Virus genome (UHGV): UHGV-0283826
Origin: a virus
Length of the DNA: 36,933 nt
Direction: 5' to 3' (one strand)
The first letter of the stretch is position 1, and each line of letters starts with the position of its first letter. This document shows, piece by piece, positions 1-36,933 of this stretch. Both the position numbers and the translations under genes were made by a program. The notes under the pieces are model-generated. The model saw nothing but the letters and a program-made list of their open reading frames with translations. It had not been told where the DNA came from and ran no database searches.

Positions 1-598
1 AGAAATACCGGGGAGTGATGGAACTATGTATCTGTTGGATGGTGGCTACGAATCAACAGAGATTAAGATATCATTCAATTTTATAGGAAAGAGTGAAGAT
101 TGGGAGAATCATCTTGGAAAAGCACGAAAGTGGCTGTCTGGAAGAAATAAGAAGCTAAGACTTGGAACAGATCCGGGGCATTTCTATAAAATCCTGAAAG
201 TTCAGATGGATGAAGCAGAGCATACAAGTGAGAGAATCTGCAATTTTACAGCAACATTCACAACAAAGGATGGTCTGCGGTATCTGGACAAGGGACAGCA
301 TCCTCATTCGGCGGAAGAAGTGAAGAGGAATCCATATGAGATATCTTACCCAACTTACAAAATCTATGGAGAAGGAAGATGCAGCCTGATAGTCAATGGG
401 AAGAGAATGGAAGCTGATGTTGGACAGAATCTGACGATTGATACAGACAGAAAGCTGGCTTACCGCGAAGATGGAACACTGAGCAATACAGCGGTATTTG
501 GAGATTATGACGATCTTGTGCTACAGGAAGGAATGAATGATATAGCAATCACAGATGGATTCGAGCTGAAAGTGATTCCAAACTGGAGGTGCTTATGA
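1..598 (+). CDS. Distal tail protein Dit, C-terminal part (wrap-around continuation of 36833..36933)
   Basis: Same frame as 36833..36933. Siphovirus Dit-like motifs (IPGSDG..., FYK). Lies between TMP and Tal. Confidence 0.7.
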   Translation, partial: EIPGSDGTMYLLDGGYESTEIKISFNFIGKSEDWENHLGKARKWLSGRNKKLRLGTDPGHFYKILKVQMDEAEHTSERICNFTATFTTKDGLRYLDKGQHPHSAEEVKRNPYEISYPTYKIYGEGRCSLIVNGKRMEADVGQNLTIDTDRKLAYREDGTLSNTAVFGDYDDLVLQEGMNDIAITDGFELKVIPNWRCL

Positions 599-2442
599 TT
601 CAGATATACCGACAGGATAATATAGATTATAGGCATAATGGAGATATGACACTGCTTCCGGAAGAAGCCATTATTCATGTCATCCTCAATGGAGAATGGA
701 CAGCGAATATAGAACATCCGATTGACCTAGAAGGAAGATGGAAGTACATTGAGGAAAATGCAGTAGTGAAAATGCCATCTTTTAACGGGATCCAACTATT
801 TCGGATAAGAAGCAAAGAAAAGAAAGATTCGGGGGTAAGTGCAGAACTTACTCCTATTTTTATGGATGCTAAAGAAGATTGTTTCCTGGTAGATGTCAGG
901 CCAACAAACAAAAGTGGACAGGAGGCTCTGGACATTATGACAGAGAAAACTCCGCAATATCAGGCAAAATCGGACATCAAGAAGGTATCAACAGCCTATT
1001 ATCAGACGATGAACCTGATAGAGGCAATCAATGGAAGTGATGATAATGCATTTGTTTCCAAATGGGGCGGGGAAATCCTGTATGATAATTATCAAGTGAT
1101 CATCAATGAAAAAGCAGGAGGAGACTATGGTGTACAGGTGATGTATGGAAAAAACATAGTTAAGGATGGCTTTTCAGAGATGGTAGACATGAGTGAAGTT
1201 GCTACAAGGATTGTTCCAAAATCTTACAATGGATATATGATCGAGGGAGACACACCGTGGGTGGACTCACCTCTGATTGAAAAATATCCGACAATACATT
1301 ACAGAACAATGAAGTTCGAGGATGTGAAAATGCGTGAAGATGCGCAGGAGGATGACGAAGAGAACGGAGTGACAATATGTGAAACGCAGAAACAGCTAGA
1401 GGAAGCGTTGAAAAAGAAATGCCAGGAACAATATGACGAAGGTGTGGATAAGCCGAAAGTAACCATTGAAGCAGACATGGAGCTTCTGCAGAATACAGAA
1501 CTATACGAAGATGTAAAAAGCCTGGAAATGGTATCACTAGGAGATACCGTGCACTGTAACCACTCAAAACTTGGAATTAAGTCAGATGCAAGAGTGATTG
1601 AGTTGGAATGGGATGCGGTTAGGAACAAGTTGACATTTGTGAAATTAGGAGAGTTTCAATACAATTTTCTGGACGATGCTTCTTCTGTAATGAACCGGGT
1701 TGACCAGTCAATCCGTTCAGATGGAACTGTGATCGGGCAGCAGATCCAAGGAATCATCAATGGCGTTAAGGCTCAGATGAAAGCACAGTCTACGGTCGCA
1801 AAAAAGCAGACGGTAAGGGCAATTCTTTTTGAAGATCTTGATCCGAAGTCTGAAACGTTTGGTGCTATGTGTCTTGGAACATTGGGATTCGAGATCGCTT
1901 CAGAGCGCACAGCAGATGGAAGAGATTGGAAGTGGAGTACCTTCGGAACGGGACAGGGATTCTTCGCAGATTTCATCGTTGCCGGAACGATGCTGGCAGA
2001 TAGAATCAAGGGTGGAACACTGATCCTGGGAGGAAAAGAGAATGGTGATGGCACCGCAAAGGTACTGGATGCGAATGGAAATACGGTTGTAGCATTAACA
2101 AATCAGGGAATTGTGGTAGACAATGCAGACGAAGGTGGCGTGTTGATCAGTAATGGATCAATATTTGTGAGAAACACAGAAGGAAAGACAGTGGGAATTG
2201 TACACTACCAGAATAATGGAGTGAGCGTACAATCTTATGGCGGCAAATATGCCTCCGTGCTTGTGACGAATGAGGGAAATATAGCGTTGAATGCAGCTGG
2301 AAAGGCTTCTCTTTCATGCGGAACATATAACATCGGAGGACAAGAGGCCAAAACAGGAAAGCTCGTCTTTTCGGATGGAACATATATCAACGTTCAAAAT
2401 GGAAGCATTGTTGGAGGAAAAACAAAAGAAGGGAGCTTCTAA
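589..2442 (+). CDS. Tail-associated lysin / tail tip protein Tal (prophage tail endopeptidase-like N-domain, coiled coil, Gly-rich beta-helix-like C-region)
   Basis: 617 aa immediately after Dit with a 10-nt overlap. The N-terminal ~380 aa is typical of a Tal structural domain. The C-terminal region has repeated G/N-rich beta-strand motifs. Confidence 0.7.
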   Translation: MLMIQIYRQDNIDYRHNGDMTLLPEEAIIHVILNGEWTANIEHPIDLEGRWKYIEENAVVKMPSFNGIQLFRIRSKEKKDSGVSAELTPIFMDAKEDCFLVDVRPTNKSGQEALDIMTEKTPQYQAKSDIKKVSTAYYQTMNLIEAINGSDDNAFVSKWGGEILYDNYQVIINEKAGGDYGVQVMYGKNIVKDGFSEMVDMSEVATRIVPKSYNGYMIEGDTPWVDSPLIEKYPTIHYRTMKFEDVKMREDAQEDDEENGVTICETQKQLEEALKKKCQEQYDEGVDKPKVTIEADMELLQNTELYEDVKSLEMVSLGDTVHCNHSKLGIKSDARVIELEWDAVRNKLTFVKLGEFQYNFLDDASSVMNRVDQSIRSDGTVIGQQIQGIINGVKAQMKAQSTVAKKQTVRAILFEDLDPKSETFGAMCLGTLGFEIASERTADGRDWKWSTFGTGQGFFADFIVAGTMLADRIKGGTLILGGKENGDGTAKVLDANGNTVVALTNQGIVVDNADEGGVLISNGSIFVRNTEGKTVGIVHYQNNGVSVQSYGGKYASVLVTNEGNIALNAAGKASLSCGTYNIGGQEAKTGKLVFSDGTYINVQNGSIVGGKTKEGSF

Positions 2443-3438
2443 GTGAGCTGGACGATAGGGAACAAGTATCTGACGGAATCGCAGATGCAAGGAAACGCAT
2501 TGGAGGTCTATAAATATTTCACAGGAAAAGGATGGACGTTGAATGCGATCAGTGGGGTTCTCGGAAACATGGAAAAAGAGTCCAACATTAATCCGGGACT
2601 TTGGCAGAGCCTGAAAGAAGGAAACTATTCTGGTGGCTTCGGATTGGTTCAGTGGACACCGGCCACCAACTATACGAACTGGGCAAACTCGAACGGATAC
2701 GGAATTACGGATCCGGAAGGGCAGATGTATTGGATTGATGCACTGTCTGCATCAAGTGGTCAGTGGATTGCGACAAGTGCTTATTCAATGACATGGAGTG
2801 CATATAAGAGTAGCACAGAATCACCGGAATATCTCGCAAGCGCGTTTCTGAAGAACTTTGAACGAGCAGGAGTTGAGGTAGAATCCGAAAGACGGAGTGC
2901 AGCACGAAAATGGTACGACTATCTCACAAAAGCGGATGGGAGTCAGGTTATTGAAAAGGCAGTGGAATGGGCAATATCGATTGCGAACGATAACAGTCAT
3001 GGATACGATCAGGCGCACAGAGACGGACCAGATTACGATTGTTCCTCATTAATCTGCTGGGCATACTACAATGCAGGGCTGAATACGAGGCCAGGATATA
3101 CACCAGCTACAGGAACAATGTATGATGTGTTTCTGGCAGCAGGCTTCAAGGATGTGACTTCACAGGTCAATCTAGCCACCGGATCAGGGCTGATCCGGGG
3201 AGACGTCCTGTTAAAACCAGGAAACCATACAGAAATGTCAATTGGGAATGGCCAGCTGGTTGCTGCTTCACAGAACGAATTCGGTGGAATTACCGGAGGA
3301 CAGACCGGAGATCAGACCGGAAAAGAGATTCATGTGCATGGATACTATAACTTTCCGTGGAAGTATGTGCTGAGATATTCGGGAGGCGGAGTTGCACCGG
3401 TGCAAGGGTTGTATATCGTCAGATGGATTCCTGGATAA
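2443..3438 (+). CDS. Tail-associated peptidoglycan hydrolase: phage tail lysozyme domain plus Amidase_5/NlpC-P60-like cysteine peptidase domain
   Basis: GTG start with an SD. The motif GNMEKESNINPG...GGFGLVQWT matches the phage tail lysozyme family. DYDCSSLICWAYYNAGL...GNHTEMSIG is a Cys/His peptidase signature (Amidase_5-like). Confidence 0.65.
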   Translation: MSWTIGNKYLTESQMQGNALEVYKYFTGKGWTLNAISGVLGNMEKESNINPGLWQSLKEGNYSGGFGLVQWTPATNYTNWANSNGYGITDPEGQMYWIDALSASSGQWIATSAYSMTWSAYKSSTESPEYLASAFLKNFERAGVEVESERRSAARKWYDYLTKADGSQVIEKAVEWAISIANDNSHGYDQAHRDGPDYDCSSLICWAYYNAGLNTRPGYTPATGTMYDVFLAAGFKDVTSQVNLATGSGLIRGDVLLKPGNHTEMSIGNGQLVAASQNEFGGITGGQTGDQTGKEIHVHGYYNFPWKYVLRYSGGGVAPVQGLYIVRWIPG

Positions 3439-3449
3439 GGAGGAGAAAA

Positions 3450-4217
3450 GTGAACTATATAGAACGAGATGTCTATGTGCTGGAGAACAGGATTAAGGAA
3501 AAGATTGATTATGTAAGAGGGACGAATGCGCTCCCAATCTATTTCCATTTCCGGGATTATGAGATTCCGGAAGGGGCAACGGCAAAAGCATTCGTGCTAA
3601 AACCGTCAAAAAAAGCAACATACAATGTATGCCCAATCATTGAGAACACCGTGAGGGTGATCGTGAAAGATCAGACATTTGCTGAAGTTGGGAAAAGCGC
3701 GCTTCAGATTGTACTCACAATGGAAGAGGAGACGCTGGTGACATTCGACCAGCCGATAGAGGTGCATCGAAATTTCAGTGAAGGAGATGTTCCGGAAAGC
3801 GAGAATGAAGCTGGATGGATGAACAACTTCATAAAAGGCATGGAAGAAGCTACAAAGCATGCTGAGAATGCTGCAAAGACAGCGGAAGAGATTAGTGAGA
3901 CACTAACAAAAAAGCTACAAAATGGAGATTTCCGAGGAGCAACCGGAGCAACTGGCCCGCAGGGCAAACAGGGGATTCAGGGAGAACCAGGAAAAGACGG
4001 AGAAAAGGGTCCAAGAGGTGATACCGGACCAGTTGGACCACAAGGGCCGGCAGGAAAAGATGCGAATGCAGTGATTACATCATTAGATCCGGGAGTATTT
4101 GCAATGTCGGTGGAATCAGGACATCTTATCCTGACATACAACTCATATGATACAGCCCCACCGCTGAAAATTGTGGATGGAAGATTGAAATATGTATTGG
4201 AGGAGGTGACAGCATGA
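3450..4217 (+). CDS. BppU-like baseplate upper protein with a short collagen-like (G-X-Y) segment
   Basis: GTG at 3450 sits 6 nt after AAGGAGG (3437..3443). The N-terminal Ig-like region resembles the BppU N domain. It contains GATGATGPQGKQGIQGEPGKDGEKGPRGDTGPVGPQGPAGKD. Confidence 0.6.
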   Translation: MNYIERDVYVLENRIKEKIDYVRGTNALPIYFHFRDYEIPEGATAKAFVLKPSKKATYNVCPIIENTVRVIVKDQTFAEVGKSALQIVLTMEEETLVTFDQPIEVHRNFSEGDVPESENEAGWMNNFIKGMEEATKHAENAAKTAEEISETLTKKLQNGDFRGATGATGPQGKQGIQGEPGKDGEKGPRGDTGPVGPQGPAGKDANAVITSLDPGVFAMSVESGHLILTYNSYDTAPPLKIVDGRLKYVLEEVTA

Positions 4218-4861
4218 TAAGAGTATATTTCGAAGAGGGAGAAAAAGAAAAGACTGCATACGGATTGACGCAGTGGGATTATGGACAGAAACTGCAGATT
4301 CTGGGACTTAACCTGCCATCTGAACAAGAGGCTGTAGAAGTCCATTTCTCATATTGGCGCGGATGTAGGCCGGCGAAAATTATTGAAGCAACTGTGATAT
4401 GTGACAAGATTATAGCAGATATTCCAAATGATTTCTTAACGGAAGGAGAAGGTATAGATGCTTATATCTATATATCAAGTTCTGAGGAAGGAAAAACCAT
4501 TGGGAGAGTAAGACTTCCGGTAATCAAGAGAAAAAAACCAATTGACTACAACGCGTCAAATGAAAACAAAGTGTTAAAACAGGTATTAGAATCTCTGCAA
4601 ACAAAAGCCGACAATATCACCATCAAAGATGGCAATCTGCAGCTTATGTCTCAAGGCCAACCGGTAGGAGATAAGGTAAGACTGAATACGTCCGGAGAAA
4701 ATGAGATTGAGATCCGGAACAATGGTACAGCTCTGCAATGGAGATATACAAATCAAAATGACTGGAATGATCTTGTTCCATTGGAAGATCTGAAAGGAAA
4801 AGATGGAAAACCACCGGAATTTGAAGTACGAGATGGACATCTGATCGCAATATATTTATAG
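4214..4861 (+). CDS. Baseplate/fiber-associated structural protein (second BppU-like Ig domain; C-terminal ...RDGHLIAIYL)
   Basis: Translationally coupled to the upstream gene (ATGA overlap). Shares the C-terminal GHLIxxY motif with its neighbours. Confidence 0.5.
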   Translation: MIRVYFEEGEKEKTAYGLTQWDYGQKLQILGLNLPSEQEAVEVHFSYWRGCRPAKIIEATVICDKIIADIPNDFLTEGEGIDAYIYISSSEEGKTIGRVRLPVIKRKKPIDYNASNENKVLKQVLESLQTKADNITIKDGNLQLMSQGQPVGDKVRLNTSGENEIEIRNNGTALQWRYTNQNDWNDLVPLEDLKGKDGKPPEFEVRDGHLIAIYL

Positions 4862-4867
4862 GATAGA

Positions 4868-4894
4868 AAGCACTGGCTTCGGCGGGTGCTTTTT
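4868..4894 (+). terminator. Rho-independent terminator inside the tail/baseplate gene block
   Basis: AAGCAC(4868..4873) - 12-nt loop - GTGCTT(4886..4891) followed by TTTTT. Sits just after the stop at 4861 and before an AT-rich promoter-like stretch and the RBS of the next gene. Confidence 0.5.
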
Positions 4895-4934
4895 ATTATA
4901 AAACAATTTTTTAAAAGAAAGGAAGGAAAAAAAC

Positions 4935-5795
4935 ATGGCAAGAGAGGTAGATTTAGGATCAATTATCGGACCACAGGGCGAAACAGGACCGACAGGCAAA
5001 TCAGCGTATCAGGTATGGCTTGCACAGCCTGGAAATGCAGGAAAAACAGAAGCACAGTATATCGCTTCCCTAAAAGGCGCAAAGGGAGATACCGGAGCGA
5101 CAGGCCCACAGGGACCAACCGGAGCAACCGGAGCGACTGGACCAAAGGGAGAAAAAGGAGCAACTGGAGCGACAGGTCCGCAGGGGCAAACCGGGGCAAA
5201 AGGAGATAAGGGAGATCCGTTCGCAATCGCAAAAACGTTCGCCTCCGTGTCAGCAATGAATTCTGGATTCTCCTCAGATGGAGTGAAAGAAGGACAGTTC
5301 GTCATGATCGACACAGGAAATGTCAATGATGTCGATAATGCGAAACTCTATGTAAAAGGAAGGACAGCATATACCTATATCACAGATCTTTCAGGTGCTA
5401 CTGGAATGACAGGCCCACAGGGACAAAAAGGAGATACAGGGGCTAAGGGAGAAATCGGAGACAAGGGAGCAACTGGAACACGTGGCAGCAGATGGAACGC
5501 AGGAACAGCAATCACGGGAACAAGTGCAACAGCAACAGTATTTCCAGGTTCAGAAATTACAGATGCATTAGTGAATGATATGTATTTGAATACATCTACA
5601 GGGTGTACATACAGATGTACTGTAAGTGGAGCAGCGTCAGCAGCTAAGTGGGTATATGCAGGAAGCCTGAAAGGAAATACGGGAGCAAAAGGAGATACAG
5701 GTGCAACCGGAGCGACAGGAGCAACCGGTAAGGATGGACAGACTCCGACATTCAAGATCAGCAATGGACACTTGATCGCAGTATACGAAAGCTAG
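4935..5795 (+). CDS. Collagen-like (G-X-Y repeat) tail fiber protein
   Basis: Long G-X-Y runs ([45 protein letters not shown]). YQVWLAQPGNAGKTEAQYIASLKG is a motif common in Firmicutes phage fibers. C-terminal ...NGHLIAVYES. Confidence 0.7.
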   Translation: MAREVDLGSIIGPQGETGPTGKSAYQVWLAQPGNAGKTEAQYIASLKGAKGDTGATGPQGPTGATGATGPKGEKGATGATGPQGQTGAKGDKGDPFAIAKTFASVSAMNSGFSSDGVKEGQFVMIDTGNVNDVDNAKLYVKGRTAYTYITDLSGATGMTGPQGQKGDTGAKGEIGDKGATGTRGSRWNAGTAITGTSATATVFPGSEITDALVNDMYLNTSTGCTYRCTVSGAASAAKWVYAGSLKGNTGAKGDTGATGATGATGKDGQTPTFKISNGHLIAVYES

Positions 5796-5807
5796 GAGGA
5801 ATATACA

Positions 5808-6938
5808 ATGGCAGCAAGACAGATTGATCTAGGACAGGTGGTTGGACCTACTGGACCAACCGGAACCAGAGGAAGCCGCTGGACACAGGGAACGGCAATC
5901 ACAGGAACAAGCACAACGGCAACAGTATTTTCCAGTTCAGGAATCACAGATGCCATTGTGAACGACAATTACCTGAACACAGCAACGGGAAATACATATA
6001 GATGTACAGTAGGTGGAGCAGCTTCTGTGGCTAAGTGGGTATATACTGGAAATCTGAAAGGCCCACAGGGTGCAAAAGGAGCAACAGGCTCACAAGGACC
6101 AACTGGAGCAACTGGGCCAACCGGAGCAACCGGACCGAAAGGGGACACGGGACCGATAGGTCCCGCAGGTCCTCAGGGTCCAACAGGAAAAGTAGATGCT
6201 AATACACAGGTAGCATTCACAAAGGCATCAACGAGGGAGAATATAGCAAGCAATGAGAAGGTGCCAATTATTCTCGGAAAGATCGCAAAGTACTTCGCAG
6301 ATCTGGGAACGTCCGCATTCAGAGCAGTGGCGAATAATTTGACAACTTCAGCAGCAGGAAGTTCTGTGTTGGATGCTTATCAGGGAAAAGTACTGGATGG
6401 AAAGAAACTGAACATTGCAAATGTGATTAATAATCTGCTTACGACAGAGGCCGGGTATGCGCTTGATGCACGACAGGGGAAGAAGATTGAGGATCAGATT
6501 ACTGAATTAAATGGCAAAAGAGTAAAGACGGCTGTATATGGAAACTCAGGGCCATACAACATTGCGTCAAATGGCAGTAGCTTCCAAGGCACAGATTTTG
6601 GTACCAAAGTACATGATGATATCGGATTAATGTATACCTATGATAATACAAACTATTTACATTATTTTACAGTTCCTGAAGATGGCGTCTATTTAATTCA
6701 TGCACTTATAAACTTTGCTGATGGAATCAGTGGGCTTATGTCTCTCTATGGAAAGATAGAGCGAAATGGTAACGAACAATCTCGACAGCCAAAAACCATT
6801 AGAAGTTACGCTGGGGCAAATTATATCTTTTTGTGTCCTTTCAGTGCAGGGGATACATTACGTTTTACGGTATGTCAGAATTCAGGATCTACAATCAAAA
6901 CCTCTGGTGGTTGCAGACTGAATATTGTTAAAATCTGA
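5808..6938 (+). CDS. Collagen-like tail fiber with a C-terminal C1q/TNF-like (BclA-like) globular domain
   Basis: G-X-Y run followed by a coiled-coil neck. The C-terminal ~130 aa carry a C1q-like pattern (...[36 protein letters not shown]...). Confidence 0.65.
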
Positions 6939-6946
6939 CAGTTATT

Positions 6947-7231
6947 TTATTTCCATTGACCAATAGCCAGCCAGCTGCATTCTGTACCAGTTACCGCAGA
7001 CATACTTGTAGTTCTCGCATATACATATGCTTTTGAGACGCTGTTGACATTCGTTGATATGAGAAAGGCTGGGAGTGTACTTCCAGGATATTTAGCTGTT
7101 GCAATCAATGTATATGATGTATTTGCAAATGTTTTTGGGAAATTGATTGTAGCAAATCCTTTTCCTCCAGATGCTTCACCTGGAAATGTAGCTGTTCCCA
7201 ACTGAATAAGGAGACCGTTGCCGTATTTCAT
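6947..7231 (-). CDS. Small H-type-lectin-like domain protein (94 aa), opposite strand to the tail genes
   Basis: ATG at 7231 with a GGAAG SD 7 nt upstream. INFPKTF..P.....STN......YVYART.......ECSWLAIGQW resembles the H-type lectin domain signature (WIAIG-like end). Confidence 0.4.
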   Translation of the reverse strand: MKYGNGLLIQLGTATFPGEASGGKGFATINFPKTFANTSYTLIATAKYPGSTLPAFLISTNVNSVSKAYVYARTTSMSAVTGTECSWLAIGQWK

Positions 7232-7298
7232 ATAGTTGCTTCCAAAGTCAACTATAAATTTGCCATTTAATTAAGGATTCAACTAGAAAGGAAAACAA

Positions 7299-7982
7299 AT
7301 GAACATACTTTTTTTAAATCAAGAAGAACCAGTGATGGGAACTGTAACAGTTCAAGATCTCCATCACGTGAAAATCGAGGGTGTATTGCAGAATCTGTCG
7401 GGATTTCATCTCGTGACAAATGATGGACAGGTTTATGGAAAATACGAAACATATACTACATTGTATAAAACTGTGGAAGACGGATACATTCTGTCAGATG
7501 ATGGAAGTGTATATGTAGAGCCGGATCCAGAGACAGAACCGGAGCCATATGTTCCAACATTAGAAGAGATCCAGGAAGCGAAAGTAAATGAGATGAATGC
7601 AGCGCAGCAGGCTGTGATAGCGGAAGGTGTGGATGTGGTGCTTACAGATGGAAGTACGGAGCATTTCACATTAACGGAGAGAGATCAGACGAGCCTTGTA
7701 GGATTGCAGGGACAAGTGGCAGCAGGAGAGCAGAACATTCCGTGGCATACTTCAGATGAAGAGGAACATTGTAAGTTCTATAGCAATGCGGATATGGCTA
7801 AAATTACTGCAACGGCAATGGAATATGTAACATGGCACGTTACATATTTCAGAGATTTGAGAATCTATATCAGAGCATTGACAGAAATCGAAGAAGTAGA
7901 AAAGGTAACTTATGGAATGACTATTCCGGAAGAATATCAATCAGAGCCATTGAAAACAATGATTGCGGCTCAAAACGTATGA
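7299..7982 (+). CDS. DUF4376-domain phage protein (XkdW-like, fiber/lysis-adjacent)
   Basis: The C-terminal ~130 aa match the DUF4376 pattern (K..E.N....I..G.DVVLTDGS.EHFTL...DQ..L.GL...V..G...IPWH....). This is the typical position between fibers and holin in Clostridial prophages. Confidence 0.5.
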   Translation: MNILFLNQEEPVMGTVTVQDLHHVKIEGVLQNLSGFHLVTNDGQVYGKYETYTTLYKTVEDGYILSDDGSVYVEPDPETEPEPYVPTLEEIQEAKVNEMNAAQQAVIAEGVDVVLTDGSTEHFTLTERDQTSLVGLQGQVAAGEQNIPWHTSDEEEHCKFYSNADMAKITATAMEYVTWHVTYFRDLRIYIRALTEIEEVEKVTYGMTIPEEYQSEPLKTMIAAQNV

Positions 7983-8389
7983 AATGGGTAAGACCGCTGA
8001 TTCTATTTGGAATTGGCGGAACCATCTATGTATTAATTGAACTGATCGCCAGAGGTAGAAGCCACTGGACAATGTTCTTCGTGGGGGGATTAGCATTCTA
8101 TTTGATTGGATGTATCAATGAGCATAAGAAAAAAGAGATTCTGATGCGGTGGCAGATGGCAGCAGGAGCAGGGATTATAACAGGTCTAGAACTGATTTCC
8201 GGGATCATAGTGAACATTATATTAGGATGGAATGTATGGGACTACAGTACTCTCCCAGGAAATCTGCTTGGACAGATTTGCCCACAGTTCACGGTGCTGT
8301 GGTTCTTTCTGTCAGCTGTGGCTGTCTATCTGGATGATTGGATAAGATACTTACTGTGGGGAGAAAAACGGCCAAAATATAAATTTTAG
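7979..8389 (+). CDS. Small integral membrane protein with 4 TM helices (DUF1113/CmpB-like), lysis-cassette associated
   Basis: ATG at 7979 overlaps the upstream stop (ATGA). Four hydrophobic segments. W.YS..P.N..G.I motif. Confidence 0.5.
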   Translation: MKWVRPLILFGIGGTIYVLIELIARGRSHWTMFFVGGLAFYLIGCINEHKKKEILMRWQMAAGAGIITGLELISGIIVNIILGWNVWDYSTLPGNLLGQICPQFTVLWFFLSAVAVYLDDWIRYLLWGEKRPKYKF

Positions 8390-8404
8390 AAAGGAAGGAT
8401 TGAA

Positions 8405-8869
8405 ATGATGGATAAGATTATCACATTGCTGTCAAGCAATTCATTTGTAAAAATTTTGCTGATAGCGGTTGCCTTAGATACGATACTTGGCGTACTCAGG
8501 GCGATTAAAGAACACAAATTCAACAGCTGCGTAGGAATCGATGGAGCAATTCGGAAAGCGGGAATGCTCTTGTCGGTATGCTTCCTTATGGCAACGGATG
8601 TGATCATGCATATTAATGTATTAAGCATGGTACCTGAGGAGTATGTACAGCTTCTTGGTATTGACAAGATGGGAATCTGCGAATTTTTCAGTTTGTTATT
8701 TATTTTATATGAATTGGTCAGCATTTTGAAGAATATGACATTGTGCGGTCTTCCGGTTCCGACAAAGATTAAGAGATGGATCCAGAAGTTCCTGGATGAT
8801 ATGACAGAGGAGCTTCCGGAAGAAGCGGTACAGGAATTGCACCAGTGCAAGAAAGGAGAAGAATCATGA
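8405..8869 (+). CDS. Holin, phage_holin_4 (TcdE-like) family
   Basis: ALDTILGVLRA and YELVSILKNMTLCGLPVP resemble the family-4 holin signature (..SIlENl..G.P.P). Membrane segments. Lies just upstream of the endolysin. Confidence 0.65.
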   Translation: MMDKIITLLSSNSFVKILLIAVALDTILGVLRAIKEHKFNSCVGIDGAIRKAGMLLSVCFLMATDVIMHINVLSMVPEEYVQLLGIDKMGICEFFSLLFILYELVSILKNMTLCGLPVPTKIKRWIQKFLDDMTEELPEEAVQELHQCKKGEES

Positions 8870-9042
8870 CAGAACAGACAATTAAAGAAACAATTAAGAG
8901 TTTCGCTTACGGACTTTCAGCAAAAGAAATCTCCGACAACGAAGGAACATCACTTGAAGTTATGGAGAAGTTTGCAGAGGAACACGCTGCGGAGATTGAG
9001 CAGAAGAAAGCAGAGCTGAAAGAAGGTGGCTGGTATGAGTAA
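8866..9042 (+). CDS. Small hypothetical protein (58 aa) between holin and endolysin
   Basis: ATG at 8866 with a GGAGAAG SD and an ATGA overlap with the holin stop. Acidic and helical. Confidence 0.35.
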   Translation: MTEQTIKETIKSFAYGLSAKEISDNEGTSLEVMEKFAEEHAAEIEQKKAELKEGGWYE

Positions 9043-10105
9043 GTTAATCATTGATGTTAGCTATCATAATGGAGTGATAAATTGGGAAAAAGTAAAAGTA
9101 TCCGGTTGTGCAGGAGCTATTCTTAGATGCGGATATGGAGATGATATCACATCACAGGACGATAAGCAGTGGATTCGTAACCTTTCAGAATGTGAAAGAC
9201 TTGGTATTCCGGTAGGAGCATATCTGTACAGCTATGCCACTTCTGACAGACAGGCACAGAGCGAACTTGATCATATTCTTAGATTGATTAAAGGTCATAC
9301 TTTCCAGTTACCAATCTTCCTTGATGTTGAAGAACCGGGAACACAGCACTATGCTCCTAGATGTTGTGAGATTGTCTGTGAAGGACTCAAGGCTAATGGT
9401 TATGTTCCTGGAATCTATGCTTCACTGAGCTGGTTCAATAACTATCTCGGAAATGTTCGTGGAAAGTATGTTGAGTGGATGGCAAGATACAAGAATCTTC
9501 CGGAAGATACATACAAAGACCAGTATGCTATTTGGCAGTATTCCTCCGACGGTCATGTAGATGGAGTTAACGGAAGAGTTGATGTCAACTATTGCTACAT
9601 GGAATTTGGCGAAAGCGCTGCACCAGTAACACCGTCAGCACCTTCTAAGCCAGCAGAGAAGAAAGACTTAGGACAGGTCGATATTACATATCAGGCTTTC
9701 ACGGATAGATGGTGGCCACCAGTAACCAATAAAGCTGATTGGGCTGGAAAAGGTGATAATGTATCGATCAAGTGGCTTGCAATCAAGGTAAGCAAAGGAA
9801 GCATTCGCTGTCGAGTATACACAAGAAAGAATGGTTGGTTGCCATATCTTACATTCGGCAACAGCTATGACTTGAACGATAAGAAGAACGGAATCCTCGG
9901 AGATGGTTCGGAGATTCTTGCTATCGAGCTGTACTACATCACACCAGATGGATATAAGTACAAGATGGTCCACTACAGAGTTTCTGTACAGAACAATCCT
10001 AACTTCTACGCAGATCAGATCGATACACTGAAAGCAAGTGGCATGGACGGATTCGCTGGAGATAAGAAGAGATTCGTGGATAAGTTCCAATCGTGGATTG
10101 AGTAA
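9035..10105 (+). CDS. Endolysin: GH25 muramidase (Cpl-1-like) catalytic domain plus C-terminal ~150-aa putative cell-wall-binding domain of unrecognised type
   Basis: LIIDVSYHNGVINWEKVKVSGCAGAILRCGYG is the classic GH25 N-terminus. SD GAAGGTGG lies 6 nt upstream of ATG 9035. Confidence 0.85.
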   Translation: MSKLIIDVSYHNGVINWEKVKVSGCAGAILRCGYGDDITSQDDKQWIRNLSECERLGIPVGAYLYSYATSDRQAQSELDHILRLIKGHTFQLPIFLDVEEPGTQHYAPRCCEIVCEGLKANGYVPGIYASLSWFNNYLGNVRGKYVEWMARYKNLPEDTYKDQYAIWQYSSDGHVDGVNGRVDVNYCYMEFGESAAPVTPSAPSKPAEKKDLGQVDITYQAFTDRWWPPVTNKADWAGKGDNVSIKWLAIKVSKGSIRCRVYTRKNGWLPYLTFGNSYDLNDKKNGILGDGSEILAIELYYITPDGYKYKMVHYRVSVQNNPNFYADQIDTLKASGMDGFAGDKKRFVDKFQSWIE

Positions 10106-10111
10106 AAAGAT

Positions 10112-10143
10112 GCCCCAGAGCAATTCGCTTTGGGGCTTTAATA
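10112..10143 (+). terminator. Rho-independent terminator after the lysis cassette
   Basis: GCCCCAGAG (10112..10120) - 7-nt loop - CTTTGGGGC (10128..10136) followed by TTTAATATT. Confidence 0.7.
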
Positions 10144-10214
10144 TTGTATCATCTTTTTGCGCAGTATTTTGATAGAAGAAAATACGAGTTCCTTCATATT
10201 ATTATGCGATTCAT

Positions 10215-10258
10215 TTCCAAAAGAATTGGGATAAAGAATAATCCCGTTTCTTTTGGAA
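10215..10258. repeat. 44-bp nested palindrome 16 bp from the integrase stop (candidate attP or recombinase site)
   Basis: TTCCAAAAGAA (10215..10225) and TTCTTTTGGAA (10248..10258) are perfect 11-bp inverted repeats. They enclose TGGGAT...ATCCC. No flanking U-tract on either strand. Confidence 0.4.
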
Positions 10259-10273
10259 ATAACAAAAAACCCT

Positions 10274-11824
10274 TTATTTGCGCGGAATTCTGGGCTTTAT
10301 TGTCAATTCAAAGTTAGGCTCATTCAGATGACCGCGCTTATTTTTCGTTAATTTCTTGTATTCTATAGATTCTATGAGTAATTTCAACAATCTGTTGCGT
10401 TCCGGAATAGATAAATCCCAATAACAGGAAAGCAGATCTTCACAAGCCGGCAGGAACTGTTCTATATTGGCTTCTCTTTGGCGTTCCTTGTCAAGTTCGA
10501 GTTTCAGCTGGGCAACGTTTGATTCAGCTTCAGAGATTCGGTTTTGTAAACTGTCAGATCGCTCAAGAAAGACTTCTGTCGAGTAGACACCTTGTTCAAG
10601 CAGATCATACATGGTTCCCTTTTGCCGTAGAAGTTGATCGAGTGTCTGTTGAGCTGATTCCAAAAGAACTTCTTTTTCCGGAATAAGACTCTTGGTTGGC
10701 ATATGACCACTCAGACGATATCCTTCAACCCAGTCAGAAAGCGCGTTATAAACTTCTCGCTCAACAAGATCCAAAGGGCTGCCAATGGTAGGACAATCAT
10801 ATGTACTGCACAACATCAGATCATAAGGAACACGACTTGCAGTTCCGGAAGGCGGCCGGCGAATCATTTTCTTTTTGCACTCACTACAGATAATGATTCC
10901 TGCAAGTGGATTTTTGACAATGTTAGAACCGGCAGGCTTCGGGGATCCACAGCCAAGATAACTTTGAGCTTCTGCAAATACATCGTGATCGATCAAGCGC
11001 GGATGCCGGCCGGAAACAATGGTATAGTCATTGGTTCTCGGACGTGTGGTTGTGAGAACGCCATTTTCAATTGTTCTGACCACTTTTCGCTCACCGATCT
11101 TAACGCATTGATCGTACACAACATTAGAGAGGATTCCACGGACGGTGCTCTCACTCCAAAGTTTGGAATTACGCGGCTTTGTACCGTAACTGTTTAAAGT
11201 ACGAGTAATCGACCGGATACCGACACGTTCCGGACCGGTAAACATAGAAAAGATAAGCCGCACAACAGGAGCCTCGTTTTCATCAAAAGCAAGAGTCCAT
11301 CCTTTCTCTTTTTCAAGTTTCACTCTCCGGAAACCGTATGGTGCGGAGTTGTATGGCCACTTTCCTTCAGAGATAGCGGCATAACGTCCATTCTGCATCC
11401 TGCGCTTAATCGTCTTATATTCACGACGACTCATAAATAATCCAAACTCAAAATACTCTTCATCGAATTCATTAGCCGGATCATAGGTTTTGGAAGGAGT
11501 GATGATTAGTGTGTTGGAATACTGGAAAGCTCTCTGTACAACTCCCTGATCGATCGTATCACCACGAGCAAGACGTTCTACTTCCATAACAAGCACACCG
11601 TCCCAAAGGTTCTGTTCTACTTCGTGGAGTAACTGTTGCATAACAGGACGCGCAGCTATAGTTTCTCCGGACACAACTTCTCGGTAAATATTGCTGATAA
11701 TAAGGTTGTTTTTCTTAGCAAGAGAGAGAAGTGCACGTTCGTGTCTGGCAAGAGTTTCCCCTTCACCATGCTGCTCGGCTTCAAGATCCTTTCTTGATTT
11801 CCTCAAATAAATACAATACGACAT
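10274..11824 (-). CDS. int: Large serine recombinase (phage integrase)
   Basis: N-terminal resolvase catalytic domain (YLRKSRKD...), recombinase domain, Cys-rich zinc ribbon (C..C...C) and C-terminal coiled coil. ATG at 11824 lies 6 nt after a GGAGGTG SD. Confidence 0.9.
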   Translation of the reverse strand: MSYCIYLRKSRKDLEAEQHGEGETLARHERALLSLAKKNNLIISNIYREVVSGETIAARPVMQQLLHEVEQNLWDGVLVMEVERLARGDTIDQGVVQRAFQYSNTLIITPSKTYDPANEFDEEYFEFGLFMSRREYKTIKRRMQNGRYAAISEGKWPYNSAPYGFRRVKLEKEKGWTLAFDENEAPVVRLIFSMFTGPERVGIRSITRTLNSYGTKPRNSKLWSESTVRGILSNVVYDQCVKIGERKVVRTIENGVLTTTRPRTNDYTIVSGRHPRLIDHDVFAEAQSYLGCGSPKPAGSNIVKNPLAGIIICSECKKKMIRRPPSGTASRVPYDLMLCSTYDCPTIGSPLDLVEREVYNALSDWVEGYRLSGHMPTKSLIPEKEVLLESAQQTLDQLLRQKGTMYDLLEQGVYSTEVFLERSDSLQNRISEAESNVAQLKLELDKERQREANIEQFLPACEDLLSCYWDLSIPERNRLLKLLIESIEYKKLTKNKRGHLNEPNFELTIKPRIPRK

Positions 11825-11894
11825 GATATCACCTCCGTATATATTATGTAAAAAAGTACAAAAATAACAGTCATACATAGAACGTAAGTTCTGA

Positions 11895-11923
11895 TTGTGC
11901 GACTGCACCGAAGATGATACAAT
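11895..11923 (+). promoter_or_regulatory. Near-consensus sigma-A-type promoter: TTGTGC-17 bp-TGaTACAAT (extended -10)
   Basis: -35 at 11895..11900, 17-bp spacer, -10 TACAAT at 11918..11923 preceded by TGA. Points away from int toward the terminator at 11990. Confidence 0.45.
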
Positions 11924-11930
11924 ATTCTTT

Positions 11931-12024
11931 GGTAAGACAGTATCTCTTCGGAGTTACTAAAGCACATTGGAGTGTGCTTCCCCAGTTGACCGTTCCTGTT
12001 GGCGCAGGAGCGGTTTTTTATTTT
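11931..12024 (+). ncRNA. Candidate ~95-nt small RNA between int and the K+ channel gene (promoter to intrinsic terminator, no ORF)
   Basis: Transcript predicted from the promoter at 11895..11923 to the terminator at 11990..12024. It contains the palindrome GCACATTGGAGTGTGC (11962..11977). The only ORF here (11914..12129) has no SD and is cut by the terminator. Confidence 0.3.
11990..12024 (+). terminator. Rho-independent terminator (plus-strand orientation); the T-tract overlaps the stop of the minus-strand channel gene
   Basis: CCGTTCCTG (11990..11998) - TTGGCG - CAGGAGCGG (12005..12013) followed by TTTTTTATTTT. Confidence 0.55.
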
Positions 12025-12787
12025 AGTTGTTATGACTATTTCCTTCATGAAGAAAATTTAATGTATCGCATATCGTTTTTAAATCATCATCTGAAAGATC
12101 GTCAAATTTGTCTAGCTGTTCTTGAATAGATTTAATTAGCTTATCACGAGAGGTTTCGGCCTTCTGATCATGCTTTTGAAAAAACAGGGCAGTGATCGTA
12201 CTTGTAAGAGATCCAATCAAACCGATTCCGACAATCATCAAAACAGTTGCTATGATTCTTCCGGGAATAGTTGATGGTGAGATATCTCCGTATCCAACAG
12301 TTGTCGCTGTGACAAAGCTCCACCAAAATCCGTCTGCAAAGCTCATACATTCCGCGTAATGAATAGAAACTCCACCAATCAGGATACAGATCAGCGTTGC
12401 TCCGACCATATATTTGAAACCATTCAGATCAAAGAAGAACTTCACACGCTTGTAAAGTCTTGCAAATCGTGCAGATGCTTTTGCGAGTTTTAGGAGTTTT
12501 AGCATTTTGAAAATTTTGAAAACCCTAAACACTTTAAACAGAGAATTAAATGGAATAATAGCGATCAGATCCAGCACATTATTCCGGAAGAACTCTTTTT
12601 TATTTTTGGCAATCAGAAATCGTAAAGCATAGTCTGCAATGAATATCACATTAATTGCAAAGTCAATATTACGTTGAACAGCAGAGCAACCAGTTGTCAT
12701 GTCGCAGATTGCAAAATAGACGGCTATGATTGCAAGACCACTGAAAATAAAATCATACAGCAGTAAAAAACGGTCTTTTTGTTTCAT
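12023..12787 (-). CDS. Voltage-gated K+ channel (6-TM Kv-type: S4 voltage sensor plus TVGYGD pore)
   Basis: S4-like FRVFKIFKMLKLLKLAKASARFARLYKR with basic residues every third position. Canonical K+ selectivity filter TATTVGYGD. Six hydrophobic segments. Acidic C-terminal tail. Confidence 0.8.
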   Translation of the reverse strand: MKQKDRFLLLYDFIFSGLAIIAVYFAICDMTTGCSAVQRNIDFAINVIFIADYALRFLIAKNKKEFFRNNVLDLIAIIPFNSLFKVFRVFKIFKMLKLLKLAKASARFARLYKRVKFFFDLNGFKYMVGATLICILIGGVSIHYAECMSFADGFWWSFVTATTVGYGDISPSTIPGRIIATVLMIVGIGLIGSLTSTITALFFQKHDQKAETSRDKLIKSIQEQLDKFDDLSDDDLKTICDTLNFLHEGNSHNN

Positions 12788-12811
12788 TTAGAAAACCTTT
12801 CATTCTTTCTA

Positions 12812-14080
12812 TCAAGGATGACAATGACCACAAGGTGAATAACCTTGATTGATCAAATCATCTTTAGTTCCTTCATATGCCCAGTAATTTTCTGGAGAAA
12901 TTTTATCTACATCCCTACAATTTGGAAGATGAAATTTTTTAGTAGAGGTATTCACAACATAAGAAGAAGCTTGAGGTTCTTGTGTTTGCTGGACAACAGC
13001 TGGTTGATTGGATTCTTCGGCAGCAGCTTCCTCAGCAGCTTGTTGAGCTTCGAGCTCTGCCTGCCTTGCAGCTTCTGCTTCAGCTTGTGCTTGAGCTTCA
13101 GCGGCGGCAATAGCAGCCTTGTCTTCAACATTGAAAGTCAGCGAATTACTTTCAATGCCATCACATGAAACAGTGATTATATAAGAACCAGCTTCACTTG
13201 CTGAAAATGTAAGGTTTCCGTTATCATCAGAAGCAAAGATGCATTCGGATCCATTTAAAGTCAGGTTGTCGATATTGGCATCAGATGGCGTAACAGTAAG
13301 TGTTACGGGAACTTCTGTATTGATATCATAAATCTGATCGGTATCAGCTGAAATGCTCAAACTTTCAAGAGCTGCAACTACTGGTTTTGTGTCCTCAACT
13401 TTTTCTACATTCTTTTCCGTATTCTTATCACCGGAATCGGTGCATGATGAAATAGCTCCGATCACAAGGAAGAAAAGAACGACAGCTGTAAGGCATCCAC
13501 ATCCCATCTTCTTTTTGGATGGCTTATCATTTATATCCGGAGAGGTACCTGAAAATGTAGATGAACCGAAATTACTTTCGAATGAAAGTCGTTTTTTAAT
13601 CTCTTTTGAATAGGTGATTGACATTGCAAGTGTGATACCGCCGAAAATCAAACAAATTACTGTTGCCAAAGCACTTCCACCGGCGAAACCGATTAGCGCA
13701 ACGAAAAACAGAAAAGCGGACAGTATCGCAGAGATTATTTTATAGCGCTTCAAAGAATCCGTTGTTAATTTATCAAGCGACGCGCTTGAACCATCGGCAA
13801 CATTATTCTGAAAAGAAAGGTCTTCCGTAAGGACTGGATCTAAGTTGTCTGTAGAAATCCTTTTATGACTGGATGGTTTTTTACTACCAGATCCACCACC
13901 GGAAGAAGTAGTGTAGTATGCGCCGGTACCTGGAATGCCGACAGATGTTGTTTTCTTTCCAGAAGAGCTATATGTTTTGTGAACACCTTTTCCACCAAAC
14001 GTTACACTTGTACTTTTCTTGTTCAAGTTTACTTTTACTCCAGGAGCAACCTTGAAACTTTTTCTAAATCTTAATCCCAT
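12812..14080 (-). CDS. Membrane protein: N-terminal DUF4236, 3 TM helices, Ig-like (Big) domain, Ala/Glu/Gln-rich coiled coil, C-terminal Ada-like Zn-binding domain
   Basis: ATG at 14080 with a GAGGG SD. MGLRFRKSFKVAPGVKVNLNKKS matches the DUF4236 N-terminus. C-terminal FHLPNC...NYWAYEGTKDDLINQGYSPCGHCHP matches the Ada metal-binding pattern (YHxPxC...GYxPCxxCxP). Its stop lies 24 bp upstream of the channel gene start. Confidence 0.65.
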   Translation of the reverse strand: MGLRFRKSFKVAPGVKVNLNKKSTSVTFGGKGVHKTYSSSGKKTTSVGIPGTGAYYTTSSGGGSGSKKPSSHKRISTDNLDPVLTEDLSFQNNVADGSSASLDKLTTDSLKRYKIISAILSAFLFFVALIGFAGGSALATVICLIFGGITLAMSITYSKEIKKRLSFESNFGSSTFSGTSPDINDKPSKKKMGCGCLTAVVLFFLVIGAISSCTDSGDKNTEKNVEKVEDTKPVVAALESLSISADTDQIYDINTEVPVTLTVTPSDANIDNLTLNGSECIFASDDNGNLTFSASEAGSYIITVSCDGIESNSLTFNVEDKAAIAAAEAQAQAEAEAARQAELEAQQAAEEAAAEESNQPAVVQQTQEPQASSYVVNTSTKKFHLPNCRDVDKISPENYWAYEGTKDDLINQGYSPCGHCHP

Positions 14081-14136
14081 AAATTTACCCTCATTTGTGT
14101 GCCTGCCAATCAGGAACACCACAATCCTGATCAGAA

Positions 14137-14161
14137 CCTGCTCTATAAATATTTGAGCAGG
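14137..14161. promoter_or_regulatory. Stem-loop in the 5' leader of the DUF4236/Kv operon
   Basis: CCTGCTC (14137..14143) - 11-nt AT loop - GAGCAGG (14155..14161). A candidate minus-strand promoter TTGATT-17-TATATA lies at 14233..14261. Confidence 0.3.
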
Positions 14162-14305
14162 CTTTCCTAATAATAGCAATCCCTAAAGTTCCTAAGTGAA
14201 AAAGAACAGATGTTCGATAAAACATTGATTTCTATATACAAATGTTGTATGATGAAATCAAGGAATTTCGAAGAGCGTTCTTGCTGGGAACGGAGGGATA
14301 ACATA

Positions 14306-14428
14306 ATGAACAATGTATCTAAACAACTTATCATAGGAATGGTGAAGAAAATTGACGATTCAGATGAAAAATTTCTTCGCCAGCTCTACACCATCTTAAA
14401 AAGACATTTAGAAAGAAGGAAGCATTAG
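14306..14428 (+). CDS. Small hypothetical protein (40 aa) convergent with the repressor gene
   Basis: ATG at 14306, 8 nt after a GGAGGG SD. Ends inside the terminator hairpin. Basic and helical. Confidence 0.3.
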   Translation: MNNVSKQLIIGMVKKIDDSDEKFLRQLYTILKRHLERRKH

Positions 14429-14441
14429 CTTCCTTTTTTTA
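14418..14441. terminator. Bidirectional terminator hairpin whose loop contains the overlapping stop codons of two convergent genes
   Basis: GGAAGC - ATTA - GCTTCC followed by TTTTTTT on the plus strand. The plus stop TAG (14426..14428) and the minus stop TAA (14425..14427) both sit in the loop. Confidence 0.55.
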
Positions 14442-14811
14442 TGTTCTCCCGCAACTTGGCACTGAAATCACGGATTACTTCCTTTGATTTAGGAGACAAT
14501 TCATGATATGTGTGCATGATTTCCTTAATCAACTTATATAAATCATTATCACTGTCTTCCAGCAATTCAGATACATAAGCAGCTTCTTCATCTTCTTCAG
14601 GAAGCTCCAAGAACATATCACCAGCTCCAGATCGGAGCCATTCCTCATTAACATTGAATGTTTTGCATATAAGAGCTATTGCGGAATCACTTGGAATGCT
14701 ACGTCCCATTTCATAAGTGGCTACAGTATTACGTTTAACTTTTATTGATTCTGCGAACTCTTGTTGTGTCAGCTTTAGAACTTTTCGAAGTTCTTTAATA
14801 CGTTCGTTCAT
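14425..14811 (-). CDS. XRE-family HTH transcriptional repressor (CI-like lysogeny repressor, no peptidase domain)
   Basis: N-terminal HTH_3 motif (LRKVLKLTQQEFAESIKVKRNTVATYEMGRSIP) and an acidic C-terminus. Divergent from the early promoter. Confidence 0.8.
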   Translation of the reverse strand: MNERIKELRKVLKLTQQEFAESIKVKRNTVATYEMGRSIPSDSAIALICKTFNVNEEWLRSGAGDMFLELPEEDEEAAYVSELLEDSDNDLYKLIKEIMHTYHELSPKSKEVIRDFSAKLRENIKKGS

Positions 14812-14837
14812 TTTGCACCTCCCTTCGCTATGAACAT

Positions 14838-14866
14838 ATTATAACACACAGTGCTTGAATGCACAA
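14838..14866 (-). promoter_or_regulatory. Repressor-side promoter: TTGTGC-17-TGtTATAAT (extended -10), minus strand
   Basis: -10 (revcomp) at 14838..14843, -35 (revcomp GCACAA) at 14861..14866. TSS about 20 nt upstream of the repressor ATG, whose SD is GGGAGGTG. Confidence 0.55.
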
Positions 14867-14889
14867 TAGAAAATGTTGAAATAATCAAC
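14851..14889. promoter_or_regulatory. Candidate operator palindromes between the divergent promoters
   Basis: GTGCttgaatGCAC (14851..14864) overlaps the minus -35. GTTGAaataaTCAAC (14875..14889) sits between the two -35 boxes. The half-site ATCAAC recurs at 14934..14939 downstream of the plus -10. Confidence 0.35.
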
Positions 14890-14899
14890 AAAACAATAC

Positions 14900-14928
14900 T
14901 TGACAAAAGTTTTATGTCGACATATAAT
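14900..14928 (+). promoter_or_regulatory. Perfect-consensus early promoter: TTGACA-17-TATAAT, plus strand
   Basis: -35 at 14900..14905, 17-bp spacer, -10 at 14923..14928. Drives the rightward early genes. Confidence 0.65.
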
Positions 14929-14961
14929 TGTTTTAGAATCAACACGAAAGAGGTGAACAAT

Positions 14962-15114
14962 GTGAGTGAAGAACAGAAAAGATTAATCGAAGAAACTGTA
15001 GAGAACCTAAAGCATTTAGACAAAGAAAGCCTCCTGGTAGTAAAGGGAAGCGTAGAAGTGCTCAAGGCAAGAGATGCAATGGAGAAAGATGGTCCAGAGA
15101 AGAAAGTGGGGTGA
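14962..15114 (+). CDS. Small early protein (50 aa), first rightward gene; no recognisable HTH
   Basis: GTG at 14962, 6 nt after an AAAGAGGTG SD. Acidic and helical. Confidence 0.4.
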   Translation: MSEEQKRLIEETVENLKHLDKESLLVVKGSVEVLKARDAMEKDGPEKKVG

Positions 15115-15120
15115 GAAGAG

Positions 15121-15360
15121 ATGAATATCTACGAGGAAATCTCATTGTTTGCCAAAAGGCAAAGGGATGAAATCGATAAAGAAAAGAAAAAAAGACGAAA
15201 GCAGGTATACATTGATCCGGATTCAATCATAGGAAAGGAAATTATGTATCAAACAGCGCTGCTTCATGAAATTCTACATGAGATTAGAGGAGGCAGAACC
15301 TCCCCTAAAGAAATTAATCATTCTCAAATGCAAAAACGGAAGAATCAAAAAACTCTTTGA
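15121..15360 (+). CDS. Small basic early protein (79 aa)
   Basis: ATG with a GGGGTGAG SD. Lys/Arg-rich. Confidence 0.35.
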   Translation: MNIYEEISLFAKRQRDEIDKEKKKRRKQVYIDPDSIIGKEIMYQTALLHEILHEIRGGRTSPKEINHSQMQKRKNQKTL

Positions 15361-15670
15361 GTCGCTGGAATTCGATATCTGTCCATTGATGTGAATGATT
15401 ATCACGATAGTTGTTTAGTAATTCTTGCATATATGCGTCGAAAAGATGGAAAATGTCTTCTGCTTCTTCACGTTCTAAAACGTTGATACAAGAATAGTAG
15501 AGAGATTCTGCAGAAGCAAATTTAGATGCGGCAACATTTAAATTTGCAACAGCTACAGAATTATCGATCTTTTCATCAAAGACATAATCATGTGAGTATT
15601 GAGCAAACAACATGGCGCGGCGCATTAGAGATTTGAAATTCTCTATAAGGACTAAATCGTCGTTATTCAT
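15314..15670 (-). CDS. Hypothetical protein (118 aa), leftward, convergently overlapping the 3' end of 15121..15360
   Basis: ATG at 15670, 7 nt after an AAAGGAG SD. The product looks globular (MNNDDLVLIENFKSLMRRAMLFAQYSHDYVF...). Confidence 0.45.
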   Translation of the reverse strand: MNNDDLVLIENFKSLMRRAMLFAQYSHDYVFDEKIDNSVAVANLNVAASKFASAESLYYSCINVLEREEAEDIFHLFDAYMQELLNNYRDNHSHQWTDIEFQRLKEFFDSSVFAFEND

Positions 15671-15764
15671 AATAAAACTCCTTTCTTTTGTACTCAGCTC
15701 TAGCGAGAGCCTGCAAGGAAAGTATAGGAGAAGAAATAGAAAATAGCAAGAGAGGTGAGAAGCG

Positions 15765-15953
15765 TTGCCTGAGTTTAATGATGTAGTCATGAATGATGGG
15801 AAACTGTTGGAAGGAGAAAAAATAGGCGAACTTGTCAAATACATTATAAATAAGTTCGCCAAAGAAAATTTAACAAGAAATGAAGCAATTGAAATACTGG
15901 ATAGAACAAAGGAGTGTACAGGAGATGCTGCTGTAATAAGAGAAGTAGATTAG
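15765..15953 (+). CDS. Small hypothetical protein (62 aa)
   Basis: TTG start 5 nt after an AGAGGTGAG SD. Confidence 0.3.
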   Translation: MPEFNDVVMNDGKLLEGEKIGELVKYIINKFAKENLTRNEAIEILDRTKECTGDAAVIREVD

Positions 15954-16030
15954 AGATTTTCTTTGCAATCAGTGTTAAAAAATTGCTGTGAACTAAGAAT
16001 GCAAAACAGATTTGATAGGATCAGGAAGAA

Positions 16031-16393
16031 ATGAAAAAATACATAGCTGTCATATTAATGAGTTCTGTTTTATTGACAGGATGCAGCTCCAAAATAACAG
16101 AAGGTGAGATTTACAAGAAAGACTATCAGCCAGAAGAAACAATTATGATAATGACTCCGATGATTCATACAAATGGAAAGTCATCTTATACGACTTATAT
16201 TCCGATGTTTTATCACTATCCGGACAGATGGTGCATTTGGATTAAAGCAACAGAAAAGAATGATGAGGGGGAATATGATACAGCGGAATATTACACCACA
16301 GAAGAAGTGTACGAAGAGTGTGATATTGGAGATATGTTTTCTTATGAGGAAGATAGAGATTATAAAGAAGAGCCAGTAGAGAAAAAAGAATAA
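16031..16393 (+). CDS. Lipoprotein (signal peptide plus lipobox LLTGC), acidic mature part
   Basis: MKKYIAVILMSSVLLTGCSS is a type II signal peptide with a lipobox Cys. The mature domain is about 100 aa and D/E/Y-rich. Confidence 0.7.
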   Translation: MKKYIAVILMSSVLLTGCSSKITEGEIYKKDYQPEETIMIMTPMIHTNGKSSYTTYIPMFYHYPDRWCIWIKATEKNDEGEYDTAEYYTTEEVYEECDIGDMFSYEEDRDYKEEPVEKKE

Positions 16394-16445
16394 ATAGCAA
16401 CAAGTACAAACTGTAACACATAAACTTTTCTAGGAGGTGATGCAG

Positions 16446-16604
16446 GTGATCGTAGAGATCAAAAAGACAGAAAGCGGATGCACATATAAATTCGATGATT
16501 CAGCTTATCTGGGGAAAAGCGAAAAAGAGCATGAAAAAGTGATCAATGATGTATCAACTATCATAAACGAGCATCTGAGATCGGGAAAAGATAAAACCGC
16601 TTAG
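16446..16604 (+). CDS. Small hypothetical protein (52 aa)
   Basis: GTG at 16446, 8 nt after an AGGAGG SD (16432..16437). Not in the ORF track because it is under 60 aa. Confidence 0.3.
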   Translation: MIVEIKKTESGCTYKFDDSAYLGKSEKEHEKVINDVSTIINEHLRSGKDKTA

Positions 16605-16625
16605 GCGGTGGAAAGGAGGACAAGC

Positions 16626-16907
16626 GTGCAACAGAGAGAATTTGCTTTATACAAAAGAAGGTTACTGAGTCTGATCCCAGGAAAATTGCAGGACATTCCG
16701 AACAGGGAAGTGAAGATCAAGTTTTTCCGTTCCAGCCTGATTGAGCAGATTGAAAAGGAAAAGGACTGGCAGTTCACCGGGGAACAGGCAGCAGAGCTGA
16801 TCCGGATGGCAATTTATCCAGATCTGAGATCGGAGGAAGAACGGATGCGGTACGAAGATTTCCTCATGAATAGATTGGACAGAGTTATGTCAGAGAATGA
16901 GAAATGA
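16626..16907 (+). CDS. Hypothetical protein (93 aa)
   Basis: GTG at 16626 after a GAAAGGAGGA SD. In frame with track ORF 16608. Confidence 0.4.
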   Translation: MQQREFALYKRRLLSLIPGKLQDIPNREVKIKFFRSSLIEQIEKEKDWQFTGEQAAELIRMAIYPDLRSEEERMRYEDFLMNRLDRVMSENEK

Positions 16908-16941
16908 GCCAGAAAAGAGGAAGAAGGGAGAAAGACCACAT

Positions 16942-17259
16942 ATGGATTATCAGGTGGACGAAAACACAGGAACTGGGCTGCTGCTCTGGGACATGGGAAG
17001 AAGCGGACGAGTACGCCAGGAAGAAGAACAAAGGAGATTACATCATATTAGAATGAGCCTTTGGAGAACAAGGTTTATCACAGGCGTTGGAATGCTTGTT
17101 GGAATCTTCTATGCTTCCGGAGCAGCAATTACATATTCCATATCAGTCAAAGCACCGGAGTCAACGCTGGAGCGTGTTCTGATCGGACTGGCTGTATCAG
17201 CAAGCTTCTATGCGCTGAATTCGATCGCAAGGACGCTGGAAAAACAGATAAAAAAATAA
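16942..17259 (+). CDS. Small membrane protein (2 TM)
   Basis: ATG at 16942 after GGGAGAAAG. Two hydrophobic helices (FITGVGMLVGIFYASGAAITY; LIGLAVSASFYALNSIA). Confidence 0.4.
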   Translation: MDYQVDENTGTGLLLWDMGRSGRVRQEEEQRRLHHIRMSLWRTRFITGVGMLVGIFYASGAAITYSISVKAPESTLERVLIGLAVSASFYALNSIARTLEKQIKK

Positions 17260-17416
17260 CACTTCCGGAGGTAACGGAAGTGTTGAATGCAAGACTTTTG
17301 TCTCGCAGATATTAAAGACAATATTATCTTAACATCTGTGAGGCAGAAAGTCAAGAAAAACGGGGATTCTGCCCCATTTTAATACTCGATTAAGATATTA
17401 AAGATAGAGGTATACG
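17260..17416 (+). promoter_or_regulatory. Intergenic region upstream of rep: perfect 8-bp-stem hairpin plus two direct copies of AGATATTAAAGA (candidate double-strand origin / iterons)
   Basis: CACTTCCG (17260..17267) - GAGGTAA - CGGAAGTG (17275..17282). AGATATTAAAGA occurs at 17307..17318 and 17393..17404. Hairpin GGGGattctgCCCC at 17362..17375. Confidence 0.35.
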
Positions 17417-18178
17417 ATGGCTACGAAGAGAGTAACACACACCTTCCGGAAGGGAGACATCCTGGAGGTAAAGGAATACCATGATGGCAGGTATGGAGCA
17501 AGAGGACTGCCAAGAGAAAAGAAGAGAAAGCCGACACCGGAGCAGATGGCAGTGGTGAATGCTATGAATAAAGCAGAGACAGCCAGACACAGATTGTTGG
17601 AGTACTTTGGCAAGGGAGACTACTTCCTGACATTGACGTACAAGGTAGAAGAGAGACCTCCGGACATGGCGAAAGCAAAGAAGGATTTCACGAATCTGAT
17701 AAGTAAGCTAAGAACAAGATACAAGAAAGAACAGATCGAATTGCGCTGGATCCGGAACATTGAGAAAGGGACCAAGGGAGCATGGCACGTTCACATGGTC
17801 ATCACCGGATGCCGGGATACAATCCGCTGGGTAGAGGAATGTTGGCCACATGGTGGAATCTATGCAGAACAACTGGAGAAAAGCAAATACTACGAAGAGG
17901 ATTTCTCACAGCTCGCATCCTACATTACCAAAAACGAGAAGGTGGGAGAAAAGAGGGAGGATGGAAAGAGGGACAAGCCAAGACTCAGCGAATCCAGTTA
18001 CAGCACTTCGCGGAACATGCCGCTGAAACCACCAAAGAAGAAAAAACTGGCAAGATGGCCAAAAGAGATCAAACAAAAGAACGGCTATTACATTGCCAAG
18101 AGCTATGAAGGAATCAATCCGGCCACTGGGTTCAAGTACCGGAGATACACATTGATCCGGTTGAACAGGAGGATTTGA
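17417..18178 (+). CDS. rep: Rolling-circle replication initiator (HUH endonuclease superfamily, pC194/phiX-type Rep)
   Basis: The three RCR motifs occur in canonical order: motif 1 FLTLTY, motif 2 HVHMVI (HUH) and motif 3 YITKNEK (YxxK catalytic Tyr). Basic C-terminus. Confidence 0.7.
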   Translation: MATKRVTHTFRKGDILEVKEYHDGRYGARGLPREKKRKPTPEQMAVVNAMNKAETARHRLLEYFGKGDYFLTLTYKVEERPPDMAKAKKDFTNLISKLRTRYKKEQIELRWIRNIEKGTKGAWHVHMVITGCRDTIRWVEECWPHGGIYAEQLEKSKYYEEDFSQLASYITKNEKVGEKREDGKRDKPRLSESSYSTSRNMPLKPPKKKKLARWPKEIKQKNGYYIAKSYEGINPATGFKYRRYTLIRLNRRI

Positions 18179-18182
18179 AGAC

Positions 18183-18620
18183 ATGAAGACAGTGAAAGTC
18201 TACATAGAGACAACCGTCACAGGACCATTTGTCCGGGATGGGAAATATGGTGCAGCTTTAGTGTTTACTAAGCAAAACGGAGAAGTGAAGGACTTGTTTG
18301 TACAGGGTGAAGAAACAGAGACAACACATAACCGCAGCGTACTATTAGCCATGATTCGGGCATTCCAGAGATTCACAGAGCCATGCCATATCATATTCTA
18401 CACAAGGAATACATTTATCCGTGACATGGTTCAGGCAGACAATCCGGAAAAGTGGAGACGGGCAGAGTGGAGAAAGTCGGATGGAAAAGACATACAGAAC
18501 AAGGAACTATGGCAGTTGTTCCTGGAAGAGAGTGAAGAACACGAGATAGAGATCGTATACGAAAACAACAGTGAGTATAAAAGGACGCTTGAAGCGTACT
18601 TACAAGGAGAAGAGGTATAA
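18183..18620 (+). CDS. RNase H-like protein (RNase HI fold)
   Basis: VKVYIETTVTGPFVRDGKYGAALVF...THNRSVLLAMIRAFQ...HIIFYTRNTFI follows the RNase HI D/E/D/D block pattern. Confidence 0.55.
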   Translation: MKTVKVYIETTVTGPFVRDGKYGAALVFTKQNGEVKDLFVQGEETETTHNRSVLLAMIRAFQRFTEPCHIIFYTRNTFIRDMVQADNPEKWRRAEWRKSDGKDIQNKELWQLFLEESEEHEIEIVYENNSEYKRTLEAYLQGEEV

Positions 18621-18622
18621 AG

Positions 18623-19111
18623 ATGTTTGAGAAGTTTGGAGAATTTGATTCTTGCGAGGAGATCAACCGTGCAGCCAAAGCACAGTTGGAAGAGGGAGAC
18701 TTAGAAGCGATCAAGACAATCGCAGAGGAGAACGGACTGGATCCGGAAGACGCAGAGGACTTTTGCACCGGTGCAATTGAAGAGCTGACGACACCGATTC
18801 TTGCGGCTATTGGAAAACTAGAACTGGAAGCGAAGGACCTGAAACTGGAAGGAGCACTGAAGGACTGGACAGATTGCATCAAACAATCTTGCATGGAAAA
18901 TGAAGAGATGGCTCTTGCAGTCAGAAGGAAAGGAAAATCTCTGAAAGATTGCATGGCAATAATCTTGAAGAAAGCGTTCGGGGAAAAGACACAGTTAGAT
19001 GACAGAATCACCAAGGCAGCAGGCTTGAGACCACCACTGTATATTAGCATTCCAGGAAAGGCACAGATCAAAGAGATCGTGAGAGAGTACTATCTAGGTG
19101 AGAAAAAATGA
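18623..19111 (+). CDS. Hypothetical protein (possibly PcfK-like)
   Basis: 162 aa, acidic and helical. Sits upstream of the PcfJ-like gene as on pCF10-type elements. Confidence 0.4.
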   Translation: MFEKFGEFDSCEEINRAAKAQLEEGDLEAIKTIAEENGLDPEDAEDFCTGAIEELTTPILAAIGKLELEAKDLKLEGALKDWTDCIKQSCMENEEMALAVRRKGKSLKDCMAIILKKAFGEKTQLDDRITKAAGLRPPLYISIPGKAQIKEIVREYYLGEKK

Positions 19112-19692
19112 TCGTATACAAGGGATTTAATGAGAAACTGCAGGCAACCCACGGAAAGGGAACATTCCAGTATGAACAGGGAAAGACCTACACGGAAGAG
19201 AAAAGTAAGACAAGATCCACGGGATTCCATGCGGCAGAATACATCCTGGATTGTCTGAACTGGTACACGCTTGACGGAAAGAACCGTTTCTTCCGGTGCG
19301 AGGCAGGCGGAAGCATAGACGAAGAAGAGGGCTGTTCAATGGTCGTATCCACGGAGCTGACACTGAAAGAAGAGCTGAATCTGACAGAAATCGCATTCGC
19401 AGCAATGAGATACATTATTGAGCATCCAAAAAGAGATTGGCGCGTGATCACTAGCGGAGTGTGTGTACAGGAAGATGATGCGGAGGCGATCGGAACAGAT
19501 AAGATTGCAATTGCGAGAGGCAAAAACCCGGTCGTAGCAGGAAATCGTGGAACCGTAATCGGACTGATCCTTGAAAATGCTGACGGAGAGATTATCGCAG
19601 CAAGCATCCGGAAAGTGGATGATGTGCAGACGAAAGACTCCCAGTATTACACGCTGACACCGGACAGGAGATGGGTGGAGGTGCATGTATGA
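19108..19692 (+). CDS. Hypothetical phage protein (N-terminal YKGFN...GFHA motif family)
   Basis: Translationally coupled to its neighbours. The MIVYKGFNEKL...GFHAAEYILDCLNWY N-terminus is recurrent in Firmicutes phage proteins of unknown function. Confidence 0.45.
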   Translation: MIVYKGFNEKLQATHGKGTFQYEQGKTYTEEKSKTRSTGFHAAEYILDCLNWYTLDGKNRFFRCEAGGSIDEEEGCSMVVSTELTLKEELNLTEIAFAAMRYIIEHPKRDWRVITSGVCVQEDDAEAIGTDKIAIARGKNPVVAGNRGTVIGLILENADGEIIAASIRKVDDVQTKDSQYYTLTPDRRWVEVHV

Positions 19693-21827
19693 GACGGAAA
19701 GAAATTGAACGGCTGAAACCGCTGAAAACCAAAGAGGAGGGACATGTAGCGACATTACAGGAACTGGGACAAGTCCTTATTCTGAATATATTTTTCGACA
19801 GAGAACTACTGACGAAATATTGCATCAACTATGAGACAGGAGAACATGAGTATTGGAGAGAAAAGGACGGATGGAGAAAAGGCTCTATCATGTCTGCATT
19901 GAATGAGAAGTGGCGAAACTGGGAGTGGAGACAGTATGAGAATTATCCAAAGCTGGAAACGAAAGATGCGAAACGCCTCAGTAAGCTGATCAAGCAGAGG
20001 TCGTGGGACAATAACGGCTGGGAGAGAATCAGAGCGTTGGAGGGAGAGTATAACAGAAAAATCAGATGGAATACAGCAGTAAACAGACATGAACGACTGA
20101 TGGACGTGATGAGAAAAGTTCCGGATGCGCCAAAAGATCTGCGGAGCTGGTTCTTCAAGAGATCTGCCGGGGAAGATTATATGTTCCGTGACCGGAATAC
20201 GAAAGAATATACCTGTACGAACTGTGGAGAAGCAAGTACGGCAGCAGAGATCCAGAGACAAGATGGAGGGAAAAAGATCAGGCATAACGACATGGTGTTC
20301 TGTCCAAATTGTGGGAAGCTGGTAATGGCCAAAACAAGAACAGACCATATTGTGAAGAAAACGGAGAGCTGCTATCTGTTAGAACCAGTAGACGAAGACA
20401 CAAGTGTGCTCAGAATCATAGACGCAACTGTTGGATGGGAAAGAGACAGACATTATGTACAGCTTGAGGATGAGATCCGGATTCTGATGTACAAGGTGTG
20501 GACAAATGGGACGAGTAAGAAAGCCTATAAGATCTATTATGAGGACTATCTGGAAGGATGGACAAAGGGCAACAGGAGAAATCTAAGGGCAAGAGAAGGA
20601 TATCTCTATCCGGGAGAATTTGGAAAAATACTGGCTGGAACTATCTATGAAGATGCCTCCAATGTCCTGCGATTCCTCTCAATGCAAGGGAGAAAGCTGA
20701 ATTATAACAGACTGATCTGCGGTGCAGGAAGAATCAGAGGATATTCGGAGAAAATAGAATATCTGAGTAAGGGACGGTTTTGGAATCTTCTGCGAGATAC
20801 CGTAGGAAATACAGAATATCCAGGATATCCGACAACGTATTTCGGTCCGTTAAACATCTATGCAGAGAGCATAGAAGAGATGTTCGGCATCAATGACCGT
20901 CAGAAGATCAACCGGATCCGGGATGAAAACGGCGGAAATGAGTACGTGCGCTGGATGCAGTATTCTGACATGACAGGAAAGAAAATTTCGAAAGAGACGG
21001 TCGAGTGGATGATAGAAAAAAGGATTCGTCCGCTGGATATGGGAGAATCTGAAAAATACATGAGTCCTCAGAAACTCATGAATTACATCAAAAGGCAGCA
21101 GAAAGAGCAGTATCCGAATCTGACAGCAGAAAAAGTACTGGAAGAATACGAAGACTATCTTAACATGTGCAAGGCATGCAACAAGAATATGGCAGATGAG
21201 ATGGTCTATCGGCCAAGAGAGTTAAAACGTAGACATGACGAGGTAGTTGTGGATCAGCAACAGATACAGATTCTAAAAGAGCTGGAAAGCAATGCGGAAG
21301 GAAAAGAAGCTTATGCGCAGGAGATGCGAGAGAAGTTCCCGGAAGCGGAAGGAATTCTGAAAGAGATTAAAAGCCGATACGAATACGAGAATGAAGAATA
21401 CAAGATCATTGTACCGAACACGCTGGTGGATATCGTAAAAGAAGGACGTGCGCTGCATCATTGTGCCGGCAGCAGTGAACGATACTTTGACAGAATTGAG
21501 AGTAGAGAGACCTACATCTGTTTTTTGCGAAGACAGGGAGCACCGGGAATACCATTTTACACGATCGAAGTAGAACCGGGAGGAACAATCAGACAGCACA
21601 GAAGCTACTACGACGAAGAGCCGGGAATTGAAGAAATCAGAGTCTTTCTGAAGGAATGGCAGAAAGCAATCAGGAAACGTCTGACAGAGGAAGACAGAAA
21701 ACTGGCCAAGATCAGCAAGGTCAAGAGAGAAGCAAACATAGCAGAGCTGAAAGAGAAGAATAACACAAGAGTCCTACAAGGATTAGCAGAAGATTTTCTT
21801 GAAGCAGAAGAATTGGAGGCAGTTTGA
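19689..21827 (+). CDS. PcfJ-like protein with internal zinc ribbon (C-x2-C...C-x2-C) and conserved C-terminal HHCAGS...Y..R..SRETYICFLRR block
   Basis: ATG at 19689 overlaps the upstream stop (ATGA) and lies 5 nt after GGTGGAGGTG. CTNCGE...CPNCGK zinc ribbon. C-terminal motif reminiscent of the PcfJ family. Confidence 0.45.
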   Translation: MRRKEIERLKPLKTKEEGHVATLQELGQVLILNIFFDRELLTKYCINYETGEHEYWREKDGWRKGSIMSALNEKWRNWEWRQYENYPKLETKDAKRLSKLIKQRSWDNNGWERIRALEGEYNRKIRWNTAVNRHERLMDVMRKVPDAPKDLRSWFFKRSAGEDYMFRDRNTKEYTCTNCGEASTAAEIQRQDGGKKIRHNDMVFCPNCGKLVMAKTRTDHIVKKTESCYLLEPVDEDTSVLRIIDATVGWERDRHYVQLEDEIRILMYKVWTNGTSKKAYKIYYEDYLEGWTKGNRRNLRAREGYLYPGEFGKILAGTIYEDASNVLRFLSMQGRKLNYNRLICGAGRIRGYSEKIEYLSKGRFWNLLRDTVGNTEYPGYPTTYFGPLNIYAESIEEMFGINDRQKINRIRDENGGNEYVRWMQYSDMTGKKISKETVEWMIEKRIRPLDMGESEKYMSPQKLMNYIKRQQKEQYPNLTAEKVLEEYEDYLNMCKACNKNMADEMVYRPRELKRRHDEVVVDQQQIQILKELESNAEGKEAYAQEMREKFPEAEGILKEIKSRYEYENEEYKIIVPNTLVDIVKEGRALHHCAGSSERYFDRIESRETYICFLRRQGAPGIPFYTIEVEPGGTIRQHRSYYDEEPGIEEIRVFLKEWQKAIRKRLTEEDRKLAKISKVKREANIAELKEKNNTRVLQGLAEDFLEAEELEAV

Positions 21828-23170
21828 TGGAATTAGCACAATATCAAAATTATGAGGAATACAAAAAGGCAATGAACACCGTACTGAACAGAACGGTAGA
21901 AGATTTTGTCATGACTGGATATCTGCTGAAGCAGGGAAGAGATAGCGATATCTTAAAGGATTCAGGATATAGCAATGTCAATGAATTTGCGTGGGCGGAA
22001 TACAAGCTTGAAGCCACACAGGTATCCAGATACATCAGAATCAATGACAGATTCTCGGAGGGTGGTTACTCTCCGAGACTGCAGGAGCATTACAAAGGAT
22101 TTGGCTATGCGAAGCTGGCACTGATGCTGACGCTTCCGGAAAGCGTAGCAGAAGAGCTGACACCGGCATACAGCAAGTCAGAGATCCAGGCGGTCAAAGA
22201 AGAGATAGAAAGCGAAGAGAAGATCACAGATATCGAAGTCATTTTGGAAGGCGAGAAAGAAGAACAGAAAGAACTCGACAATCTGGAAAAGGCAATCCAT
22301 CAGATCTGCATGGATGAACCGGAACTGTATCTAAAACTGCATGAGGCAGTCAGAACAAGCATAGGAACAGGACGGATCAAAGAGGTGTTAGCACCGGACG
22401 GGGACAAGCTATACAGTGTAAGACCACAAGGCTGCGGAAGAATTATGCTCTATCTAAACGACGAGAAGGATGAGGTCATACTGCAGGTTGTAAGACAAGG
22501 ACTGAAAGAAAAGTTTGCCTGGGAGAATATTTTAAGCTATCTTGTCCTGATCACAGAAGAGGAAGACGCAAAACAGAATTGGGAGGAGCTCTACGGACAG
22601 AAGTATCCGGAAAAAGAACGGATTGCACCAGTGCAACCGAAGAAAGAGAAGAGAAAAGAGTCGAAGGTAGTAAAGGCGAAGCTGCCAAAACCCAAAAAAC
22701 CGGAGAAACAGGAGACGAAGAAACCGGTAGAGCTTCCAAACGATATTCCGGGACAGACAGAGATTGAGAAAGATTTTCCGGAAATGCTTCCGGAAGCAGG
22801 GGGAACACCGGAAATACGGAGCGATTTTATCAGAGCGGGACAGCACGAAGAGGAAAATTGCACCAGTGCAATGCCGGAACCTGTGGAGATTGTGGAAAAG
22901 CCTGTGGATAATTCAGAGCAGATGGAAGAAAATGCGAGAAACACAGAAGCGGGAGCCAATTCGGAACCGGTGGATAAGTCCGAAGAAGAACAGAATCCGG
23001 CCGGCAGCAGATGGGAATACATGAAGACAATGGAATCATACAAGATGGCACTGTACATGGCAGCATCCGTGAAAGAGATGCCTCACATGATGTTGAACTC
23101 GGCAGAGTATTGGAAGAAATGGTTAGAAGCAGAGGTGGATGAAAATGGAGAGAAACTCAGTAAGAAATAA
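21824..23170 (+). CDS. Hypothetical protein with N-terminal ParB/HTH-like DNA-binding region and long Lys/Glu/Pro-rich low-complexity C-half
   Basis: GYSNVNEFAWAEYKLEATQVSRYIRINDRFSE resembles a ParB-type HTH. KPKKPEKQETKKP-type low complexity. Acidic tail. Confidence 0.4.
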   Translation: MMELAQYQNYEEYKKAMNTVLNRTVEDFVMTGYLLKQGRDSDILKDSGYSNVNEFAWAEYKLEATQVSRYIRINDRFSEGGYSPRLQEHYKGFGYAKLALMLTLPESVAEELTPAYSKSEIQAVKEEIESEEKITDIEVILEGEKEEQKELDNLEKAIHQICMDEPELYLKLHEAVRTSIGTGRIKEVLAPDGDKLYSVRPQGCGRIMLYLNDEKDEVILQVVRQGLKEKFAWENILSYLVLITEEEDAKQNWEELYGQKYPEKERIAPVQPKKEKRKESKVVKAKLPKPKKPEKQETKKPVELPNDIPGQTEIEKDFPEMLPEAGGTPEIRSDFIRAGQHEEENCTSAMPEPVEIVEKPVDNSEQMEENARNTEAGANSEPVDKSEEEQNPAGSRWEYMKTMESYKMALYMAASVKEMPHMMLNSAEYWKKWLEAEVDENGEKLSKK

Positions 23171-23182
23171 GGCGATCACATT

Positions 23183-23548
23183 ATGAGTATCGATTATTCA
23201 GACATGGCATTTCCAAAATTAGTCAGTAAGAAAAAAAGAAAATCACATAAAAAGAGCATCCTCAAGAGTAGAAAGGGAGTCTGCTATCTCTGTTTGATAC
23301 TCTATGACGATTCTTCCAAGAAGTACACAGAGGAACATCACATCATGTTCGGATCCGGACAGCGCGAACTATCTGAGGCAGATGGACTCAAGGTAGATCT
23401 GTGTCGGAATCATCACAAAGAAGGACCGGAAGCGGTCCACAATAACCGAGAAATGCGGGAACTGCTCTGCAGAATAGCACAGAAAGAATATGAGCAGACA
23501 CATACGAGAGAAGAGTGGATGGCGAGATATAAGAAAAATTATCTATAG
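23183..23548 (+). CDS. HNH-like zinc-binding nuclease family protein (HNHc_6-like)
   Basis: CYLC....EEHHIMFGSGQR..SE..GLKVDLCRNHH..GPEAVHNNRE pattern (Cys pair, HH, Cys, HH). Confidence 0.45.
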   Translation: MSIDYSDMAFPKLVSKKKRKSHKKSILKSRKGVCYLCLILYDDSSKKYTEEHHIMFGSGQRELSEADGLKVDLCRNHHKEGPEAVHNNREMRELLCRIAQKEYEQTHTREEWMARYKKNYL

Positions 23549-23613
23549 TTACCTCCGCTGAATGGCGTGGAGATAAAAGTATGTCACAATACTGCAACAT
23601 GATAACAAAGACT

Positions 23614-23638
23614 TCCTCCCTGGATGCGGCAGGGAGGA
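23614..23638 (+). promoter_or_regulatory. Strong 9-bp-stem hairpin immediately 5' of the RBS of the next small gene
   Basis: TCCTCCCTG (23614..23622) - GATGCGG - CAGGGAGGA (23630..23638) is a perfect stem. No U-tract follows, so it is not a terminator. Confidence 0.35.
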
Positions 23639-23653
23639 GAAAGGAGCAGGCAA

Positions 23654-23830
23654 GTGCCAAAAAGACAGAGATCAACAGCTTGGAAAAGCGAGCTGGCTGA
23701 GATAAATGCAAAAGCAAGACAAGAAGGAATGAGTTATGGACAGTACGTGGGATTAATGTACTGCGAAGAAAGAGACGAGATGGAAAGAAGGAGAAGATAT
23801 GACAGAAAAAGACGAGAAAGATTTGGTTGA
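23654..23830 (+). CDS. Small Arg/Lys-rich protein (58 aa)
   Basis: GTG at 23654, 7 nt after an AAGGAG SD. In frame with track ORF 23624. Confidence 0.3.
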   Translation: MPKRQRSTAWKSELAEINAKARQEGMSYGQYVGLMYCEERDEMERRRRYDRKRRERFG

Positions 23831-24311
23831 TTGGTTGGATCAGGCAGAAGCAGAAACAAAAGCAACAATTGCAGAGCATGAAAGAATCGATTCTTTTTAT
23901 GACGGAGTACTTTCAACGATCCAGACAGTCCGTGAATATATCAAGAAAATGCGTAAGGTGGATGAAGCGGAAGGAGAGAAACAGATGAAAGAGATTATAA
24001 CAGATAGCAAGTTTGAGTATATCGAAGAAATCGAGCCATTTTTCTGGTGGACAGGAAGCTTGAACATAAAGCAGGCAATCACACACTTGACAAAGCGGTA
24101 CGATGAAGAGGAAGCGCACAATCTGTTGGATGAAAAGTTAGAATTTGTATCTGACTACATGAGAAATAATCACGGAGCTGTCGAGCAGTACGGAATTTAC
24201 CTCATTCCGGAATTTATGCTTGGATATGATGACATAGAGATTGTGATTGTAGCGGCATCCGAAAACGAGCGGGCTACGGTGGTATTCTCGGATATTCCGG
24301 TAGTTAAGTGA
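23799..24311 (+). CDS. Hypothetical acidic protein (170 aa)
   Basis: ATG after an AAGGAG SD. D/E-rich (about 26% acidic residues). Confidence 0.45.
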   Translation: MTEKDEKDLVDWLDQAEAETKATIAEHERIDSFYDGVLSTIQTVREYIKKMRKVDEAEGEKQMKEIITDSKFEYIEEIEPFFWWTGSLNIKQAITHLTKRYDEEEAHNLLDEKLEFVSDYMRNNHGAVEQYGIYLIPEFMLGYDDIEIVIVAASENERATVVFSDIPVVK

Positions 24312-24319
24312 GGTGGGAG

Positions 24320-24553
24320 ATGAAGAATAAATATTCTAAAAAGCAGTTAGAAGAATTGTATAACTGCGAGATTTTCAAAGATACTGGTTTTGATAGCTGT
24401 ACAAAGTTTTGGGTAGCGCAAGGTTTACCATTTACGGAAGATGGTGAAGATATATTATTTACATACGCTGACGGATGGGATTTAAATGAGTTGCATGAAA
24501 ATATCAGAGAAGAAATCAGAAAAAAGTTGGAGGCAGTTGAATATTATGAATAG
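24320..24553 (+). CDS. Small hypothetical acidic protein (77 aa)
   Basis: ATG at 24320 after GAGGTGGGAG. In frame with track ORF 24308. Confidence 0.35.
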   Translation: MKNKYSKKQLEELYNCEIFKDTGFDSCTKFWVAQGLPFTEDGEDILFTYADGWDLNELHENIREEIRKKLEAVEYYE

Positions 24554-25031
24554 AGAAATACTTTTTAGAGGAAAACGTGTAGATAATGGTGAGTGGGTAG
24601 AGGGATATTTGTTTGACGATGGTTACCAAAAACCTGAGCACGTTTTTGTCGGTGGTTTGATTATTGACGAATACGAGGGGACGGCTTGTGATGAATGGGA
24701 TATTAATGGAATTGGTTTTTGCGATGTTGAACCGAATACAGTCTGCCAGTACACAGGATTAACCGGCAAGAACGGAAAGAAAATATGGGAAGGGGATATA
24801 ATTAAATACCATTTTGGAGAAGCTTATGCGCCGGTAAAATTCGGAGAATATCAGAATTGTTTTGATAGCACATCAACGTGCCATGTCGGATTTTATGTGG
24901 ACTGGGACAAAAACCATAATTTTAGAAAAGACTTGGGATATTGGATCAAGTTAGTTGATGCAGAAGTTGTAGGCAACATATTTGATAATCCTGAGTTGTT
25001 AGAAGAGGAGAATGTGCATGGAGCAGATTAA
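24546..25031 (+). CDS. YopX-family phage protein
   Basis: ILFRGKRVDNGEWVEGYL....VCQYTGLTGKNGKKIWEGDII matches the YopX signature (FRAWD...QYTGLKDKNGK.IYEGDI). Confidence 0.65.
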   Translation: MNREILFRGKRVDNGEWVEGYLFDDGYQKPEHVFVGGLIIDEYEGTACDEWDINGIGFCDVEPNTVCQYTGLTGKNGKKIWEGDIIKYHFGEAYAPVKFGEYQNCFDSTSTCHVGFYVDWDKNHNFRKDLGYWIKLVDAEVVGNIFDNPELLEEENVHGAD

Positions 25032-25527
25032 GCGAGGTTGGAAAATGACAAGGCGAGAGCAAGAGGATCAAGCACAGCTTGAGTGGCTGCGGAAATGGAA
25101 AGAACGACGGAAGGAAAAAAGAGACGTGAGAAAAAAGTCACTGTTTTATAAGATTCTAAGGAAACTTGGAATTATAAAGGACTACGAGGAAGACATAAGA
25201 ACAAGAATGGAGATGTGCAAAAGAGCAATAAAGGCAAATGTATGTCCTGAGGATTGCGACATTTGCGCATGGGACGTGAAAGGAGGGATTGTTACAATGG
25301 TTATATTACGACCGGTAGGAACAACAGGAAACCGTCTGAAGTATCTAAGAAAAATCAGAGGACTGACAAGAAAAGAGGCAGCAGTCAAGCTAGACATGAA
25401 GGAGGAAAGACTGCAAGATCTTGAAACAGGAAGGAAAGGGCTGACGTTAGGAGAAGCAATCAAATATGCAGATACATATAATGTGTCCATAGATTATATA
25501 GCAGGGAGAAAGAAAGTTGAATATTGA
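25018..25527 (+). CDS. XRE-family HTH DNA-binding protein with basic N-terminal extension
   Basis: C-terminal LKYLRKIRGLTRKEAAVKLDMKEERLQDLETGRKGLTLGEAIKYADTYNVSIDYIAG is an HTH_3 fold. ATG at 25018 after GAGGAG. Confidence 0.55.
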   Translation: MEQIKRGWKMTRREQEDQAQLEWLRKWKERRKEKRDVRKKSLFYKILRKLGIIKDYEEDIRTRMEMCKRAIKANVCPEDCDICAWDVKGGIVTMVILRPVGTTGNRLKYLRKIRGLTRKEAAVKLDMKEERLQDLETGRKGLTLGEAIKYADTYNVSIDYIAGRKKVEY

Positions 25528-25714
25528 AGATGCAATCAGAATCATTAAGGGGTTGGATACATCCAACAGTGAAGAAAACATCGAAGCAAAGAAAATGGCA
25601 GTTAAAGCATTAGAGGAGCAGAGACAAAAGAAAATTGAAACATGGAACGGACAAGCATCGTGCCCACGCTGCAAATTTTGCGGGCAGGCTCTTGATTGGA
25701 GTGATGAACAGTGA
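25517..25714 (+). CDS. Small protein with C-terminal zinc ribbon (CPRC..FCG)
   Basis: TTG start after an AGGGAGAAAG SD. 4-nt overlaps with both neighbours. Confidence 0.3.
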   Translation: MNIEDAIRIIKGLDTSNSEENIEAKKMAVKALEEQRQKKIETWNGQASCPRCKFCGQALDWSDEQ

Positions 25715-25980
25715 AAAGAAGTACAGACACACGCTGGAGTCCAGCAGAGATCCAGCAGAACCAAAAGGAACATTATGCTGCTATGGCAGAACATCCACCG
25801 GACCGGAAGGCAAGCGAGAAGTTTCATCGGCCAGCATACCAGGCAGGCAATCTGATCGAAGCGCAGGGGCAGCAGTTGTGGCATGGAGATGTAGCAGAAT
25901 ACTTGGCAAGAAAGTACAAGATAGGAGATGATGCCAATGGAGAAGAGACTGGAAGAGAACAATGTGAAGAACGAGAATGA
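25711..25980 (+). CDS. Small hypothetical protein (89 aa)
   Basis: GTG start overlapping the upstream stop (GTGA). Alternative frame 25635..25931 is less protein-like. Confidence 0.25.
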   Translation: MKRSTDTRWSPAEIQQNQKEHYAAMAEHPPDRKASEKFHRPAYQAGNLIEAQGQQLWHGDVAEYLARKYKIGDDANGEETGREQCEERE

Positions 25981-26377
25981 CCGGAAGAAGACATATCTCA
26001 GAGCGTACCGAAAACACGGAAAGAGAATCAAACGGATTGAATCAGAGATTGAAGAAATCAGAAACATGAAGATGTATCCTTCTTCAATCAATAACGGGAT
26101 GCCACATGGATCCAATCAAAGTGATTTAAGTTCTTATGCGGTGGCTCTTCAGGAAAGAGAGGACGAGCTGTATCAAGAGGGAGTAAAGCAGGTACAGACA
26201 TACAAAGATATAGAATACAGAATCAATAAGCTGGAGAATCAAGACGAAAGAGATGTTATGTTCTACAAGTATATAAAAGGATTTACATGGTGGCAGATAG
26301 CACAGCTTATGGAGTACAGTGAGAGTTGGATCTACGAATTACACGGAAGAGCACTGAAAAATATTCAAATCAATTAA
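25937..26377 (+). CDS. ArpU/RinA-like late-gene transcriptional regulator (sigma-70 region-4-like C-terminal HTH)
   Basis: FTWWQIAQLMEYSESWIYELHGRALKNI resembles sigma region 4. Sits immediately upstream of the HNH/terminase block, the typical position for phage late activators. Confidence 0.5.
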   Translation: MEKRLEENNVKNENDRKKTYLRAYRKHGKRIKRIESEIEEIRNMKMYPSSINNGMPHGSNQSDLSSYAVALQEREDELYQEGVKQVQTYKDIEYRINKLENQDERDVMFYKYIKGFTWWQIAQLMEYSESWIYELHGRALKNIQIN

Positions 26378-26458
26378 AGAGTGGAGTCCACTGGAGTTCT
26401 AACTGTGCTAATCTGATATTGTCGAAAGACGGACAGATACATACAAATTTCTTGAAAG

Positions 26459-26494
26459 AGACACTTGCAATCCTCTCGGCAGGTGTCTTTTTGT
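26459..26494 (+). terminator. Rho-independent terminator between the late regulator and the HNH gene
   Basis: AGACACTTGC (26459..26468) - 10-nt loop - GCAGGTGTCT (26479..26488), a 10-bp stem with one G-U pair, followed by TTTTGT. Confidence 0.5.
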
Positions 26495-26510
26495 ATGAAG
26501 GGATGTAACT

Positions 26511-26843
26511 ATGACGGACAAGGAAGCAAAGAAATTTTACAATTCGACAATGTGGAAACATAAGCGGATGCAGATCCTAGAGAGAGACCACTATGAGTGC
26601 CAGGACTGTCGCAAACGATTGAGAGATGCAGTGGCAGCAGGCGACATCCTACGAGGAGAAGAGAAAAAGATAAGGAGAGCCGAAGAAGTACATCACATTG
26701 TTGAGTTGAAGGAACATCCGGAACTCGGACTGGAAGAGGATAACCTAATCAGTCTTTGTGTGCCGTGTCATAACCTTAGACACGGCAGAGCACCAAGAAG
26801 ATTCAAAAGAAAGAAGAAGCTTGTGAGCAAGGAGCTGTGGTAG
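26511..26843 (+). CDS. HNH endonuclease (terminase-associated, cos-phage type)
   Basis: W.HKR..IL.RD...CQDC...L.........VHHI..L...P.L....NLISLC..CHN..H pattern. Lies directly upstream of the terminase genes. Confidence 0.85.
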   Translation: MTDKEAKKFYNSTMWKHKRMQILERDHYECQDCRKRLRDAVAAGDILRGEEKKIRRAEEVHHIVELKEHPELGLEEDNLISLCVPCHNLRHGRAPRRFKRKKKLVSKELW

Positions 26844-27053
26844 CCCCCGGTCAATTCTCAGCGATTTTTCCTGAGTGAAGAACGGGGATGTAGCCATGAC
26901 TCTGGAGAAATTTTAAAATCTCGCGTGAAAAGGGCAAGGGGGGGGGCAAATTTCAGGACTCACTATAAGAAGGAAAGTTTTCAGATAACTTCAAAAAAGG
27001 CTTAAAAAGAGCGAAAAAAGAAGTGAAAAATTGATAAAAATGGCATGATTTGA
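26844..27053. promoter_or_regulatory. Candidate cos/packaging-initiation region (G9 homopolymer, nested hairpins) between HNH and TerS
   Basis: Non-coding 210 bp. CCCCC (26844..26848); CTCAG/CTGAG hairpin (26857..26875); AAGGGCAAGGGGGGGGGCAAA with 9 consecutive G at 26938..26946. Confidence 0.4.
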
Positions 27054-27407
27054 GTGAAAAAGGTGGTGAAAAGATTGACTCAGAGGAAGAAAACACTGAC
27101 ACAGACGGAGATAAAAGAATCATTAGTAAAGCAGTTGAAGTTGCGTGGAATGAACGCAGAATTCTATAAGGATTTAGTTGATGATTATGTATATTATTGG
27201 TCATTGAAAAAGAAACTGATTGCAGATATTAGAAAAAAAGGAATCCGGTATGAAACCATCAATGGGAATGGTGTCAGCGTAGAAAAAGCGAATGAATCTG
27301 TGGTCAATCTGCAGAAGACTACAGCAACCATGTTAAAGATTCTTGCGGACCTGAAACTGAAAGAACCAATTCCGGAACCGGAGCAACCGACTGATGGTTA
27401 CTTGTAA
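27054..27407 (+). CDS. terS: Terminase small subunit (P27-like)
   Basis: Small basic helical protein directly upstream of TerL. ...IRYETINGNGVSVEKANESV... is typical of the P27 family. Start is uncertain: GTG 27054 as in the ORF track, or TTG 27075 after AAAGGTGGTGA. Confidence 0.65.
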   Translation: MKKVVKRLTQRKKTLTQTEIKESLVKQLKLRGMNAEFYKDLVDDYVYYWSLKKKLIADIRKKGIRYETINGNGVSVEKANESVVNLQKTTATMLKILADLKLKEPIPEPEQPTDGYL

Positions 27408-29067
27408 GGAAATTGATAACTATCTCAAATATGCCGAAGAGCATCCGAAATGGATAAATAAAAAGAGAAAATTACTGATAGAAAACATCGTGAAGCCGAC
27501 ATTGAAGCGAAACGATGTTTTTTTTGACGAAAAAACATATAGGAACTGTCTACAGTACTGCAAAACAAATTACTACGAACTATTTCCATTCCAAAAGTTC
27601 ATTTATGCCTTTGCATTTATGTATGTGGATGACATTCCAGTATTTTCAAAGTTCTTCATCAAGGAAGGACGTGGAAATGGCAAAGATGGTTTCATCGTGC
27701 CGCTGGTAAATTTCTTTCAGACTCCGCTCTACGGAGTGAAAAATTACCATGTTGAAATTGTGGCGAACTCAGAGAGCCAGGTTAAGGACACATTCAAGGT
27801 AGCTTATGACATGCTGCATGATAATCCAAAATTCAAGGGAAAGTTTTCGGTCACAAAGGAACTTATCACGAACCTGGCAACAGGATCGGAGATGAAATAC
27901 AACACTTCGAACGCAAAGACCAAGGATGGTAAGCGAACAGGATGTCTTGTCCTGAATGAAATCCATGCCTACGAGAACTATGACCAGATCAATGTATTTG
28001 AATCCTCTTTTGGTAAAGTCAAGCATTCGAGAGAGTTCATCATTACAACAGATGGATATGTCAGAGATGGTCCACTGGATGAAATTTCGGCAATGTGCGC
28101 TGAGATTTTGGAGACAGGAGAGAATCTGCTAGGGTACTTCCCATTCATTTGCGAGATTGATGACATGAAAGAAATCGATGATCCGGAGGCATGGCACAAG
28201 GCCAATCCTTCGATGGAATACATGCCAATTCTTGCAAATCAGATCATGCATGATTATCTGGAAATGAAGAAGATTCCATCGAAGCGTGCTGAATTTATCA
28301 CAAAACGAATGGACAGATCGGCACGAAAGGAAGAGGAGACGGTCACAACATGGCAAAATGTCCTGAGAGCATGTTATGAAGGTGAGACAATGGAAGAACT
28401 GGAACGAAAGATTCCGCGGATAACATTGGACACGCGAGGACAGGCAGCAGTGATCGGCATTGACTATGCGGATGTGCGAGACTTCGCATCAGCGGGCGTT
28501 CTGACCAAGACAGATGATGGAGAGTGGATATGGAGACAACACACATGGATCTGCGCAGACTCTCCGTTCATTGATTCAATCAAATTCCCGTTGCGCAATG
28601 CCGGACAAGAAGAGTTTGAGGATTTTGAAGTTGTCCAAGGTCCGGTGATTGATGTAAATATAATAGCCGATTGGTGCATGAAACAGTTCCAGGACTACGA
28701 TGTGAAGAAAATAGCGATGGATACTTATCGCTACACATTATTCAAGACAGCATTTGAAGAAAGAGGTCTCACGATTGAGGACAAGAAGAACCCACATGGT
28801 ATTGTTCGGCTGGTTAGAAAGATAACATCAGCAACAGGAATTATTGCTCCGTTTATTCAGTCCATGTTTTCACAGGGGATGATCAACTTCGGACCATCAG
28901 CGATCATGCGGTGGTACACGAATAACACAAGCGTGAGCGAGGATAAGTTTGGAAATAAAAATTTCGGCAAGATAGAACCGAAATTGAGAAAAAATGATGG
29001 ATTTATGGCTTTCGATGTGGCTATGTTCTGCAAGGATGAGCTGGAAGTTCAGATAATCTATGTTTAA
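27394..29067 (+). CDS. terL: Terminase large subunit
   Basis: 557 aa with ATPase and nuclease architecture. Position is conserved. 14-nt overlap with terS. Confidence 0.85.
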   Translation: MVTCKEIDNYLKYAEEHPKWINKKRKLLIENIVKPTLKRNDVFFDEKTYRNCLQYCKTNYYELFPFQKFIYAFAFMYVDDIPVFSKFFIKEGRGNGKDGFIVPLVNFFQTPLYGVKNYHVEIVANSESQVKDTFKVAYDMLHDNPKFKGKFSVTKELITNLATGSEMKYNTSNAKTKDGKRTGCLVLNEIHAYENYDQINVFESSFGKVKHSREFIITTDGYVRDGPLDEISAMCAEILETGENLLGYFPFICEIDDMKEIDDPEAWHKANPSMEYMPILANQIMHDYLEMKKIPSKRAEFITKRMDRSARKEEETVTTWQNVLRACYEGETMEELERKIPRITLDTRGQAAVIGIDYADVRDFASAGVLTKTDDGEWIWRQHTWICADSPFIDSIKFPLRNAGQEEFEDFEVVQGPVIDVNIIADWCMKQFQDYDVKKIAMDTYRYTLFKTAFEERGLTIEDKKNPHGIVRLVRKITSATGIIAPFIQSMFSQGMINFGPSAIMRWYTNNTSVSEDKFGNKNFGKIEPKLRKNDGFMAFDVAMFCKDELEVQIIYV

Positions 29068-29081
29068 CAGGAGAAGAGAAA

Positions 29082-30239
29082 ATGTTTGATTTTTTATTCC
29101 AAGACAGGAACAAAGAAATACAGTCTTTGGCAGAAATCATTGCAGTTGACATGGAAAAGCTGAATCTTTCAAAGCTTGCCATCGAGAAAGCAATTATGAT
29201 GATCGCCAAGGCAATAGCAAAGTCTGACATACTGATCCAGACGGAGAGCAAAGAAAAACGCAAGAAAGAATACAGGCTAAACGTACAGCCCAATGACAAC
29301 GAATGTGGGACAGTGTTCTGGACGGAAGTGGTTAAGCAGCTGCTAACAGAACAAGAAGCTCTGATTATTCCGCTAAGTGGTAAATATTACAGAGCGACAT
29401 CATGGTCACACACGAATGAAGTGATGATGAAGCGAGTTTACAAGGATGTGATGTTAAGCTGCGGAGATGAAAATCTTACAATTTTCAGCACATTTCAATC
29501 TGATGAAGTGATTCATCTAAGATATGACAATGCAAGGATTCGATTGTACTTACAGAATGTAGTAGGGCAATTTGATAAGACGATGGATTCCATTAATGCA
29601 ATGATGCAGCTGTCCAGCCAACCGAGATTCAAACTGAAGCTTGGAACGAATGCATTATCATTCAGAGAAAAGCAGGCAGACGGTACAGACAAGGTAATGA
29701 CAAGAGATCAGTATGTTTTAAAAATTAAAAAACTACTGACGTCAGATGACCTTGAAGTTTTAACAGAACAAGAAAATGCATCCGTGGAACAGATGCAAAT
29801 AAATACAACAGTGAAAGCTGAAGAACTGGCAAAGATGGCTTTGCAGATCAATAACGAGGTAGCAAATGCTTTCGATATTCCAGAGGCTGTATTTAATGGC
29901 AATATCACAGAAAAATCAGACGCAACAAATGAATTTATCACATACGCTGTCAGTCCGATAGCAGAAGTGATAAATGATACTTTGACAGCTTATGTTGTCG
30001 GAGAGAATGATTACTGCAGAAAAAACGAGAAAGTCATGGTATGGCTTGCACGCTTTAAACATGTTGATGTTGTGGACAGTGCAGTAAATCTTGATAAACT
30101 CAGAGGAATTGGATTCCATCTCGATGAAATCAGAGAGATGGTCGGATATCCGTTACTCAATACAGAATTCAGTACAGAGCGAGCTCTGACAAAGAATTAC
30201 GGAGGGGAGGGAAATAGTAATGCGGCACAAGAAACCTGA
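29082..30239 (+). CDS. Portal protein (HK97-like family)
   Basis: 385 aa directly after terL. Typical portal length and position. Confidence 0.75.
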   Translation: MFDFLFQDRNKEIQSLAEIIAVDMEKLNLSKLAIEKAIMMIAKAIAKSDILIQTESKEKRKKEYRLNVQPNDNECGTVFWTEVVKQLLTEQEALIIPLSGKYYRATSWSHTNEVMMKRVYKDVMLSCGDENLTIFSTFQSDEVIHLRYDNARIRLYLQNVVGQFDKTMDSINAMMQLSSQPRFKLKLGTNALSFREKQADGTDKVMTRDQYVLKIKKLLTSDDLEVLTEQENASVEQMQINTTVKAEELAKMALQINNEVANAFDIPEAVFNGNITEKSDATNEFITYAVSPIAEVINDTLTAYVVGENDYCRKNEKVMVWLARFKHVDVVDSAVNLDKLRGIGFHLDEIREMVGYPLLNTEFSTERALTKNYGGEGNSNAAQET

Positions 30240-30308
30240 TTCATAGGAGGTGATCCAATTATCTCGGAGCTGTCCGTTAAACAGTAATAACAGGGAAAGG
30301 AAAAGAAC

Positions 30309-31067
30309 ATGGAACAGAAAAAAGTTGTGTATAGATTCCAGCAGACGGATAACGTGCATGAGATTTTCGTTTTTGATGAGATTAGAAAAATCGGTCCGTT
30401 CAATTGGGATACATGGCAGTATGACGACTCTGAGACATCAGCCAAGCATTTCAAGGAACTTCTGGATGCCATTCCAGAAACAGATGAGATTAAGATCTAT
30501 TTCAACAGCAATGGTGGAAGTGTGGACCAGGGGACGGCCATTTACAACATGCTTCAACAGCATGGATCCTATAAGACAGGGATTGTAATGGGCGGATGTC
30601 ATTCTATCGCATTTACAATTTTGCAGGCATGTGATAAGCGTATCATGGGACAGGGAACAACAGCCGTTATTCATGATATGTGGGAGACAGTTACAGGAAA
30701 TGCAGCAGATCTGAGGGCAGAAGCAGACAATCTGGATGTAGCAATGGACAGCTGTGTGGCTCTGTTTATGCAGCGGGCTACGGTTTCAGAAGAAGAGCTC
30801 CGGGAGATGATGCATAAGACTACAACCTTATCTCCACAGAAGGCTCTGGAGTATGGCTTGATTGATGAGATTGGCGTTGCGCAGAAGGAGGATGATCCGG
30901 ATGTGAAACTGCAGGAGGTAATCAAAGAAAACAAGGCACTTCAGATGGAACTGAAAAGCAGAAATGAGCATCAGAAGCAGTTAGCTGAGTTCTATCAGCT
31001 GACTCATAAGAAAAAAGAAAAGACGGAAGAAAAGGATAGCACCGGTTGGGGTGCATTTTTTGGTTAG
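30309..31067 (+). CDS. Prohead maturation protease (ClpP/S14-like)
   Basis: IYFNSNGGSVDQGTAIYNML....GGCHSIAFTILQACDKR matches the ClpP-family serine protease core (IYINSPGGSV...). Confidence 0.85.
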   Translation: MEQKKVVYRFQQTDNVHEIFVFDEIRKIGPFNWDTWQYDDSETSAKHFKELLDAIPETDEIKIYFNSNGGSVDQGTAIYNMLQQHGSYKTGIVMGGCHSIAFTILQACDKRIMGQGTTAVIHDMWETVTGNAADLRAEADNLDVAMDSCVALFMQRATVSEEELREMMHKTTTLSPQKALEYGLIDEIGVAQKEDDPDVKLQEVIKENKALQMELKSRNEHQKQLAEFYQLTHKKKEKTEEKDSTGWGAFFG

Positions 31068-31080
31068 GAGGAAATGAAGA

Positions 31081-32226
31081 ATGAGGATTGAAGATTTAAG
31101 CCAGGAAGTAAAAGACAAAGTGAAACAGCTTCTGGACAATGCACCGGCAGATCAGAAAGCAGAAGCAATTATGCAGTCAATTGAAATGATCGATGAAGCA
31201 ATGCACGCCGATCTGATTCAGCAGGTAGTAGCAGAGGCAGAAAGAGCAAGCAGAGATGCAGATTACAAGAGACATCTTGGACTCCGTAACCTGTCTCAGA
31301 AAGAAAAGAAATTCTACGAGAATTTTAAGGACATCAAGCAGGCGTTCACAGCAAACCAGATCGACATCATTCCGACAGAGATTATTGATCGTACACTGGA
31401 TGATGTTAAGAAAGCATCGCCAATCCTGAAACTTGTAAATATGGCACCGGCAAATGTGAAGAAATGGATTGTGGCATCTCATTCAGGTGCAGCGGTTTGG
31501 GGTCCTCTTACGGACGCTATCAAAGGCGAACTTTCAGCAGAGGTAACAGCTCTGAATATTGACCTTCACAAGCTCACAGCTTACCTTGTTATTCCAAAAT
31601 CAATCAGAGAGCTGTCTATGGAATTCGTTGACAGATATTTCATGGCTATTCTGTCTGAGGCCATGCAGGACGGACTTGTAAAAGGATACCTCGATGGAGA
31701 TGGAAAGACAGGTCCAATCGGAATCTTTCGTCAGATTGGAACCGTAGAGTCAGCTGGAACAAATAAAGCGAAAACTGTTCTCACTACGGTTACAAAATTC
31801 TCTCCGAAGGGACTTGCTCCGGTGAGAAAAACTCTTACTAATGATGGAAAACGTGTGGTTGATAAGCTCTATCTTATCTGCAATCCGTCAGACGAAGCAG
31901 AATATGTGGATCCGTGTATGTACGGAGAGGCTCTGACAGGCGGATATGTCAACAAGTCATTCATTGACATCGAAAAAATTGTTGATGCTAACTGTCCAAA
32001 AGGAAAAGCTGCATTTACAATCGCCGGATACTACACAATGGGAACAGCAGGAGTTCGCGTTGATGAGTATGATCAGACAAAAGCGATTGAGGATGCAGAT
32101 CTTATCGTAGCTAAATGCTATGCAAATGGTAGAGCTGTGGATGACAATGTTGCAGTTATTTTTGACGTAACAAAACTTGAGGGGTATGTTCTTCCGGTAA
32201 CACAGGTAACGGTGCCACAGCAGTAA
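31081..32226 (+). CDS. Major capsid protein (HK97 fold family)
   Basis: 381 aa following the protease. The N-terminal delta-domain-like helical region is followed by the capsid core. Confidence 0.8.
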   Translation: MRIEDLSQEVKDKVKQLLDNAPADQKAEAIMQSIEMIDEAMHADLIQQVVAEAERASRDADYKRHLGLRNLSQKEKKFYENFKDIKQAFTANQIDIIPTEIIDRTLDDVKKASPILKLVNMAPANVKKWIVASHSGAAVWGPLTDAIKGELSAEVTALNIDLHKLTAYLVIPKSIRELSMEFVDRYFMAILSEAMQDGLVKGYLDGDGKTGPIGIFRQIGTVESAGTNKAKTVLTTVTKFSPKGLAPVRKTLTNDGKRVVDKLYLICNPSDEAEYVDPCMYGEALTGGYVNKSFIDIEKIVDANCPKGKAAFTIAGYYTMGTAGVRVDEYDQTKAIEDADLIVAKCYANGRAVDDNVAVIFDVTKLEGYVLPVTQVTVPQQ

Positions 32227-32236
32227 GGAATAAGAT

Positions 32237-32527
32237 ATGAGTAATGAAGAATTAGCCACGCTGGTAGATGAAGTACTCAAAGAGTTCCAGATTCCTCCTT
32301 ACTATGATGACGATCAATTGATCAATCTCATCAAAGAAGGAGAGTATACAGTCGGGAGATTGAATCCAGGCTGTAGTATAACGACAGATCTCACATATAG
32401 GATGCTGCTGAAAAACTATGTATATTATGCTTACCACCACAGAGTTAGCGAATTCATGAATAATTATTCAAGCGTGATTCTTACGTGGCAAATGGAGACG
32501 GAGGTAAGTGCGAATGGCAATGCCTGA
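32237..32527 (+). CDS. Head-tail connector protein (gp6-like)
   Basis: 96 aa. Position and size match; acidic N-terminus. Confidence 0.5.
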   Translation: MSNEELATLVDEVLKEFQIPPYYDDDQLINLIKEGEYTVGRLNPGCSITTDLTYRMLLKNYVYYAYHHRVSEFMNNYSSVILTWQMETEVSANGNA

Positions 32528-32879
32528 GTATGTAGACGGAGTCCTTGAACTGTATGAGATAACAAATGATGAGTTAGAAGACTATCCAGAGGAGAGACTT
32601 AAGTACACCGGATTACGTATTTGGTATCGTGAGCTTGCAGTGTACGACACGACAAGAGCCAAACTGTCAGCAGACAGCGTTGAGGTAACGTATAAGCTTG
32701 CAATACCGCAGTATAAGAAAATCAACAGCAAATGCATCTGTCTTATCGATGGGGAGCAGCATGAAATCTATAATATTGCTCATACAACTACGAAAGATGG
32801 ATTTAAAGAGTCGGAGCTGACATTGAAGACACCGGCATATGAAAGAGAGGTAATCGATGACACAGAAAGAACTGAGTGA
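32508..32879 (+). CDS. Head closure / head-tail adaptor protein
   Basis: 123 aa. GTG 32508 as in the ORF track, or ATG 32514. Confidence 0.45.
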   Translation: MRMAMPEYVDGVLELYEITNDELEDYPEERLKYTGLRIWYRELAVYDTTRAKLSADSVEVTYKLAIPQYKKINSKCICLIDGEQHEIYNIAHTTTKDGFKESELTLKTPAYEREVIDDTERTE

Positions 32880-33189
32880 GATCTTGCACGATAGTGGCTG
32901 CCCTGTGAATGAGGGAGTCAGTAGTCTCAAAAATGAAAAGGTATTTCCAAGAATTGATTACTGGGAGATCATGTGGGAAGATACAATGGCATCCGGAGAT
33001 GATTATGAGAATGAGATCACATGGCAGATTAGTTTTTACGCTAGAAAGCCACGCGATCCGAAACTGATCGCACTGAAAAACCGTCTGAATGAGCTTGGCT
33101 ACCATCCGACCATTGCTCACGAATACGTGACAGAAGACCGTGTATGGCACTCTTATTTTTCAATAACAACTGATGGAGTGATTGGATGA
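32857..33189 (+). CDS. Structural protein of the head-tail joining region (hypothetical)
   Basis: 110 aa. Translationally coupled within the structural operon. Confidence 0.4.
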   Translation: MTQKELSEILHDSGCPVNEGVSSLKNEKVFPRIDYWEIMWEDTMASGDDYENEITWQISFYARKPRDPKLIALKNRLNELGYHPTIAHEYVTEDRVWHSYFSITTDGVIG

Positions 33190-33557
33190 GTAGCGAGATA
33201 ACCTTTGACGGTGGAGGATTTGAAGATTTCGAGGAACTGTTGAAACAGTATTCCGAGAATGTAAGCTCTGACAAAGCACTTGACGCAGTGGAAGAGGGAG
33301 CGAAGGAGTTCGTTAATGACCTTCTTAGACTCCCAAAACCACGAAGTCAGATCACAAAAGCAGGGTATACGCATATCGTGAATACATTTGCACTGGAAAG
33401 AACTGACAGCGGAATCAAAGTTGGATGGGGCAAGTATTACGGTCCAATGCTTGAGCATGGAACCAGGAAGATGGCAGCAAGGGCACACTTGAAGCCACTC
33501 TTTGAAAGAAACAAAGAAAAATACTATAAGAAGATGGCAGAATCCATCTTCGGTTAG
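33186..33557 (+). CDS. HK97 gp10-family tail component (tail terminator-like)
   Basis: GKYYGPMLEHGTRKMAARAHLKPLFE matches the HK97_gp10 family motif (..EfGT.kmaa.Pfl.pa.e). Confidence 0.65.
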   Translation: MSSEITFDGGGFEDFEELLKQYSENVSSDKALDAVEEGAKEFVNDLLRLPKPRSQITKAGYTHIVNTFALERTDSGIKVGWGKYYGPMLEHGTRKMAARAHLKPLFERNKEKYYKKMAESIFG

Positions 33558-33568
33558 GAGGCTAATAA

Positions 33569-34186
33569 ATGGCTATTAATACAAAAAAACCGGCTATGAA
33601 ACAGACAGTCGGTGCACAGTATATGTGTTTTGCAAACACAACAGAGGGTGGAGAGTACGACGGTACTTACGAAGCTGATGTTGAAAAAACAGAAGTCGTT
33701 AAGAGTGTAAAGGTAACTGAGAACTCCGAGACAAGTGATGTGTATGCATCCGGAAAAATCTATGATTCAGATTCACCGATGTCCAGCATCGACATTGAGG
33801 TATCTGTGATCGCATTCCCGGACGATACAATATCCAAAATGCGCGGAGAGACAAAAGGAACAGGAGGACTTATCCTTGCCGGCGGAAAGAGCGAAAGACC
33901 ATTCTTCGCTTATGGCAAGGTTGTAAAACTGAAAAACGGAAAATCTCGTTATGAGTGGTTCCCAAAATGCAAGCTTGTTGAGAACTCTGATGATATTGCA
34001 ACATCTGAAGAAAAAGCAAGTGAGCAGACCGACACGATCAAGATTAGAGCATATCCGTTTGACGCAGCAGGAAACATCGTGAGCAAGGTCACAGAGTCCA
34101 CGGCACCAGAAGGACTTACAGAAGAGAAGTTCTTCGCAAAACCGATTCTGACGGATGCAGACCTTACAACAGCAGTAGGAGCGTGA
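33569..34186 (+). CDS. Major tail protein
   Basis: 205 aa, beta-rich, directly upstream of the chaperone pair and TMP. Confidence 0.65.
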   Translation: MAINTKKPAMKQTVGAQYMCFANTTEGGEYDGTYEADVEKTEVVKSVKVTENSETSDVYASGKIYDSDSPMSSIDIEVSVIAFPDDTISKMRGETKGTGGLILAGGKSERPFFAYGKVVKLKNGKSRYEWFPKCKLVENSDDIATSEEKASEQTDTIKIRAYPFDAAGNIVSKVTESTAPEGLTEEKFFAKPILTDADLTTAVGA

Positions 34187-34190
34187 TCGC

Positions 34191-34541
34191 ATGAAATCCA
34201 AGCTGATTAAATTAACAGACGGATCGAAATTAGAAGTAAAAGTTAATTTTTACACTTTATATCTAGTGAAAATGAATGGGATTGACAAAAAACTGGACGG
34301 AAGAACAGAGGAAGATCTGACCGAAGAGGAGAATGTCGAACTTGCAGGCAAACTAATCTATGTGATTCTTCGGTCAAACGGTCTCAAAGTAGACGAGGAA
34401 GAGGCAATGATGCTGACTCCGATGGATGCCGACAGCATCCGTGAGATTTTCGAGGAGTTTGAAAAAAGACTCAACGAATATAAAAAAAAAGAACAGGCGA
34501 AGAAGTCTGTTGCTCCAAGGAAGAAGAAATCAGCGAAGTAA
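34191..34541 (+). CDS. Tail assembly chaperone (gpG-like)
   Basis: 116 aa, acidic with a basic tail. Immediately upstream of the TMP. Contains the A9 slippery run at 34482..34490. Confidence 0.6.
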   Translation: MKSKLIKLTDGSKLEVKVNFYTLYLVKMNGIDKKLDGRTEEDLTEEENVELAGKLIYVILRSNGLKVDEEEAMMLTPMDADSIREIFEEFEKRLNEYKKKEQAKKSVAPRKKKSAK

Positions 34542-34699
34542 TGGATATAAACTGGGCAGAATATATGGTCTCGGCGAGAAAGATGGGAATGAGCGAAGAG
34601 GAATTTTGGAACTCAGATCCCGTCTTTTTTAATGAGTGCCTAGAGGTATTCTGCGAACTAGAAAAAGCGAAAGGAGGGGCTTTGATTGGGGAGTACTGA
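34191..34699 (+). CDS. Tail assembly chaperone G-T fusion product via programmed -1 ribosomal frameshift at A_AAA_AAA (34484..34490)
   Basis: The -1 frame is open from 34484 to the stop at 34697..34699 (...KKRTGEEVCCSKEEEISEVMDINWAEYMVSARKMGMSEEEFWNSDPVFFNECLEVFCELEKAKGGALIGEY). This is the classic conserved gpG/gpGT arrangement upstream of the TMP. Confidence 0.5.
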
Positions 34700-36836
34700 T
34701 TTGAAAACTGTAGGCTTGACATTTAAAGCAGACGGAGCTGTTGACTTTAAGAAATCATTGACAGACGTAAATAATGCAGTGAACGAGAATAGGTCAGCAT
34801 TTAAACTTGCGAAATCCGAGTGGGACAAAAGTACATCATCTGCTGAAAAGCTGAGAGCTACACAGGAATATCTGCAGAATCAGACAGAAGCGTACACGCA
34901 GAAAGTAGATAGGCTGACAGAAATCTTGAAAGCACAGGAGAACGCACAAGTGCGAGATGAAGCTGCTATCTCCAAAACAAGGCAGCAATTGGATAATGCG
35001 AAAGCATCTCTGAATAACTACAAGAGCGGACTTGAAGATGTAAACAAGAAGCTGGAAAGCGGTGCTGCGACACTGGAAGATTACTCCAAGAAGGTTAAGG
35101 ACTTCAGCGATACCACCGGAAAGATTGGAAGTTCACTCACAAAGAATGTGACGGCTCCAGTTGCGGCAGCAGGCGCAGGCATCATGGCATCATGGGCGCA
35201 AGTCGATGAAGGAATGGACATCATCGTGCAGAAGACAGGAGCTACTGGCGATGCGCTGGAAGAAATGCAGGATTCCGCAAGAAATATCGCAAAAACCATT
35301 CCAACAGACTTTGCGACAGCTGGTTCTGCTGTTGGAGAGGTCAACACACGATTCCATCTCACAGGACAAGAACTGGAAGACTTATCGGCAAAGTTTGTTC
35401 GGTTCGCCGAATTAAATGATACAGACGTATCTTCTTCCGTTGATAACACTCAGAAAGTTATTGAGGCATTCAATCTGACAGCTGAAGATGCTGGCGCATT
35501 GCTCGACACAATGAACAAAGTCGGACAGGATACTGGAATCTCAATGGATACTCTATCCTCATCGATGGTGAGCAACGCAGCATCACTCAAGGAACTAGGG
35601 ATGTCTGCAGCAGACGCTGCTACATTTCTCGGTCAGTGCGAGACGTCAGGAGTTGACACAAGTGCAGTTATGGCAGGACTTAAGAAAGCCCTTGTCAATG
35701 CATCAAAAGAGGGCAAGAGCATGAAAGATGCGCTGTCAGAACTGCAAGATACGATGGTTAATGCAGGGAGTTCTTCTGAGGCTTACAATGCTGCGGTTGA
35801 GCTGTTCGGAGCGAAAGCTGGTCCAGCACTCGCAGAGTTCTGCCAAAGTGGAAAGTTAAACTTTGACGAATTAGGCGCATCGCTCAATGATAACCTCGGA
35901 AGTGTCAACGATACGTTTGAAGCTACACTGGATCCGGCTGACCAGTTTAAGTTGACACTGAACGAATTGAAAGATGCTGGATTTGAAGTTGGAAATGCAT
36001 TAGGACCAGTCCTTGCGGATTGTTTACATATTGTCACTCCGATTCTTCATGACATCATTGATGGTTGGAATTCACTGTCTCCTGGTACACAGGAAATGAT
36101 AATCAAGTGTGCGCTGTTGGTTGCAGCACTAGGACCCGTCTTCAGTATAATCAGCAAGGTTTCTGGTGGCGTGTCCACTGTGATTGATGTCACATCAAAG
36201 CTAACGCCAACCATCAGTGGGGCAAAAACAGCCTTCGCAGCATTTAACGCAATTCTTAGGGCAAATCCCATCTTTTTGGTTATTGCAGCTGTTGTTGCGC
36301 TAATTGCAATTTTTGTTACACTCTACACAAAATGCGAGTGGTTCAGAGACGGAGTCAATGCGGTGTTTGCATCGATTTGTGATTTCATCAAGGGAGTAAT
36401 CGACAAAATTAAGGGATTTTTCAACTTTGAATGGAAACTTCCCAAAATTAAACTTCCGCATTTCAAGGCAAGCGGAGAATGGTCGCTTGTCCCACCGAAA
36501 GTTCCAAAGTTTTCGGTCGACTGGTACGCAAACGGCGGTATCTTGAACAGCCCAACTATTTTCGGCATGAACGGAGATAGAGCAATGGGCGGTGGAGAAG
36601 CAGGAGCAGAGGCAGTTCTTCCAATCGACTTGCTGAAGACATACATCCGTGATGAGATGCAGTCCAACAATGCTGCGCTTGCACAGATGATTGCAGAGGC
36701 ACTGTCAGAGCTAACTTTTGTGATTGAAAACAATATTGCGCTTGGAGACAAGAAGCTTGCTGGGATCCTTACGGATGCGGTGATTAAGAAGATGTCTCAG
36801 AACATTAAGTGGAAGAGAGGAGCCGCGGGAGCATGA
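34686..36836 (+). CDS. Tail tape measure protein
   Basis: 716 aa, helical with coiled-coil stretches and hydrophobic segments (ILRANPIFLVIAAVVALIAIFVTLY). TTG start 6 nt after AAGGAGGGG. Confidence 0.85.
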   Translation: MGSTDLKTVGLTFKADGAVDFKKSLTDVNNAVNENRSAFKLAKSEWDKSTSSAEKLRATQEYLQNQTEAYTQKVDRLTEILKAQENAQVRDEAAISKTRQQLDNAKASLNNYKSGLEDVNKKLESGAATLEDYSKKVKDFSDTTGKIGSSLTKNVTAPVAAAGAGIMASWAQVDEGMDIIVQKTGATGDALEEMQDSARNIAKTIPTDFATAGSAVGEVNTRFHLTGQELEDLSAKFVRFAELNDTDVSSSVDNTQKVIEAFNLTAEDAGALLDTMNKVGQDTGISMDTLSSSMVSNAASLKELGMSAADAATFLGQCETSGVDTSAVMAGLKKALVNASKEGKSMKDALSELQDTMVNAGSSSEAYNAAVELFGAKAGPALAEFCQSGKLNFDELGASLNDNLGSVNDTFEATLDPADQFKLTLNELKDAGFEVGNALGPVLADCLHIVTPILHDIIDGWNSLSPGTQEMIIKCALLVAALGPVFSIISKVSGGVSTVIDVTSKLTPTISGAKTAFAAFNAILRANPIFLVIAAVVALIAIFVTLYTKCEWFRDGVNAVFASICDFIKGVIDKIKGFFNFEWKLPKIKLPHFKASGEWSLVPPKVPKFSVDWYANGGILNSPTIFGMNGDRAMGGGEAGAEAVLPIDLLKTYIRDEMQSNNAALAQMIAEALSELTFVIENNIALGDKKLAGILTDAVIKKMSQNIKWKRGAAGA

Positions 36837-36933
36837 TGGAAGTAGAATACAACGGAATATCAGGCTCAAGCATGGAGATCTATGCGAAAGAGCTTCCTTC
36901 AATGCCAACAGCAGTAAGAAAAGAATCTTCGAT
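36833..36933 (+). CDS. Distal tail protein Dit, N-terminal part (continues at window start)
   Basis: ATG at 36833 overlaps the TMP stop (ATGA). 33 codons plus 2 nt join position 1 in frame and yield ...RKESSIEIPGSDGTMYLLDGG..., a Sipho_tail-like N-terminus. Lies directly after the tape measure gene. Confidence 0.7.
   Translation, partial: MMEVEYNGISGSSMEIYAKELPSMPTAVRKESS

Follow-up and report, generated by a model that had tools for sequence, protein, structure and literature searches.

Separately exchangeable K+ channel and DUF4236 membrane-protein genes in the integrase-repressor slot of a human gut prophage

Overview

A prophage of Mediterraneibacter faecis, a human gut bacterium, carries between its integrase and repressor genes what we read, with moderate confidence, as a hypervariable cargo ("moron") slot, occupied in the window (the whole stretch of 36,933 nucleotides analyzed, UHGV-0283826) by two separately exchangeable membrane-protein cassettes that do not form a fixed two-part defense system. 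One cassette encodes a DUF4236 protein and the other a voltage-gated K+ channel with six transmembrane segments (6-TM). Bacterial voltage-gated K+ (Kv) channels are, to our knowledge, structural and biophysical classics whose cellular role is largely unknown, and they are found here as recurrent lysogeny-module cargo of temperate phages, in this case in a very common human-gut commensal. Near-isogenic natural prophages that have both genes, the DUF4236 gene only, or the channel with another partner make the channel's role directly testable. The analysis also corrects the attractive but unsupported call of a new two-gene defense system, while a sporadic, repeated DUF4236-Kv adjacency remains.

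Organization of the locus

Both cargo genes are co-oriented with the integrase and repressor genes (Table 1), and the coordinates and the Pfam matches of the flanking genes agree with the first-pass annotation, which had placed two co-oriented genes 24 bp apart between int and the repressor. Its view of them as cargo also holds. Neither gene resembles replication, morphogenesis or lysis functions. The integrase starts with an ATG at 11824 preceded by GGAGG, and the same 516-aa gene call is present in metagenome contigs; the DUF4236 reading frame starts with an ATG preceded by GAGGG. A GH25 endolysin gene, on the strand opposite to the cargo genes, ends at 10105, and a hairpin follows the repressor stop codon (approximately 14405-14433). 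There was neither a promoter call nor a terminator call in the 24-nt spacer, and the two cargo genes are probably co-transcribed. A megablast search of the region against cultured phages gave a single marginal match of 8%.

Table 1. Features of the cargo slot and its borders, in window coordinates.
Feature	Position	Strand	Basis
Large serine integrase, 516 aa; right border of slot	10274..11824	-	Resolvase, Recombinase, Zn_ribbon_recom (Pfam)
GC-rich hairpin, terminator-like	11988..12015	+	Directly past channel stop codon
6-TM voltage-gated K+ channel, KvLm/KvAP type, 254 aa	12023..12787	-	Pfam, PHROG, PDB matches
Selectivity filter TVGYGD, residues 163-168	12284..12301	-	Direct sequence reading
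S4 voltage-sensor helix, residues 85-114	12446..12535	-	K/R at every third position; aligns with KvAP S4 (phmmer)
Spacer, 24 nt	12788..12811	-	Weak RBS AAAGG
DUF4236-anchored membrane protein, 422 aa; predicted N-in, 3 TM, C-out	12812..14080	-	PF14020, hydropathy, charge bias, AF2
HCCC Zn module (Ada-like, predicted), C-terminal, residues 372-422	12815..12967	-	Sub-threshold PF02805, invariant residues, pLDDT 83-89
Ala/Glu/Gln-rich long helix, length-polymorphic stalk, residues 321-355	13016..13120	-	AF2 pLDDT 78-87
Ig-like beta-sandwich, predicted extracellular, residues ~241-320	13121..13360	-	AF2, Foldseek, weak Invasin_D3 and phrog_341
TM3, residues 189-217	13430..13516	-	Hydropathy, AF2
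Hydrophobic hairpin TM1 + TM2, residues 112-159	13604..13747	-	Hydropathy; AF2 helices 100-133 and 137-168
DUF4236 domain, basic, Gly-rich, predicted cytoplasmic, residues 3-57	13910..14074	-	PF14020
Candidate sigma-70-like promoter TCGTCA-17-TATGAT	14330..14358	-	Upstream of cargo genes; consensus match only
CI-like HTH repressor; left border of slot	14425..14811	-	HTH_19, HTH_3, weak Phage_CI_repr

The channel

The earlier identification of a complete 6-TM Kv channel was borne out by sequence, with Pfam matches to Ion_trans (2.9e-17, residues 16-208) and Ion_trans_2 (1.5e-16), the TVGYGD filter, and K/R periodicity in S4. The protein is a member of phrog_7872 (2.3e-64), a family whose function is unannotated in PHROGs, and an identical protein from Ruminococcus sp. 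AF32-2AC (RGF64194.1) is annotated "Ion channel / voltage-gated potassium channel". The best solved relative is the KvLm pore (4h33, 1e-19), and KvAP structures matched as well (6uwm, 4.5e-18 over residues 32-219; 1orq, 1.8e-16). The sequence has the K+ filter (T-[VI]-G-[YF]-G-D, in a P-loop flanked by two TM helices), the S4 and the S1-S3 features of the 6-TM KvAP/KvLm class. Residues T162-D168 are invariant across the alignment of phage homologues; in S4, basic residues stand at every third position (K85, R88, K91, K94, K97, K100, K103), with R107, R110, K113 and R114 beyond them. Also invariant, among six phage homologues, are F49-x-x-D52 in S2 and D73 in S3, which by analogy may be the acidic counter-charges and charge-transfer center of the sensor. 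By homology, the protein should form a homotetramer in which the S1-S4 voltage sensor gates a K+-selective pore.

The best NCBIfam match was a hyperpolarization-activated archaeal model (NF040645, 2.3e-10), far below its cut-off. Because KvAP of Aeropyrum pernix opens on depolarization and MVP of Methanocaldococcus jannaschii on hyperpolarization, homology does not reveal the gating polarity, and the channel may have an inward role of the uptake type.

The DUF4236 protein

The DUF4236 domain is unambiguous in profile searches (PF14020, 2e-18, 67.1 bits against a cut-off of 27), with residues 3-57 covering profile positions 1-55 of 55. Net charge is +10 in the N-terminal part and -25 in the C-terminal part, which suggests an N-in, C-out topology, as do the homologues of the ectodomain, in which lipoprotein or signal-peptide anchors take the place of the DUF4236 anchor. 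The Ig-like domain is moderately supported: its AlphaFold2 (AF2) strands have pLDDT 57-70, and every top Foldseek match in the PDB was of Ig, PKD, BIg or filamin type (E ~1e-3). The stalk helix shows AEAE-repeat indels between alleles and a weak TolA-like match. Thus DUF4236 and three TM helices stand as initially proposed, the Ig-like domain stands in moderate form, and in place of the proposed coiled coil a long helix is predicted at residues 321-355. The AF2 model of the full protein has a mean pLDDT of 48.8, with the DUF4236 domain itself unmodelled (pLDDT 22-30), and sequence searches of the PDB returned no match to the protein.

The C-terminal module is predicted to be an Ada-type Zn module, an assignment made in the first-pass annotation and only partly confirmed here. 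PF02805 gave no match to the full protein at 0.01, and with the C-terminal 52 aa alone the score was 17.1 bits against a cut-off of 23 (E 0.0054). Two diverged alleles both keep H384, C388, C417 and C420 as the putative ligands; Ada itself has Cys4 with xPxC ... PCxxC spacing, whereas the first putative ligand is His in 150 of 150 motifs among relatives. A lipoprotein relative with two copies of the module matches E. coli Ada (NF011964) at positions 30-76 (3e-6), the region of its Zn-binding cysteines. The module also has weak similarity to ribosomal-protein models that NCBI labels "sunset domain variant", and the ectodomain query matched 4707 representative proteins, mostly across the Zn module. 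A literature search on DUF4236 and the "sunset domain" found nothing relevant.

Slot contents in sibling prophages

Sibling prophages with integrases 97-99% identical in amino acid sequence carry three versions of the slot. Form A has the DUF4236 gene and the channel (the window, L025, L004-L019); form B, the commonest, has the DUF4236 gene alone (L020-L024); and form C has a channel of 82% amino acid identity followed by an unrelated 206-aa 2-TM protein, with no DUF4236 gene and in some cases a lipoprotein (L026-L038). The 206-aa protein was considered as a cryptic DUF4236 and rejected (hhalign probability 0.3%, no Pfam match). In metagenomes of the human gut this phage is very common, and forms B and C both outnumber form A: the form B DUF4236 protein occurred on 533 contigs and the window's allele on 125, and the form C channel on 795 and the window's on 285.

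The cargo genes are approximately 80-90% identical in nucleotide sequence between siblings (79.5% for the window and form C channels) compared with 96-97% for the flanks. Homology of the window to form B breaks at 12970..12037, and to form C at 14202 and 12026; the right-hand breakpoints (12026-12037) adjoin the hairpin just past the channel gene. Forms A and B were seen integrated, with a cotJC-side junction common to both; an endolysin-based look-up of the second junction in cotJC gave a circular phage contig only. The DUF4236 and channel genes therefore behave as two independently swappable cassettes. The proposal that they form a sensor/effector unit is mostly unsupported, as the same lineage has the DUF4236 gene alone and the channel without it.

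Both genes as cargo in other phages

Across temperate phages of Firmicutes, channels of the KvLm/KvAP type recur as lysogeny-module cargo and lack a fixed partner. The gene lies between repressor/ImmA and integrase in Lactobacillus phages PLE2 and JNU_P5 and in Enterococcus phage Efs 1-1-1, and in most other phages it occupies the integrase-repressor slot without any DUF4236 gene. Neighbors in 24 viral channel clusters included HTH_3 (18), Phage_integrase (13), Peptidase_M78 (5) and Peptidase_S24 (4), and more rarely Abi_2 (2), DUF4236 (2) and Ltp (1); PADLOC identified AbiD (2), PD-Lambda-1 and PDC-S22 among them. DUF4236 genes are slot cargo too, with HTH_3 (12), integrases (6) and M78 (4) as neighbors in 26 viral clusters, and in the M. 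gnavus phage RG-TP1 the order is repressor, DUF4236, integrase. None of 80 phage DUF4236 loci had a channel within 4 kb. The idea that the channel travels with a Zn-module gene was rejected after a motif scan of all loci, in which a single unrelated DUF4236 locus was the only one outside this lineage to carry the module.

Adjacency of DUF4236 and channel genes

A different reading is that DUF4236 membrane proteins are optional auxiliary or sensor subunits of Kv channels and that the pair in the window is a working module, in which the ectodomain would sense an outside signal and gating would be adjusted through the cytoplasmic DUF4236 domain or the TM helices. What recommends this reading is that, in 6 of 83 channel clusters, a co-oriented DUF4236-domain gene lies directly next to the channel, against none among the 987 non-adjacent genes of the same loci (Fisher p = 7e-6). 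Among the immediate neighbors in 72 genomic channel loci, DUF4236 occurred 4 times, tied with redox and TrkA_C families just after HTH_3 (6 times). In a metagenomic sample from a scan for intermediate relatives of a Synergistaceae pair, with relatives of 25-42% identity among the matches listed, DUF4236 adjoined the channel in 3 of 80 further, independent loci, again among the matches listed. Outside this phage, pairs occur in five further clusters and three metagenomic loci, one of the latter being the intact form of one of the clusters. Channels in these pairs are mutually 33-45% identical, phylogenetically scattered and found in both gene orders, and the C-termini of the DUF4236 partners differ (2-TM only, TM2 domain, TPR, no TM, or Ig/Zn ectodomain). 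The two genes must accordingly have come together several times, a hint of something beyond chance. They share an orientation in every case, and most lie close to each other (-44 to 27 nt in most cases and 92 nt in L091, with the spacing resolved in all but L305). Some contexts are defense-like, with a TIR_2 protein and an integrase after the channel in L051 and a protein kinase upstream in L093, and the segment distinguishing form A from form B starts exactly at the Zn module and takes in the channel.

Several observations nevertheless make a partnership unlikely in our view. Pairs exist outside this phage but are sporadic, and each channel adjacent to a DUF4236 gene has nearer relatives without one (45-57% identity; 82% for the window); the same survey had been proposed with the first-pass annotation, and it upholds co-occurrence without conservation. 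Forms B and C outnumber form A, the 80 phage DUF4236 loci lack channels, the C-terminal parts of the partners share nothing, the Zn-module gene is upstream of no other channel locus, and two of the adjacent channels (L091 and L093) are frameshifted. In a control of ImmA-selected lysogeny modules, itself partly seeded by the loci of this study, DUF4236 was found in 1 of 36 clusters, so that the slot background of 0-8% overlaps the observed 4-8%, as would be compatible with simple co-location.

Possible functions

In the cargo-slot reading that we prefer, both cassettes would probably share a transcript in the lysogen that runs the same way as the repressor and integrase genes. The first encodes a predicted surface protein in which a basic DUF4236 domain lies in the cytoplasm, followed by three TM helices and an outward-facing Ig-like domain, helical stalk and HCCC Zn module. 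The second encodes a KvLm/KvAP-type channel that would be autonomous and independent of the DUF4236 protein; related phages carry either gene alone. Known occupants of such slots (Ltp, Sie-type proteins, AbiD, PD-Lambda-1) protect lysogens, and by analogy both genes might protect the lysogen from other phages at the membrane, a suggestion we make tentatively, leaning slightly against it even within this reading. When another phage infects and disturbs the membrane potential, the channel would react by moving K+; the surface protein would intervene at the stage of adsorption or DNA entry.

Of the 83 channel clusters, most consist of chromosomal genes with nothing remarkable around them, so it is equally natural that phages have borrowed a K+ channel with a housekeeping function. 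As lysogenic conversion, the channel would be an extra K+ pathway that raises host fitness independently of phages, through K+ uptake or release, osmotic or pH adaptation, or buffering of membrane potential in the K+-rich colon. TrkA_N/TrkA_C K+-transport domains in 3-4 neighbors, the prevalence of the phage in the human gut, and the sub-cut-off NF040645 match, which leaves an inward uptake role possible, are consistent with such a function. We nonetheless regard it as doubtful: the phage channel slot otherwise houses exclusion and abortive-infection genes, the channel is dispensable in that form B lacks it and is still abundant, and there is no linkage in the phage to osmotic or K+ regulators.

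A broader proposal, that prophage Kv channels constitute an undescribed, lysogen-expressed, membrane-potential-based superinfection protection widespread in Firmicutes, with DUF4236 proteins as recurrent facultative sensor or auxiliary partners, seems to us more doubtful still; if true, it would give a bacterial voltage-gated K+ channel its first clear role in physiology. A role in the phage's own cycle would fit a circular genome in which only attP and int separate the channel from the lysis cassette (holin and GH25 endolysin; L011). The channel could tune lysis timing and the triggering of holin, which responds to membrane potential, or could sense how well the host is energized for the induction decision. 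Such a role is highly improbable given that the cargo genes share the strand of the repressor and int, opposite to the lysis genes, and that siblings lacking the channel (form B) or DUF4236 (form C) still complete their cycle.

Comparison with known systems

The earlier remark that no described defense system is known to have this composition agrees with both PADLOC and the literature. PADLOC-DB 2.0.0 models matched the DUF4236 protein in 0 families and the channel only through a negligible LeoBC match (E 0.0018, 59 residues), and nothing relevant was found in the literature on prophage Kv channels, K+ channels in abortive infection, or ion transporters in lysogeny modules.

Lambda RexAB and gp30/gp31 of mycobacteriophage Sbash are two-gene, ion-channel abortive-infection systems of prophages, expressed from the lysogeny region; upon infection, their membrane component has been proposed to bring about a collapse of membrane potential, and RexA and gp30 carry DUF4747 and are cytoplasmic (PMC6426596). 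RexB and gp31 have 4 TM segments, and both genes are needed together. The RexAB-type analogy drawn in the first-pass annotation is not supported by this comparison, as neither protein in the window matches DUF4747, the K+ channel is 6-TM and there is no 4-TM partner, and the two genes assort independently.

In the Firmicutes, the DUF4236 protein resembles occupants of the same slot in being predicted to be membrane-anchored with an external domain. Ltp of S. thermophilus phage TP-J34 and Sie2009-type proteins are membrane proteins or lipoproteins of temperate phages, encoded between integrase and repressor, with a domain outside the cell. Unlike Ltp, the DUF4236 protein has no PF07553 match, and its ectodomain is predicted to consist of Ig-like and HCCC Zn modules.

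Among viral channels, Kcv acts from the virion membrane during entry. Chloroviruses encode these K+ channels, whose filter is canonical (PMC12332018), but they are 2-TM pores of ~94 aa from a eukaryotic virus and have no voltage sensor, in contrast to the 6-TM channel in a lysogeny module described here. KvAP and MVP share homology with the window's channel from S1 to S6 over the full length, although the match falls far below equivalog cut-offs. KvLm (Lmo2059 of Listeria monocytogenes) is K+-selective and depolarization-activated, with a V1/2 of +154 mV in E. coli spheroplasts (PMC2151562). Like the window's channel, KvLm (pore module 4H33/4H37) is a short bacterial 6-TM channel, of ~250 aa, whose filter reads TVGYGD and whose C-terminal tail is cytoplasmic; it was described from the L. 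monocytogenes genome, whereas the window's channel is prophage cargo whose S4 has seven K/R residues at every third position, nearly all of them lysine, and only ~35% identity to Listeria sequences was seen. The phrog_7872 and "ion transporter" genes of PLE2 (gp27), JNU_P5 and Enterococcus prophages have no adjoining DUF4236 gene, their neighbors being an ImmA protease, a lipoprotein or unknown proteins, but they belong to the same family at 35-42% identity and occupy the same slot.

Organization and variability of the cargo slot

The DUF4236 and Kv channel genes are co-oriented and 24 bp apart, between int and the CI-like repressor gene, as the first-pass annotation had described them, and no promoter or terminator was predicted in the spacer between them. 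The DUF4236 domain begins at residue 1 in all homologues. The GH25 endolysin gene, on the other strand, ends at 10105; the window is therefore a phage genome in circularly permuted form, and attP lies between endolysin and int. The hairpin that follows the channel gene lies at a place where no obvious transcription would be expected on the + strand. The 72-aa ORF lies inside a block that is 97% conserved between sibling prophages of forms A and C (defined below); in its region a 40-aa gene appears in part of the metagenome annotations. Proteins identical to the two studied here were found in hundreds of human-gut metagenome contigs; NCBI records place them in Ruminococcus sp. AF32-2AC and list the sibling channel allele under Mediterraneibacter faecis and [Ruminococcus] torques L2-14.

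Features of the cargo slot and its surroundings (window coordinates unless a locus is named)
Feature	Position	Strand	Remarks
GH25 endolysin gene	ends 10105	opposite to int and cargo genes	
Large serine integrase gene (int)	10274..11824	-	516 aa; downstream of cargo genes
GC-rich hairpin	11988-12015	+	12-bp stem, then T-run; directly past channel stop codon
Kv channel gene	12023..12787	-	254 aa
Intergenic spacer		-	24 nt; weak Shine-Dalgarno sequence present
C-terminal H-C-C-C zinc module (putative)	12815-12967	-	relatives P0165-P0314
DUF4236 protein gene	12812..14080	-	422 aa; ATG with GAGGG ahead
72-aa ORF	14210-14428	+	between repressor and cargo genes; convergent with repressor
CI-like HTH repressor gene	14425..14811	-	upstream of cargo genes
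206-aa protein gene of form C	L026:6761-7381		very basic N-terminus, two C-terminal TM helices

Comparison of sibling prophages, whose integrases are 97-99% identical, showed that the slot is hypervariable and its cassettes are shuffled. The window carries both genes (form A). Form B has DUF4236 alone (83% amino acid identity), and form C has the channel (82%), then an unrelated basic protein of 206 aa with two TM helices, whose gene overlaps that of the channel, and no form C locus has DUF4236; the two genes are thus not a fixed pair within this phage backbone. Forms B and C outnumber the window's form: their alleles occur on 533 and 795 contigs, those of the window on 125 and 285. DNA comparison placed the cassette borders at 12970/12037 against form B, 12970 being the exact start of the putative zinc module, and at 14202/12026 against form C, and nucleotide identity in the channel gene is only 79.5% versus 96-97% for the flanks. 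The right-hand breakpoints, 12026 and 12037, both abut the hairpin.

Some form C loci have an additional lipoprotein and a different repressor allele. Six IMG/VR loci (L029, L030, L031, L203, L204 and L207) share the integrase/channel backbone and differ in repressor allele (43-51% amino acid identity), and L030 has an extra 159-aa lipoprotein gene between repressor and channel, which indicates that immunity and cargo are shuffled independently. The 206-aa protein gene of form C overlaps the channel gene 3' end by about 46 nt. Its product had no significant Pfam or NCBIfam match and showed no relation to DUF4236; the gene may encode a further candidate partner of the channel or be cargo in its own right.

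The siblings seen integrated, of forms A and B, have one junction in common, next to cotJA-cotJB and a CotJC fragment of 65 aa. In every integrated copy this Mn_catalase (CotJC) fragment follows the integrase gene, then come cotJB and cotJA (L004:12515-13349, L020:9022-9934). Seen from this one junction, the prophage seems to lie inside the sporulation gene cotJC, with the attP region at window 10106-10273. In this it resembles SPbeta in spsM, a gene-intervening prophage that also uses a serine recombinase (PMC4191935).

The channel protein

From its sequence, the smaller product is predicted to be a complete Kv channel, and the canonical S4 sensor and selectivity filter attributed to it earlier were borne out by Pfam (Ion_trans 2.9e-17, Ion_trans_2 1.5e-16), structure matches and residue pattern. 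The best solved structures were the pore module of KvLm, the Listeria monocytogenes channel (4h33, 1e-19), and KvAP from Aeropyrum pernix (6uwm, 4.5e-18; 1orq, 1.8e-16); eukaryotic Kv2.1, Kv1.2 and Shaker came next. The filter TVGYGD occupies residues 163-168, and S4 has a basic residue at every third position (K85, R88, K91, K94, K97, K100, K103), then R107, R110, K113 and R114; the phage homologues compared all retain F49-x-x-D52 (S2) and D73 (S3). KvLm is experimentally K+-selective and depolarisation-activated (PMC2151562), yet the best NCBIfam model, scoring far below its cut-off, is a hyperpolarisation-activated archaeal channel, so homology is consistent with either gating polarity.

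A survey by tblastn and pattern scans yielded 156 channel loci, which group into 83 clusters at 70% identity. Of the genomic clusters, most are chromosomal genes with unremarkable surroundings. Cultured phages (Lactobacillus PLE2 and JNU_P5, Enterococcus Efs 1-1-1) encode the channel in the lysogeny module, as do 24 viral clusters, mostly co-oriented in the repressor/ImmA-integrase interval, and no fixed partner was found in either set. Neighbours in the viral clusters were HTH_3 (18), Phage_integrase (13), Peptidase_M78 (5), Peptidase_S24 (4), Abi_2 (2), DUF4236 (2) and Lipoprotein_Ltp (1); among channel neighbours PADLOC identified AbiD (2), PD-Lambda-1 and PDC-S22.

The DUF4236 protein

The architecture proposed for the upstream gene was essentially right. 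PF14020 matches residues 3-57 with 67 bits, and hydropathy and charge predict a cytoplasmic N-terminal part (net +10) and an acidic C-terminal part (net -25) outside, with a two-helix hairpin at 112-159 and, after a short loop, a third helix at 189-217 in between. In the AF2 model (mean pLDDT 48.8, the DUF4236 domain itself unmodelled), residues from about 241 to 320 form a beta-sandwich (pLDDT 57-70), 321-355 a long helix (78-87) and 372-420 a compact C-terminal module (83-89); the top Foldseek matches were without exception Ig-like domains (E about 1e-3). The part that fell short was the Ada-type zinc module: the C-terminal module scores 17.1 bits against Ada_Zn_binding, below the cut-off of 23. 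Its residues H384, C388, C417 and C420 are unchanged in two diverged alleles.

Searched against 1.84 billion representative proteins, residues 212-422 matched 4707 relatives, most over the H-C-C-C module alone, which is thus a very widespread domain. It occurs in 1-3 copies, mostly near the C-terminus, on proteins anchored mostly by a signal peptide, lipoprotein or TM segment, and the first ligand was His in all 150 motifs found among relatives. One lipoprotein carrying it aligns to E. coli Ada positions 30-76 (3e-6). An MBL-fold protein (P0178) is among the carriers, and the module weakly matches NCBI 'sunset domain variant' ribosomal-protein models. We found no paper describing it. DUF4236 also starts 20 proteins among the best 150 of the 4707 relatives; in others this ectodomain is joined to a lipoprotein or simple TM anchor, indicating that ectodomain and DUF4236 anchor are separable modules.

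Recurrence of the DUF4236-channel adjacency

A Pfam-confirmed DUF4236 gene is the immediate co-oriented channel neighbour in 6 of the 83 channel clusters: the window lineage, viral locus L229, Synergistaceae L051, Acetivibrio L053 (a DUF4236-TPR protein), Lachnospiraceae L091 (a DUF4236-TM2 protein) and Jeotgalibacillus L093 (followed by an SNase-Excalibur protein). The Synergistaceae MAG locus (L051:1109-4474) encodes a 118-aa DUF4236-2TM protein, the channel and a TIR_2-domain protein with gaps of 21 and 0 nt, and, next to smpB and on the other strand, a tyrosine integrase; this compact island looks like a defence island. DUF4236 was absent from the 987 non-adjacent genes of the same loci (Fisher p = 7e-6), and an independent metagenomic sample had the adjacency in 3 of 80 loci among the matches listed (L278, L285, L305).

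These counts favour a facultative partnership of the two genes, which we nevertheless consider unlikely. The adjacent channels are only 33-45% identical to each other, and for every one of them there are closer relatives that lack DUF4236, so the two genes came together repeatedly but the arrangement was never kept; two of these channels are frameshifted. Co-occurrence outside this phage, whose absence the first-pass annotation had named as a refutation of its idea, is thus real but not stable, and no channel lay within 4 kb of DUF4236 in 80 phage DUF4236 loci (26 clusters). Among 80 lysogeny modules selected by ImmA as a control (36 clusters, partly from channel/DUF4236 seed loci), each gene occurred in 1 of 36 clusters, both seed-derived, and never together, so the slot background (0-8%) overlaps the observed adjacency (4-8%). 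Adjacency fits a common slot preference as well as joint function, and these counts cannot separate the two.

The phage DUF4236 proteins have many architectures, and neighbours of the 26 clusters were HTH_3 (12), integrases (6), Peptidase_M78 (4), Peptidase_S24 (3) and the secreted nuclease types SNase (2) and Excalibur (3). Association with secreted nucleases is at least as frequent as with channels. Nucleases also flank DUF4236 in L093 (7716-8897) and in the metagenomic locus L305 (412-1230). As in form B, the gene order in cultured M. gnavus phage RG-TP1 is repressor, DUF4236, integrase. In C. difficile phage phiCD111 (L276, record 10552-11193) DUF4236 belongs to the tail module, where genes for a Gp15-family protein and the tape-measure protein flank it, so the domain is not restricted to cargo slots.

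Interpretation and comparison with known systems

With somewhat better than even confidence, we read the two genes as autonomous cargo cassettes, probably co-transcribed in the lysogen; their independence is well supported. Their function we infer from the genes they are found with. As two cassettes, their likeliest role would be to protect the lysogen by acting at the membrane, to which we give a little less than an even chance within this explanation. A role in the K+ physiology of the lysogen is a serious rival, if an improbable one.

The pair had been proposed to form a sensor/effector module by analogy with RexAB-type exclusion. That analogy does not hold: RexAB has a DUF4747 sensor and a 4-TM partner (PMC6426596), co-inherited, and the window genes have neither of these components nor obligate co-inheritance. 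The accompanying remark, that the first-pass annotation knew of no described defence or exclusion system of this composition, stands, as a PADLOC scan of the two proteins gave no defence-system match (for the channel only a negligible LeoBC, E 0.0018) and our literature search returned no paper on prophage Kv channels. The channel matches phrog_7872 (2.3e-64), whose function is unannotated in PHROGs, and adds a new phage-borne member to a known family that PHROGs and GenBank already contain, though without annotation.
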